DNA of 64,000 nt, from NCBI GenBank assembly GCA_963841685.1, contig CAWJDU010000003.1:1549936-1613935 (forward strand), written 5' to 3'. Made by a program: the position numbers and the translations under genes. The stretch is from Vulcanimicrobiota bacterium (GTDB lineage: Bacteria > Vulcanimicrobiota > Vulcanimicrobiia > Vulcanimicrobiales > Vulcanimicrobiaceae). The notes under the pieces were generated by a model that searched no databases, was not told the origin of the DNA, and was given only the letters and a program-made list of their open reading frames with translations. Position 1 is the first letter of the stretch. Every line of letters begins with the position of its first letter. Shown in pieces: positions 1-64,000 of this stretch.

Positions 1-8
1 CCCGCATC

Positions 9-1311
9 GTGCTGATCTCGGGCACGGCGCGCACGGGAACCACGCTGCTCGCGGAGATCGTCAACGCCGCCGCGGATGCGGGCATCCTGGTCGATTACGG
101 CATCGGCGATCTCATCCGCGACATCCGTGGAATGTTCGCGTTCGAGCAGCGCCATGCGGCCCTCACGAAGACGCATCGCGCGCGACCGCGCGAAGCGCGC
201 GACGTGCCGGACGCCTACGCCACGAACGGCGCGGAGTATCCGCCGCGCTATCCGCGCGAATCGAGCTTCGCGGCGATCATTTCGGCGGTCGTCGCGGCGT
301 CGCTCGGGAAGCCGCCGCTCGCCGTGGCGGGGTCGAAGTCACCGGGACCGCTAAGCTCGCACGATATGCGCCTCGTCGCCGAGCTGTTCGGTGACGTGCG
401 CTACCTGCTGACCGTGCGCAATCCGCTCGCCACGATCAACTCGATGCTCAACCGTCGCAACCTCGCGCGACGCGGATGGGACACGTGGGCGGTCGACGAC
501 GTCGATACGGCGATCGCGGAGTACCGTCGCGGGATCCTGGCGTTGCTGTCGCTCGTGGCGCGCGATCCGCAGTCGTGCTACGTCGTGCCGTACGAGGACA
601 TCGTGGCCGACTACGACGCCGCGGTGGCCGGCATCGAGCGCTTCACCGGACTGCACGCTGCTCTCGGCGGATCGCGACGAGCTCACGCGCAAGAAGCCCG
701 CGTCGCGGGCGATCTTGACGCCGGGCGAGGAGCGAGCGGTGCGTTCGGCGTTCGGCACCGCCATCGACACCTGGGACGACAAGCCGCTTCGCGGCATGCA
801 CGACGGCGGGCGGATCGACGCGCTCGCCGACTGCGTGCAGCGCATCCAGATCGGACATCGGTACACGTACGACGGGGACGGCGACAACCGCGCGTTTCTC
901 GGCGCGGGGTGGAGTCCGCCCGAAAGCGCCGGCGTCTGGAGCGACAACCAGCGCGCGCATGTGATCTTCCGTGTCCGCACCGGGCGTCCGCTGCGGCTGA
1001 TACTCGAAGGCAATTTTTTCTTGCCCCGCGATGATTCGGCGGTCACGTTGCGGATCGAGCACGAAGGCAGCGATCTGTTCACGGCGACGTGCATGTCGGG
1101 ACACGAGGCGGTCGAGTCCGACGGTCCGCGGGTGTTCTTCGGCGGCCATATGCCGCGCAGGCTCGTGACGCGACCGTTCGAGCCGGCTCACGAGCTCGTG
1201 TACATCATGCTGCGCATCGAGAACGCGGTGTCCCCGCTCGAAGCGGGGCTCTCGAACGACGACCGGCTGCTGGGATTTCTGCTGCGCAATTTGACGGTTT
1301 GCGAGGCGTAG
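9..1311 (+). CDS. Sulfotransferase family protein with C-terminal beta domain (one frameshift near 690; may start before the window)
   Basis: 5'-PSB-like loop ISGTARTGTTLL, 3'-PB-like RNPLATINS, VPYEDIV. Continues in the 715..1311 frame (FLGAGWSPPESAGVWSD...DDRLLG). Confidence 0.7.
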
Positions 1312-1358
1312 CGCAAACGCGGTAGAGATCTCAGTGCGGCGTGGGCGTCGCATTACGC

Positions 1359-1433
1359 GCTGGCGTAGCTTAGTGGTAAAGCACGTGCATGGTAAGTACG
1401 AGACCGTGGGTTCAATCCCCACCGCCAGCTCCA
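1359..1433 (+). tRNA. tRNA-Thr(GGT)
   Basis: Acceptor stem GCTGGCG/CGCCAGC, D-loop AGTGGTAAA, anticodon arm CGTGC-ATGGTAA-GTACG, T-loop GTTCAAT, encoded CCA. Confidence 0.95.
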
Positions 1434-1438
1434 ATGAC

Positions 1439-1476
1439 GACGAGGCCCTTCGCGACGCGGAGGGTCTCGTCGCTTT
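1439..1476 (+). terminator. Hairpin/terminator after tRNA-Thr
   Basis: GACGAGGCCCTTCGC/GCGGAGGGTCTCGTC stem followed by a short T tract. Confidence 0.55.
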
Positions 1477-1496
1477 CCTGAGTAGCAGACGGCGTC

Positions 1497-2453
1497 ATGG
1501 CCCTCGCCGTCTCCGCCGATAGCGCCAAGCGCGCCCTCTTCGAACGCCTCATCGACGATGCGGGACTCTTTCCGCCGGCCGAGCTGCCGATGCGCGTTGC
1601 GCTGCGGCATCATCTGCGCCACCGGGAGAGCGCGTATCGCTGGGTGACCGGGCGCTTCGTCGTTCCGGCATCGCGCATCGACGAGTTCATCGCCGCGCGC
1701 GCGGCGGAGAGCGCTCCGGTCGAGCTCTCCGTGATCCTCGATGCCGGCATGCTCGGCGCGAAGGGCGACACCGTCCGCGCCGACCTCCATCGCATCGAAC
1801 GCGCAGCGAGCATCTCCGGCGTCATCGGTGTCGTCGCTCGAAGCGCGGTTGCCGAACGTGCCGCTCGACGCCGCGGCGCTGCAGCGCATCGTCGCGGATG
1901 TGCTCGAGCGCTATCCGTCCGCGGACGTCGCGTTCTGGTACGAGTCGACGTACGCCGGCGGCTGGCGCACGCCGCCGGACGCGTGGCTGCCGGTGCTCGC
2001 CGTGCGCGCGCATCGGCGCCCGCGCACGTGACGCTCGGCGCGAAGGTGCGCTGCGGCGGCACGGCGTCCGATGCGACGCCGACGGTCGACGACCTCGCCG
2101 CGTTCATCGTCGCGGCGCACGCGCACGACGTGCCGTGGAAGGCGTCGGCCGGGCTGCACCACCCGATCCGCGGCGTCGCCGATGACAACGGTACCGCCGC
2201 GCACGGTTTCCTCAACGTCTTCCTCGCCGGCATCGCGTTGCACGCGGGCGCGATGGAACCGTCGCGCGTCGCCGACATGCTGGCGGACGACGACCGTGAG
2301 GCGTTCGTCGTCGATCCCACCCACGCGGCGTGGCGCGACGTGCGCGTCGAAGCGGCCGCGATCGCGGCCGCACGCGCGCGCTGCGTCGCATTCGGCAGCT
2401 GCAGCTTCGCGGAGCCGGTGAACGATCTGCGGGAGCTCGGCATCCTGCTGTGA
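1497..2453 (+). CDS. Conserved hypothetical protein, translationally coupled to fumarylacetoacetase (compensating frameshifts)
   Basis: LIDDAGLFPPA, KVRCGG, WKASAGLHHP, HGFLN and FGSCSF motifs. GTGA overlap with the next gene. Confidence 0.75.
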   Translation: MALAVSADSAKRALFERLIDDAGLFPPAELPMRVALRHHLRHRESAYRWVTGRFVVPASRIDEFIAARAAESAPVELSVILDAGMLGAKGDTVRADLHRIERAASISGVIGVVARSAVAERAARRRGAAAHRRGCARALSVRGRRVLVRVDVRRRLAHAAGRVAAGARRARASAPAHVTLGAKVRCGGTASDATPTVDDLAAFIVAAHAHDVPWKASAGLHHPIRGVADDNGTAAHGFLNVFLAGIALHAGAMEPSRVADMLADDDREAFVVDPTHAAWRDVRVEAAAIAAARARCVAFGSCSFAEPVNDLRELGILL

Positions 2454-3677
2454 TCGACCCGCGCGATTTCGGCATCGACAACCTGCCCTTCGGGCATCAT
2501 CTCGGACGAGCGCAACGACCGGCCGCGGCCCGCGGTCGCGTTTCACGACGCCGTCATCGACCTGGACGCGTTGACGCGCGACGGCACGCTCGACGCCGCA
2601 TCGTTGCGCGGCGCGGAGACGCTGAACGGGTTCCTCGGCGAAGGTCGCGCCGAGTGGCGCAACGTCCGCTCGCGGCTGACGGAACTGCTCGGACCGGCCG
2701 CGACGCACGACGAGCGCGCCGCCGTCGAGCGTGCGACGCTGTCGCGCGACGCGGTGAGGATGCATCTCCCGGTCGCGATCGGCGACTACGTCGACTTCTA
2801 CTCGTCGCTCGAGCACGCGACGAACGTCGGCCGCATCTTCCGTCCGGACGCGGAGCCGCTGCTGCCGAACTACCGTCACGTGCCGATCGGCTACCACGGC
2901 CGGTCCGGGACCGTCGTCGTCAGCGGTACGCCGATTCGCCGTCCGCGCGGGCAGCAGAAAGCGCCGGACGCAGCGGCGCCGACGTTCGGGCCGTCGACGA
3001 TGCTCGACGTGGAGCTCGAGATGGGTTGGATCGCCGGCGGCGCGACGACGTACGGCGAACCGGTGTCGGCGGACGCGGTGCGCGAGCACGTCTTCGGCTA
3101 CGTGCTGCTCAACGACTGGAGCGCGCGCGACATCCAAGCCTGGGAGTACCAGCCGCTCGGACCGTTCCTCGCCAAGTCGTTCGCGACGTCGATCTCGCCG
3201 TGGATCGTCACGCTCGACGCGCTCGAGCCGTTCCGCGTCGACGAGCCGCTGCACGATCCCGAACCGCTCCCGTACTTGCGCAGCCGTAAGCATTGGGCGT
3301 ACGACATCGAGCTCGAGCTCTTGTTACAGACGAACGCGATGCGCGAGCGCGACCAGGACGCGGTCGTCGATCTCGCGCACGAACTTTCGCGGCATGTACT
3401 GGACGGTCGCCCAGCAGCTCGCGCACGTCACCTCGAACGGCGCGCACCTTCGTCCCGGGCGACCTCTTCGGCACCGGCACGATCTCGGGCGCCGAGCAGA
3501 ACACGCTACGGCTCGCTGCTCGAGCTCACGCATCGCGGCGCGAATCCGATCGTGCTGCCGTCCGGCGAAACCCGCGCGTTTCTCGAGGACGGCGACACCG
3601 TCATCATCCGCGGGCGGGCCAAAAACGACACGGCTCGCGTCGGGTTCGGCGACGTTGTCGGTACGATCGTCGCTTAG
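2450..3677 (+). CDS. fahA: Fumarylacetoacetase (frameshifted)
   Basis: FGIDNLPFG, GDYVDFYSSLEHATNVG, PIGYHGRS, LDVELE, NDWSARDIQAWEYQPLGPF, FLEDGD. Confidence 0.93.
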
Positions 3678-3695
3678 GGCTTCAACTCGCGCGTA

Positions 3696-3848
3696 GTCGC
3701 GGGGGCGGCGTGCGGTGCTCCGGTCGGGGACGCCCCACGTTCGCCCGTCATGGGCGAACGTCGGGCTCGGCGCTTCGCGCGCTCCCGCAGTCCTGCGGGA
3801 GCGGACTTCGCGACGCCCCGCCGGAGCACCGCACGCCGCCCCCGCGAC
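3696..3848. repeat. Nested palindromic intergenic element (REP/MITE-like)
   Basis: Perfect 28-nt inverted repeat, 3696-3723 vs 3821-3848, enclosing two further hairpins of about 10 bp (3737-3761, 3780-3803). Confidence 0.85.
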
Positions 3849-3893
3849 ATGGTCGCGATCCGTGCCCGCGACGATCGTGCCGTCGCGTGCGGT

Positions 3894-4047
3894 TCAGCCC
3901 TTCGGTGTGCGTCTCGATCGTCACCGTCTCGCCGCGCCGCGGTTTTTCCTCGACGACGCGCTTCTCGACGACGGTGGCCGGCTGTTCCACGACCGTGCGC
4001 TTTTCGACCGTCGTCTCTTTGGTTTCTTTGACGTGTTCGGTTGCCAT
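3894..4047 (-). CDS. Small hypothetical Val/Glu/Thr-rich protein (3' end uncertain)
   Basis: MATEHVKETKETTVEKRTVVEQPATVVEKRVVEEKP...; a probable stop near 3894 requires a 1-nt indel. Confidence 0.5.
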
Positions 4048-4164
4048 GGCGCGGTTGTTCCCGGCGCGTGCCGCGTGCTCGGTCGCTTGACTACGCGTTC
4101 GTGTGGAGAACGGCGCGCGAGCGCGCGCCGCGGCCGGGCACGGCCGTCACGCTGAAGTCGTGCG

Positions 4165-6864
4165 TCAGCGCGGAGACGAGGTAGAGTCCGCGCCCGGACT
4201 CCGCGTCATGCGGCGGAAGCGCGCGGCGCACGCGTGTAACCCGGGCCGTCGTCGATCACGGAGAGGACGGGGCTGCCGGTCGCATCCCATGCGAGGTCGA
4301 CGTCGATCTCGCCCGGAGCATGGCGCAGCGCGTTGCCGACGAGCTCGCCGAAGACGACGTGCGTGGCGAGGACGTCCATCGCCGGAGCGGCCTGCACGAG
4401 CGCGTCGACGACGTTCTCGAGGACGTCGCGCGCACGCGCACGGTCGCGCGGATCGACGCGCCAGCGGTACGTCCACGGCGCTTCGCCGTGCGCGTGCAGC
4501 GGCGTTCGTACCGTCAGCACCGCGACGTCGTCACGCGGGCCTTCGTCGAGCACGCGCGCGACGAGCGATGCAGCGGTGCGCGCCGTGCGCGAGCGCGTCG
4601 TCCTGCAGCGCGGCGACCAGACGGCGCTCGCCTTCGGCGATGTCGCGCGTCGATTCGACGAGTCCGTCGGTGAAGAAGACGCAGAGCGCGCCGGGCGGCA
4701 GCACCACCGTCGTCGCCGGCGGTTGCGGGCCGTCGCGCAAGCCGAGCGGAAGTCCGTGCGCCGGCAGCCGGCGCACCGCGCCGTCCGGATCGCGCACGAA
4801 CGGCGGCGGGTGTCCCGCGGTCGCGAACGTCAGCGTTCCCGCGCGCACGTCGAGCAGTCCGACGAGCGCGGTGACGATCGCGTCGGGATGCGCGCGGCGC
4901 AGCACGCCGTCGGCCGCATCGAGCAAGCGCACGGGATCGGGCTCGTACATCGCGAGCGCCTCGATCGCTTGGCGCATCCGGCCCATGATCACGGCCGCGG
5001 TGAGGCCGCGTCCGGTGACGTCGCCGATCGAGACGATGACGTTGCCGTCCGCCAGAGCGATCGCATCGTACCAGTCGCCGCCGATCTCGGCTTCCGTCGC
5101 GCCCGGGTAGTACACGGCGTCGAACGCGACGCCTTCGACCGCCGGCAAAGCGGCGGGCAACATCGCGCGCTGCAGCGTCACGGCGACGTGATGCTCGCGC
5201 TGGTAGAGCTCGGCGTTCTCGATCGCGACGGAGGCGCGCGCAGCGAGCTCGTCGAGCAGCGTCGCGTCGTTGCCGTCGAACGCGCGCGTCGCGGCGCAGC
5301 GCCACGATCCCGAGGTCCGCGTCACGATGGCGCAGCGGGACGCGCAGCTCGTGCGCATCCGCGCCGGGAACGCTCGTGCGGCGTACGACGGCGCGTCCCG
5401 CGCGCAGCGTGATCGTCGCTTCGGACGCAAGCTCCTCGACGAGCAGGTCGGCGAACCGCCCGAGCAGCGTGTCGATGTCGAGCGAGCCGCTCAGCACGTC
5501 GCTGCCGCGCGCCAGCACACGATACTGCGTCTCGATCGCGAGGCGCTGCGTGATGTCCGTGAACATCGCCAGCGATCCCGAATACGTGCCGGTCGCGTCG
5601 TACAACGGGTTCGATGCGACCAGGACGGCGACGGTGCGCCCGTCGCGGTGGACGATCCGCGCCTCGCGACGCTGTCCGCGGCCGGCATGATGCTCGTCGA
5701 AGATGCGCGCCACGTCGGCGCGTCGGGAGCTTTCGACGAACGCCAGCATGTCGCGGCCGTACATCTCGTCGGGATGGTAGCCGAGCATCTCGCTCATCCG
5801 CAGGTTGACGTAGCGCGTGCGGCGCGCATCGTCCGTGATCCACACGCCTTCCTGCGCCGTGTCGATGATGCCGCGGTACCGCGACTCGCTGGCGGCGAGG
5901 TCGCGGTAGAGCCGCGCGTTCGCGAGCGCGACCGCCGCGCGACGCGCGACCTCTTCCGCGTCGTCGATGTCGGCCGCCGAGAACCGGCGTCCGGTGCCGG
6001 TGACGCTTCCGAACGTCAGCACGCCGATGCGCTCGCCGGCCGCGATCATCGGCACGTAGGCGATCGACGCGATCGGAAGCGTGCGGGCGAACGCGAGGTG
6101 CGCGTCGCTCCACGTCGTCGCGCGCAGCCACGCATCGTCACAGGTCGAAACGATCTGCGTGCGCCCGCCGCGCAGCACGAGGTTGATCGGATGGTTCGCC
6201 GCTTCGGGCGGCGGCGCGAACGCTTTGAGCGAGCCCGACACGTCGCCGAGGCGTCCGCTCTCGACGGCGATGCGTTCGAGCCGGCCGCTCGGCGTTCACG
6301 ACGTCGACGAACGCGAAGTCGGCGAAATCTTCGCACATCGCCGAAACGACGGTGCGCGCCGTCCGCTCGAACTCGAGCGACTCCGTGAACGCGGCGCCGA
6401 GCCGGTCGAGGATCGCGCGCCGCTGCACGGCGCGGTACTGGTCGTCGACGTCCGTCGCCGTTCCGTACCACCGCCCGATCGCGCCGTGTTCGTCGCGCAC
6501 GCCGACCGCGCGGATGACGAACCAGCGGTACGCGCCGTCGTGGCGGCGGAGCCGGTACGGGACGGCTGCCCTCGAACGTGCCGGTCGCGGCGGCGAGCTC
6601 CCAAAGCCGCTGCACGTCGGCGGCGTCGTCCGGATGCAGCACCGCGTTCCACCCGTTGCCGCGCGCGGCAGCGAACGGCATTCCCGTGTAGCGCACCCAG
6701 CGCTCGTTGACGTGCGTCGCCTCTCCGTGCGGATCGCTGGCCCAGACGAGCTGCGGGATCGAATCGGCGAACGACGCGAGCTCGCGTTCGATCGCCACCG
6801 GTTGCGTCAGGTCCGCGGCGGCGACCTCCGCGCCGGACACGGTCGCGACCTCAGATCGGATCAT
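4165..6864 (-). CDS. PAS/GAF/PAS/SpoIIE (PP2C) phosphatase with C-terminal HATPase anti-sigma-like domain (several frameshifts)
   Basis: PAS motifs (ADSIPQLVW, WYGTATDVDD, TAQEGVW), EIGGDWYD, IGDVTGRG, FTDGLVE, ELVGNALRHA, DDGPG. Confidence 0.85.
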
Positions 6865-8407
6865 GGTAACCCCGCGCGATCATCGCTTCGCTCTGCCGCC
6901 GCGCTTCGCGGTAGACGATCCGCTTGCGCGGCATCGTCGGCGGCGCGCTCCGCGAGCAGCTTCGCGAGCTCTTCGTCGAAGAAGCGCGTGACGTCCGCGG
7001 CACTGTGCATGCCGTGGCGGATGCGCTGCGTGATCATGAGCCGGTAGATGCGGTCGGTCGCGAGGTCTTCCATGTAGCCGTCGATGCAGCGACGCGCCGA
7101 GCCCGCTCAGGTATCCGTGGCGGTAGCGGATGACGGTCCGCACTGCGGCGCGCGTGCCCGCTTCGGTCTTCCGCCCGACGCCTTCGATCGAGGGCAGCAG
7201 ATCGGGCGTCGCGTTCGCGCCCGGCTTGCGCTTGAAGCCCTGGTTCGGCTGCGGAAACTGCGCGACCGCGATCTCGTTCTGATCGGGATGCCCGGTCCAC
7301 GCGCCGTCGAACAGCGCGTTCGCTTCGTTGCGCTTGTCCTGCTTCGAGCACCGCCATCGCGCGCGCGTTGAGCTCGGGGTTCGAGCGGTCGGGGAAGAGC
7401 GCGGTCATGCCGCCGACGGCGAGCAAGCCGTGGCGGTGCGACACTTCCGGGATGCGCTCGCGCAGGTTCTGGAAGAACGCGACGTCGTGCGGGATCGTGT
7501 TGCGGTCCGGCAGCACCCACGTCGGATCTTCGAGGTTGAAGTCGATCAGCGACGCCATGTAGTCCCAGCGTCCGAGGTTCAGCCCGAGCAAGATGGTCGC
7601 GCAGGTTGTACGCGAACTCCTCGATCTCGTACGCGAACGGGAACGCCTCGACGAGCGCCATCGCCTTGATCGCATGCGGCTCGAGCCCTTTGGCGCGCGC
7701 GACCGCTTGGAACACGTCGCGCCACCACAGCCCCTCCTCGGCCGATTCCGACTTCGCGATGTAGATCGCGAGCGGGTGCTTCAGTCGCGAGAAATCGAGC
7801 TTGTAGGCGAGCAGCGCGAGATCGAACAGCGCGCGCCGACGTCGGCTCGTCATAGATCCCGGCCTGCGCGAGGTGCAGGCCGCGTACGCGCGTCCACAGC
7901 ACGACGTCGGACGGCTTGATGCCGACGACGCTGCCGCCGCGCTTCGCGTCGACGTACGTCAGCTCGCCGTAGTACATCGCGATCGCGTTGTCGATGCCGG
8001 CCAGCGTGCGCGAAAACTCGTTCGCCATCGAGTCTTCGAGGTCGACCATCACGGCAGGCGATCCCGAGTTCAGCAGCTTCACGCAGAGCTCGGCGTCGTC
8101 GGACGGGCCGGTCATCTGGTTGCGCTGGTCGGCACACCACGCGGGAAGCTCGATGCGCCAGTCGCCTTGCGCCTCGGACGCCTGACGGTAGCGGGGCTTG
8201 TCGCCGCGCTGCGACGCCTCGAGCACGGCGCGGCGTTTCCGAGTGCAGCTCGCGCTGCCGCCGCGTGAACGCGTCGTGCAGGGGACGGTAGAAGGCCGCA
8301 AAGCCCGCGGGAAGGTCGCGCTCGATGGAAAAACCCGCCGGAGCGGTGCTCATCGGCGGGATGTGCTCGGCGGCGCCGGCGGCGGTCCGACCCGTCTGCG
8401 TCTGCAT
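6861..8407 (-). CDS. aceB: Malate synthase (frameshifted)
   Basis: QMTGP, MVDLEDS, RVRGLHL, YIAKSES, GLNLGRWDY, GGMTA, MEDLATDRI. Confidence 0.88.
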
Positions 8408-8443
8408 GAGCCGCACATTCGCTGCGGGAAGGGTTCGACCCGT

Positions 8444-8517
8444 GCGCCCGTAGCTCAACAGGATAGAGCGAGGCACTCCTAAGGCCGAGGTTGGCGGTTC
8501 GAGTCCGCCCGGGCGCG
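8444..8517 (+). tRNA. tRNA-Arg(CCT)
   Basis: GCGCCCG/CGGGCGC acceptor stem, AGGATAGAGC D-arm, CTCCTAA loop, GTTCGAGT T-loop. Anticodon stem imperfect (likely read error); no encoded CCA. Confidence 0.85.
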
Positions 8518-8549
8518 AAATGCCTCGTCAGTTCGAGGTTCACCGGCTC

Positions 8550-8575
8550 CGCTGACATCTTACGCTGACACCTTA
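8550..8575 (+). repeat. 13-nt tandem direct repeat, candidate integrase arm-type sites
   Basis: CGCTGACATCTTA CGCTGACACCTTA, about 30 nt 3' of tRNA-Arg and upstream of an integrase fragment. Confidence 0.55.
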
Positions 8576-8667
8576 TCGTGCAGGCGTGCGGCGCAACGCG
8601 GAAAAGCGCGCGAACATGACTGCTACAGGCTGTCACGTTCGGTTTTTGGCGTACGCGGCCAGGTGCG

Positions 8668-9066
8668 TTGAACGATAGCAGTTCGGCGAACGATCGCGCT
8701 GCTCCGCGCAGACGCCGGAAACGGCGCGAATACGAGCCTGGGGGGCGTCGGAATCGTCAGCGCGGGTTCACCACCTATCAACGCGCGGATGGCCGCTGGG
8801 TGGCCCGCAAATCGCGCCCGCAGGGCACACCGTTGTACGCGTACGGCCGAAGTGCCGCCGAGGCAGAGGACAAGTTGCGGGTCAAGGTAGCTGCCGGATC
8901 ACGTCCAGCGGCACATCGGCAAACGCTGGTGCGGTTTGTTGAGGGCTGGATCGCGGAGGAGCACAGCGCCGGCCGATTCGCTGGCGGGACGGCCGACTCG
9001 CGACGGCTTCGTAATGTACCGCGTCGAGCTGCGGCAGCAGAGAAAGCCCGGGCCCGCGTGAGGTGA
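8668..9066 (+). pseudogene. N-terminal fragment of a phage-type tyrosine integrase
   Basis: YQRADGRWVA...YAYGRSAAEAEDKL...QTLVRFVEGW resembles integrase arm-binding N-termini. No catalytic domain follows; adjacent to a tRNA. Confidence 0.6.
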
Positions 9067-9105
9067 AAATCAACGCCCCGCGAGGTTCGCACTCACGGGG
9101 CGCTC

Positions 9106-9320
9106 ATGGGAACGGGACCGACTACTACTCGCGAACGCGGGATGCTCGACAAGATCGGCGGGATGGCGTACGTCAACACGCTGCTCGACGCCGTTCAGAC
9201 CGCCGCATCCGCCGAATACTACGCCCGCGTCGTCAAGGAAAAATCGACGCTTCGCGGTCTCATCGCGGCCGGGAACAACATCGCCGAGCTGGGATATGCC
9301 GGGCTCGAAGCGCTACGAAT
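9106..9320 (+). pseudogene. Fragment of the DnaB helicase N-terminal domain
   Basis: GMLDKIGGMAYVNTLLDAVQTAASAEYYARVVKEKSTLRGLIAAG is typical DnaB N-domain sequence; truncated at both ends. Confidence 0.75.
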
Positions 9321-10676
9321 CTACTGCCGTGTACTGTCTCCATGCGCGGGGCCCGGCTCGCGCCGCGCGATCGTTTGCACGAACGTGCGGAGTTGATCGA
9401 TCTCGTGCTGCATAACGACTTGCGTCGTGTGCAGCTGAAGGTCTTTAGAGCGAAGCTCGCGCTGCTGCGCGGTCAGCGTGGCGTTCTGCGCGCGGAGGGT
9501 GGCGGTTCGCGCCTGCAGGGTCGCGTTCTGTGCGCGCAGCGCTTTGATGGCCGCGAGCGCGATTCCGTCTTCATCGATCGACGTGATGTGACGATCGTCC
9601 TCGCCCACCCCGAACGCCGCGTAGAAGTCCTGCGCCATCGGGCCGACGTGCCGGACGCCGCGTTCCGAGACATAGCTCCACGTGCTGATCGGCAAGCTCG
9701 CGACCTTGTCGAGCACTTCGGCGTCATCGATGCGCGCGACGTTCGTCTTCATCGCGCGATCGCTCGCGGACGCCCACGTGCCCGAGCCGCTGGCGAGCGT
9801 TGCGCCGACGGTGTTGCTCGCGTTCGTCCAGAAGGTGAAGCCTCCCGAGGAGCGGGCGAGGAATTGATTGTCCACCGTCGACGTCAGCTGCGTCGCACCG
9901 CTGGAGTCGTCGCTCCACACGAACGATCCGGGGGTCGCTGCATTCGAGTTCACGCCCGCCGCGAGGCTTTGGTTCCCGGACGCCGTGTTTTTCGAGCCGC
10001 CCAGGACGGTCGCGTGCTCACCCGACGCGGTGTTGTTCGCCCCGCCCGAGACGTTCGACGCGTTGCCCGATGCCCTGTTCGTGTTGCCGCCGGCGACGGT
10101 CCCCCATTCGGCCGTCACCGAGTTGTTCAAACCGCCCCCGATGGTGCCGTACGTGGTGTTCCCGCCCGAAATCGAGTTCGTGTAGCCTCCGCCGATCACC
10201 GAAGCCGCCACCGAAACAGCGTTACCGTAGCCGCCGCCGATGACGGAGTTCGGCGCGGTCAGCGCGTTCTGGATGCCTCCGCCGATGACGGACTGGTAGC
10301 CGTTCCCGCTGATCGAGTTGACGAAGCCGGAGCCAATCCACGAGTAGTACGCCGTGTTCCCACCGCTCGAGATGTCGTTGCCGTACCCACCGCCGATCGA
10401 GCTCAATTCGTCGCACACTTCGTTGCTGTAGCCTTCGAGGACGCCGGAGTATGCGCCGCCCGCGATGTTACCGGTGCCGCCGCCGACGAATGCGTCGGTG
10501 CCCGTTCCAGAACACGACGGTGCGCTTTGGACGCGGCGTACGCCGCTCATGGGTGCGGCCGGTGCGCCTTTGGCGGGGAGCAGGCCGCCCGGCGCGGTGC
10601 TCGCGCTCGAGCCGCCTCCCGCGCACGCTGTGAGTAGCGCGGCACAGATCAATACCGGCGCGCAAAACAATCGCAT
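9321..10676 (-). CDS. Lipoprotein with Gly-rich repeats and a C-terminal Peptidase_S74 (tail-fibre chaperone) domain, copy 1
   Basis: Lipobox LLTAC; IGGGxxN repeats; SDRAMKTNV, WSY, HVGPMAQDF; coiled-coil tail. Confidence 0.85.
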   Translation of the reverse strand: MRLFCAPVLICAALLTACAGGGSSASTAPGGLLPAKGAPAAPMSGVRRVQSAPSCSGTGTDAFVGGGTGNIAGGAYSGVLEGYSNEVCDELSSIGGGYGNDISSGGNTAYYSWIGSGFVNSISGNGYQSVIGGGIQNALTAPNSVIGGGYGNAVSVAASVIGGGYTNSISGGNTTYGTIGGGLNNSVTAEWGTVAGGNTNRASGNASNVSGGANNTASGEHATVLGGSKNTASGNQSLAAGVNSNAATPGSFVWSDDSSGATQLTSTVDNQFLARSSGGFTFWTNASNTVGATLASGSGTWASASDRAMKTNVARIDDAEVLDKVASLPISTWSYVSERGVRHVGPMAQDFYAAFGVGEDDRHITSIDEDGIALAAIKALRAQNATLQARTATLRAQNATLTAQQRELRSKDLQLHTTQVVMQHEIDQLRTFVQTIARREPGPAHGDSTRQ

Positions 10677-11206
10677 CGACAGCTACCTCTCGGCCGCAGC
10701 ATCGCAAGAAGCGGCCGCGTAGGGCCGCAGGGTGGGAGAAGCTACCGTCCTTTAGCCGCCGTCATACGGCTTCCTACTGTCGCTGCGGTACCGTAGCGTC
10801 GCCCCCAGGCAGAGAAGATGCGGGTGAAGCGCTGCGCGTCACCGCCGAGACCTTCTTGCCTTCGAGTTTCGCTAGACGTGCTTCGATTCGAGCAAGTCGC
10901 TCCGATACCGATCCGTCACGATCACCGAAGGCAAGCTCGTACGGGTCGACGCGAAGCAGCGACGCGATCCGAAGACCGAGCGCGAACGCCTACGGCCGTC
11001 GGCCGTTCAACGACGCGGATGCCGTTGACGAATACGTCCTTCAGGCGGCCCGCGGTGACGACGACGCTGCCGCGATCGGCGTGCGCGTGCTGTGAGCGGC
11101 GCGCTCGGCGCGCCGTCGGCCTATTTCACGATACCGGCGAGTACGCCGCAACCGTATACTTGTGGGGCGTCCGCCGATTACGGCCCGCGTACCCTTGCTG
11201 AGGCTC

Positions 11207-12013
11207 CCCGTGCTTACCGGCTTCATCATACCTTTCGTGGTCGTCGCGTTTCTGCTCGCGCTTGCGAACGCATCGATCAAAGTACTGCGCGAATACGAGC
11301 GGGGAGTCGTGTTCTCGCTCGGTCGATTTTCCGGTGTCAGGGGGCCGGGCCTGATCGTATTGATCCCGCTCGTGCAGCAGATGGTACGGGTCGATCTCCG
11401 CACGATCGTGATGGAGGTCCCCAGTCAGGATTTGATCTCTCGCGACAACGTCTCCGTCAAGGTGGATGCCGTACTGTACTTCCACGTCGTCGATGCCGCG
11501 AAATCCGTCATCCAGGTCGAGCAATACGTCGCCGCAACGAACATGCTCGCGCAGACGACGCTCCGATCCGTGCTCGGACAGCATGATCTCGACGAGATGC
11601 TTGGCGCCCGGACGAAGCTCAACGCCGACGTTCAGGACATCCTCGATGCACGAACGAAGGACTGGGGCATCGACGTAAGCGCCGTCGAGATCCGTGACGT
11701 GCAGCTCACCGAAAACATGGTGAAGGCGATCGCAAAGCAGGCCGAGGCCGAACGCGATCGGCGAGCCAAGGTCATCCACGCGGACGCGGAGTTCCAGGCG
11801 GCCCAGACGCTGGTCAACGCGGCGAGCATCCTCGCATCCGTCCCGGCGGCCATGCAGCTGCGCTATCTCCAGACGTTGACCGAGATCGGCGGAGAGCACA
11901 ACTCTACCGTCGTGTTCCCGATGCCGCTCGACATCGTCAAGCCGTTCCTGGATCTCGTCACGAAGAACACCGTCGTGAACGGCGCGAAGGTCGCGAAACC
12001 GCTCAGCCCCTGA
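11207..12013 (+). CDS. SPFH/stomatin (slipin) family membrane protein (start approximate)
   Basis: N-terminal TM helix, EYERGVVF, GPGL, SRDNVSVKVDAV, AQTTLRSVLG, AEAERDRRAK, LRYLQTL. Confidence 0.93.
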   Translation, partial: PVLTGFIIPFVVVAFLLALANASIKVLREYERGVVFSLGRFSGVRGPGLIVLIPLVQQMVRVDLRTIVMEVPSQDLISRDNVSVKVDAVLYFHVVDAAKSVIQVEQYVAATNMLAQTTLRSVLGQHDLDEMLGARTKLNADVQDILDARTKDWGIDVSAVEIRDVQLTENMVKAIAKQAEAERDRRAKVIHADAEFQAAQTLVNAASILASVPAAMQLRYLQTLTEIGGEHNSTVVFPMPLDIVKPFLDLVTKNTVVNGAKVAKPLSP

Positions 12014-12082
12014 CATCACATCACGACGCCCGTCGAGCCGCCATGTCTCGCGCGAGCGCACTCCGCTTTTTGTGGAGGCACC

Positions 12083-12838
12083 GTGCGACTGCATACTCTG
12101 GGTCTCGTCATTGCGTCGCTCGCGACCGGCGTGGTCGTCACCGCGTGCGCCGGCGGCGGCGGTGCGGCCTCAGTGCGGCCGGGTACGGCCGTAGTGCCGG
12201 GGTCGATCGGGTCCGCCCCCGCTCCCCTGGGCGGCGGGGCGATCCGCCGAACGAGTGCCATCACCACGTGCAGTGGTGTCGGGACCGGTTCGTTCAACGG
12301 CGTTTCCGCAAACAGCAACGTCACCGGCGGCACCGAGTCCGTCGTCGCCGGCGGCGCGCACAATATGGCGTGCGATGCGTATGCGGCGATCACCGGCGGA
12401 TACTACAACATAATTTCCGGCACGAGGAACGGCGCGGCGGAATCCTTCATCGGCGGCGGCGAGACGAACGAGATTTCCGCGGCGGCCACGTATTCCGTGA
12501 TCATCGGCGGCTATGGGAACAGCGTGGACCCGACGAACGGCAATTCCGTCGAGCCGATCGCCACGTGGAGCTACGTCTCCGAACGCGGCGTCCGGCACGT
12601 CGGTCCGATGGCGCAGGACTTCTATGCCGCATTCGGAGTCGGCGCAGACGATCGCCACATCACGTCGATCGATGAAGACGGCGTCGCGCTCGCGGCGATC
12701 AAGGCCCTTCACGTGCAGACGGCAACGCTTCACGCCGAGAACTCAGCGCTACGCGCGCAGTTTCGCACACAGCTTCGCGCGCAGCAGCGCGAGATCGATG
12801 AGCTCCGCACGATCGTCCGAAGCATGGTTCGCCCGTAG
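12083..12838 (+). CDS. S74 lipoprotein paralog, copy 2 (internally deleted, in frame)
   Basis: Lipobox VVTAC; N-terminus like copy 3; jumps directly to PIATWSYVSERG and lacks the SDR cleavage segment. Confidence 0.75.
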   Translation: MRLHTLGLVIASLATGVVVTACAGGGGAASVRPGTAVVPGSIGSAPAPLGGGAIRRTSAITTCSGVGTGSFNGVSANSNVTGGTESVVAGGAHNMACDAYAAITGGYYNIISGTRNGAAESFIGGGETNEISAAATYSVIIGGYGNSVDPTNGNSVEPIATWSYVSERGVRHVGPMAQDFYAAFGVGADDRHITSIDEDGVALAAIKALHVQTATLHAENSALRAQFRTQLRAQQREIDELRTIVRSMVRP

Positions 12839-13028
12839 CGCCGGCTCGGCGTACTGCGACAGCGCGCAGGCTCACGCTCGAGTCCGCCGGACATCCTGCG
12901 CTGCGTTGGAACGAAAGCCCTAGCCAGCGAAATAGGCGGGCGACCGCCGGACGCCGAAACCGGGCGGCAGCGGTACACGCCCCGAGGCGGAACGTCTCGC
13001 ACGGGCGCAGCTCTGATTTGGGGGCACC

Positions 13029-14225
13029 ATGCGACTGCGTACTCTGGGACCGGTCATGGCGTTGCTGGGGAGCGGCGTCGTTTTCACCGCGTGCGCCGGC
13101 GACGGCGGCGCGGCGTCACTACGGCCGGGCGTTGCGCCGGGATCAGTCGGTTCGGCCCCCGCTCCGTTGGGCGGCGGGGCGATGCGCCGAACGAGCGCGG
13201 TCGGCACGTGCAGCAGCGCCGGAACGGGTTCGTTCAACGGCATTTCCGCGAACGGGAACGTCGCCGGCGGCGTGGACTCGGCCGTCGCCGGCGGCTATCA
13301 CAACCTGGCGTGCGACGGCTATGCGGCGATCACCGGCGGATACGAGAATGCGATTGCCGGCACGAACGGCAGCGCGGAGGGATCGCTCATCGGCGGCGGC
13401 TATGAAAACCAGATTTACGGCGGCTCGTCCGCATATTCGGTCATTGCGGGCGGCTACAGGAACACCGTCGATCTGAACGGGGACACCGCGACCGTCGGTG
13501 GCGGTGAGAACAACACGGTGTCCGCGGAGTGGGCCACGGTGGCCGGCGGGAATACCAACACTGCATCGGGCAACGGAGCGAACGTCGCCGGCGGGGCGAA
13601 CAACATCGCGTCAGGTGCGCACGCGACGGTCCTGGGCGGCTCGAAGAACACCGCGTCCGGGAACCAAAGCCTGGCGGCGGGGGTGGACTCGAACGCGGCG
13701 ACGACAGGCGCATTCGTGTGGAGCGACGACTCGAGCGGCGCGACGCAGCTGACGTCGACGGTGGACAATCAATTTCTCGCGCGCGCGTCGGGCGGCTTCA
13801 CGCTCTGGACGAACGCGACGAACACCGTCGGTGCGACGCTCGCAAGCGGTTCGGGAACGTGGGCATCCGCCAGCGACCGCAACATGAAGACGAACGTCGC
13901 GCGCATCGACGACGCGGTCGTCCTGGACAAAGTCGCGCGCTTACCGATCGGCACGTGGAGCTACGTCTCCGAACGCGGCGTGCGGCACGTAGGCCCGATG
14001 GCGCAGGACTTCTATGCGGCGTTCGGCGTCGGCGCAGACGATCGCCACATCACGTCAATCGATGAGGACGGCGTCGCGCTTGCGGCGATCAAGGCACTCC
14101 ACGCCGAGAACGCTCGGCTGCGGCGCGAACTCGCCACGGAACGTGCGCACGACCGTCGCGTCGATGCGCACGACCGTCGCGTCGATGCGCAGATCTCCCG
14201 CCTCAACGCGATCCTGGGAAAGTAG
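13029..14225 (+). CDS. S74 lipoprotein paralog, copy 3
   Basis: Lipobox VFTAC; GG repeats; SDRNMKTNV; HVGPMAQDF; duplicated HDRRVDA heptad. Confidence 0.87.
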   Translation: MRLRTLGPVMALLGSGVVFTACAGDGGAASLRPGVAPGSVGSAPAPLGGGAMRRTSAVGTCSSAGTGSFNGISANGNVAGGVDSAVAGGYHNLACDGYAAITGGYENAIAGTNGSAEGSLIGGGYENQIYGGSSAYSVIAGGYRNTVDLNGDTATVGGGENNTVSAEWATVAGGNTNTASGNGANVAGGANNIASGAHATVLGGSKNTASGNQSLAAGVDSNAATTGAFVWSDDSSGATQLTSTVDNQFLARASGGFTLWTNATNTVGATLASGSGTWASASDRNMKTNVARIDDAVVLDKVARLPIGTWSYVSERGVRHVGPMAQDFYAAFGVGADDRHITSIDEDGVALAAIKALHAENARLRRELATERAHDRRVDAHDRRVDAQISRLNAILGK

Positions 14226-14251
14226 ATCCTGTGGCGAGCGCAGCCTAGCGG

Positions 14252-14428
14252 ATGAGCCAAGACGACACGGAACGCCGTGCCGAGGACGACGGCGACCGGC
14301 GCGTCAAGCAGCGGCGGCGGACCGAGATGGTTGTCGACGTCGACCGGCGGCGAGGCGACCGGCGCGTCTTCGCGCGACGGTTGATCGACGTGTTCCGGTC
14401 GTTTCTCGGCGTCCGAACGCGCGAGTAG
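14252..14428 (+). CDS. Small Arg/Asp-rich protein (58 aa)
   Basis: Manually translated: MSQDDTERRAEDDGDRRVKQRRRTEMVVDVDRRRGDRRVFARRLIDVFRSFLGVRTRE. Confidence 0.55.
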   Translation: MSQDDTERRAEDDGDRRVKQRRRTEMVVDVDRRRGDRRVFARRLIDVFRSFLGVRTRE

Positions 14429-14513
14429 ACCAGCCTTCGCCTCCCAGGGCCGTCCCGGCCGCCCGCGGTAGAATTCAGACGATCTTCGCCGCGGGGCGAC
14501 ACGGAGGGTCAGG

Positions 14514-16244
14514 CTGATCGCACGGCGCGCGTACGCGCTCATTCGCATCGCGTCGCTGCTGGCGGCGACGGTCGCAACGGCACTCTTCGGACGGGACGCG
14601 TTCGCGGCGCTCCGGTCCGACGACGCGCTGTTCCTCGCCGGCGCAGTGCTCGTCGCGATGGCGCTCGGGTGGCTTCGCGCGCCGGCCGCGCATTTCGAGC
14701 GCAGCGCGCGCCCGACCCCGGAAAGCGATCGCGTCGGCTTCCTTGCGCCGGTCGTCATCGCCGTGCTGGTGCGGGACGGGTGGCTGTTCGCCGCGTGGTG
14801 CGCGGTGATCGCGCAGCTCGCACGGCCCGCCACGCGACGCCGGCGTTGGCCCGACGCCATCGTCAATGCGTCGCTGCGGTTCCCCGTGGTCGCCGGCGGC
14901 GTGCTCGTCGCCGGAACGCTTCGCTCGTGGGCCGCCGCGACGCCCTCGGTCACGCACCTGGCGCAGTTCGCCGCCGTCGGGGCGGCGTACGTGCTCGCCG
15001 TCGATCTGCTGTGGCTCGATCCCCTCGCCGCGCTCCGCTCGAATCGTTCGCTGCTTCGCGTGTGGTGGCGGCACGTGAACGACTGGGCGACGGTGGCCGT
15101 CGTCCTCGCCGAGACGGCGTGGGTGTACGTCGTGGTGCACCTCGCGGTCCGCGAGGGCGCGCTGCTCGGCATCTTGGCGCTGGTGCCGTTCGTCGTGGTC
15201 GCGGTGCTGCTTCGGCGCACGGCACGCTTGAACGCCCGGCTGCACCGTCTCGCGCTCTCGCGACAGGCGGTCGACGCGATGCTGCGCGCAACCGACCCGA
15301 AGCCGCAGCTGCGGTCGCTCTTGGTGTCGATCGACCCGCGCATCGTGCGGGAGTCGGTCGAGATCGTCGCGTTTCGGCCCGCCGGTTCCGGTCGCTGGTC
15401 GCGGCTCATGCGCTTCGGCGCATCGGTGCCGTCTGAGCTCGAGAAGCTCGGCGGCCGTGCCCTGCTGCAGGTGCAGGTCACCGGCACGAACGCAGTGGTC
15501 GACGGCGGCGAGCACGGCGACGTGCACGCGTACGCGGCGCGCGACGCCGAAGGCGGCCTGCGCGGCGCGATCGTCGTGTTCCGGCCGACGGAGTCGGCGA
15601 CGCAAGTCGCGGCGCGCGACCTCGAGCGCGCGGCGGCCGAGATCGGTCCGCTGCTCGGCGAGTACGGTGCCATCGCCGCGACGCGCACGGCGGCCTCGGT
15701 CGACGTGCTTACGGGGCTGCCGAACCGCCGCGGCGTGTCGCGCGCGCTCGACGAGGCGATGGCGCACGTGCGCGCCGGCGGCCGCTACGCGATGCTGCTG
15801 CTCGACATCGATCACTTCAAGACGATCAACGATTTGATGGGCCACCAGGCGGGCGACCGTGCCCTCGCGCGAATCGGCCGCGTGATCGCGGACGACGTGC
15901 GCGGCGTCGACGTCGCCGGGCGCTTCGGCGGTGAGGAGTTCCTCGTTCTGCTCCGCGATGCGACGCGCGAGCGCGCGCTGCAGATCGCCGAGCGGCTGCG
16001 CGCCGCCGTCGAGGGCAGCGGGCTGACGTACGCCGACGGCAAGCCGCTGACCGTCTCGATCGGGGTCGCGTACGCGCGCGCCGCCGACCGCAGCGCCGAC
16101 CTGCTCGAGCGTGCCGACCGCGCCCTGTACCGCGCGAAGGACCGGGGCCGCAACCGGGTGGTCGAAGCGACCGAGGTCGTCGCCTTCCCGGGCGAGCGGC
16201 CGGCCGAAGCGCCGGCGGAGCGACGCCGTCCGGGTGCCGGATGA
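14514..16244 (+). CDS. Membrane-bound diguanylate cyclase (GGDEF)
   Basis: Multiple TM helices; DVLTGLPNRR, DIDHFKTIND, RxxD I-site (RGVD), GGEEF. In-frame CTG at 14514 follows GGAGG. Confidence 0.9.
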   Translation: MIARRAYALIRIASLLAATVATALFGRDAFAALRSDDALFLAGAVLVAMALGWLRAPAAHFERSARPTPESDRVGFLAPVVIAVLVRDGWLFAAWCAVIAQLARPATRRRRWPDAIVNASLRFPVVAGGVLVAGTLRSWAAATPSVTHLAQFAAVGAAYVLAVDLLWLDPLAALRSNRSLLRVWWRHVNDWATVAVVLAETAWVYVVVHLAVREGALLGILALVPFVVVAVLLRRTARLNARLHRLALSRQAVDAMLRATDPKPQLRSLLVSIDPRIVRESVEIVAFRPAGSGRWSRLMRFGASVPSELEKLGGRALLQVQVTGTNAVVDGGEHGDVHAYAARDAEGGLRGAIVVFRPTESATQVAARDLERAAAEIGPLLGEYGAIAATRTAASVDVLTGLPNRRGVSRALDEAMAHVRAGGRYAMLLLDIDHFKTINDLMGHQAGDRALARIGRVIADDVRGVDVAGRFGGEEFLVLLRDATRERALQIAERLRAAVEGSGLTYADGKPLTVSIGVAYARAADRSADLLERADRALYRAKDRGRNRVVEATEVVAFPGERPAEAPAERRRPGAG

Positions 16245-16269
16245 CACTGGTGCGGCCGTGTGGTATAGT
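16241..16269 (+). promoter_or_regulatory. Sigma70-type promoter for rpmG-tRNA-Trp-secE-nusG
   Basis: ATGACA, 17 nt, TATAGT, with an extended TG. Confidence 0.6.
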
Positions 16270-16344
16270 CTTGTATCGGAACGGACCGCGCGTCCGTTCT
16301 CTTCATGTTCCACGCCGGCACGAGGCCTTTCCGAGAACGCGACG

Positions 16345-16509
16345 ATGGCGAAAAAAGAGACCCGAGTGATGGTGGTGATGGCCTGCACCGAGTGCAAGCG
16401 CCGGAACTACAACACGTTCAAGAACAAGCAGAAGACGTCGCAGCGGTTGGAGCTGTCGAAGTACTGCCGCTGGTGCCGCTGCCATCGGGCGCATCGCGAG
16501 ACGCGGTAA
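16345..16509 (+). CDS. rpmG: 50S ribosomal protein L33 (Zn-binding form)
   Basis: MAKKETR...CTECKRRNY...LELSKYCRWC...HRETR. Confidence 0.97.
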   Translation: MAKKETRVMVVMACTECKRRNYNTFKNKQKTSQRLELSKYCRWCRCHRAHRETR

Positions 16510-16520
16510 GCCGAAGCCGT

Positions 16521-16596
16521 AGGGCGGTAGCTCAATTGGTAGAGTTGCGGTCTCCAAAACCGTCGGTTGCAGGTTCGAGTCCTGTCCGCCCTGCCA
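16521..16596 (+). tRNA. tRNA-Trp(CCA)
   Basis: AGGGCGG/CCGCCCT acceptor stem, CTCCAAA loop, GTTCGAGT, encoded CCA; canonical position before secE. Confidence 0.96.
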
Positions 16597-16621
16597 AGCT
16601 TTCACGGTACACCACACACAT

Positions 16622-16882
16622 ATGAAACCCAATCCCGGCCGCCAGCCGGCGAAGCGTCCGTCTCCGACACCCGCGCAGCGGGCGGCCAATGCGGCACGCA
16701 CCCAAGACTTCGTTCGTGGCGTCGTCACCGAGATGCGCCGCGTCACGTGGCCGACCCGCGAAGAGTGGATCGCAGCGACGCTGCTGACGCTCGCGCTCGT
16801 CATCGGCGTCGGCATCTTCACCTATCTCTGTGACCTGCTGTTCGGGATCGTCTTCGGCTGGCTCACCGGGGGATCACGCTGA
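16622..16882 (+). CDS. secE: Preprotein translocase subunit SecE
   Basis: EMRRVTWPTR plus a single TM helix; lies upstream of nusG. Confidence 0.95.
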   Translation: MKPNPGRQPAKRPSPTPAQRAANAARTQDFVRGVVTEMRRVTWPTREEWIAATLLTLALVIGVGIFTYLCDLLFGIVFGWLTGGSR

Positions 16883-17493
16883 TGGAACAGGACGTCACGA
16901 CCGCAACGCTCACCGACGCCGAAGCCGCCGTCGCGTCGCCTGCCGCCAAGAAGCAGGACGACCGCAAGAAGTGGTACGTGATCCACACGTACTCCGGCTA
17001 CGAGAACAAGGTGAAAGCGAACCTCGAGCGCCGCATCCACTCGATGAACATGCAGGACAAGATCTTCCGCGTGCTCGTCCCGATGGAAGACGAGGTCGAG
17101 TTCAAGGACGGCAAGCGCAAGATCACGCCCAAGAAAGTCTTTCCGGGCTACGTGCTCGTCGAGATGGACATGGACGATGCGTCCTGGTACGTGGTTCGCA
17201 ACACGTCCGGCGTGACGGGCTTCGTCGGATCGCCGGGCTCGGGCGAGAAGCCGGTGCCGCTGCAAGACAAAGAAGTGAAGACCATCCTCAAGCAGATGGG
17301 CATCGAGACGCCCAAGCTCAAGATCGACTTCGCGAAGGGCGACCGCATCAAAGTCACGTCGGGTCCGTTCTTCGACTTCACCGGGATCGTCGACGACATC
17401 CAGCCGGAGAAGGAGAAGGTGCGCGCGCTCATCTCGATCTTCGGACGCGAGACGCCGGTCGAGCTGGAGTTCTACCAGATCGAGAAGGTCTAG
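16882..17493 (+). CDS. nusG: Transcription factor NusG
   Basis: WYVIHTYSGYENKVK, FPGYVLV, KOW motif, IFGRETPVEL. Confidence 0.98.
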   Translation: MEQDVTTATLTDAEAAVASPAAKKQDDRKKWYVIHTYSGYENKVKANLERRIHSMNMQDKIFRVLVPMEDEVEFKDGKRKITPKKVFPGYVLVEMDMDDASWYVVRNTSGVTGFVGSPGSGEKPVPLQDKEVKTILKQMGIETPKLKIDFAKGDRIKVTSGPFFDFTGIVDDIQPEKEKVRALISIFGRETPVELEFYQIEKV

Positions 17494-18796
17494 GAAGCGG
17501 CCGACGCTCCCCTGATCGTCTGCACGAGGTACACGAGCGTTGCCGCCGACACGACGGCGCAGACGCACCAGCCGGCCGTTGCGAGCCACGGCGCGATGCG
17601 CATGTCCTTCATCACGGCGCGGTTGCGCCCGACCAGCAGCATGAGCGCGATGGTGAACGGCGTCGCGATCCCGCCCGCGATCCCGCTGTAGAACAGCAGC
17701 GTGATCGGCTTGACGCCGGCGAAGCCGATCGCCGCGGCGACCGCGAGGCATGCGATCAGCGTGATGTAGAAGCGCCGCGCGCGGCGGAACGAGTCGTCGA
17801 GGCTGTGCCGCCACCCGAACATCTCGGCGGCGACGTACGCGCACGTTCCCGCGATGACCGGAATCGCGACGAGCGCCGATCCGAGCAGTCCGACGCCGAA
17901 CACGATCGACGCGTACTTGCCCGCGATCGGCGCGAGCGCGCTCGCGGCCTGCTGCGCCGTGTCGACTTTTTGGTGGTGCACGCCGAGCGTCGCGCCCGTC
18001 GCGATGAGGATGAACCAAAACGTCAGCCCGGCGACGACGATGCCGAGCGCCGCGTCGACCTGCACGAGTCCGAGCCGCGCGATCGGCGGCTTCTCCTCGG
18101 CGAGCTCGATCGTTTCCCACACGTACGCGTACGCCGTCAACGTCGTGCCGAGCAGCGCCAGCGCGCCCGCGACCGTCTCGGCTCGCAGGTCGAAGTGCGG
18201 CACGAACGATGCGATGAGCACGGCGTGCCAGTCGGGACGCGCGAGGATGGCCGCGCCGACATACGTCAGAAACAGCAGCGCGACGTAGCGCAGAACGCGT
18301 TCGATCGCGGCGTACCGTCCGAACACGAGCACCAGCACCGTCAGTGCGGCGAGGGGGATGATCCACCAGCGATACTCGACGTGCGTCAGCAGCGCGAGCG
18401 CCGCGCCGCCGCCTTCGAGATCGGCGGCGAGCGTCAACGTATTGACGATCAGCAACGCCGCGAGCGCGAGCAGCGCCCACGCGCGGCCGTAGCGCTCGCG
18501 CACGCAGTCTTCGAGGCCTTTTTCCGACACGGCGCCGACCTGTGCCGCGACGGCTTGGATCACCGCGAGCATCGGGATGACGGCGAGCGTGAGCCAGCCG
18601 AGCTCGTACGTCGTCGTCGAGCCGATGACGGCGAGCGTCGCCACGGTCGTCGGGTCGTTGTCCGATGCGCCCGCGACGATGCCTGCGCCGAACTTCGCGC
18701 CTCCGTGCGCCGCTTGAGCATCGCCGGCGTCGCGCGCGCGCGGGCCCCGGCGCCGGCGGTGCGCTACGGCGCGATCCTCGAAGACGTCGGGCTCAT
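17490..18796 (-). CDS. NRAMP-like divalent metal transporter (start uncertain)
   Basis: GASDNDPTTVATLAVIG, NTLTLAADL, LGTTLTAY, many TM helices. Confidence 0.8.
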
Positions 18797-18887
18797 CGTA
18801 TGTCGGTCTGCCCCGCTGCGCGCTCGCTCAAGCGCGCCCGCTTGCGCCGAGAGTTATTTGCGGTTTCCCCGCGAAGCGCGATTCGAC

Positions 18888-20237
18888 GTGAACGAATCGC
18901 AGCCGGTCGATCAGCCGGGTCACCCCGGCGAGGCCGCCCCTCACGGTGCCGCAGCGGACGCGCACGCGGACGCCGTGCAGCCGGAGGGCCCGAACGGCGA
19001 GGCGCAGCAGCGTGACATCGTGGCGGAAACGCCGGACGTCGTCCGCGCGGAGTCACCGCAGGCCGGCGTTGTGCACGCTTCGACGGCGCAGGCTGAATCA
19101 CCAGAGGCTGGGATCGCGCAGGCTGAATCGCCGCCGGCCGAAATCGCGAACGCCGACTCGCTGCCTGCGGATTCTGCACATGCGGAGTCGCCGGTGACGG
19201 GAGCCGCGCCGGCTCAACCCGCGCAGGCGCGCACAGGCGAGGGCGCGGAGCCCGCGCGCGACGCGCCGCCTGCCGACGATTTGGTTCCGCAGACGCAGGC
19301 AGGTTCTGCGCAAGGCGAACCGGCTGGGGAGCCGATTGCCGCGGCCGCGGAACCGATCGTAGCGCCCGCCGCGCCGGCGCCGCCCGATCCGCGCGTCGAA
19401 GAGCGGCGGCGCCGCGCGCAGCAGGCGTGGGAACGCGTTCTCCAGGCGCGTGAGGCCGGCGACGCCCTCACCGGCACGGTCACCGCGGCGGTGAAGGGCG
19501 GTCTGCTCGTCGACGTCGGCGGCATTCGCGGATTCTTGCCCGCATCGCAGGTGCGCGCGGCGCCGGGCACGGCGCTCGATACGCTCGTGCGCACGAAACT
19601 GCCGCTCAAGGTGATCGACGTCGATCAGTCGCGCCGCCGCATCGTCGTGTCGCATCGCCGTGCGGCGGAAGAAGAACGCCGTGCGAAACGTTCGGAAGTG
19701 CTGAAGTCGCTCGAGGTCGGACAAGTGCGCGAAGGCACCGTCGTCCGCTTGACGGATTTCGGCGCGTTCGTCGATCTCGGCGGCGTCGACGGCTTGATCC
19801 CGATGCGCGAGCTCGCGTTCGAGCGCGTCGACAAGACGTCCGATGTCGTGAGCATCGGCGAGAAGCTTCCCGTGCAAGTGCTCCGCATCGACGAGCACGG
19901 CAAGAAGATCTCGCTGTCGCGCAAGAACGCGTTGCCCGATCCGTGGCGCGATCACGCCGACGTCGTGCGGCACGGCGCGACGGTCGAAGGAAAGGTCGTC
20001 GGCAAGGAGCCGCGGCTGCAGGTCGAGATCGCTCCCGGCGTCGTCGGCACGGTGCGCGAGAGCGACGCCGATCCCGCGCAGTACGAGATCGGCGAAGCGA
20101 TCGAAGTCACCGTGCGGCGCGCCGACCGCGCGACGCGCCGGATCACGCTGACGACGATGCACGGCGCGGCCGTTGCGCCGCTCCCGAACAACAGCGGCGG
20201 TTTCGCGCCGCTGGGCGTCGAGCTCGGGCGCCGCTAG
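18888..20237 (+). CDS. S1 RNA-binding domain protein (RpsA-like, about 3 S1 domains) with a long acidic N-terminus
   Basis: VKGGLLVDVGGIRGFLPASQ, TDFGAFVDLGGVDGLI; N-terminal AESP-type repeats. Confidence 0.85.
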   Translation: MNESQPVDQPGHPGEAAPHGAAADAHADAVQPEGPNGEAQQRDIVAETPDVVRAESPQAGVVHASTAQAESPEAGIAQAESPPAEIANADSLPADSAHAESPVTGAAPAQPAQARTGEGAEPARDAPPADDLVPQTQAGSAQGEPAGEPIAAAAEPIVAPAAPAPPDPRVEERRRRAQQAWERVLQAREAGDALTGTVTAAVKGGLLVDVGGIRGFLPASQVRAAPGTALDTLVRTKLPLKVIDVDQSRRRIVVSHRRAAEEERRAKRSEVLKSLEVGQVREGTVVRLTDFGAFVDLGGVDGLIPMRELAFERVDKTSDVVSIGEKLPVQVLRIDEHGKKISLSRKNALPDPWRDHADVVRHGATVEGKVVGKEPRLQVEIAPGVVGTVRESDADPAQYEIGEAIEVTVRRADRATRRITLTTMHGAAVAPLPNNSGGFAPLGVELGRR

Positions 20238-21403
20238 CCCGAAACCGACGCGTCGACCGCCGCCGCGGCCGTGCCCGCGAGGAACACGGTCCCGGCGAAC
20301 AGCGGCACCGCCGCGAGACCGAACGCGTCCGCGATCGTTCCGGCGATCATCGGGCCGAGCAGCTGGCCGACGCCGAAGACCGTCGTGACGCCCGAGAACG
20401 CGCGCGCCGCGCTCGCACGATCGCTGCGTTCGCGCGCGAACGCGCTCGCGACGGCCGGCGTCGCCGCGAGCCCCAGGCCGACGCACATCGTCCCTGCGGT
20501 CGCGGGGACGATGCCCGCGACAGTGGCGAGCAGCGAACCGGCGCCGCCGCAGAGCAACGGGATCGCGAGCGACCACCGGTGCGCCCCGCTTTCGAGCACG
20601 ACGCCCGCGAGCAGAGCGCCCGCGCACGCCGCCCCGCCGCACACCGTCCAAATGAGCACGACCGCGGCCGGTGAGAATCCGCGCGCTGCGAACGCGGAGA
20701 CCGCGAACGTCACGAACGCGATGTACGCGATGCCGTACGCCGCGTAGGCGGCGACGAAGTAGACGTTCGCCGGGCGCGCGAGATCGCTCCAGCGGAATGC
20801 CGGCTCGACGGCATCCGTCGTGCCGGCCGCGTGCGGCTGCGGCGCGATACGCCACGCGAGCACCGTGACGAGCAGTGCGGGAACGGCCCACAGCGCAGTC
20901 GCGTCGCGCCAGGACACCGCGCCGCCGAGCGTCCATGCGCCGGCGGGCGCCGACACGACGAGCGCGACACCGATCGCGCTCCATGCGACGCCGCTCGCGA
21001 GACCGCGTCGCTCCGGCGCCACGCGCTCCAGCGCGTCCGTCACGGCGCTCGCGATGCCGACGCCGCTCGCGAGCCCGATCGCGAGGCGTGTCACGGCGAG
21101 CACGATCGCGTTCGGCGACAGCGCCGACGCGACGACGAACAGTGCGACCAGCAGCTGCGAGATCGCGGTGACGCGCGGTCTGCGCGCACGATCGCGCAGC
21201 ACCCGCGGCGCGGCGAGCGTTCCGGCGAGGTATCCGCCCAAGTGCACGGCCGCGATCGCGCCGTACACGGCGTACGTGCCGCCGAGATCGCGGCGGATCG
21301 CCGGCAGCACGAGGCCGTACCCGACGCGCGCGAGCCCGATGTCGGCCGCGATCGCGAGCGCGGCCACCACGACCGCGCTGCGCGCGAACCGGTCGGCCGT
21401 CAC
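20234..21403 (-). CDS. MFS transporter (YbfB/YjiJ-like)
   Basis: IGLARVGYGLVLP, GYLAG, GQLLGP; about 12 TM helices. Confidence 0.85.
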   Translation of the reverse strand: MTADRFARSAVVVAALAIAADIGLARVGYGLVLPAIRRDLGGTYAVYGAIAAVHLGGYLAGTLAAPRVLRDRARRPRVTAISQLLVALFVVASALSPNAIVLAVTRLAIGLASGVGIASAVTDALERVAPERRGLASGVAWSAIGVALVVSAPAGAWTLGGAVSWRDATALWAVPALLVTVLAWRIAPQPHAAGTTDAVEPAFRWSDLARPANVYFVAAYAAYGIAYIAFVTFAVSAFAARGFSPAAVVLIWTVCGGAACAGALLAGVVLESGAHRWSLAIPLLCGGAGSLLATVAGIVPATAGTMCVGLGLAATPAVASAFARERSDRASAARAFSGVTTVFGVGQLLGPMIAGTIADAFGLAAVPLFAGTVFLAGTAAAAVDASVSG

Positions 21404-22122
21404 GCGGACGCGAGCGCGGCGGCGTCGATGCCGAAGCGTTCGCGCAGCGCGTGCGCCCCCGCGCGCGTGATACGCAGCGCGCGCGTGCCGGGACGGCGTA
21501 CGATCCACCTCGCACGCAGCATGCGTTCCTGAAGCGCCGCGCCGAGCGCTCCGCCGAGGTGCGGCTGCGATTCCGTCCAGTCGCTGCATGCCGTCGCGAA
21601 CTGCCGCCGCGTGGCCGAGACGGCGTCGAGATCGAGCTCGAGCGCGCCGAACACCGCGCGTGCCTGCGGCGCAAGCGTCACGGCGCCGAGCGCTGCGCGG
21701 CGCTTGCGCGACGGCGTCGTCGCGACGACGTCACGGAGCGCGTGCCGTGCGACGAGCGCGCGAAAGACCGCGACGCCGAGTTTGCCCGCGAGGTGATCGT
21801 AGCAGCTGCGCGCCAGCGCGATCTCCGGGACGGCGCGCGCGGCCGCACCCGTATCCGAGGCGCGTTCGAGCGCTTCGATGACGCTCGCAACGGTATGATC
21901 GGCGAGCGCGTACGACATCTGACGTCCCCGGCGATTGCTCGCGACCAGACCGGCATCGCGCAACAGCGTGAGATGATTCGACACTTTCGACTGCGCGGCG
22001 CCGGTGAGCGCGACGAGCTCCGACACGGTCGCGGGACCCGCCATGAGGCGCTGCAATACGGCGTAGCGAATCCGGTCGCCGAGCGCCGAGACGATCTGGA
22101 GAGCGGACGGAACGGCAGGCAT
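21400..22122 (-). CDS. ArsR/SmtB family regulator with C-terminal extension
   Basis: HTH segment VSNHLTLLRDAGLV; ARSCYDHLAG and CSDWTESQPHLGG. Confidence 0.88.
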   Translation of the reverse strand: MPAVPSALQIVSALGDRIRYAVLQRLMAGPATVSELVALTGAAQSKVSNHLTLLRDAGLVASNRRGRQMSYALADHTVASVIEALERASDTGAAARAVPEIALARSCYDHLAGKLGVAVFRALVARHALRDVVATTPSRKRRAALGAVTLAPQARAVFGALELDLDAVSATRRQFATACSDWTESQPHLGGALGAALQERMLRARWIVRRPGTRALRITRAGAHALRERFGIDAAALASA

Positions 22123-22231
22123 ACGGGCATCGTACCGCGCCGACGACGAACTATCAAGTGTAGCTGATATGTCCCATGCGGCGGGAATGGCGCGGGGAGG
22201 CCCGTGCCGAAGCGAACGTCGAGGCGCAATC

Positions 22232-22519
22232 GTGACCGACAGCAAGCGACTCATCGCCGTCATCCTCGCCGCCGTCGTGGCCGTCTACGTGCTGGACCTG
22301 CTGCTCGCGCGATACGGCGGGCCGCTGCGCGCGAACGTGTGGGTCGCGGGCGCGATCGCGTTCGGCCTGCTGGCGTACATCATCGGCATGATCGCGACGC
22401 GCGGACGCATTCGACTGCCGTCGCTGCCCCGGCGGCGTCCGCTCCGCGTCGTGAAGCGCGATCCGTCGGCCGCGGCGGCCGATTTCATCAAACGCTTCGA
22501 GGACCGCTCGCGGCGCTGA
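22232..22519 (+). CDS. Small two-TM membrane protein
   Basis: Two hydrophobic helices and a basic tail. Confidence 0.65.
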   Translation: MTDSKRLIAVILAAVVAVYVLDLLLARYGGPLRANVWVAGAIAFGLLAYIIGMIATRGRIRLPSLPRRRPLRVVKRDPSAAAADFIKRFEDRSRR

Positions 22520-22538
22520 ACGCCGCGCATCGATCGTA

Positions 22539-23135
22539 GTGCACGAGCACGACCGTCACGGCGCGAAGCAGCCGGAACGCTTCGATCCCGCGCGTGCCGC
22601 GATCCTGAACGACCCGGCACGCTTCGACGACGTCCCGCCCGATCGTATCCTCGACGAGCTGCATCTGCCGGCGGGATCGACGCTCGTCGACTTCGGCGCC
22701 GGGACGGGCCTCTACGCGCTGGCGCTCGCGCAGCGGCGGCCGGACGTTCGCATCGTCGCGCTCGACGAACAGCCCGCGATGCTGGCGCTGCTGCGCGATG
22801 CGGTTCAGCGCGGCGGCACCGCGCGCGTCGACGTCGCCGATCCGTCCGGGCTCGACGCGCTTCGCGGTCGCGTGCGCGCGGTGCTCGCGCTCAACGTGCT
22901 GCACGAGCTCGGCGATGCGGCGCTCCGCGACCTGCGCTCGCTGCCGGAAGCAGAAGGCGTCGCGCTCGTGATCGACTGGAACGGCGACGTCGAGCGCACG
23001 AAAGGGCCGCCGCGCGATCATGTGTACGGCGTCGCCGACGCGACGCGGCGTCTCGAGTCCGCGGGCTTTGCGGTCGAAGCGCGCCCTGCGCTGCGCGAGC
23101 ACTACGTGCTGCGGGCGCGCGCCGGCGGCGGGTAA
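22539..23135 (+). CDS. Class I SAM-dependent methyltransferase
   Basis: VDFGAGTG motif I; NVLHEL; VIDW. Confidence 0.87.
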   Translation: MHEHDRHGAKQPERFDPARAAILNDPARFDDVPPDRILDELHLPAGSTLVDFGAGTGLYALALAQRRPDVRIVALDEQPAMLALLRDAVQRGGTARVDVADPSGLDALRGRVRAVLALNVLHELGDAALRDLRSLPEAEGVALVIDWNGDVERTKGPPRDHVYGVADATRRLESAGFAVEARPALREHYVLRARAGGG

Positions 23136-23142
23136 CGCGCGA

Positions 23143-25227
23143 CTACTCGTCGGTGCTCGTGCGCCCCACCGACCGGCGCAGGAAGAGGCGCACCGTACGC
23201 GGTCCGGGCGCGAAGGGGCTCGCGATCGACGGCAGCGTGTAGGCGGACGGCACGGCACGCGCCGCGTTGTTGAGATTCTCGACGTCGAATTGCACCTTGC
23301 CGCGCGCACCGACCTGGACCTCGACGTTCGTGTTCAGCATGACGACCGCCGGCTGCGCGAGGATCGAATCCGCGCCCCAGTACGTCGCGCCGAGCGACAC
23401 GCGTGAGCCGCGCGCGGCGTGATAGGAGATCTCCGCGTAGCCGTGCGTCGCGCCTGACGCGACGTCGCCGAACGTCCGGCCGATCGCCGGCGTCTCGCTC
23501 GCCGTCCAAGCCTGCAGCAGATAGCCCACTCCTGCGCGCGGACGGCGGCCCAGCGAGATCTCCAGTCCGCGGCGCGCGACGGTGCCCGCGTCGATCCACC
23601 GATCGGCGGCGTCGAGCTCGAGGCGGTTCTGCTCGACGGCCGAGAAGACGTCGAACGACAGCGTCGTGAGCGCGTCGACGACGTGTGCGTCGAATCCGAG
23701 GTCCGCGGTGTTCGCGTAGGTCGGGCCCTGCGGCGCGCCGCGCAGTCCGGCCAGAGCGACGAGCGACGGCGGCGTAAAACCCGATCCGAGCGACGCGCGC
23801 AGCGTGAACGCGTTGGCCGCATGATACGCCAGCCCCGCACGCGCCGCGATGCCGCTCTCGTTCGCCGTGTAGCCGTCCGCCGCGGCATCCGCGTGCACGC
23901 CGTACGCCGCGACCTGTGCATCGAGGTGCGGCCGGAGCGGTACGATCGCGCGCGCGAACGCGGTCTGCACGCGCATGTGCGCGCCGGGATCGACGTCGAC
24001 ATCTCCGAGGGCGCTGCCCGTGCCGTACGTTTCGCTCACGCCGAGCGCGTACTGCGCCCTTCCGATGCTGTGATCGATCTCGACGGATGCTCCGGACAGC
24101 GCGTCGTCGGTGCGGAACTCCGTCGGGTCGCCGGCGGCCGGCCCGTCGCGTCGCGCCGACGCATGCCACCATCGCGCAAGCACGGCGTCGTGCGCGCCGC
24201 CCACGCGCAGCTCGCCTTCGCTGAAGGAAAACGCGCTCTCGTCGAGCCGGTTCGCATCAGCCTCGCCGTACGTCGTCGCGGTGAAGGTCGCCGCGGGCGA
24301 GAGCGACGCGCGCACCTTCAACAGCGCGGCGCGCTGAATCGCATCGTAGTCGTCGATGAGATCGGACGGAACGAGGCTCGGGCCGCTTGCCGTCGCGCCG
24401 TTCGACGTCGCGGCGAGCGCCACGCCGATGCGTCCGCCCGCGAGCGCGCCGCCCGCCGACACGTCGGCGAAGCTGCCGCCGCGCCCGTCCGCGCCCACTT
24501 CCGGCAACGCGCGCCATACGGGCGTGGGCTCGGGAAAACGAACGTTCAGCGAGCCGTTCAGCGCGCCGTCGATCGCGGGCAGCGGCGCCGACTGACCGGG
24601 ATACACCTCGACCTCGCTCAGCACGAACGCGGGGATCGCGGTGAGCGGCAGCGCGCGCGTCGACGGAAGCATGACGGGGACGCCGTCGAGCAGCGTCTGC
24701 GTTTCGAGCGGCGTTCCGCCGCGCACGAGCGCCACCGGCGGCTCGTCGTTCACGACCGTCAAGCCGCGCGCGGCGCGGTCGACGGCGATCGACGGCGTCT
24801 GCGCGAGCACCGCCGTGCTGTCGGGCTGTCCTTGATCGCGATAGCCTTCGCGCGGCAGCACGGCGAGCGCGTTCGGCGTGCCGTTGAAGGCGCCGCGCTG
24901 CGCGTTCGCGACGGAGCCGATCGTGCGCAGTGCGGACATCGGCACCGCATGCAGCGCGATGCGCACGGTGACGCCCGGAACGCCGGCGCGCACGACGACG
25001 ATGCGAGCTGCGGCCGGCACGAATCCCGGCTTGTCGGCGGACACGGCGTACGTCGCGGGCGGCACGTCGAAGACCGTGCGACCGTCGGCGTCCGCCACTC
25101 CCGTGCGCGCCGCCTCCGTCAACGTCGTTCCTGCCGGCACGACGATGATGCGCGCGCCTGCCGCGCTCGTCCCGGGATCGGGAACGACGAGGACGGTGAG
25201 CGCGACGCCGAACAGCGCGCCGATCAC
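23143..25227 (-). CDS. TonB-dependent receptor-like outer membrane protein
   Basis: Carboxypeptidase-regulatory-like N-domain, plug-like VRGG..ETQTLLDGVP, VENLNN, GPRTVRL; GTGA-coupled to the upstream receptor. Confidence 0.75.
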   Translation of the reverse strand: MIGALFGVALTVLVVPDPGTSAAGARIIVVPAGTTLTEAARTGVADADGRTVFDVPPATYAVSADKPGFVPAAARIVVVRAGVPGVTVRIALHAVPMSALRTIGSVANAQRGAFNGTPNALAVLPREGYRDQGQPDSTAVLAQTPSIAVDRAARGLTVVNDEPPVALVRGGTPLETQTLLDGVPVMLPSTRALPLTAIPAFVLSEVEVYPGQSAPLPAIDGALNGSLNVRFPEPTPVWRALPEVGADGRGGSFADVSAGGALAGGRIGVALAATSNGATASGPSLVPSDLIDDYDAIQRAALLKVRASLSPAATFTATTYGEADANRLDESAFSFSEGELRVGGAHDAVLARWWHASARRDGPAAGDPTEFRTDDALSGASVEIDHSIGRAQYALGVSETYGTGSALGDVDVDPGAHMRVQTAFARAIVPLRPHLDAQVAAYGVHADAAADGYTANESGIAARAGLAYHAANAFTLRASLGSGFTPPSLVALAGLRGAPQGPTYANTADLGFDAHVVDALTTLSFDVFSAVEQNRLELDAADRWIDAGTVARRGLEISLGRRPRAGVGYLLQAWTASETPAIGRTFGDVASGATHGYAEISYHAARGSRVSLGATYWGADSILAQPAVVMLNTNVEVQVGARGKVQFDVENLNNAARAVPSAYTLPSIASPFAPGPRTVRLFLRRSVGRTSTDE

Positions 25228-27985
25228 GGCGCGCCGACGTGCAGCGACAGTCGAACCGTCCGCGGCTGGAACGGCAGCGCGTCGACGAGTCCGACCTTGC
25301 CGTTGACGAGCGGCACCGGGATCGCGCCGTCCGTGACGATCGTCTGCTGCCCATGCACGTCGAAGAGATTGTCGACGGAGACCTGCAGCGCGGCGTGGTC
25401 GCGCGGCGCGCCGACCGGCGCGCGCACCGACGCGTTCGCGACCGTGAACGCCGGCACGCCGTACGCGTTGTTGTTGCCGTAGTACGTCTCGCCGAACAGC
25501 ATCAGCGCGCCGTTCGCGGTGCGGTAGTGCACCTCGGCATAGCCTTCCGCGTACGGGATGGCCTTGTTCGAGATGCCGTTGAACCCCGTTCCCGTGGACG
25601 TGTAGTTCGCGCCCGGCACGATCGCGAGGTTCGTGCCGAACGGGGTCGTCGCGGTGGCGTACAGCGACGGCGACACGTCGTACGCATAGGCGCGCACGAG
25701 CGCGCCTTGGGCGATGTAGCCGAAGCCCCGCGGCGCATCGCGCCGTACGCTGAGCTCCAGACCGTAGAACCGCGAGTTGCCCGCGTTCGCGGACGCGCTC
25801 GCATACACGGGGATCGTCGCCGACGAGCCGGGCGGCGCGAACGTGCCGAACGGCGTGACCGTCGTGACGAGCTGATCGCGCACGTTCGTCAGGTACGCAT
25901 CGAACGATGCGACGGTCGAACGGTCGATCCGGACGTCCGAGCCGACGTCGTAACCCCATGACGTCTCCGGCTTCAGCGTGCCGGCGTTCTGCGTCACCGT
26001 GAGCGACGTCGCACCGGGACGATAGACGGACGCGGGCGTTTGATCGACGCCGCTGAGCGCGTTGAACGCGGGCGGCGTGACCGAACCGCCCATGTCGAAG
26101 CGTACGATCGCGTCGCCGCCGTGCATGCGATGCGTGTAGCCGAGGCGCGGATCGATCTCGCTGTGCGTCGACTCGCCGAACGCCCATCCCGTTCCGGCGG
26201 GCCCGGTCGAGAACCGGTTGTCGTACGACGTTCCGTACAGCGCGAGCGTCACCGCGTCGACGTCGCTCGGACGCATCGTCACGCGCCCCATCAGGGACGT
26301 GATCGTCTGCGACGAGCCTGCCGGAACCGACGCGGCGAACGTCGCAACGCCGCCGGATGCGCCTTCGGAGTACGCATTCGTCAGCGACACGATGCGGTCG
26401 AGCGCGAGCTCGAACTCATTCGGCCCAGACGGATGGATCCACGCGAGCGAGGCGCCGCGCACGCGATCTTCCTCGACCGTTTGGCTGAAGACGTTCGGGA
26501 TCGTGATCGTCTCCGGCGTGCCGTTGAAGGCCGGCGTCGATCCGCCCGACGTCAGCGGCGCGCTGCCGGTCAGGCTCACGACGCCGGTGAACGGTTGCGA
26601 CGGCGTCGCGACCGTGTTCCCCGTGAAGCGATTGAGCGACACGCTGTACCAGCGTCCGATCAGCGTGTCGTTGCCGAGCGCCGTGCGCAGCTCGGCTTCG
26701 ACCATCGGCTCGTTCTCGATCTCGGTCACGTTCGACGGCAGGTGCGTCGTCGGGTTGAGCGCGACCGGCGTGCCCGACGGTGCGAACGTCGCGCCGAACG
26801 TCTGCAGCTGCGCGCCGTCGAGATCGAACGACGCCTGGTTCCCGATGTACGCCGCGGTGAGCGATGTCGACGGGCTGAAGCTCCATCGGGCCTTGAGCAC
26901 TTCGCTGCGCCCGAGAAACCCGTCGTCGACGGGCTGACAGCACGCCGTCATGCGCACGTACGCGTTCGACGGGTTGTTCTGCGCGCTCGGCACGGGGAAC
27001 GGCCCCGCCGGCGTCCCGCCCGGCGGCGTCGCGGACGTCGTGCCGCCGATCGTGCCGATGCCGGCGATCGTCGTTCCGGACGGCAGCGCGACGGTCGTCG
27101 GCAGCTCGGTGAACGCGCCGGGCGAACCGTACGTGACCGCGTCGACGACGAACCCGAGCTTGCCGATCGTGGACGACGCGAGCGCGTGCACCAGCGTACC
27201 GCCGAAGCCGTCGGCGACGACGTCGAAGGCCGACGTGGGATGCGTCGACGGATCGCGCGTGCGGAAGTTGACGGAACCGCCGATGCCGTTCACCACGAGC
27301 GGCGCGAACGCGCCCGGGCCTTTCGCGATCTCGACGTCCTGCAGCACGTACGTGCTCAGGAACGTCGTCACGTAGTCGCCGAAACGCCCCGTCGCGACGG
27401 GGTGGCCGTCGATCAGCGTGGTCTTCTCGTAGTCCAGCGCGCCGCGCAGATTCGGCGAGGTCTGCACGCCGAGCGACGCCGGATTGGACGACGCGGTATG
27501 GTTCGACACGACGCCTGGAGTTTCGTCGAACAGGCGCGCCGAGCTGCGGTTCGTTCTGGTCGTCGATCTGCGTCCGGCCGACGACGGAGAACGCGCCGGG
27601 CTGCGTGTTGAACGGCGCGCCGCTCGTCGTGCCGGTCGTGCCGATCGACGTGAGCGTCTCGGGCTCGAGGACGATCGTCAGGACGTGATCCGTGCCCGTG
27701 GACGGCACGACGAGCGCCGTCGCGCGGTATCCGGGCGCGGTCGCGACGACGACGAGCGATCCCGCCGCGGCAGGCACGTCGAGCGAGAATCCGCCGCCGA
27801 GGGCGCTGGTCGGTGGTGCGCCGCGCCGCCGCGATGCGCGCGCCCGCGACGGCGACTCCGGCCGAATCGCGCACCGTCCCGTGCAGCCGCGACGTGCGGG
27901 CCGGCGTCTGCGCGCCGGCGGGCGTCGCGGCGAGCGCGCACGCGCCGATGAGCCAAACGAGAAGCACGAGGGTTCGGATTCGCAC
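25224..27985 (-). CDS. TonB-dependent receptor (frameshifts near the N-terminus)
   Basis: Signal peptide, LHGTVRDSAG, PNLRGALDYEKTTLIDGHP, EIAKGPG, GGSVNFRT, LKPETS, VDNLFD. Confidence 0.85.
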
Positions 27986-28186
27986 CGCGCGCGCTTCGGC
28001 GCGGCGGCGCGCGCTCCGCCAAGCGCAGCCACCGTCGCAATCCGCGGCCTCGCGATCCGAGCAGCGCGCCGACTGCGCGATTTCGGACGAATCTCGGCCG
28101 TGTCGAGCTCCGCGCGAGAGGCTCTTTCCGTTCCGGCGGCGACTACAGCCTCCGACCCGCTTCCTTGGAAAACAGGTGGACTTGTC

Positions 28187-29307
28187 ATGCTGATTCGCCG
28201 GGTGTCGCTTCTGACGGCCCTCGCTTGCGCGCTGATCGCCGGATGCTCCGGCGGGGGCGGCGTCGCCCCGACCGCTTCGGACGGCGGGCACGCGCTCGCG
28301 CCGAAGGTCATCGAAACGGTCTCGCCGACGCCGACGCCGAGTCCGAGCGCCGACGCCGACCGCGGGACCCACGCCGTCGGGCGGGACGCTGTACGTCGCA
28401 CGACGGCGACGACGTACGCGCTGCCGTTGACCGGCAACGGCACGACGGCCGCGACGCGCTCCATCACGCCGCACCCGAACCAGACGGATCGCGTGACGAC
28501 GAGCATCGCGACGAACGCGGACGGCACGCTCGACGTTCAGGAGCTCTACTCGATCGAGCCCACCCCGGTCCCGAGTCCGAGCGCGTCGCCGGCGATCAAC
28601 CAGCACTGCCAGACCGTGGTGGAGCCCGCGAACGCGAACGGCTCGCCCGCCGCGACGAACGTGAACTGCGGGTCCGACACCACGATCCAGACACAAGGCG
28701 ACGGCGTCGCGCGCAACGCTTCCGGCGGATTCGACCAGCTCTACAACACGAAGTCGGCTCATGATCCTTGTCCCGGTATACGAGCGACGGCGCGACGCTC
28801 GCGAACACGATGACGCTCACGCCGACGTTCAATCCGCTCTGGCTTGCGACCGACAACGGCGGCCACGACTATCTGGCGAACAACCAGGGCGAGATTCGCA
28901 AGTACAAAGGCTCGGAAACGAACCCCGCCAACGACGTGGCCGACTGCACGATCACCGCGGCCGGCGGTGACGGCCCGATCGCCGTCGCGCCGGACAAGAC
29001 GATCTACATCGTCGTGAAATCGCAGACCGGCGGAATCGCCGACGAGACGATCGACGCGATCACGGGCTGCACGAGCGGCACGGCGACGGTTTCGCGCACG
29101 ATCGGACCGTTCGGTAATCAGTACATCAGCGCGCTGGCCGTAGACAACGAAGGCGAGCTGTACGTTGCGATGAACCTGCTCACGAACGCGCCGCCGGCAA
29201 CCGTGCGCGTGTACGCGAGCTTCGCGAACGGCAAGCCCACGCCGCTGCGGATCATCACGCCGAGCCCGCAAACGAACTACATCCGCGGGCTCGCGATCTT
29301 CGAGTGA
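28187..29307 (+). CDS. Lipoprotein with probable beta-propeller-like C-terminus (one frameshift near 28770)
   Basis: Lipobox LIAGC; PTPTPSPS linkers; LATDNGG, IAVAPD and LAVDNEG repeats. Confidence 0.65.
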
Positions 29308-29353
29308 CGCGCCGCGCGGGCGAGCGCCGTGTAGACCGTAGCCCCGCGCGGCA

Positions 29354-29362
29354 TGGTAAAGT
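29354..29362 (+). promoter_or_regulatory. Extended -10 promoter element upstream of rplK
   Basis: TGGTAAAGT about 120 nt before the rplK start. Confidence 0.45.
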
Positions 29363-29480
29363 AGGGCGTTGCGCCCGGCGCCGCCGGGCCGCGTTTCGGT
29401 CGCGCCACCCCGGCGGCCGGCGCGTTCACTCGCGGGGAAGACGGCCCTCGCTCGCTCGCGGACCGTCGCAAAGGAACACC

Positions 29481-29903
29481 ATGGCCAAGAAAGTCGTCGG
29501 GAAGATCGGCCTCGCTCTTCCCGCCGGGAAGGCGACACCCGCGCCGCCCGTCGGTCCTGCGTTGGGCCCGTACTCGCTCAACATCATGGACTTCTGCAAG
29601 CAGTACAACGACCGGACGAAGGCCCAAGAGGGCTTCATCATCCCGGTCGAGATCACGGTCTTCGAGGACCGCACGTTCACGTTCATCACGAAGACGCCGC
29701 CGGCGTCGTTCCTGATCAAGCGCGCGCTGGGCCTCGAGTCGGGATCGAAGGAGCCGAACCGCAACAAGGTCGGCAAGCTGACCGAGGCTCAAGTGCGCGA
29801 GATCGCGCAGGCGAAGATGCCGGACCTCAACGCGAACGACGAGGCCGCCGCGATGAAGATCGTCGCCGGCACCGCGCGCTCGATGGGCGTCGAGGTCGCG
29901 TAG
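29481..29903 (+). CDS. rplK: 50S ribosomal protein L11
   Basis: [28 protein letters not shown]. Confidence 0.98.
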
Positions 29904-29905
29904 CG

Positions 29906-30610
29906 ATGCGCAAGCACGGCAAGCGCTTCCGCGCGCTCGAGACCGCGTTCGACGGCAGCCGCCTCTACGATCCGACCGAGGCGGCGCAGATCGTCAAGCG
30001 CAACGCGAACGCGAAGTTCAACGAGACGATCGAGATCCACATCAAGCTCGGCGTCGATCCGAAGAAGTCGGATCAGAACGTCCGCGGCACGGTCAGCCTT
30101 CCGCACGGCACGGGCCGCACCGTGCGCGTCATCGCGTTCGCGAAGGGCGACGCGGCGCGCGCGGCCGAGGCGGCGGGCGCCGACGTCGTCGGCGAGCAGG
30201 ACCTCATCGACCGCGTCAAGGGCGGCTTCGCCGACTTCGACGTCGCGGTCGCGACGCCGGACATGATGCCGTCGATCGGCCAAGAGCTCGGCCGCATCCT
30301 CGCGCAGAAGATGCCGAACCCGAAGGCGGGCACCGTGTCGCCGAACATCGCCCAAGCCGTTCGCGACATCAAGGCCGGTAAGGTCGAGTACCGCCTCGAC
30401 AAGACGGGCATCGTGCACACGATCGTCGGCAAGGCGAACTTCGAGGACAACCAGCTGACCGACAACGTCGCGGCGCTGCTCGACGCGATCGTGCGCGCGA
30501 AGCCGTCGGCGGCGAAGGGCACGTACCTGCGCTCGATCACGCTCGCATCGACGATGGGGCCCGGCGTGAAGGTCGATCCGGCGCGCGTTCGCGCCGCCGC
30601 GACGGCGTAG
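29906..30610 (+). CDS. rplA: 50S ribosomal protein L1
   Basis: [33 protein letters not shown]. Confidence 0.98.
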
Positions 30611-30625
30611 AGCGCTCCGCGCGAA

Positions 30626-30671
30626 GACAAACAAAAGGCGCTCGGCCTGGGCCGGGCGCCTTTCGTTTGTC
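30626..30671. terminator. Bidirectional intrinsic terminator
   Basis: AAAGGCGCTCGGCC/GGCCGGGCGCCTTT stem with A and T tracts, between convergent genes. Confidence 0.8.
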
Positions 30672-30685
30672 GCGCGAACTCTCGC

Positions 30686-32120
30686 TCAGCCGCCCGCTGC
30701 AGCGAGGATGCGTTCGCGGTCCATCGTGTCGCCGATCGGCGCACGATAGTGGATCGGCGTGACCGGGGCCAGCGGTGCGGGGACGCGCTTCGGCGCGCGG
30801 TCGCGCGGCTTGCGGACGAACAGCGGCAGGACGATCGACACGACGAGCATCATCGCGACGGGGAACAGCGTTCCGCTGTACGAGCCCGTGACGTCTTTCG
30901 CGCGCGCCGCGATCAGCGGGCCGACGACGCCGGCGCAGCCCCACGCGGTGATCAGCATGCCGTAGTTGAGGCCCATGTACTTCGTGCCGAAGTAGTCGGC
31001 GTTGAACGCCGGCATCGTGCCGAAGCTGCCGCCGTTGCACAGAAGCACGAGTCCGAACGCGATCGCGACGGCGACCGTCGAGTGCATCGACGGCATCAGC
31101 GCGAACACGACGGCTTGAATCTCGAGGATCAGCATGTACGTCCGGTTGCGGCCGATCTTGTCCGAGAGCGTGCCCCAGAAGATGCGGCCGAAGCCGTTGA
31201 AGATCGCCAGCACGCCGACGATCGGCGCGGCGATCGCGGCGCTCGAGCCGGTGAGATCGCTGAAGATCGGCACCGCGTTGCTGACGATCAGAATGCCGGC
31301 GGTGACGCTCGTGAACAGCATCAGCCACAGCACGTAGAACTGCGGCGTCCGCAGCGTCTCCGACGGGCGGTAGTTCCGCGTCTCGTTCGGCGACGGGGTC
31401 CTCGGCGCGGCGGCCGTAGTGCTTCGGCGGATCGCGAAGGATCAGCGCGCACGCGCCGCCGACGACGAGATAGATCGAGGCCGGACCACACGAACACGCT
31501 CATCACCGCGGCGACGTCGGCGCGCGCCATCGGCGTGCCGTGCGCGAGGTAGAGCGTGGCGTCGGCGGCGGCCCGCGCGAAGCCCGCGAAGTGCGGCACG
31601 ATGCCGTTGTAGAAGAACGCGCCCAGGCCGAAGCCGGTCAGCACGAGGCCGCCGGCGAGCCCGCGATGCCGCGGAAACCACTTCGTCACCATCGCGACCG
31701 GCGAGACGTAGCCCATCCCGAGCCCGAAGCCGCCGATGACGCCGTAGCTGACGTACAGCCACCACACGCCGAAGCGCGCGGTGAAGAGTCCGGCGAGCAC
31801 GTTGCCGAGCGCCCAGAGAACGATGCCGGTGATCGCGACGTTGCGCGGGCCGACGCGGTCCTGCCAGCGGCCGCCGACGACGGCGCCGATGCCGAGCGTG
31901 AAGATCGCGACCGCGAACGTCCACATCGTCGTCGTCACGGACCAATGAAACGCAGCGACCAGCGGGCGTGCGACGAGGCTCCATGAGTACACGGTGCCGA
32001 GGCACATCATCATGATCGTGCCTGCTGCCGCGACCGCCCATCGCCCGTACAGCGCGCGTCCGAGACGCGTTCGGGGAAACCGCCGCTCCGTAACGATGCG
32101 GCTCGATCTTCCTTGACCAT
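30686..32120 (-). CDS. OFA-family (oxalate/formate antiporter-like) MFS transporter (frameshifted)
   Basis: [47 protein letters not shown]. Confidence 0.88.
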
Positions 32121-32323
32121 TGCTTCCTTTACGAATCCCTGTCGTCGCACCCCGCTGCGGTCGGCTAACTGCCAAGAACAGCAGCCGATGGGTTTTCAAT
32201 CGGCTGCATCCGGCATCCAAACGAGCGCCGGATCACACGTAGGAGGCTGTTTTACGCAAGTTTTTCCGTATGCGCGCGATGCGTAAAGATGCGCAAACAA
32301 AACGTCGGCGCGAAAGCGGCGGC

Positions 32324-33727
32324 ATGGCGATTCTCGAGTCGCACGCGGCGGCGACGCGCGAGGTCACGTCGCGGCTCGCGGCGCGCGCGTGCGCGACGTC
32401 GTTCGCCGAGCTCGGCGACGGCGACGATCGAGCACGCGAAGCAAGCCGTGCTCGACCTCGCGGGCAGCGCGATCCGCGCGCGCTCGAAAGCGCCCACGTC
32501 GGCGGCGGTGCATGCGGCGCTCGAAGCGCTCGGCAGCGAGCGGCAGCCGCACCGCGGTCGGTTACGGCGCGACGTTCTCGCCGCGCGACGCCGCGCTGCT
32601 GAACGCGTGCAACTTTCACGTGCTCGACTTCGACGACACGCACGAGCGCTCGTCGCTGCATCCGGGCGCGCCGGTCGTCGCCGCGGCGCTCGCCGCCGCG
32701 GAGCGCACGCGCGCGAGCGGCGCGCGGCTGATCGCGGCGATCGTCGCGGCTACGACGTCGCGGTACGCGTCGGGCTCGCGCTCGACCCGGCGCGCACTAC
32801 GCGCGCGGATTCCATCCGACCGCGACCGCGGGGCGGTTCGGCGCGACGGCCGCGGTCGCGCGCGTGCACGGCGACGACGCCGCGACACTCGCGTCCGCGT
32901 TCGGCATCGCGCTGAGCCAGGCGGCGGGTCGCTGCAGTTCAGCGTCGACGGCGCGCGACGAAGCCCGTGCAAGTCGGGTTCGCCGCGCACGACGCCGTGC
33001 TCGCGCGCGAGCTCGCCGCGTGCGGCGTGCGCGGTCCGGACGAAGCGTTCGAAGGCCGCAGCGGCCTGCTGCACGCGTACTCCGACGGCGCGGACGCGGC
33101 CGAGCTGCTCGACCGCTGGGACGGCGTCCACGAGATCGATCGCACCGCGTTCAAGCCGTATCCGTGCTGCCGCTACATGCACGCCGCGATCGACACGCTG
33201 CGCGCGATCGTGCGCGAGCACGGGCTCGATGCGCACGCGGTCGAACGCGTGCGCGTCGCGCTGCCGGCGGCCGGGATGCGCCTGTGCGCGTATCCCGAGG
33301 AACGGAAGCGCCGGCCGCGCACGATGGTCGACGCGCAGTTCAGCATGTACTACGCCGCGGCGGCGACGCTGCTGTGGGGCGGCGTGCGGTGGGACGACTT
33401 CGCGCGCCGCGACGCGCCGGAGATCGCGCGCTCATCGAGCGCATCACGGTCGACGAAGATCGCGGCCGTCGAGGCGCTCGTGCCGCGCATGGCGGCGCGG
33501 GTCGAGGTGCGACGCGGGCGCCGTGCACGAGCAGCCGTCTCGCGAGCCCGCGCGGCGAGCCGGACAGCCCGCTGAGCTGGGACGAGCTCGTCGCGAAGTT
33601 CGACGAGCTCGCCGGCGCCGCGTACGGCGCGCCGCGCCGAGCGCGCATCGTCGAGGGCGTGCGCGCGCTCGACCGGCTCGACGACGTGCGCGATCTCACC
33701 GCCGAGCTCGGCGCACCGGACCGATGA
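32324..33727 (+). CDS. MmgE/PrpD family protein (frameshifted)
   Basis: HVLDFDDTH, LHPGAPVV, FEGRSG, FKPYPCCRYMH, AQFS, PRGEP. Confidence 0.88.
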
Positions 33728-35204
33728 GCGCGACGCTGATCTTCGAAGACGTCGTCCGCGACGCGGCGACGCTGCGCGAGCGCGGCATGCGGCTCGCGGG
33801 CGGACTGCGGCGCATCGGCGTGCGCGAAGGCGACGTCATCGCCGTGCTGCTGCGCAACGGGCCGGTGTTCGCCGACGTGATGTTCGCGTGCCGCACCGCC
33901 GGCGTGTACTTCGCGCCGCTCAACTGGCACTTCACGGCCGAGGAGATCGCGTACATCGTGCGCGACTGCGGCGCGCGCGTGGCGGTCGGCGACGCGGACC
34001 TGCTCGACGCGGCGGCGTCCGCGTTTCCCGCCGGCGCGGCGATCTTCGCGAACGGCGGGACCGGACGGTTCACGGCGTACGAGCCGTGGCTCGCGCAGCA
34101 GGCGCCGTACGATGGTCCGGCCGTCTCGCCGCGCGGACACTTCCAGTACACGTCCGGCACGACGGGCCGGCCGAAGGGCGTGCGCCGCGATGCCGTGCCG
34201 CTCGAGCAGGTCGAGGCGCGGCGGCCGCGATGCGCGCGTCGTGCGGACCGCGTACGGAATCGAGGACGGATCGCGTACGCTGGTCTCCGCGCCGCTGTAC
34301 CACAGCGCGCCCTCGTCGATCGCGCAGAACACGCTGCTGTACGGGAACCTGCTCGTGCTCGCGCGGCGGTTCGACGCGGCAGAGACGCTCGCGCTGATCG
34401 ACCGCCATCGCATCGAGGTAGCGTACCTCACGCCGACGATGTACGTGCGGCTCCTGCGCCTGCCCGACGCGGCGTGGTCGCGGTACGACGGGTCGTCGCT
34501 GCGCTTCGTCGCGTCGACGGGCGCGCCGTGCGCACCGGAGGTGAAGCGCGCGATCATCGAGCGGCTCGGGCCGGTCGTGAACGAGACGTACGCGTCGACG
34601 GAAGCGGGCACGATCACGATCGCGTCGAGCGCCGACGCGCTCGCGAAGCCGGGAACGGCGGGCGTGCCGATCCGCGACGCGCGGTGCGCATCCTCGACGG
34701 CGCGGCGCGACGTGCGCGCCCGGCGTGATCGGGACGATCTACGCGCGTCAGCCCGCGTACGCGGACTTCACGTACCAGAATCTGCCGGACGCGCGCCGCG
34801 CGATGGAACGCGACGGGCTGCTCACGCTCGGCGACGTCGGCTATCTCGACGATGACGGCTATCTGTTCGTGTGCGACCGCTCCGCCGACATGGTGCTCAG
34901 CGGCGGCGTCAACATCTATCCGGCGGAGATCGAGCACGCGCTGCTGCGCGTCCCCGGCGTGCTCGACTGCGCGGTCGTCGGCATCCCCGACGCGGAATAC
35001 GGCGAACGGCTCCACGCGTTCGTGCAGCCCGAGCCGGGCGCGGCGCTCGATTGCGAGACGTGCGCCCGCGCTGCGCCGCACGTCGCGGGCTTCAAGGTGC
35101 CGCGCACGTTCACGTTCACCGACGCGCTACCGCGCGACGACAACGGCAAAGTCGCGCGCCGGCGCTTGCGCGCCGCCGCGACCGAGAGCGCCTCGCCGGC
35201 ATAA
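33724..35204 (+). CDS. Acyl-CoA synthetase (AMP-binding; frameshifted)
   Basis: YTSGTTGRPKG, PLYHSAP, YASTE, GDVGYLD, SGGVNIYPAEIE, LPRDDNGK. Confidence 0.92.
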
Positions 35205-35235
35205 GCCGACGCGTCGCCGGCGGCGGCGCCCGCCG

Positions 35236-35967
35236 TCAGCACCCGCTCGAACCCGGCGGCGAGCGCAGCGCTCCCGGCGTTCCCCTCAGGACCTTGGTCG
35301 TCGCGCGCGTAATCCGCGCACGCGCGCGTCCGCGATGCGCGCGCGCAGGAGCGCCCGATGGACTCCGCGCTGCCGAAGTCCGGCAAAACGCCGCCGCAGT
35401 ACAGGAGCGCGAACTCGCCCGAAACTCCGAGCGCGCCGCCGCCGGCGGCCACGCCGTCGGTCTCGGCGACGAACAGGCCGCCGCCGCGGCCGCGCACAGC
35501 TCCTCAAACGAACGGCCCGATCCGGCTCGCCGCCCTCCGCGAACGCGTGCACAGAGCCGGACCCATGATGCACGATCGCGCTCGAGGCGGACCGCGATGC
35601 CCGCCCCCGGTGAGGTCGCCGTGCGGCGCGCGAGTCGTTTCGTAGAACGCGAACGCTCGTCTTCGAGCGCGAACCCGTGCCGGTCGAGCAGCGCGCGATC
35701 GCGCTCGATCGCCGTTTCGCGCATCTCGACGCGGACCGGCACGCCTCGCGAGCGATAGAATGCGTCGAGGACGGCGACGTCATCGTCCGTGAGCGGACGG
35801 GACGATCCGACGGCAAACGCGACCGGGCGCGTCGTCGCCCTGGCGCAGACCGCGTAGCCGCCCGCGACGGCGACGGCTCCGTCGTGCGCGGTCGCGACGT
35901 CGACGTTACGGTTACGCAGATATGTCGCCCAGAACGCGGCTTCCGCGCGGTCGGCACCCGTCGGCAT
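35236..35967 (-). CDS. GNAT-family acetyltransferase (frameshifted)
   Basis: Motif A assembled across frames: GVLPDF-RQRGVHRALL. Confidence 0.65.
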   Translation of the reverse strand: MPTGADRAEAAFWATYLRNRNVDVATAHDGAVAVAGGYAVCARATTRPVAFAVGSSRPLTDDDVAVLDAFYRSRGVPVRVEMRETAIERDRALLDRHGFALEDERSRSTKRLARRTATSPGAGIAVRLERDRASWVRLCARVRGGRRAGSGRSFEELCAAAAAACSSPRPTAWPPAAARSEFRASSRSCTAAAFCRTSAARSPSGAPARAHRGRARARITRATTKVLRGTPGALRSPPGSSGC

Positions 35968-36153
35968 CCCGGTCGCTCGTGCGCTGGCGGCGCGCGGCCC
36001 TCCTCTTCGCCGTAATGTGTTCGTAAGCGGGGGCGCGTAAGATCGGGCCTACGGGACTAGTTTGAGCCGTGAGGCTCGAGGGGGGTCCAAGTTCGCTGCG
36101 TCGATCGGCGCCGCAGCCGGCTCGACGGCGAATCGCTTTCGCCGCCGATCGGT

Positions 36154-38531
36154 GTGGTTCGCGTCGCGCTCCTGGGGACGCCGCAGTTCCGCTTCGAGGG
36201 CCGGGAGCTGCGCTTGGCGATCCCGCGAACGCGCTCCGCGTGATGGCGTACCTCCTATTGAACGAAGGATTGCACGCCCGCGAGCGGGTCGCGACGGCGC
36301 TGTGGCCCGACGACGACGAGAGCGGGGGCCGTGCGAACCTCCGCCGGCATCTGCACCTGGTGCAGCGCGCGCTGCCGCCGGCGCCGCGGCCGTGGCTCGA
36401 ATGCGATGCCGTGACCGTCGGGTGGAATCCCGGCGCGCCGGTCACGCTGGATGTCACGGCCTTCGAGCGCGGCTGCACGTCGCCCGCGCAGATCGAGTCG
36501 GCGATCGCGCTCTACCGCGCCGACCTGCTGGCGGACTGGGACGACGAATGGCTGGTGCCGTGCGCGATCCCATGCGCGCCGCGTACGAACGCGCCTCGAG
36601 ACGCTCGTGCAGCGCGCTCGCGACGCGGGCGACGCAGATCGCACGGTCGCGGCACTCGAGCGCGTTCGCGTTGCCGATCCATGGCGCGAGGACGCGTTGC
36701 GCGCGCTCGTTACGCTGCGCGCGGAGCGCGGTGATCGCGCGGGCGCACTCGCGGAGTACGCGGTGTTCGCCGAGCGGCTGCGCGACGAGCTCGGCGTCGA
36801 GCCGATGGCGGAGACGCGGGCGCTCAACGATGCCGTGCGCGATCGCGAAACGGTTTCCGCCGCGGCGTTCGCTGGCGCCGCCGAACGCGCGCGCGTGCCG
36901 GACGAGATGCCGTTCGTCGGCCGTTCCGCGGAGCGGTCCCTGCTGCGCACCGCGTGGCGCGCCGCCGCGAGCGGTGAGGGGACGACCGTGCTGCTCGCGG
37001 GGGAAGCGGGCGCCGGGAAGACGCGGATGCTCGACGAGCTGGCGCGCGACGTCGCCGCGCACGGCGGCCACGTGCTGCGCGGCCGGTGCGGCTCGCCGGA
37101 GTCCGAGCCGCTCGAAGCGTTCACGGACGCGCTGCGGCCGCGTTGCCGCTCGCGCGCGGCATCGCGCTGAGCCCGGCGTGGCTCGGCGTGTTGAGCGCCG
37201 TCATGCCGCAGCTGCGCGCCGAGATCGCCTCGCTGCCGGATGCGCCGGCGCTGTCGCCCCCGCAGCAGCGCACGCGGCTGTACGAAGCGGTCTGGTCGTT
37301 CATCGCCGCGCTGGCGCGCTCGCGCCCGCTGCTGCTCGCGCTCGACGACGTGCATTCGGCGGGCGCGTCGACCGTCGCACTGCTGGAGTTCGTCGCGCGC
37401 CGCGCGCGCCGCGCGCGCGTGCTGGTCGCCGTCGCGTGGCGCGAGCGCGAGTACGCGAGCAACTACGCGCTCGCGGACCTGCGCCGCCGCCTCGACCGCG
37501 AAGGCCTCGCGTCCGTCGTGCCGTTCGGTGCGCTGGATGCCGCCGACGTGTGCGAGCTGCTGCGGCGGCTCGTCGACGAGGACGACAATCGCGCGACGCC
37601 GTCGCGCGCGAGCTCACCACCGTGCAACGGTAACGCGCTGCTGGTCGGTGAGACGCTGCGCGCGTGGGCGGATGCAGGAGTGCTCGACGCATCGGCGCGG
37701 CGTTGGCGCGATACGGCAACGATCCCGCAGCTCGCCGCATCGGCCGGACACGCGTCGATAGTGCGCGAGCGGCTCGAGCGCCTCACGGACGATGCGCGCA
37801 CCGTCGCCGAGATCGCGGCGATCGCCGGCGACACATTCCCGGCGGAGCTCGTGCGCGAGGCGAGCGGTATCGGAGAGCGGCGCACGCTCGACGCGCTCGA
37901 CTTGCTGATCGACGAGCACATCGTGCGCGACGGCGTGCGCGGGCAGTACGCGTTCAACCACGACGTCGTGCGCGCCGCGATCGTCGACGAGATGACGGAG
38001 CCGACGCGGCGCCGCCGCCAACGCCGCATCGCGCAGGTGCTCGAACGCCTGTATCCCGAGCGGGCCGCCGATCTGGCGCAGACACTCGCCGGCCACTGCG
38101 ATCTGGGCGACGGGCCCGGGCGCTGCATCGGTCCACTACGCGCGCGCGGCGGCGCACGCCGCGGCGGTATTCGCGAACCAGGAGGCGCTGACGTACGCAA
38201 CGCGCGCGCTGGACCTCGGCGACGATCCGACGCTCCGCATCGCGATGCTCCGGCTCTGCGAGGAGCTGTACGGCCGCCGCGGCGAGCGCGACGCCCAACG
38301 CTCGACGGCGATCCGGCTGGCGTCGGTCGCGCGGCGTCTGGACGATGCGGAGATGCTGATCGACGCGCTGCGCCGGCGCATCGAGATCGAGCGCGTCTGC
38401 GGCGACCCCGATGCGGAATGCGACGCGGCATGCGAGCTGGACGCGGCGTATCGCGCCGCGCGACGTCCGAAAAGCGTCCGAGCCGGCCCGGCGGCATCGG
38501 ACGCGGCCGCGGCGCCGGACCGTTAGAGTAA
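36154..38531 (+). CDS. SARP/BTAD + AAA (STAND-like) + TPR transcriptional regulator (frameshifted)
   Basis: VRVALLG, ALWPD, ALYRADLL, DPWREDA, ELGVEP; Walker A GEAGAGKT; Walker B LLALDDVH; YAFNHDVVR. Confidence 0.85.
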
Positions 38532-38545
38532 CGGCGGAGGTTTCT

Positions 38546-39070
38546 ATGGATTTCGTCGATTATGCTCATACCGCGAAGGCCGCAATCGACCGGTTTCGCG
38601 ATCTGATGACCCGGTACGCCGCCGCGGCCGCGGTGCCGGCGTGCGCGCTGGCCGCCATCGTGGAGCGCGAAAGCGGTGGAAATCCAAGCGCGATCAGCGC
38701 CGACGGCGGCTACGGGTTGTGCCAGATCACTTCCGGCGTCGACGCGCACGGCGTGTTCACGCAGACCGGCGCGAACATGCGGGACCCGGCCAGCAACCTC
38801 GAGACCGCCGCGCGCTTCTCCCTCGCGCCGGCGATCGCGCAATGCACGGCGCTGCGCTCGCGCTACGCCACGCAGATGAACGCCGTTTCGCCCGAGATCC
38901 TGTTCTTCGCGTTCTGCGCGTACAACGCGGGGTTCGGCAGCGTTCAAGCCGCCGTGCAAAGCGGCGTGAACCCCGACGACCGCACCACCAACCGCTACGG
39001 CGCCGGCACGTTGGCCCTCTATCACAGCGCCCTCGCCGCTTCGCACGCAGCGCTCACCGCCACGCACTAG
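38546..39070 (+). CDS. Lytic transglycosylase (SLT domain), no signal peptide seen
   Basis: GGAGG RBS; AIVERESGGNP, GLCQI, AYNAG. Confidence 0.88.
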   Translation: MDFVDYAHTAKAAIDRFRDLMTRYAAAAAVPACALAAIVERESGGNPSAISADGGYGLCQITSGVDAHGVFTQTGANMRDPASNLETAARFSLAPAIAQCTALRSRYATQMNAVSPEILFFAFCAYNAGFGSVQAAVQSGVNPDDRTTNRYGAGTLALYHSALAASHAALTATH

Positions 39071-39101
39071 CGGCATTCACCCTCATCGTAAGGAGCCAGC
39101 C

Positions 39102-40728
39102 ATGGCCGTTACCCTCAACGACCTCGGAAAGACGCTGCTCGCGCAGCTGTACGAAAACGTCACCGGGGGCGACGGCTCCGTCCCGCCGGCCGAGGACGCG
39201 TTCATCTCCTGGGCGCAGCCCGGTATCCCGTTCGGACTCAATGACTTTCAGTTCGCCGTGCAAGGCCTGAGCGCCAACATCCCGCAGACCGGAGGGAGCA
39301 CGTCATCCGCGAGCACGCCGGCCGCCGCCGGGTCGCCGAGCGGGTCGTCGTCCGGCTCGAACGGGTCGAGCGCGTCGAGCGGCTCGGCGACGTCGACGTC
39401 GAGCGGCGGCGGGACCGCGACCGCCGCGCCGCCCGCCGTCGATCCCGCCGACGAGCTGCGGCTCATGCTGCAGCAGGCATTCAACTTCGCCGATCGTCGA
39501 CTACGTCCCCGACGTGACCGGCGTCTACAATCATGACAAGCAGCAGACGATCCTGCGCTCCTCGCAGATCCGCATGAGCCAGATCTTCGGCGACATAGTG
39601 AAGTTTTCGGAAGTCGTCAACTACCCGCTCACCGATCAGCAGAACGCGGAGCTCGCGAAGTGCCGTTCGCTGCTGACGACGACGCAGACGACGACGGATC
39701 CGCTGACGGGTGCGCAGTCGACGGCGACCAGCGACAGCCCGATGGTGCAGGCATACAACGAGAAGATGGCCGCGTACATCGCCGCCGCGCTGCAGTACAA
39801 CACGAAGCGCGCGAAGGCGCAGTCGGCGTCGGGTGCGGACGGTGCCGAAGCCGTCGCGGACTGGGCGAACAACGCAACGCTCTACCGGCTCCAGGTCAAG
39901 GCCGCGATGGACGAGTGGACCGGCGAGGGCTACAAGAACGACGTCGACGAGATCAACGCCTACATCGCCCAGACCACGCAGCGCAGCATGCTGCTCTGGA
40001 AGCAAGGCGTCCAAGAGAACTACGAGGACGGCATCGTCTCCGGCGTCGCGCCGGGCCAATCGTTCTACTACACGACCGTCATCCCGGGCAAATTCGCGAA
40101 CGCCGGCGGGTGGACGAACTACACGCTGACGCACGACGAGGTTTCCGAAGCGTCGGCGAGCTCCAGCAGCTCCGCGAGCGGATCGACCGGCGTGAATTTC
40201 GGGCTTTTCAGCGTCGGCGGAAGCGCCTCGCACAGCCAGTCGGCGGCCGATGGGTCGATGGCCGTCAACGACTTCTCGATGTCGTTCGACATGTGCCAAG
40301 TCGTCATCGCGCGCCCGTGGTTCGCGCCCGAGTGGTTTCAGAACCGGGGCTGGATGCTACAGAAGGGCGTCGGCTGGACGTACGACGCGATGCCGTCCGA
40401 CGGCAGCCCGCTGCCCAAGACGCAGGGCAACTTCATCGCGTACTCGACGACGCTGCTCTTCATCAAGAACCTCACCATCACGAGCCAGTCGTTCGCGGAC
40501 ACGTGGCAGACGGCGCAGAGCTCGACCAGCGGCAGCGCAAGCGTCAGCTTCGGCCCGTTCTCGCTCGGCGGCAGCTACTCGCACGCCAGCGGCGACCAGT
40601 CGTTCGCGGCGCATCGCGACGGAGCGACGCTCACGGTCGACGGCATGCAGCTCATCGGCACCGTGAACCACCTGATCGGGAAGGCGCCGAATCCGCTCCC
40701 CGAAATCTCCGCGTCCGACTTCGAGTAG
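39102..40728 (+). CDS. Hypothetical protein, RPWF-motif paralog A, candidate beta pore-former (one frameshift near 39490)
   Basis: AAGGAG RBS; Ser-rich linker; helical middle region; two Ser/Gly amphipathic segments; IARPWF..WF..RGW; ends KAPNP. Confidence 0.75.
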
Positions 40729-42196
40729 ATGACATCGGCCGTCGCCCTGGCCCTCATGGCGAAAGCGGCCGCGGTGTTCGGGGGGAGCGACACCTTCTGT
40801 CGTTCCCCTCACGCCGCTGAGCTTCACGAAGGACCAGCTCGATTTTCTGAACGCGGGCACGAACCCGTCCGCGGCGCTCGAGAACGCGTGGCAGCTCGCG
40901 CGCATCGTGAACCAGATGCCGAGCGGACCCGTGTGGCCGACGGTCGACACGGGTCCGCTCTGGCAAGAATACACGCGCATCCTCCAGCAGGCGCAGCTCG
41001 CGAACGAGCAGCGCACGCCGGATGAAGAGACGCAGGACCAAGCGGCGCTGGCATATCTGTACGTCATGACCGGCGGCGTGCAGGCGCCGTCGGCCGCCGT
41101 CGTCGCATACGATCAATACCGTGACGCGTACCTGAACGCGAAGCAGCAGTACACTGCCCGTTCGATCGCCGCCCAGAGCAGCAGCGATCCGGCCGTGAAG
41201 AGCCAGTTCGCGACCGATCAGCCGTCGCTGCAGGCGGCGGTCGACGCCGCGCTCACAGCGTGGGAGACGGCGGGCTGCAAGGCGCCGGTCGAAGAAGCGC
41301 GGCGCACCGAGCAGAGTCTCGGCGCGTTGTCGCCCGCGACGACGTGGTCGCAGTGGACGCAGAATTGCGATCCCGACGTCGTCGCGCAAACCGACCTCGA
41401 AGGCGGGCAGTTCATGCCGACCGCGTTCGCGCCGTCGTCGGTGATCGACGGCGGCCTGTGGCAGCAATTCACGCTGGGCGGCACCGAGGTCGCGCAGCTC
41501 GTGCAAGGTGCGCCCGCGCAGCTCGCGGCCCGCTTGGGCGCCGGCGATTCGGTCGACGTCGCATCGGTCGATTTCAGTGCACGTCGGTGACGGTCCAGCG
41601 CCCCTGGTTCAGGCCCGACGTGTTCGGGTCGAGGTTCTGGAAGCTGAACATCCCCCCGACGGTCATCGGCGACGGCGCGAGCCCGCCGAACGGGACGATT
41701 CCGGGCTATACGGTCGCGATCGTGTTCGCGCGCAACGTCTCGGTGACGCTGGCGGCGACGTCGCCGGACCCGCAGTCGCAGACGCCGCTGATGATCGGTC
41801 CGCTGCACGTCTCGACGATCGTCGACGGCGCCGGGAACCGCACGTTCGTGCGGCCCGAAGCGACCGCCATGATGCGACCGCTGCTGTTCGCGACTGCGGC
41901 GCCGGCGCCGGCGCCGCGCCCGGTGTTCGCACGGTCGCCGTTCCTCATGCGCGAAGCGATCGCGCGTCCCGTGGCGACGGCTCCCCCGCCCGCTGCGCCG
42001 GTGCAGCCGGCGCAGCGGTTGATCGCGCTGCGCGCCCTGAACTTCCAACGGCTGCCCGCCGCGCCGGCGACGGTAACGCCGCCGGCAAGTACGCCGCCCG
42101 CCGCCGCGGCGCCGCCGGACGTGATCTTCGTCCTCGGCTTCATCTGCAAGTACGTGCCGCAGTGCCCCAACCCGGATCCCGTCGCTGACGTGGTGA
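40729..42196 (+). CDS. Hypothetical protein, RPWF-motif paralog B (frameshifted)
   Basis: VQRPWFRPDVFGSRFW, DG..P..G.I..Y, FARNV, VLGFICKYVPQCPNPDP; Pro/Ala-rich insertion. Confidence 0.72.
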
Positions 42197-42223
42197 CGCG
42201 CCCGCTGCGCGAGGAGAACCAGC

Positions 42224-43150
42224 ATGGACTCATCGGATAACGGCGCGTCGCCCGGCGATTCGTCGGATTCGTCGAACACCGCTGACCCCGGTTCATCCGA
42301 CTTCGACCGACTCGACCGCGTCGGATTCATCCGGTTCGAGCGATGCGGGTTCGTCGGATTCGAGCGACTCCGATTCGACGGACTCGAGCGATGCGGGTTC
42401 GTCGGATTCGAGCGACGCGGGTTCGTCGGACTCGAGCGATGCGGGTTCGTCGGATTCGAGCGACGCGGGTTCGTCGGACTCGAGCGATGCGGGTTCGTCG
42501 GATTCGAGCGACGCCGGCACGTCGAGCAGCTCGAGCGCGAGCGCGGCGGTACCCGTTGCGCCGGCCGCATCCTCGTCCAGCACGTCGTCGTCATCGAGCG
42601 CGAGCTCCACGACGAACTACGCGGCCCTGGTTGCGATTCCGTCCGGCATCAACGCGGGGCTCGGCGCCGCCGGTCAGAGCACCATGCTGGCGGTGCTCGG
42701 CACACCCGGTGCGCTGACGCAGAACTGCTCGCCGATCACCAACGCCCACTTGAAGACGTTGCTGGTGACGCAGAACGTCGGCCCGTTCAGCGTGACGGGA
42801 CTGAAGCCGGCGGTCGAGGCCCTGACACGGGTGTTCGCGGCCATCAAGGCGCAGAAGCCGGCGCTGTACGCGGTACTGACGACCCCGGGAATGACGTGCT
42901 GCCGTCTCGTGCGCGGTTCGACGACGAACTTCTCGAACCACGCGTGGGGCACGGCGATCGACATGGGCATCCACGGCGTCGTCGTCCAGCTCGGCTCGAC
43001 GACCGCGCAGGAAGGCATCGTCGAAGCGGCGCCCTTCTTCCAGGCCGAACGCTTCTTCTGGGGCGCCGGATACAGCACGCGCAAGGATCCGATGCACTTC
43101 GAGGCGTCAACGAGCTGATCCAAGCCTGGAAGGCGTCCGGAACGATATGA
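42224..43150 (+). CDS. M15-family Zn metallopeptidase with N-terminal Ser/Asp repeat (frameshifted)
   Basis: GAGGAG RBS; R...SNHAWGTAID; FFWG; DPMHFE. Confidence 0.82.
   Translation: MDSSDNGASPGDSSDSSNTADPGSSDFDRLDRVGFIRFERCGFVGFERLRFDGLERCGFVGFERRGFVGLERCGFVGFERRGFVGLERCGFVGFERRRHVEQLERERGGTRCAGRILVQHVVVIERELHDELRGPGCDSVRHQRGARRRRSEHHAGGARHTRCADAELLADHQRPLEDVAGDAERRPVQRDGTEAGGRGPDTGVRGHQGAEAGAVRGTDDPGNDVLPSRARFDDELLEPRVGHGDRHGHPRRRRPARLDDRAGRHRRSGALLPGRTLLLGRRIQHAQGSDALRGVNELIQAWKASGTI
42336..42520 (+). repeat. 24-nt tandem repeat (7 full units plus a partial) encoding SSDAGSSD
   Basis: Units of TCGAGCGA(T/C)GCGGGTTCGTCGGA(T/C) with no spacers; one diverged unit. Confidence 0.9.
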
Positions 43151-44363
43151 ACGGGTCGTCCGACTCCGACGACAGCGACTCGACCGTCGCCACCCCGAGC
43201 GACTCGAGCGATTCGGACTCGAGCGACTCCGGCGATTCGAGCGACTCCAGCGATTCGAGTTCGAGCGATTCCGGTGGTTCGGACTCAACCAGACCGAGCG
43301 ACGCAGGCTCCAGCGGCGCGGAGGGCTCGGACTCCAGCGACTCGGTTTCCAGCGATTCGAGCAGCTCCGATTCGAGCACGTCGAGCGCGTCCGCGTCCGG
43401 TGCGTCGAGCACGACGGCTTCGTCGGCGTGGCCTGATGCTTCCGCCGGCGGATGGAACGCGTCGATCCGCACGGTGAGCGGCTGGAGCCGCGTTCCGGTC
43501 GCGGGCTTGATTTCGTGAACTTCGACGATCAGCTCCGCGCCCGCCGCCGAAGGTTGGGCGGTGGCCGGCGGGGATCGGTGGGTCCAGCGGATGGGCGCGA
43601 GCGCGGTCATGGACGATCTGCTGCACTTCCACGGAACGGCATCGGTCAGCGGCAGCGCACAGACCGGAGCGCGACGGCGCCGGGAGCGGTCGGCGGCGCC
43701 AGGTCAACCAGATAACCGATCAGCTGGCCGCGTAAGGGCGGCGGATGTGATCGCGCTGCTGCCGCAAGGGACGCTGATGTCGGGGTTCGCGCCGTCGGCG
43801 TCCGCGCCGTTCGACATCCCGGCGTTCATCTCGGAGGCGCTCGATGCGCTGGTTTCCGCCGGCGTGCTCGCCGAGAAACCACCGGTGTCGGGAGTCATCC
43901 TGTCCGGCCACAGCGGCGGCGGCGGCGCCCTCTCGGTGCTGCTCGCGCAAGCGGGAAATCCGCACGTGCCCGCCGTCGTCGAAGCGGAGTTTCTGTTCGA
44001 AGGAATCAACGGCCCGAACGAGCTCGCGACGCAGACGGCGTTCGTCACCGCCAAGCTGAACGCCGATCTCGCCGCGGTGACCGGCGCGACGGATGCGTCC
44101 GCGGCCCTCGCGTACCTCGCGCGCAGCTTCCGGTTCGCAGGGTTCTACGACTCGCAGTTCTACGTGCCGTTCTACACGCAGCTGAAGACGTCGATCGCCG
44201 CATGGTTCGCGAAGAACGCCGGCGCGTTCGGCGGCACCAGCGACCCGACCTACGTCACCCGCTGCGTGCGAACTACGCGATCTCGGTACCGTCACAGGCG
44301 GTCCCGCACGACGAGATGGTCGACCACGGCAACCTGCTCGCGGCGCTCAAGATGCTGCCGTGA
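43147..44363 (+). CDS. Ser/Asp-rich N-terminus fused to an alpha/beta-hydrolase-like domain (frameshifted)
   Basis: ATGA overlap with the upstream gene; SDSSDS tract; LHFHG, LLPQG, ILSGHSGGG nucleophile elbow. Confidence 0.68.
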
Positions 44364-45321
44364 CGGCGCCCTTCGCGGCGGCCTGCTGCGCCGTGGAGAG
44401 CTCGCGCGCCACGCCGCCGTCGAGGTAGCGTTCGACGGCGGCGACGACGTCTTCGACGCGGATCATGTCCATGCACCGCGGCAGTGCGCCGACCGGATCG
44501 ACGCACCGGTGGCGCGGATCGTCTTTGTCCGAACCGTCGCCGAAAGTGCGGGCGAACCCTGCGCCTTCCAGCACCCCCGTTGTCGCAGCACGGCAGCGCC
44601 CCGACGGTGTGGATGAACTGGTGGTGCGGGTACGCCCCCCAGTCGGGCGGCTCGCGCCCCCCGGCCACGACCACGCACGGGCGGTTCCGGGCCGCCCCGC
44701 GGACGGGACCGCGGCGCCGGGGTGCATGGCAATGACACCCTGACACAGAACGCCCTCCGCGTGGTGGACGAGTCGGACGAGCTGCCGGCGTCGGTTTTCC
44801 CGCGAGGTCGATCACGCCGCGAGGGGGGTAGTGGTGCGGTCGCCGACCTCCACGAACAGACGGCCCCGGAAGTGGTCCACGACGGCCTGGTAGCGCTCGA
44901 ACTGCCCACCACTTGGGCGTGTGGTCCTTGTTCCCGCCGGCGTGACGATCCAGAAGGCCGGCGGTGCCCCGTCCGTCGTGGACCTGGGACCTCCACCCGC
45001 GCTCGGGGTCCGTGAGGTGGATGTCGCCCCGGTCCTCGGTCGGCCCGACCGGCACCCCCAGCCGTCCGCCAGGAACGCCGCGTACCGAGGAGGAAGTGGT
45101 ACGGCGCTGTCTTGCAGTGGTGGATCAGCGGGTAGTGCACTCGACGCGCTCCGCCTCCGGGTGTGCGTCGATCGGGGTGACGTAGGGATGATCTCCCATA
45201 GCGCGGGGCGGGCGTGCGGACGTCGTCGGGAACCGCCCCGGGCGGCGCGTGCATCCCGCACGAAGGCCGTCAGGGTCACGATGTCCCCGGCGACTGAGTT
45301 GTGCAGGATCAGCTTTCGCAT
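44347..45321 (-). CDS. GT9-like (heptosyltransferase-like) glycosyltransferase with Cys-rich C-terminus; very error-rich sequence
   Basis: MRKLIL..GDIVTLTA, KWW, VIDLAGKT, CVVVAGGREP, CCDNGGCW...C...RCMDMI, assembled across frames. Confidence 0.65.
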
Positions 45322-45577
45322 TATTCCTTCTCGACGCCGCAACTCGTGGTTTTTGTTGGTCCCTGCTTGGAACGACTGCGGGTTTTGAAGGTTCGAACGG
45401 ACTGCGCCGGTTCTTTGGTTGGGTAATGTGTGCTCTGATGAAACGCACGCCTGCCTGAGGATCCTTCGAGAGTCAGGACAGGTCTCGCATTAGATTGAAT
45501 GCTCGTCGTGCCCGTCACGGAAGCAGTGTGTGTCGCCTTGTCGGCGGAGGCGCTTCCGTCTCCCTCCGGAGAGCATT

Positions 45578-46101
45578 CTGCCCACCGCAAAAAAAGAAGC
45601 CACGATCGAGGAGCTGCGCGCCAAAATTGACGGCGCCAAAAACCTGTTCTTCACCAACTACGCGGGTCGAGCGTCCAGCAAATCACGAAGCTGCGCTCCG
45701 AGCTGCGCAAAGACGGCACACCTATGCCGTCGTGAAGAACACGCTGTTTAAGCGTGTCGCGGGCGACGAACTGGCCGCGATCCTCGAATCGATCCTTGCC
45801 GGACCGACCGGCGTCGTTTTCGCCGGCGAGATCCCGTTGCGCCGGCAAAAGCGCTGCGCACCTTTGCCGACGACAACAAGACGCTGGACGTCAAGGCGGC
45901 CTACATCGACGGCAAGATCGTCGACAAGGCCGCGGTGGCGGCGCTTGCGTCTATCCCTCCAAGCAACAAGTTGCAGGCGCAGTTCTCGGCCTCTTCGGGA
46001 GCCCAATCGCAACTCGTCGGCGTGCTCGCCGCAAACCCCAGCGGATTCGTTCGCGTCCTCAGTGCTCGGGAGAAGCAACTCGCGAAGCCCACAACTCATA
46101 A
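45578..46101 (+). CDS. rplJ: 50S ribosomal protein L10 (frameshifted by errors)
   Basis: [36 protein letters not shown]. Confidence 0.9.
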
Positions 46102-46113
46102 GGAGAAACCCTC

Positions 46114-46480
46114 ATGGCAGTTGCCGATCTCATCGATCAAGTCGAAAAACCGTCTCGAACTGAACGAACTCGTCAAGAACCTCGAAGAAAAGTGGGGCGT
46201 TAGTGCCGCGGCACCGGTCGCCGTCGCTGCAGCGGCCGCCCGGCCGCCGGCGCTGCACCCGCTGCCGAGAAGACCGAGTTCGACGCAGTCCTCCCGAGAT
46301 GGGCCCGGAGAAGATCAAGGTCATCAAGGCCGTGCGCGAACTCACCTCGCTCGGACTTACCGAGCGAAAGCGTTCGTCGGGAGCGCGCCCAAGCCGATCA
46401 AGGAAGGCGTGCCGCGAGACGAAGCCGAGTCGATCAAGAAGAAGCTCGAGGAAGTCGGCGCAAAGGTCGAGATCAAGTAA
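46114..46480 (+). CDS. rplL: 50S ribosomal protein L7/L12 (frameshifted by errors)
   Basis: [50 protein letters not shown]. Confidence 0.93.
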
Positions 46481-46502
46481 GACTCGCATTTCCGAACGCA
46501 CG

Positions 46503-46538
46503 AGGCCCGCGCCCCTGGGCGTGGGCCTTTCGTTTTTT
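46503..46538 (+). terminator. Intrinsic terminator after rplL
   Basis: AGGCCCGCGCCC/GGGCGTGGGCCT stem followed by TTCGTTTTTT. Confidence 0.8.
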
Positions 46539-46555
46539 ACGCGAATGCCGCGCGT

Positions 46556-47161
46556 TTACCGCAGGCGGCGCACGCGCATGATTCTGACCGGCGGCGCGAG
46601 CATCTCGCCGTCGGCTGCCGCCGAGTGAATGCGCCGCACGACGTCCATGCCGCGGATCACGTGCCCGAACGCGGCGTATCCCGGACCGAGCGGTCCGCCG
46701 GCGTCGAGGAACCCGTTGGCGCCGATGTCGATGAAGAACTCGGTCGTCGCGGAGTTCGGGTCGGACGTGCGCGCCATCGCGATCGTGCCGTCGACGTTGC
46801 GCAGGCCGGTCTTCGAAGTGGGCTCGAGCGGAATCTTCGCGACCATCGCGTTCTCGGTCTGCGGGTTGAGGCCGCCTTGGATCACCTCGATGTGCGACTG
46901 CGGCTCGCTCGATCGCCGCACGGTCCGGTAGAACGCCGCGCCGTCGTACGCGCGCGTGTCGACGTAGTGGAGGAAGTTCTTCACCGTGATCGGCGCGCGA
47001 GCACCGTCCAGACGCACGACGATCGTGCCGTCCGTCGTCACGATCGCGACGTCGACCGTGCGTGCGGGCGCGGCGACCGCAGCGCCGGCGGCGCCCAGGC
47101 AGAGCGCCGCCGCCATCGCGAGCACGCGCGCGCGGACGAACCTTCGAACGGTGTACTGCAC
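46556..47161 (-). CDS. Secreted cyclophilin-type peptidyl-prolyl isomerase
   Basis: Signal peptide; APITVKNF, FYRTV, IQGG, GTIAMART, YAAFGHV. Confidence 0.9.
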   Translation of the reverse strand: MQYTVRRFVRARVLAMAAALCLGAAGAAVAAPARTVDVAIVTTDGTIVVRLDGARAPITVKNFLHYVDTRAYDGAAFYRTVRRSSEPQSHIEVIQGGLNPQTENAMVAKIPLEPTSKTGLRNVDGTIAMARTSDPNSATTEFFIDIGANGFLDAGGPLGPGYAAFGHVIRGMDVVRRIHSAAADGEMLAPPVRIMRVRRLR

Positions 47162-47322
47162 GAGTGCGTATGCTCCGCGCGCGGCTGTGCGTCCCTTCGC
47201 ATGCGCGACCGTATCACGCTTGTTTTGCCGGGCGTTCGGTCGCGAATCGCGTAGTCGGCCCGTGTGTCGGCCGTGCCAGGGTTCGCGCCGCGGTCCGCGG
47301 AACGGTGCGGACCGTCCCGGGC

Positions 47323-47393
47323 GCGGGTGTGATGTAATGGTAGCCTGCGACCTTCCCAAGGTTGACGCGCGGGTTCGATTCCCGCCACCCGCT
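47323..47393 (+). tRNA. tRNA-Gly(CCC)
   Basis: GCGGGTG/CACCCGC acceptor stem, TTCCCAA loop, GTTCGAT. Confidence 0.92.
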
Positions 47394-47403
47394 CAGCGAT
47401 CCG

Positions 47404-47477
47404 GGCGACGTAGCCAAGTGGTAAGGCAGAGCTCTGCAAAAGCTCCACCCCCAGTTCGATTCTGGGCGTCGCCTCCA
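47404..47477 (+). tRNA. tRNA-Cys(GCA)
   Basis: GGCGACG/CGTCGCC acceptor stem, GAGCT-CTGCAAA-AGCTC arm, encoded CCA. Confidence 0.95.
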
Positions 47478-48849
47478 ATCGTTCTGCTGGTCGCGGCGTT
47501 CCTCGCGACGGCGCTCGCCGGGCCGCTGATCGGCGTCCGCCAGCTGGACGCCGCGTCGGGCGAGCAGGTCCGGCTGGCGAACGCTCGTTCGGACCTCGAC
47601 GCGCTCCTGCGCATCCAGCTCGCCGAGCAGACCGCGCTGCGCGGCTACATCGCGACGCACGATCCGAAGTTCCTCGACGAGGACCACCCGCCGGATCCGG
47701 CTTCGATCCGCAGGCGACGACTCGAAGCGCGCCTGCGCGACGCGGCGATCCCGGGCGCGGGCCGTCGAAGACCTGCGCGCGCGGCACGCGGAGTGGGAGC
47801 GCACGGTCGCCGGCCGCTGATTCGCAACCCGGACTCGCACGACGCCTACGTCGAGCAGACGGAGGGCAAGCTGATCACGGACCGGATGAGCCGCGACGCC
47901 GACGTGCTGCGCGCGCGCTGCAGGCCGCGAGCGACCGCGTCGACGGACGCTGCGCAGGCGCATCAACGCGACGGTCGCGATCAGCGCCGGGACATCACGC
48001 TGTTCGCGATCGTCGCGCTGTGGTACGCGATCGGCCGCGCGACCGCGGTTGCGCGGCTCGCGCAGGGGCAGGTGCTCGTCGACGCGCTGCAGCGCACGCT
48101 GCGCGTCGCGGCGAGCGGCCGCCGCGCACGCAGATGGGTTTCGCGTACGCGTCGGCGACGCGCGAGGCGCTCATCGGCGGCGAGTTGCTCGACGCCTGGC
48201 GCGCGGGCGCGGAGGTCGGCTGGGTGCTGATCGCCGACGCGAGCGGAAAGGGCGTCGAAGCGGCGCGGCACGCGGCGTTCACGCAGTACGCGATCCGCGC
48301 GCTGTCGGCGGACGCCACCGACCCGGCCGACGTCGTCCGGCGCTTCAACCGCCTGTTCGTCGATACGTTCGAGGACCCGTCCGTCTTCGTGGTGCTGTTC
48401 CTCGCCGCGTTCGACGCGCGCACGCAGACGCTGCGCTACGCGAGCGCCGGCCACGGCACCGCGTACGTGCGCCGCGGCACGCTGGTCGAGGTGCTGCCGC
48501 CGACGGGCGCGATCGTCGGGATGGACCGCGACGAGGCGTACGCGACCGAGCCGTGCCGCTCGCCGTCGGCGACATCGTGCTGCTCGCGACCGACGGGCTC
48601 GCGAAGCGCGCAGCGACGACGGCGCGATGCTCGGCGAAGAGCGGGTCGCGGCGCTGCTCGCGACGCGCCGTCGATCCGCAGGCGGTGTGCGACCTGCTCG
48701 TCGCGTCCGCGGACGCCTACAGCGGCGGCGTGCAGGACGACCTGGCGATCGTCGCGCTGCGCATCGTGCAGGACGAGCACGCGGCATCGCGCCGTTCAGC
48801 CCGATCGCGGAACGCAGGACGCTCGAAGCGCCGCTCGAAGGCGAGCTGA
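47418..48849 (+). CDS. CHASE3 sensor / SpoIIE (PP2C) phosphatase (frameshifted; start uncertain)
   Basis: TM helix, [40 protein letters not shown]. Confidence 0.78.
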
Positions 48850-48868
48850 CGGCGAAGGAACGCGGGTC

Positions 48869-49650
48869 GTGCTCGCCCGCCGTATCGTTCCCTGTCTCGA
48901 CATCAAGGCCGGCCGGGTCGTCAAAGGCGTGCGCTTCGTCGAGCTCAGCGACGCCGGCGATCCGGTCGAGCTCGCGCGCCGCTACGAGGCGGAAGGCGCC
49001 GACGAGCTCGTCTTCCTCGACATCACCGCGACCGTCGAAGGCCGGCGAGCGACGCTGGACGTGGTGCGCGCGGTCGCGCGCGAGCTGACGATTCCGTTTG
49101 CGGTCGGCGGCGGCGTGCGCGACGTCGAGGGCGTGAACGATCTGCTTGCGCGCCGGATGCGACAAGGTCAGCGTCAACTCGGCCGCGGTGCGCGATCCGG
49201 AGGCTCGGCGCCGCGTCGCGCGTCTTCGGCGCGCAGTGCGTCGTCGTCGCGATCGACGCGCGCAGCGCGCCGGGCGCGACGCCATCCGGCTTCGAGGTCG
49301 TCGTCGACGGCGGCCGCACGCCGACCGGCCGTGACGCCGTCGCGTGGGCCGCGCGAGTGCGAGGCGCGCGGTGCCGGCGAGCTGCTCGTCACGTCGATCG
49401 ACCGCGACGGCACGCGCGACGGGTTCGACATCCCGCTCACGCGCGCGATCCGCGGCGCGTGCAACCTGCCGGTCATCGCGTCGGGCGGGGCCGGCGCCGT
49501 CGACGACTTCTGCGCGTGTTCCGCGATGCGGGCGCCGATGCGGCGCTCGCGGCGTCCCTCTTCCACTACGCGGAGCTCGCGATCGCCGATCTCAAAGACG
49601 CGCTTGCGGCGGACGGACTCGTCGTGCGCCGCGAACCGGTCGCGGTATGA
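48869..49650 (+). CDS. hisF: Imidazole glycerol phosphate synthase, cyclase subunit
   Basis: [46 protein letters not shown]. Confidence 0.95.
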
Positions 49651-50295
49651 ACGTCCCGTTCCCGACGTGCGCTGGGACGAGGGCGGGCTCGCACCGGTCG
49701 TCATCGCGGACGCAACGACCGGCGCCGTGCTCACGCTTGCGTACGCGAACCGCGACGCGCTGGAGCGGACGCTCGCGACCGCGTCGACGTGGCTGTTCAG
49801 CCGGTCGCGCGGCGAACTGTGGAACAAGGGCGCGACGTCCGGGAACACGCAGCGCGTCGTGTCGGTGTCGATCGACTGCGATGGCGACGCGCTGCTGTAC
49901 CGCGTCGTGCCGAACGGCCCGGCGTGCCATACCGGTGCGGCGAGCTGCTTCGCCACGACGATCCCGCTCGACGGCGACGGCGCGCCGCCGGAAGGTGCGC
50001 GGTTCGCAACCGCGGTCTCCGCGCTCGCGCGAACGATCGTCGAGCGCAAAGCACATCCCGTCGAAGGGTCGTACACGGCCAAGCTGTTCGCCGGCGGTGT
50101 CGACCGCATCGGCAAGAAGATCGGCGAGGAGGCGACCGAGGTCGTGATCGCCGCGAAGAACGACGATCGCGGCGAGCTCATTTGGGAGACGGCGGACTTG
50201 CTGTACCACGCCCTCGTGCTGCTCGCGGAGCGCGGCGTCTCGCTCGACGACGTGGGAGCGGAGCTATCCCGGCGCGCGAAGCCCAGCGGCGGTAA
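49647..50295 (+). CDS. hisIE: Bifunctional PR-AMP cyclohydrolase / PR-ATP pyrophosphatase
   Basis: [43 protein letters not shown]. Confidence 0.95.
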
Positions 50296-52315
50296 GGGGC
50301 CTCCGGCGGCTCGCGCTGCGGGATCGGCCCGGAGACGGCGGCGCGGTTCGCCGAGCTCGGCGTCGTCACGCCCGCCGACCTGCTCGCGTACATCCCGCGC
50401 GCGTACCGGGACTGGCGCGAGCCGATGCCGATCGCGAGCTTCGCGAGGGCGAAGCGATCGTCGTGGGGCGTGTTCTGCGCGTGAAGGACGGGCGCGGCCG
50501 CGCGCCGATGACGGCGACGCTGCAGGACGACACCGGCGCAATCCAGGTGAAGTGGTTCGGCCGGCGCTACTGTCCGGCAAGATCGCGCCCGGGGATCGGC
50601 TGTTCGTCGCGGGGCGCGTCACGCGCGCGGGGCTGCTGCCGGAGATCAACGTAGCAGTCATCGCGTGCTCCGCGACGACGAGCGGTTCGCAGGGTGAGAT
50701 CGTGCCGGTGTACGCCGCCAGCAAAGAGCTGCCGACGCGCGCGATCCGCACGGCGATTGCGAAGAACATCGACCGGTTGATCGCGACTGCGTCCCGACGT
50801 GCTGCCAGCCGCTCGTGCAGCGGCTCGGCTCCCGAACCGCTCGATCGGGCGTGGCGCGACGTGCACGCGCCGCACGATCCCGACGACGCCGTGCGCGCGC
50901 GCGAGCGCATCGTCTTCGACGAGTTCTTCACGATCGCGCTGGCGGCCGCGGTGAAGCGCGCGCGGCGTGAGTCCGAAGGCGGTGCGCGCGCGCTCGCGCG
51001 GCCGGACGGGCTGTGGGACGCGTTCATCGCCGAGCTGCCGTTCCCGCCGACCGGCGCGCAGCAGCGCGTGATCGACCGCATCTGGTCCGACATGGAGCGT
51101 ACGGTGCCGATGAACCGGCTGCTGCAAGGCGACGTCGGCAGCGGCAAGACGCTCGTCGCGGCGGCCGCGATCGTCCTCGCGCACCGCGGCGGCGTGCAGT
51201 CCGCGCTTATGGCACCGACGGAGATCCTCGCGGCGCAGCACGCGGCGAAGCTCGCACCGCTGCTGCTGCCGTTCGGCGTCACCGTCGAAGCGGTGTTCGG
51301 CTCGCAGGGCGCGCGCGATCGTCGGCGGGCGGAGGCGCGCATCGCGTCGGGCGAAGCGGCGCTGGCGGTCGGCACGCACGCGCTGCTCACGGAGTCCGTG
51401 ACGTTCGCGAGCCTCGGGCTCGTCGTGATCGACGAGCAGCACCGCTTCGGCGTGAACCAGCGCGGCTGCTGCGCGAGAAGAGCGTCGCGCCGCACACGCT
51501 CGCGATGACGGCGACGCCGATCCCGCGCACGCTCGCGCAGACGAAGTACGCGGACATGGACGTGTCAATCATCGACGAGCTGCCGCCGGGCCGCACGCCC
51601 GTCCGCACGTTCGTCATCCGCGGCCGCCGCGCGAGTGAGGTCGAGGAGTTCGTGCGCAAGAACGTCGAGCTCGGGCACCAGGCGTACGTGGTTGCGCCCG
51701 CGATCGAGGACGACGGGGAGAGCAACATGAGCGCGCTCGCCGAAGCGGAACGGCTCCGTAGAACCGCATTCGCGGGTCTGCGCGTCGACGTGCTGCACGG
51801 AAGATGACGCCGCGGCAGAAGGACACCGTGATGGACCGTTTCAAGCGCGGCGAAACGGACGTGCTCGTCGCGACGACGGTCGTCGAGGTGGGCGTCGACG
51901 TGCCGAACGCGTCGGTGATGGTCGTGCTCGACGCCCACCGCTACGGCCTTGCGCAGCTGCACCAGCTGCGCGGGCGTGTCGGCCGCGGCGTCGCGGAGTC
52001 GTTCTGCATCCTCGTCGCGCCCGACGATGCGGGCGAGGTCGAGCGGCTGCACGTCCTCGAGGAGACGACCGACGGTTTCGCGATCGCGGAAGCCGATCTG
52101 CGGCTGCGCAAAGCGGGTGAGCTCGCCGGAACGGCGCAGGCCGGCGACGCGGCAACTGGCAACATTGTCGACGACTTCGCGCTGTACATGCGCGCGAAGG
52201 AGGCCGCCGACGCGATCGTCGCGAGCGATCCGGAGTTACGCCGAGCCGAGCACGGTGGGCTGGCGGGCTGCTCGGCGACAGCGCGTCCGCGCGCGCGATG
52301 CTGATGACCGCGTGA
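50290..52315 (+). CDS. recG: ATP-dependent DNA helicase RecG (frameshifted; start approximate)
   Basis: [42 protein letters not shown]. Confidence 0.95.
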
Positions 52316-53019
52316 ACGGCGCGCGCGCGGCGGTCGCGATCGGATTCGATTTCGACCACACGCTCGGCGTCGACAACGGGCTGGAGCGCAGGCGCTGTAT
52401 GCGTACGCCGCGGAGCTCGGGCCGCCGGTCGATCCCGCGGACCGCGCGTGGGTCGATCGGCTCGAAGCGCTGCTCAGGGCGTTTCGCGCCGGCGAGATGA
52501 CGATGGACGAGATGATCGCGCGATTCGCGCGCGCGCTCGGGGTCGGGGAGGCGCGCGCGAGCGCGGAGCGCTGGCGCGACATCTGTTCGAGCTCGTGCCC
52601 TCGCTCGTGCACGCGATCGACGGCGCGCGCCAAACGCTCGCCGCGCTGCGGGCGCGCGGAGTGCCGGTCGCAATCCTGACGAACGGGTGGACGCCGCTTC
52701 CAGCAGAAGAAGATTGCCCACGCGCTCGGCGACGAAGGGCTCGCGATCACCATCCTCGTGAGCGACGCGCTGGGTGCCATCAAACCGTCTCGCGCGGCGT
52801 TCGACGCGCTCGTCGCGAGCTCGCGCGGCGCGCGAACGCGTATGGTACGTCGGGGACAACGTCGCGGCCGACGTGGGCGGCGCGCTCGCCGCAGGGCTGC
52901 GCGCGGTCTGGTTCGACTCGGAAGGCGAAAGTTATCCACAGGACGTGGCTCCTCCGACGCTGCGCATCACCTCCTTGCGGGGGCTCGAGTCGCTGGCGGA
53001 GAACGCCATCGCCCCATAA
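52312..53019 (+). CDS. HAD-family hydrolase (frameshifted)
   Basis: FDFDHTL, LTNGW, KP, YVGDN..DV.GA. Confidence 0.82.
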
Positions 53020-53024
53020 CTCGT

Positions 53025-53583
53025 ATGGGAACGCTGACGATCACCGGCGGCACGCTACGCAGCCGGCGTGTTTCGACACCGCCCGGGCAGGCGGTGCGAC
53101 CGACACCCGCGCGTGTGAAAGAAGCGCTGTTTTCCATTCTCGCCCATCGTGTCGATGAAGCGCGCGTGCTCGATCTGTTCGCGGGTAGCGGCGCGCTCGG
53201 ATTCGAGTCGCTCTCGCGCGGCGCCGCACACGTCACCTTCGTGGAGAAGCATCGACCGACCGCGCATGCGCTGACCGAATCTGCGAAGACGCTCGGTGTC
53301 GCCGAGCGCGTCGAGGTGATCGCCGCGCCCGTCGAACGCGCGGTGCGCCGGTGACGGCCGTTTCGATCTGGTCTTCGCCGATCCGCCGTACGCGACGCCG
53401 TATCCGCACGAAGCGTTCGCGCAACTGCGCCGCCGTCACGCGATCGACGACGCGACGACCGTCGTCTACGAGCATTCTTCGCGGCAGGCGTCGCCCGCCG
53501 ATCCGGCGATGCGCGTCGCGCGCAGCGAGCGCTACGGCGAGGTCGCGCTCGACTTTCTCCAACCCGTCGCGAGTGCAGCGTGA
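53025..53583 (+). CDS. rsmD: 16S rRNA m2G966 methyltransferase
   Basis: RPT..RVKEALF, LDLFAGSGALG, ADPPY; upstream of coaD. Confidence 0.93.
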
Positions 53584-54088
53584 ACCGTCCCGCGGGCGGA
53601 AGCTCCGCGATCTACCCCGGCTCGTTCGACCCCATGACCGCGGCCACCTCGACGTCATCGAGCGCGCGGCGAAGATCTTCGACCGCGTCCTGGTCGCGGT
53701 GGTCGTGAACCCGCAGAAGCGCGATCCCCTCTTCACGCTCGACGAGCGCGAAGCGATGATCCGCGAAACGGTCGCGCACATCCCCAACATCGAAGTGACC
53801 CACTTCCGCGGATTGCTGGCGGATTTCGTGCGAACGGTGGACGCCGCCGTCATCGTGAAAGGGCTGCGCGTCGTGTCTGATTTCGAAGGCGAGATGTCGA
53901 CCGCGCTGATGAACCGTTCGCTCTCCGCCGTCGACACCGTATTCTTGCCGAGCGATCCGCGGTGGTCGTTCGTGAGCTCGACGCTGGTCAAGGAAGTCTA
54001 CAATCTCGGTGCGGACGTCGCGAAATACGTTCCGCCCGCCGTGCTCCGCGTGATGCAGTCCAAACGCCCCGCACCCCGTCCCGCCTAG
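53580..54088 (+). CDS. coaD: Phosphopantetheine adenylyltransferase
   Basis: YPGSFDP..GHLDVI, KGLRVVSDF, VSSTLVKE. Confidence 0.95.
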
Positions 54089-54098
54089 GAGGCCGCGC

Positions 54099-54661
54099 AT
54101 GTCCGTCTATCGCGTCATCGACAAGCTCGAGGCGTCCGTGAAACAAGGCACCGTTCTTCCCCTCGGCTATCGCATCGTGAGCGAGGAGAAGCTCCTTGAG
54201 CTGATCGAGAAGCTGCGTGCCTCCCTCCCCGAGGAAGTCGGACGCGCGTTCGATCGCCAAGAACGGCGATCGCCTCGTCCGGGAGGCGCAGGAGAAGCGC
54301 AAGCGATCGTCGTCGAAGCGTCGACGCAGCAATCGCAGCTCCTCGACGACAACGAGATCATGCGGCGCGCCCGCGCGACCGCGGAGATCGTGCTGCGCGA
54401 GGCGGAGCAGAAAGCCGCGCGCGTGCGCGAAGGCGCCGACGCGTACGCGGCGCAGGTGCTGACGGATCTCGACGTTCGCCTGTCGGGCGCGCTCGGCTCC
54501 GTGAAGAAAGGCATCGAAGCGCTGGCTATCGAAAGCGTCCGCAGCATCGGCTACGGCGACGGCACCGGCCTCGAGCGCTTGCCGACGCGGCGGCGAAATC
54601 GAAGCGCGCCGCGTTCGACGCGCAGAACGAGAACGAGACCGCGGAACTCGAGTCGGTCTAA
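54099..54661 (+). CDS. Conserved coiled-coil protein downstream of coaD (DivIVA/ATP synthase b-like)
   Basis: GGAGG RBS; LRASLPEE, REGADAYA; typical coaD neighbour. Confidence 0.75.
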
Positions 54662-54681
54662 CGCCGACCGGAGCAGGCGTC

Positions 54682-54933
54682 ATGGCGTGCACCCATCTCG
54701 AACACATCCATCAGGTACCCCCGAGCGCCGACGGCTGCGAGGACTGCCTGCTCATGGGTTCCTCGTGGGTCCATCTGCGGGAGTGCCTCGAGTGCGGCCG
54801 TGTCGGCTGCTGCGATGATTCACCGAACCGTCACGCCACGAAGCACTTCGAGGCGACGAGCCACCCGATCATCCGGTCGTTCGAGCCCGGCGAGCATTGG
54901 CGGTGGTGCTACATCGACGAAACGCTCGTCTAA
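54682..54933 (+). CDS. UBP-type zinc finger protein
   Basis: CTH, CEDC, WVHLRECLECGRVGCCD, HATKH, WRWCY. Confidence 0.9.
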   Translation: MACTHLEHIHQVPPSADGCEDCLLMGSSWVHLRECLECGRVGCCDDSPNRHATKHFEATSHPIIRSFEPGEHWRWCYIDETLV

Positions 54934-54963
54934 CGCTGCAAGACCGGCGGCTCTTTCCTTCGT

Positions 54964-55510
54964 ATGCCGAAATTGATCTACATCGTCAACACGTCGCTCG
55001 ACGGTTACATGGAGGACGAAACCGGTGCCTTCGATTGGGTGATTGCGGATCGCGGACACGCGTTCATCACGGAGTTGTTGCGGCCGATTGGAACCTATCT
55101 GTATGGGCGGCGACTCTATGAGACGATGGTCTACTGGGACGGCAGCATCGAGGACTATCCACCGAACACCGCGGCTTCGCGCGGGTCTGGCAGCAGGCCG
55201 AGAAGATCGTCTTTTCACGAACGCTGACGGGTGCGACGACACGCAACACGCGTGTCGAGCGGGACTTCAACCCCCAGGCCATTCGGAAGCTCAAGCGGGA
55301 ATCGGAGCACGACATCAGCATCGGCGGCGCCGAGCTTGCAGCGCGCGCGCTCGAAGCCGACCTCATCGACGAGTGTCACCTGTTCCTCAACCCGGCGGTC
55401 GTCGGCGGCGGGAAGCCAGCATTCGGCGCCGTCCGCCGGAATCTCGAGCTCTCGAGACGCGCCGTTTCGACTCCGGAGTCGTCCACGTACGCTATCGCAT
55501 ACGAGGCGTT
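54964..55510 (+). CDS. Dihydrofolate reductase / RibD_C family protein (frameshifted; end approximate)
   Basis: SLDGY, YGRRLYE, IGGAELA, LIDE, GGGKP. Confidence 0.8.
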
Positions 55511-55522
55511 GCTGCGAAGAGA

Positions 55523-56221
55523 TCAGCTCGTTACGTACGGCTCGTCGCGGAGCAAGTCCGTCGCGACGTGAGTGGCCGGCGCGAGCCATGCAAAGAGCGC
55601 CGTCGCGAGAAACGCGCCGATGACTGCGCAACGATGAATGGCACGACGTCGTGCGGGCGGATGCCGGCGAACGTGTCGGTGAGGGAGCGTGCAAGCGTCA
55701 CCGCGGGATTCGCGAACGACGTCGACGGCGTGAACCAGTACGCCCCGACGATGTACGCTGCGATCGCGAACGGCGCAAGCGCCGGGCGCGACTTCCCGAC
55801 ACCCCATACCACGGCGAGCAGGCCGAACGTCGCGACGATCTCGCTTGCGAAAGCCCGGCCCCGTCGCGCACGTGCGTCGACGGAAGAACGTGGGCAGCGC
55901 GAACATGAGGTCGGCGACGGCGACGCCCGCGATCGCGCCGGCGAACTGCGCGAGCACGTAGCCGGGGACGCGTCGCCACGGCAGACCGCCTCGAGCAGCG
56001 TCGGCAAGCGTGACGACCGGATTCAAGTGCGCGCCCGAGACCGGGCCGAGTGCCAGGATGAGCGCTACCAGCGCTCCGCCGGTGGCGATCGCGTTTACGA
56101 GCAGCGCAAGTCCCACGTTTCCGCCGCAGAAGCGCTGCGCCATGATGCCGGACCCGACGACCGCCAGCAGCAGCATCGCAGTCCCGACGAACTCGGCAGC
56201 CATCGCGCGGAGCGGCTTCAT
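55523..56221 (-). CDS. MIP/aquaporin (AqpS-like arsenite channel)
   Basis: SGAHLNPVV and SFANPAVT boxes; located in the ars operon; ATGA-coupled to arsC. Confidence 0.88.
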   Translation of the reverse strand: MKPLRAMAAEFVGTAMLLLAVVGSGIMAQRFCGGNVGLALLVNAIATGGALVALILALGPVSGAHLNPVVTLADAARGGLPWRRVPGYVLAQFAGAIAGVAVADLMFALPTFFRRRTCATGPGFRKRDRRDVRPARRGMGCREVAPGACAVRDRSVHRRGVLVHAVDVVRESRGDACTLPHRHVRRHPPARRRAIHRCAVIGAFLATALFAWLAPATHVATDLLRDEPYVTS

Positions 56222-56642
56222 CGACACACCTCGACGCACCACGCGCGCACACGACCGGCGATCGCGTCACGCACCGCGCGGGTGCGGGCAGCCGCTCGTC
56301 GTGTGACCCCGTGAACGAAGAGGGATCGGCAAAGCTCCAGTGGAGCCGCTGTCCTACGGTGGGGTAGATCGGGCACGCCTCCGCGCTTGCTTCGTCGCAC
56401 ACCGTTACGACGTAGTCGTACTCGCGTTCGCGAACGCGCGGGTCGTCCACGCTCTTCGTCTCGTTCGACGAGAGGTCGTAACCGATCTCGGCCATCGCGG
56501 CGACGACCATTGGGTTGAGCGTGCCACGCTCGAGCCCGGCACTGCACGCACGCAGCGCGCCATGACACATCACGTTCACGAACACCTCCGCCATCTGGCT
56601 CCGCGCACTGTTGTGGAGGCAGACGAAGAGAACGCTCTTCAC
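56218..56642 (-). CDS. arsC: Thioredoxin-type arsenate reductase (LMWPTP fold)
   Basis: FVCLHNSARSQMAE, TVCD, ACP, HWSFADP. Confidence 0.9.
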
Positions 56643-56833
56643 ATCGAAAAGCGCTTGCAGTGGCGCCCTGCGATGCGTAGCTGCAGGCATCGCTCGGTCT
56701 CGCCGATCGCAAGCTGCGCGCGAGCGCGATCGATTACCGTAGCACGGACGAGCCGCGCGCGAAACCACTCGACGTTCGGCACGTACCCGAACGCCTCGCG
56801 GACCCGAAGGACGAGACGGCGTACCGCATGCAT
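56639..56833 (-). CDS. Small hypothetical protein inside the ars operon (64 aa)
   Basis: ATG start; stop overlaps the arsC GTG (GTGA); fills the arsI-arsC gap; two Cys. Confidence 0.4.
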   Translation of the reverse strand: MHAVRRLVLRVREAFGYVPNVEWFRARLVRATVIDRARAQLAIGETERCLQLRIAGRHCKRFSM

Positions 56834-56855
56834 TACGTTGATCGTTCTGCCGCGA

Positions 56856-57263
56856 TCACGCGCAGCAGTCGCGCGGACGCGACCGCCTCGTCGCGAGCGT
56901 TCGTCTCGGCATGAACGACGTAGGTTTCCCAACGGCGGCCCTCGGGATCTCGGCCCAGACCTTGGTCTGCTTCGCGTAGCAGCATGTCTCTTCGCGCTCG
57001 ACGTCGGTTGGATAGCCAGCGCCGTGAAGTCTCGCGATCTGCGCGTCGACGGCGTCCGTCGAATCGACGACGAGACCGAAGTGCTGGCCGCGCGCCGCAT
57101 CCGCCGACGGATCGAGAGTCGAGCGCGAGCTCGAGCCCGGCTGTTCGGTCACGAACAGCGCGTAGTCAGGTAGCGTTTTGACCGGGTGCGCGTCGAGTAG
57201 CGTCGCGTAGAACGCCACGGCCGCGTCGAGATCGCGCGTCGCGAGGTTGAGATGCACCTTCAT
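56856..57263 (-). CDS. arsI: ArsI/CadI VOC-family metalloenzyme (C-As lyase-like)
   Basis: MKVHLNL, HFG, TCCYAKQTKVW, C-terminal CC. Confidence 0.82.
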   Translation of the reverse strand: MKVHLNLATRDLDAAVAFYATLLDAHPVKTLPDYALFVTEQPGSSSRSTLDPSADAARGQHFGLVVDSTDAVDAQIARLHGAGYPTDVEREETCCYAKQTKVWAEIPRAAVGKPTSFMPRRTLATRRSRPRDCCA

Positions 57264-57591
57264 GCGATCCCCTTTTCGGAATGAGCGAGAGAGCGGCGCG
57301 ATGGAGGCGCTCGCGCGCATCCGCAGCGAGACGATAGTACACCCACGTCCCGCGCCGCTCGCATGTCACGAGTCCGGCTTCACGCAAGATGCGGAGGTGA
57401 TGCGATACCGTCGGCTGCTCGAGCGGCAGCGCATCGGTGAAGTCGCACACGCACACCTCATCCGTCGCGCGTGCCAAGGTCGCGACCATTGCGAGCCGAT
57501 GAGGATCGCTGAGCGCCTTGAAAAGCGCGGCGTCGACGCTCCGGTCCACGGGATCGACCCTTGCCGGCGGACAGCAGCGCTGCATCGACAT
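57260..57591 (-). CDS. arsR: ArsR arsenic-responsive repressor
   Basis: FKALSDP, EVCVCD, QPTVSHHL, RRGTWVYY; N-terminal CC. Confidence 0.9.
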
Positions 57592-57603
57592 ACTTCGATA
57601 TTA

Positions 57604-58317
57604 TCAGGTATATCGGCAAACGTCAATATAGTCAGACGGTTCGTCACCCAGGGGCGCGGCGAGGAGCTCGCGGACGGTTTCGACGTCGATGAGGGCGAGC
57701 GCAGGCAGCACGCGCGCGGCGAGCGACAGCGCGGCCGCATCGGGCGGGTACGCATGATTCGGGATTGCGATCGCCCGCAATCGCGCGGCATGTGCGGACC
57801 GGATGCCCGCCGCCGAATCTTCAACGGCAACGGCACGCGGCGCATCCGCGTGGAGCAGTTCGAGCGCCCGCAGGTAGACATCGGGTGCCGGCTTTCCGCG
57901 AGCCACTTCGTCGGCGGAAACGACGACGGCGAACATCCGATGCCATCCCGCCTTTTCCAACACCGTGTCGGCGACTGCGCGCGTCGCGGACGTCGCAAGG
58001 CTGAGGGTGAACGCCGCCGAGAGCCGCTGAAGAACGTCGTCCGCTCCCGGAAGAATCGGAACGTGCTGCGACACGCGTGCGACGACTCCGTCGACGACCT
58101 CGCGCGCGATCGTGCTCTCCGGTAGACGCACGCCGAGCCGCTCGCGGATGTAGTGCGACCACTCCTCCGTGCGCATCCCGATCATCACGCTCTGCGCGTC
58201 GTCCGTCCAGCGGCCACCGTGCGCCAGGGCGAAGTCACGGCGCACGTCGTGCCAAATCTGCTCGCTTTCGACGAGCGTCCCGTCGAGGTCGAACACGACC
58301 CACGCGCGGCTGTCCAT
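57604..58317 (-). CDS. HAD family phosphatase (subfamily IA)
   Basis: FDLDGTLVES, GKPAPD, VEDS. Confidence 0.9.
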   Translation of the reverse strand: MDSRAWVVFDLDGTLVESEQIWHDVRRDFALAHGGRWTDDAQSVMIGMRTEEWSHYIRERLGVRLPESTIAREVVDGVVARVSQHVPILPGADDVLQRLSAAFTLSLATSATRAVADTVLEKAGWHRMFAVVVSADEVARGKPAPDVYLRALELLHADAPRAVAVEDSAAGIRSAHAARLRAIAIPNHAYPPDAAALSLAARVLPALALIDVETVRELLAAPLGDEPSDYIDVCRYT

Positions 58318-58375
58318 AGCGCGGTGATACGGCGCGATCAGGAGCAGCCTATGCCCAGGCGTCGAAGGTCGCCGC

Positions 58376-58995
58376 ATGAAAGCAGATGTCGCCTCGCCTC
58401 TGCTCGTCTGGTCCGACGTCATTTGACCCTTCTGTTATCTCGGCTCGGTCTGGGTCGAGCAGGCAGCGCAGATGTTGGGCGTTCGTACGCGGTGGCTGCC
58501 TTCGAGCTGCACCCGGACACGCCGCCGCGTGGTGCGCCGAAGCCGTTCAGCGACGCGGAATGGCCCGCGGTCGAGCGGCGTTTGCGCGTGCTCGCGAGCC
58601 GGGTCGGCTTGCCGATCGAGCCGCCGCGGCGGAACGCCAACTCGCGGCTCGCTCTCGAGACCGGCGAACTCGTTCGCGCGCGCGCGGGCGATGAGGCGTC
58701 CGCGCGCTTTCACCACGCGGTATCGCGCGCGTTTTTCGTCGAGGGCGCCGATATCGCCGACGTCCGGCTGATCTCCGAGTACGCCGCGCAACAGGGCGTC
58801 GGCGAAGTCGACGTTCGCGCAGCATGGGCGTCGCACCGGAACGTGGGTGAGGTCGCCAGCTCGATGCACGCCGCGCACCTCGCCGGCGTGCGCGGCGTGC
58901 CGGCTTACGGCTGGGCGGACACGCGTGCGATCAGCGGGATGATGGAACCCGAAGCGATCGTCGACGCCCTGCGGACGACCGCGCGTCGCGACTGA
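58376..58995 (+). CDS. DsbA/FrnE-like thiol oxidoreductase, probable selenoprotein (UxxC); one frameshift near 58500
   Basis: MKADVASPLLVWSDVI-TGA-PFCYLG; FELHPD; NSRLAL; GVRGVP. In-frame TGA at 58424-58426. Confidence 0.8.
58432..58466 (+). promoter_or_regulatory. Bacterial SECIS-like hairpin
   Basis: CTCGGCTC-GGTCT-GGGTCGAG upper stem with CTGTT/GGCAG lower stem; apical loop begins 20 nt after the TGA. Confidence 0.72.
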
Positions 58996-59009
58996 AGCGC
59001 GCCGCGGTG

Positions 59010-60539
59010 CTACTGCGTGATGAAGGAAGGCAGCGACGTCGCGAACGGCGGCCGGCGGTTCGTGCTCGAGCAGCGCTCGGTTCGTAGCCCGGCGACCGAC
59101 GCCGCGCGGATGAACTGCTCCGCCAGCCGCGTCACGCACAGCAGGTCGATCTCGTGCGACGCGTTCGGCACCAGCATCCACTTTGCGTTCGACAGGTACG
59201 GCAGCTCCTCGCGCGCGTACTGGGGCGGCGTCGCCGGGTCGTCCGTGCCCGAGATCAAGAACGCCGGCGCGCTGCTGCGCACCGGCTGCTGAAAGCCGGG
59301 CGACACCGGGCGCACGTTCCAGATTCGGCAGGCGCGCTGCTGCGCGCGCACGCGGGTGTCGCCCTGGAACGAGCCCGCGCTCGTGCGCACGATGTCGCGC
59401 TCCGTGATGAACGGGACGTCGTCGGCGCACGTGATCGAGAGGTTCGCGCCGGCCGGGACTTCGTCGCCGAGCGAACGCGTGACGAAGTCGACCATCGTCG
59501 CGAGGGGACCGTAGTCGCGGTGGTACGCGCGGTCGACGACGAACGGCACGAATCGCGAGCCGTCGGTGCTGTAGAGCGCCTGACGAAGCCGGTCCGCGAA
59601 GACCTCTTTGCTCAGCATGAGCACCGTAGTCACTTTCGTCTTCGGGTCCCCGAAGCGCACCGCCACCGGACCGCGGTCGAACCGGCGCACGAGCGCGGCG
59701 AAGTGCGCTCCGAGGTTAGGGAAGTCGCGCGAGCACTTCGCGTCCGCGGCGCACGCCGCGACCAGATGGTCCATCGCCATCTGCGAGCCCTGCGCGTCCT
59801 CGAGCGGAACCAGCAGGAAGTGCTCCGGCGCGACGCCTTGCAGCAGCAGGCTCTCGACGTGCGAGGGATGCCGCCGCGCGTAGTCGAGGTACAGCTGCGT
59901 GCCGCCGGATCCGCCGCTCAGCGCGATGCGCGGGTACCCAAGAGCGGCGCGAATGTCATCGATGTCGTCGACCGCGTAGTCCGTCGCGTAGAGGCTCAGG
60001 TTTGCATTTTGCGCGAGCTGTGCCCGGCACGCGCGCAACTGCGCGGTCGGCCACAGCTGCATGAAATACGCCGCGCGGTGCGCCGGGGTCCACAGATCGC
60101 AGTTCAGCGCATGGGATTGCCCCATGCCGCGATTGTCGACGAAGACGACGTCGTAGCGGTCGAGCAGCTTCGCCATGTACGGCTCGAACATGCCGTCCGC
60201 CGCGTAGCCGGCCAGCGGAATCGCCGGCGCACCGGGGCCGCCGGGGTTGAAGAAGATCGCGTGGTGCGTCGGCCGCTTCGCCTTCAGGACGACGAACGCG
60301 ACGTCGATGGTGCGTCCCGTTTCCGCGGCACGGTCCTCGAACACGCGCAGCGAGCCGCACAGCGACGGGAGCTTGCGACGGCCCATCACGCAGGGCCGCG
60401 TCCGGAGCGCCGGCGAGGACGTCGCGACCGCCGGCGGCGACGCGCCGCGTTCCGCCTGACCGAGCGCGGGCGTCGCGCCGCGCGCGGACGCCGATACGAC
60501 GACGGCAGCCAGCAGAACGGCGACTCGTACCAGGCGCAT
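59010..60539 (-). CDS. Secreted alpha/beta hydrolase (TAP-like peptidase)
   Basis: Signal peptide, NPGGPG, DNRGMG, GGSGGT, GTDDPATP, SH. Confidence 0.88.
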   Translation of the reverse strand: MRLVRVAVLLAAVVVSASARGATPALGQAERGASPPAVATSSPALRTRPCVMGRRKLPSLCGSLRVFEDRAAETGRTIDVAFVVLKAKRPTHHAIFFNPGGPGAPAIPLAGYAADGMFEPYMAKLLDRYDVVFVDNRGMGQSHALNCDLWTPAHRAAYFMQLWPTAQLRACRAQLAQNANLSLYATDYAVDDIDDIRAALGYPRIALSGGSGGTQLYLDYARRHPSHVESLLLQGVAPEHFLLVPLEDAQGSQMAMDHLVAACAADAKCSRDFPNLGAHFAALVRRFDRGPVAVRFGDPKTKVTTVLMLSKEVFADRLRQALYSTDGSRFVPFVVDRAYHRDYGPLATMVDFVTRSLGDEVPAGANLSITCADDVPFITERDIVRTSAGSFQGDTRVRAQQRACRIWNVRPVSPGFQQPVRSSAPAFLISGTDDPATPPQYAREELPYLSNAKWMLVPNASHEIDLLCVTRLAEQFIRAASVAGLRTERCSSTNRRPPFATSLPSFITQ

Positions 60540-60591
60540 CGACGGTCTCCTAAAATTGACGGAGGTGTGTAGTCATGTATACACTTGCGCC

Positions 60592-61251
60592 ATGCCGATG
60601 TCAATCGCGGGCGGCCCGCTCAAAGGGACGGCCGATCAGATCGCGGACCGCCTTCGCGCCGCGATCGAAAACGGAACGCTCGCGCCGGGCAATGCGCTCA
60701 ACCAAGTCGACCTCGCGGCGCAGTTCGGTTTGAGCCGCATCCCGATTCGCGAAGCGCTCCGCCGGCTCGAAGCCGAAGGCTACATCACCTATCAGCCCAA
60801 CAAGGGTGCGACGGTCGCACCGTCCGTCGAGCCACATGACGTGGCCGAGATCATCGACGTACGTGAGTGCCTCGAGCTGCAGCTGATGCAGCATGCAGCG
60901 CGTAGCATGACCGACGCGGTGCTGCAGAACGCCGCGTCGGCGCTGCGCGCGCTGAACCGGGCGCGCACGGCGGACGAGCTGCGCGGCGCGCACGACCGCT
61001 TCCACGGCGCGCTGTTCGCGGCGGCGCGGCGTCCGCGCACGGCGTCCCTCATCACCGAGTGGCGCTTCCGCATCGACCGCCACGACACCGACGGGTCGCG
61101 CCGTCGCGCCTACGCCCGTGCGACCGCCGACATACACAAGCGATTGCTCGACGCGTGCGCACGCCGCGACGTCCGCGAGGTGAGCGCGTGCGTGCGCAAG
61201 GAGCACGACTACATCCGCACGATCGCTCCGGCACTGATCGACTCGGACTGA
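60592..61251 (+). CDS. GntR/FCD transcriptional regulator
   Basis: LAAQFGLSRIPIREALRRLEAEG; HDRFH. Confidence 0.92.
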   Translation: MPMSIAGGPLKGTADQIADRLRAAIENGTLAPGNALNQVDLAAQFGLSRIPIREALRRLEAEGYITYQPNKGATVAPSVEPHDVAEIIDVRECLELQLMQHAARSMTDAVLQNAASALRALNRARTADELRGAHDRFHGALFAAARRPRTASLITEWRFRIDRHDTDGSRRRAYARATADIHKRLLDACARRDVREVSACVRKEHDYIRTIAPALIDSD

Positions 61252-61309
61252 GGAACCCAAGCCGACGCCGCGCCGAAACTCCGCGCGGGGCCCGGCGTAT
61301 CTAGAGGGC

Positions 61310-62167
61310 GTGTACGCCGAACGCGAAGCGCTCGACACGGATGCGGTCGCGCGCGCGACGGAGTTGCGCCGCTTTCTGCGGTCGCGCCGCGCCCGCCTTG
61401 CGCCCGCCGACGTGGGATTACCGGCCGACGAGCGCCGTCGCGCGCGCGGCTTGCGCCGTGAGGACGTCGCGGAACTCGCCGAGATCAGCGTCGGCTGGTA
61501 CGGCCAGTTCGAGGTGGGCCGCGCGCCGAACGTTTCCGCGCGCACCGTCGAAACGATCGGACGCGTGCTGCGTCTCGACTCGATGGAGACCGCCTATCTC
61601 CTGCGGTTGAGCGGGGTCGTAAGCCCGCCCGACCGCCCCCAGGTTCCGGAGGGCCTTGCGGTCAGCGCGGTCGAGCGCGTTCTCCGCGGCTTTACCGGCG
61701 GCCCCGCGCACGTGTTCGATCGGTGCTTCAACATCGTCGCGGTGAACGACGTCGCGTGCGCGCTTTTCAAAATGGAGCGCGGCGACAACCTCGCGCACAA
61801 GCTCTTTCTCAACGAGGAACGGCGAACGTTTTTCGTCGACTGGGACGAATTTGCCGCGCGCTTCGTCGCCGCGGTCCGGACCCGGTATCCGCAGAGTGCG
61901 GGCGATCCCGAATTCGAGTCCGTGATCGCGGACCTGCGCTCGCAAAGCGCGGAGTTCTCACGGCTGTGGGACGCCGGCCGTCTCGGCAGCACGTTCGGTC
62001 AAATGCTTCGCGTGCGCCCGCAGGGGTCGGACGTCATCACGTTATCGTCCGTCGTGTTTCCGCTTCCGGACACCGCCGAACACATGCTCGTGTTTTCGCC
62101 GCCGGCAGACGACGAAAGTCGGAAGCGCATGGTCGCCATCGTCGAGCGAGGCGCTAATAGACACTGA
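61310..62167 (+). CDS. XRE/MmyB family regulator
   Basis: FLRSRRARLAPADVG, GLRREDVAELA, SAEFSRLW. Confidence 0.92.
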   Translation: MYAEREALDTDAVARATELRRFLRSRRARLAPADVGLPADERRRARGLRREDVAELAEISVGWYGQFEVGRAPNVSARTVETIGRVLRLDSMETAYLLRLSGVVSPPDRPQVPEGLAVSAVERVLRGFTGGPAHVFDRCFNIVAVNDVACALFKMERGDNLAHKLFLNEERRTFFVDWDEFAARFVAAVRTRYPQSAGDPEFESVIADLRSQSAEFSRLWDAGRLGSTFGQMLRVRPQGSDVITLSSVVFPLPDTAEHMLVFSPPADDESRKRMVAIVERGANRH

Positions 62168-62328
62168 GAGTGTCTTCGTCGCCGTCATGCCGGGATCTAG
62201 CATGAGGCCATGATCACGAACGCTTTCACCGCCGGCACCCGCTGAACGAGCAATGTCTTAGGCGCGCGATCCGCGCCCGCCGGCGGTGGCGTACCGTGTA
62301 CGTTCACCCAAATTTCCGGAGAATCTCA

Positions 62329-62571
62329 ATGTTGATGCTCGTCCTGGTGGCCGCGCTCGCGACCGCCTCACCCTCGAACATGCCCTCGAACACATCGCCT
62401 GCTCCCGTCGTCGCTTCGGCCACGACGACGAGCGCTCCCATCATCGCGCAGACCGCGCGTCGCAGCCGCTCGCACCAGAACGTCGGCGTCATGCAGCCCG
62501 GCGGATCGCCGAGCGAAGCCGAGGTGCTCGACGAGCAGGCGCGCCTGCGTCGTCCTCCTCGCCGCGGTTGA
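62329..62571 (+). CDS. Small secreted hypothetical protein
   Basis: GGAG RBS; signal-peptide-like MLMLVLVAALATA. Confidence 0.5.
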   Translation: MLMLVLVAALATASPSNMPSNTSPAPVVASATTTSAPIIAQTARRSRSHQNVGVMQPGGSPSEAEVLDEQARLRRPPRRG

Positions 62572-62588
62572 GCGGCGACGGCGGCGAG

Positions 62589-63078
62589 TTAAAGCAAACC
62601 ACATCCGCTCCGATCGCGAGCTCGGGCCCGGCCCGGGCTCGCGGAGCGTTCGGTGCGTCGTCTAACGTCGCGCCGGCCTGCGCAAGGGCGCATAGAGCGC
62701 GCCGATCGTCCACGAACCTGAAAGCCGCTCGGCGCCGCCGACGCGAACGTCCGGGTGAACGTGTCGAATCCCATGCGCGGGGTTCGCGCCGATTGCACCG
62801 CGCTGCGGAACGCGAGCCAGACTCGCCGGCATCGGTGCGCGGCGCTTCAGCACCACTTCGTCCGTGGCGATCTCGCGCCGAAGCTGCACGAGCGCTTCGT
62901 GCGTTTGCCTCTGCGTCCGGACGCGGTCGACGAGCTGACCAACGGCCGTCGCGAGCACGATCGCGATGACGATCGAAATGATCTCGAGCAGCAGGTCCGA
63001 CGGATTGATCCGAAGCCGTATCCGGCGCGCGCGACGTGATTCGTGGTCCGGATGCTCGTCCGGCTCGACATGCGGCAT
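62589..63078 (-). CDS. Hypothetical single-TM protein (frameshifted)
   Basis: LLLEIISIVIAIVLATAVG followed by a coiled coil. Confidence 0.55.
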
Positions 63079-63166
63079 GCGCGGTTCTCCGCCCGCGTCC
63101 CGTGTTCTCCTGCGATCGTAGCGCCCGGAAAGGCTGCCGCGCATCGTCGCTGAATCGGCCGGGCGT

Positions 63167-64000
63167 TGACTGCCAATCGGTCTCTCGTCGCATACGTCGT
63201 CGCCTTCGTTGCGTTCGACCTCGCCGGCCAGATTCAAAGCGTCGCGATCGCATGGCAGGTCTATACGGTTCGCCATAGCGCGTTCGACCTCGGGCTGGTC
63301 GGGCTCGCGATGTTCTCGCCGTCGCTCCTGTTCGCGCCGATCACCGGGCTCGTCGCCGATCGTGCGGATCGCCGGCGCATCATCGCACTCGCCTCGCTCG
63401 CACAGATCTGCGTGTGCGGCGCGCTCATCCCGCTCGGCGCGCTGCACGGCGTCCGCGCGCTCGCGGTCACGCTCGCCGTGCTGTTCGTCGCCGGAACGGC
63501 GCGCGCGTTCCGGTATCCCGCGTCGGGCTCGTTGCTGCCGCTCATCGTTCCGGCCGAGAACTACGTGCGCGCCAACTCGTCGGCCACCGCGTTCCGTGAA
63601 GTGATCACGATCGGCGGCCCCGCGCTCGGCGGCGTCCTGGTCGCCGCGGGCGCGCCGTCGGCCTACGGCGTCGCGATGCTGACGTTCGCGATCGGCGCGC
63701 GTCGCCGTCGGTACGATGGCGCTCCCGCGGCGCATCGACGCCGGCGCAGCGTTCGCATGGGGCGAAGTCCTTGCCGGCATCCGGTACCTCCGCCGCAGGC
63801 CGGTGCTCTCCGGCGCGATCACGCTCGATCTGTTCGCCGTGCTCTTCGGCGGGGCGACGGCGCTGCTTCCGATCTACGCCGCGCAGATCTTTCACGTCGG
63901 ACCGGCCGGATTCGGCGCGCTCCGAGCAGCCGACGCGTTCGGCACCGCGACGTGCGCGCTGGTGCTCGCGCGGCGGCCGATCCATCGTCACGTCGGACCG
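63167..64000 (+). CDS. MFS transporter (DHA3/EntS-like), truncated by the window end
   Basis: QSVAIAWQVY, GLVADRADRR, GGPALGG, LDLFAVLFGGATALLP. Confidence 0.85.

Follow-up and report, generated by a model that had tools for sequence, protein, structure and literature searches.

Each of the described systems closest to the locus reported here shares traits with it. As outlined in PMC11169675 and PMC11952106, the CDC-like (CDCL) toxins of Bacteroidota resemble its paralogs A and B in forming an adjacent paralog pair, with two hairpins predicted for one subunit, the other acting as its partner, and proteases involved or near in some lineages; the CDCL pairs treated in PMC11169675 were chosen by their SpII signal peptides and come with an immunity lipoprotein. 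Bacterial gasdermins, like A and B, are signal-less, with two hairpins predicted per protomer and protease genes adjacent in some loci, and the fungal RCD-1 system likewise requires two paralogs, RCD-1-1 and RCD-1-2 (as presented in PMC11760362). Pyroptolysins, too, are environmental bacterial and archaeal beta-pore candidates lying between gasdermin and CDC (as introduced in bioRxiv 10.64898/2026.10.05.756811). Finally, holin-endolysin cassettes and type 10 secretion systems (T10SS) include, like this locus, signal-less peptidoglycan hydrolases needing a membrane lesion (as summarised in PMC10847048 and PMC13284979).

The locus lies in the window, by which we mean the whole 64,000-nucleotide stretch of Vulcanimicrobiota DNA that was analysed, and comprises the following features, with protein lengths taken from contig C2 (L011) of a second strain in the same bin:

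29,996-30,562: rplA, ~5.5 kb upstream of the insert
35964..45532 (about 35,960-45,530), no strand: lineage-specific insert, 9.6 kb, between a GNAT-like gene and the rplJ leader
36088..38526, + strand: BTAD-AAA_16 (STAND) regulator by Pfam, 814 aa in C2, start placed by tblastn of the C2 copy
38547..39070, + strand: soluble lytic transglycosylase (SLT), 173-174 aa, PF01464 E 1.2e-12, ERESGG catalytic-Glu context
39102..40728, + strand: paralog A, 546 aa in C2, window copy broken near 39,490, predicted membrane-inserting subunit
40729..42196, + strand: paralog B, 493 aa in C2, window breaks near 40,800, 41,575 and 42,180, predicted non-inserting partner
42224..43150, + strand: SD-tailed M15 peptidase, 334 aa in C2, PF13539 E 1.4e-10, SNHSWGTAID and DPMHFE motifs
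43147..44363, + strand: SD-tailed alpha/beta hydrolase (GHSGG), 400 aa in C2, weak esterase matches, E 0.19 or worse
44347..45321, - strand: GT9-like glycosyltransferase, 334 aa in C2, PF01075 E 3.3e-8, six invariant Cys (alignment)

Of the seven genes, only SLT is intact in the window copy; the other six have frameshifts. Because C2, at 86% nucleotide identity, carries all seven genes open, the breaks are most likely sequencing errors, and we rejected true pseudogenisation as their main reading; the seven genes are real. The original prediction had asked for the sequence to be polished, and the intact C2 copy supports its seven ORFs, albeit not in the window copy itself. Gene order, strands and tight spacing were as it described, with GGAG/GAGG ahead of STAND, SLT, A and M15, and with B and the hydrolase starting at or overlapping the preceding stop; Pfam bore out the domain identities (BTAD+AAA_16, SLT, Peptidase_M15_4 and GT9). 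Its placement of the block between rplA and rplJ held on the rplJ side only: MFS, MmgE/PrpD-like, acyl-CoA-ligase-like and GNAT-like genes (names read from translations, not from a family scan) separate rplA from the insert, and the true junction is GNAT-rplJ. None of the seven genes was found in the rplA-rplJ interval of five of five congeners, where the GNAT gene adjoins rplJ. A promoter scan gave one site, upstream of rplJ, and a DNA search of 40 relatives returned low-complexity matches only. Reading of the N-termini revealed no signal peptide, SLT included, and in a screen by hydropathy rather than by a signal-peptide predictor, neither the seven proteins nor 117 full-length A/B homologues had a 19-residue window exceeding KD 1.9, in line with the predicted lack of signal peptides.

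A and B align as paralogs (24% over 252 columns, E 2e-14; hhalign probability 100). A quick tree puts each of them in a single clade of its own (SH-aLRT 98), and of 61 loci in bacteria and archaea, 60 have both, the sole exception being a 477-bp contig. They are ancient paralogs that evolve separately but are kept together. A and B matched no family in Pfam, NCBIfam, PADLOC or PHROG, and their own family comprises 2,471 clusters; no description was found in the open-access papers searched, and the pair can be called undescribed to that extent. A was carried by none of 43 congeners and by one of 400 phylum genomes sampled. A metagenome scan yielded one locus, with A and B only, a plasmid search two weak matches, and a phage collection no match to A; the closest homologues of A, B and the hydrolase all lie on JGI contigs of 13,945 bp, equal sizes from which we infer one shared contig.

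The AF2 model of A (pLDDT 79, DSSP) contains two 48-aa inserts, residues 349-396 and 466-513, bounded by strands 343-348, 397-408, 451-465 and 514-529. Their midpoints are FGLF and GFGPF, aromatic tips, and 45-50% of their residues are S/T/G/N versus 23% elsewhere; the motif-to-motif spans are constant, at 68 aa in 93/115 and 82 aa in 92/115 sequences. In this model, inserts with central aromatic tips match what would be expected of beta-barrel hairpins, and strand order and inserts would be compatible with the MACPF/CDC superfamily's twisted central sheet of four strands and its two TMH regions that refold. B (pLDDT 64.6) shares the core, but its first insert is helical and 26 aa long and its second is disordered and Pro-rich, neither of them of the hairpin-like A type, and its motif-to-motif spans are 49 aa and highly variable. 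When the four arms of the hairpins were tested for alternation, the p values were 0.14, 0.19, 0.029 and 0.42. Weak pointers came from Porin_4 (Pfam), listed for 9 of 98 family members and falling on the second insert, and from the nearest named ESM clusters (Thiol_cytolysin 0.85, MACPF 0.84-0.85), with scores below 0.9 and low recognition.

Fold and profile searches left MACPF/CDC/gasdermin homology of A/B unconfirmed. Foldseek on the predicted models, a check the original prediction had named, returned nothing at E <= 0.001 in PDB (A and B) or BFVD (A); PDB matches had E >= 0.2 and TM 0.12-0.22, and the top row, a further weak pointer, was bacterial gasdermin 7n51 (E 0.21, not significant), with 8et2 at E 0.66 and 7n50 at E 0.92. 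The coiled coil dominated the fold searches, and the beta domain was barely probed because VIA-align of the full-length models returned coiled-coil matches alone. MACPF, Thiol_cytolysin and gasdermin were absent from the 25 Pfam families listed for 98 members, PDB sequence searches (queries A1, A6, A5, GT9 and A9) gave no match under E 0.1, and hhalign against seven MACPF and two CDC-family sequences gave E 0.03-0.7, a comparison of little power in which a MACPF-versus-CDC control was likewise non-significant. The predicted pore-former-like character of the pair finds support in the hairpin-like insert anatomy of the A model, but it is inferred and has no database match.

Compared with CDCL toxins as characterised in PMC11169675 and PMC11952106, A and B have no PF01289 match (none for the two proteins, and none in the family list of the 98 members), no signal peptide by the reading and screen above and no domain 4; the YGR motif is absent from the consensus of A1, A6, A7 and A8, B is missing both hairpins, and the pair has a long coiled-coil hairpin and wall-hydrolase neighbours. 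Unlike gasdermins and RCD-1, the proteins are about twice as long, with longer inserts, an asymmetric pair and no protease in the island. Whereas pyroptolysins, in the preprint's description, are single chimeras of gasdermin and Ig domains, A and B are paired and end right after the last core strand. The island also differs from holin-endolysin cassettes and T10SS as depicted in PMC10847048 and PMC13284979: it has no small transmembrane holin and no phage genes, and a soluble pair would replace the holin. With no transmembrane-length hydrophobic ORF among the seven and no phage match for A, we rejected a prophage remnant or lysis cassette, an identity that would have undone the original prediction; PADLOC, also proposed there, found no defence system (its best match, at E 0.024, covered short stretches, and A and B had none).

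The neighbourhood of A/B elsewhere did not bear out a conserved seven-gene system under a STAND switch: by tblastn, none of 60 genomic A/B loci matched STAND, SLT, M15, hydrolase or GT9, so that the co-occurrence search proposed for paralog A retrieved no island gene other than B. Wall hydrolases did recur beside the pair, and in other phyla some of these were non-homologous. Wall hydrolase or wall-binding neighbours (GH73, GH25, GH19, M23, lysozyme2, endolysin PHROGs, PG_binding; unrelated) stood in 24/60 loci and 7/27 lineages, uncorrected raw counts in which one Streptomyces cassette accounts for 15 of the 24 loci; in the other 20 lineages no HMM-supported wall enzyme lay beside the pair. 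Lysozyme-like domains at four actinobacterial loci, which share an E..Y.D...T.G motif with a Pfam-confirmed lysozyme (E 0.021), were excluded from these counts unless another enzyme qualified the locus. Proteases lay beside 9/60 loci (C70 in six, S8 in two, CHAT in one). Two archaeal carriers of A/B have no peptidoglycan.

The enzymes have their own distribution. SLT and M15 retain catalytic motifs, and the SD-rich N-tails of M15 and hydrolase were, as predicted, real, with no other such ORFs in a genome scan. Nine other genomes of the family Vulcanimicrobiaceae have a module made up of SD-M15, SD-hydrolase and GT9, in some cases joined by SLT: M15 adjoins the hydrolase in 8/9, GT9 accompanies the hydrolase in 7/9, and one genome, G283, has an SLT 64% identical to that of the island directly 5' of SD-M15. 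GT9 is convergent in the island and co-directional in relatives. Eight of the nine have the module without A/B, and the ninth, G320, has a far-diverged A/B-like pair next to the same SLT/M15/hydrolase module. SD-hydrolase and GT9 belong to a separate, family-restricted module, and the block is two modules (A+B, and SD-M15/SD-hydrolase/GT9 with or without SLT) rather than one conserved system, which we rejected, the modules being mostly separate in other genomes. Speculatively, GT9 may glycosylate the Ser-rich tails: the protein heptosyltransferases TibC and AAH, as described in PMC4358343, are likewise GT-B heptosyltransferase-like enzymes with a Cys cluster and adjacent Ser-rich proteins, an analogy only, since the island enzyme has other Cys spacing, no N-terminal beta-barrel and no sequence match to TibC.

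The STAND protein has 814 aa versus 1,161-1,204 aa open frames in the five paralogs compared, and it therefore lacks ~380 C-terminal residues, which are not encoded nearby; it is, judged by these alignments, a C-terminally truncated copy from a common paralog family, without the complete C-terminal sensor region of a BTAD-STAND-TPR protein. Paralogs are present in 37/43 congeners, all without A. We rejected STAND as a dedicated switch on both grounds; it is probably not the switch, and probably sits at the edge of the island as a remnant or passenger.

Our tentative preference is that A and B form a two-subunit beta-barrel pore through which the signal-less wall hydrolases encoded next to them gain access to peptidoglycan, so that the producer is lysed from within. 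A and B would bind each other, the inserts of A would refold into two transmembrane hairpins with B as a non-inserting partner, and proteolysis or another cue might trigger the pore (proteases flank some homologues; none is encoded in the island). The pore would have to pass folded enzymes, combining a holin-like role with a gasdermin-like direction, and SLT and M15 would move through it to the peptidoglycan. As the wall enzymes lack export signals and lie beside a likely pore, the block would breach the envelope in a single coordinated action. For this reading speak the near-constant pairing, the equal, length-constrained inserts of A with their aromatic tips, the unrelated hydrolases recurring beside the pair, the A/B-like pair of G320 and the equal-sized JGI contigs; against it speak the fold and profile searches, the alternation tests, the many lineages with no wall enzyme beside the pair, the archaeal carriers and the SD-enzyme module without A/B in eight of nine genomes.

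The same anatomy would serve an outward weapon, which we regard as unlikely: freed by lysis or non-classical export, the enzymes would open a rival's wall, with B tethering A to the rival's membrane in the manner of CDCL pairs or of complement with lysozyme. A non-inserting and an inserting subunit fit the CDCL scheme (as laid out in PMC11169675 and PMC11952106), B's variable Pro-rich insert and the hemopexin or PG-binding neighbours at some loci could aim the toxin, and the spread of A is sporadic; but neither the SpII signal peptides nor the immunity lipoprotein of the CDCL pairs in PMC11169675 was seen, no conserved small neighbour fit for an immunity role was found, and the island has no holin-like gene. 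More doubtful still is that A and B are not pore formers at all (a filament or scaffold on the long coiled coil, for example) and that the pair, the SD-enzyme module and a broken regulator met by chance at an insertion hotspot, a reading to which the search results, the separate modules, the inverted GT9, the truncated STAND and the 1.4 to 11 kb size range of the rplA-rplJ interval across five congeners all lend themselves, but against which stand the fixed-length inserts with aromatic tips in A alone, the repeated recruitment of unrelated wall hydrolases and the second, independent A/B-like pair in G320. That A/B and the enzymes are orphan cargo of an extracellular contractile injection system (eCIS), with SD tails in place of the eCIS_core (DUF4157) loading domain of such polymorphic cargo, is very improbable: other bacteria have the hydrolase domain in fusions with eCIS_core or VanY (five homologues show the eCIS_core fusion, as does G368, where a sheath-like ORF, a BTAD gene and GT9 lie next to it) and contig C4 of the same assembly (G000) has sheath, tube and eCIS_core genes, so that the predicted absence of secretion genes holds for the locus and not for the assembly, but C4 may come from the other strain, the island has no sheath, tube, baseplate or eCIS_core gene, no eCIS gene was found among scanned A/B-locus neighbours, and of the genomes with the SD module, G178 (94% complete) and G283 (85%) gave no match to sheath, tube or eCIS_core, and G251 and G320 gave one to a tube only.

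Returning to the producer-lysis pore, we would venture, more cautiously, that A and B found a large and so far undescribed family of giant beta-barrel pore proteins with two subunits, present in many bacterial phyla and archaea and acting as soluble 'beta-holins' paired with interchangeable signal-less wall hydrolases for programmed lysis or for killing neighbours, and that in Vulcanimicrobiaceae one SD-tailed enzyme module docks by at least two unrelated multi-paralog cassettes. Since the pair occurs in culturable hosts, including Streptomyces, Pedobacter, Roseateles and Gracilibacillus, this is directly testable. Even without a pore, the almost obligate asymmetric pair of this unannotated family is a well-defined target; if the proposal is true, it would add a branch of giant beta-pore proteins (MACPF/CDC/gasdermin) missed by present profile and fold searches, and a phage-independent route for cytoplasmic wall hydrolases to peptidoglycan.

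The sequence of the window is full of indels, so that the block genes are split into pieces. Contig C2 of the same assembly (G000) copies window 29,313-54,666 at 86% identity, and the frameshifts are absent from this matching stretch. Most of the sequence in contigs C2, C5, C7, C8 and C9 duplicates C1, C3 or C4 (82-98%), and such duplicates among several small contigs suggest that the bin contains a second strain. All protein analyses took the following C2 ORFs as input (block order, length, state of the frame):

BTAD-AAA_16 regulator (STAND), 814 aa, open
Soluble lytic transglycosylase (SLT), 173 aa, open
Pore-former-like paralog A, 546 aa, open
Pore-former-like paralog B, 493 aa, open
M15 peptidase with an SD-rich N-tail (SD-M15), 334 aa, open
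Hydrolase with an SD-rich N-tail (SD-hydrolase), 400 aa, open
Glycosyltransferase (GT9), 334 aa, open

Pfam matches (BTAD+AAA_16, SLT, Peptidase_M15_4 and GT9) back the four enzyme and regulator identities of the original prediction; Pfam returned no match for A, B or SD-hydrolase, and NCBIfam, PADLOC and PHROGs returned none for A or B, so that the proposed PADLOC check came back empty for the pair.

The interval between rplA (window 29,996-30,562) and rplJ is about 15 kb here (30,560-45,530) and 1.4-11 kb across five congeners, in all of which (5/5) a GNAT-like gene adjoins rplJ and none of the seven block genes was found in the interval. This arrangement delimits the insert to about 35,960-45,530, close to the 36154..45321 first proposed. 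Within the genus, this region acts as a hotspot for insertions; the rplJ promoter (TTGACA-17-TAGACT) is retained in the C2 copy. STAND is physically part of the insert, and its paralogs occur in 37/43 congeners (a count including the unpublished genome G043, a miss in the A and SD-hydrolase searches). The signal-triggered switch first assigned to it probably does not hold up: the protein ends about 380 residues early in both strains, the missing C-terminal tail is not encoded within the island, and STAND is thus unlikely to be a working sensor for the insert.

Paralogs by sequence, A and B belong to a large and scattered family. The A profile search yielded 2,471 clusters at 50% identity, and a pattern scan of species genomes yielded 60 A/B loci, in Actinomycetota, Bacteroidota, Pseudomonadota, Cyanobacteriota, Bacillota and Acidobacteriota, and also in methanogenic archaea. 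Near the host the pair is sporadic (0/43 congeners; 1/400 sampled phylum genomes). A and B occur together in 60 of 61 loci (the 60 genomic and one metagenome locus), the sole exception being a 477-bp contig; since the loci were retrieved via A, the presence of B counts as independent evidence. A rapid tree built from 49 selected sequences placed each of the two in a single clade. Four loci (L023, L042, L074, L078) hold additional or rearranged paralogs, up to four in L042, and in the archaeal one among them B is divergent from A. A literature search of open-access text found no description of the family.

None of the 60 A/B loci has a homologue of STAND, SLT, M15, hydrolase or GT9, and the seven-gene system originally proposed is therefore not conserved. 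A wall-enzyme theme does recur beside A/B, with different enzymes, as we found by scanning two genes either side at 32 loci (117 ORFs) and a further 62 ORFs, mainly out of 80 immediate co-directional candidates; 16 neighbour ORFs were compared with PHROGs. In 15 Streptomyces loci the gene directly upstream encodes Hemopexin-GH73, and A/B are accompanied by GH25 in Frankiaceae, lysozyme2+PG_binding in Phytoactinopolyspora, GH19+PG_binding in Methylocella, M23+PG_binding in one Streptomyces (opposite strand), PG_binding in two Nocardioides, and endolysin-family ORFs in Hymenobacter and two Gracilibacillus. By a hand count without background control, wall hydrolase or PG_binding neighbours occur at 24/60 loci and in 7/27 lineages (named per record titles); the chance rate would be an estimated few percent. 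Twenty lineages had no HMM-supported wall enzyme among the scanned neighbours. Six Bacteroidota loci carry a C70 peptidase directly upstream of the pair; S8 occurs near 2 loci and CHAT near 1. The N-tail of the Frankiaceae GH25 (L036:12882-13844) is acidic and of low complexity (35% D+E in 80 aa), echoing the SD tails; three other tested neighbours have no such tail.

The SD enzymes form a module of their own. SD-hydrolase has strong matches in 9/347 other genomes of the family (one weak partial match left out of the count), accompanied by SD-M15 in 8/9, co-directional GT9 in 7/9, SLT in 3/9 and an A/B-like pair in 1/9, two of the nine contigs being short (4.6 and 10 kb). In G283 an SLT, 64% identical, lies directly upstream of SD-M15, which means that A/B in the window are nested within an SLT-M15-hydrolase-GT9 run. 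Two relatives, G320 and G251, have in common a 4-kb block from SLT to hydrolase (82% identity), followed in G320 by a far-diverged A/B-like pair and in G251 by an unrelated set of ORFs, 600-790 aa long, which G283 and G228 carry as well. These ORFs have hairpin-like segments by eye, with no Pfam match and no profile support, and their runs are a candidate second multi-component pore family. Runs of at least three, unannotated and mostly mutual paralogs with C-terminal beta repeats, stand beside the module at L088:1-6447, L086:13061-19901 and L084:143-6670. In G320 and G251, SLT and SD-M15 are separated by a membrane-protein-like ORF (L081:5814-6791, L084:7512-8528), which could be a holin analogue; its homologues in G000 lie at C1:725-726 kb and C3:1,134 kb, not in the island. 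GT9 has six invariant cysteines in the alignment. TibC, with which it has no sequence match, is a serine heptosyltransferase with a four-Cys iron finger (PMC4358343, in part); glycosylation of the SD tails by GT9 is, by analogy, a lead only.

The hydrolase domain is fused with eCIS_core or VanY in other bacteria, and G000 carries an eCIS on contig C4. This eCIS-type cluster (G000:C4:43,000-71,300, outside the window) has a tail sheath, a T4-gp19-like tube and eCIS_core, with baseplate/spike-like ORFs read by eye. In another genome, G368, an eCIS_core-hydrolase fusion lies with a BTAD gene, a sheath-like ORF and GT9 (L089:4088-9312), which connects the SD-enzyme module with an eCIS locus. In G178 and G283, by contrast, the module is present with no match to sheath, tube or eCIS_core. 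The block itself differs from eCIS loci, prophage lysis cassettes and PADLOC defence systems, failing the membership test for each.

In the A model (pLDDT 79), a helix and a strand at the N-terminus are followed by an extended helical hairpin (about 183-298) and by four long strands (343-348, 397-408, 451-465, 514-529), from whose order we infer the sheet topology. The first and the last strand pair each enclose exactly 48 residues, with midpoints FGLF (371-374) and GFGPF (487-491) and a Ser/Thr/Gly/Asn content of 45-50%. These inserts are nearly gapless in an alignment of 98 members at a mean identity of 24%, and the motif-to-motif spans are 68 aa in 93/115 and 82 aa in 92/115 A proteins. In B the first span is 47-50 aa in 53/58, and a disordered, Pro/Ala-rich stretch of 75-200 aa makes up the second insert. 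MACPF/CDC and gasdermin pores are built with two matched hairpins per protomer (PMC11952106, in part). ESM neighbours, the top Foldseek row and Porin_4 on the second insert point weakly to a pore; fold and profile searches gave no significant match for A/B, the best rows of the proposed Foldseek check falling below significance. Only one of four hairpin arms passed a simple alternation test, and CDCL membership tests (PF01289, SpII, YGR motif) overall placed A/B outside that group. A/B are predicted to represent a previously undescribed form of giant beta-pore protein.

The seven proteins all seem to be cytoplasmic. Signal-less wall hydrolases need a membrane lesion, as established for holin-endolysin systems. 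We reasoned that A, together with B, would open the inner membrane, that SLT and M15 would then cross the pore to cut glycan and stems, and that the producing cell, its envelope cut from inside, would lyse. Nearly as good is the reading of the same parts as an outward weapon of the CDCL or complement-plus-lysozyme type; however, this would require an export route, of which none is seen in the block, and probably immunity, of which none is seen either (compare CDCL systems; PMC11169675, in part). It is less likely, though still plausible, that the parts came together by chance and form no pore; with the two pore readings summed, A and B are probably pore formers. Inside-out lysis by A and B with SLT and M15 would be the simplest self-contained scheme.
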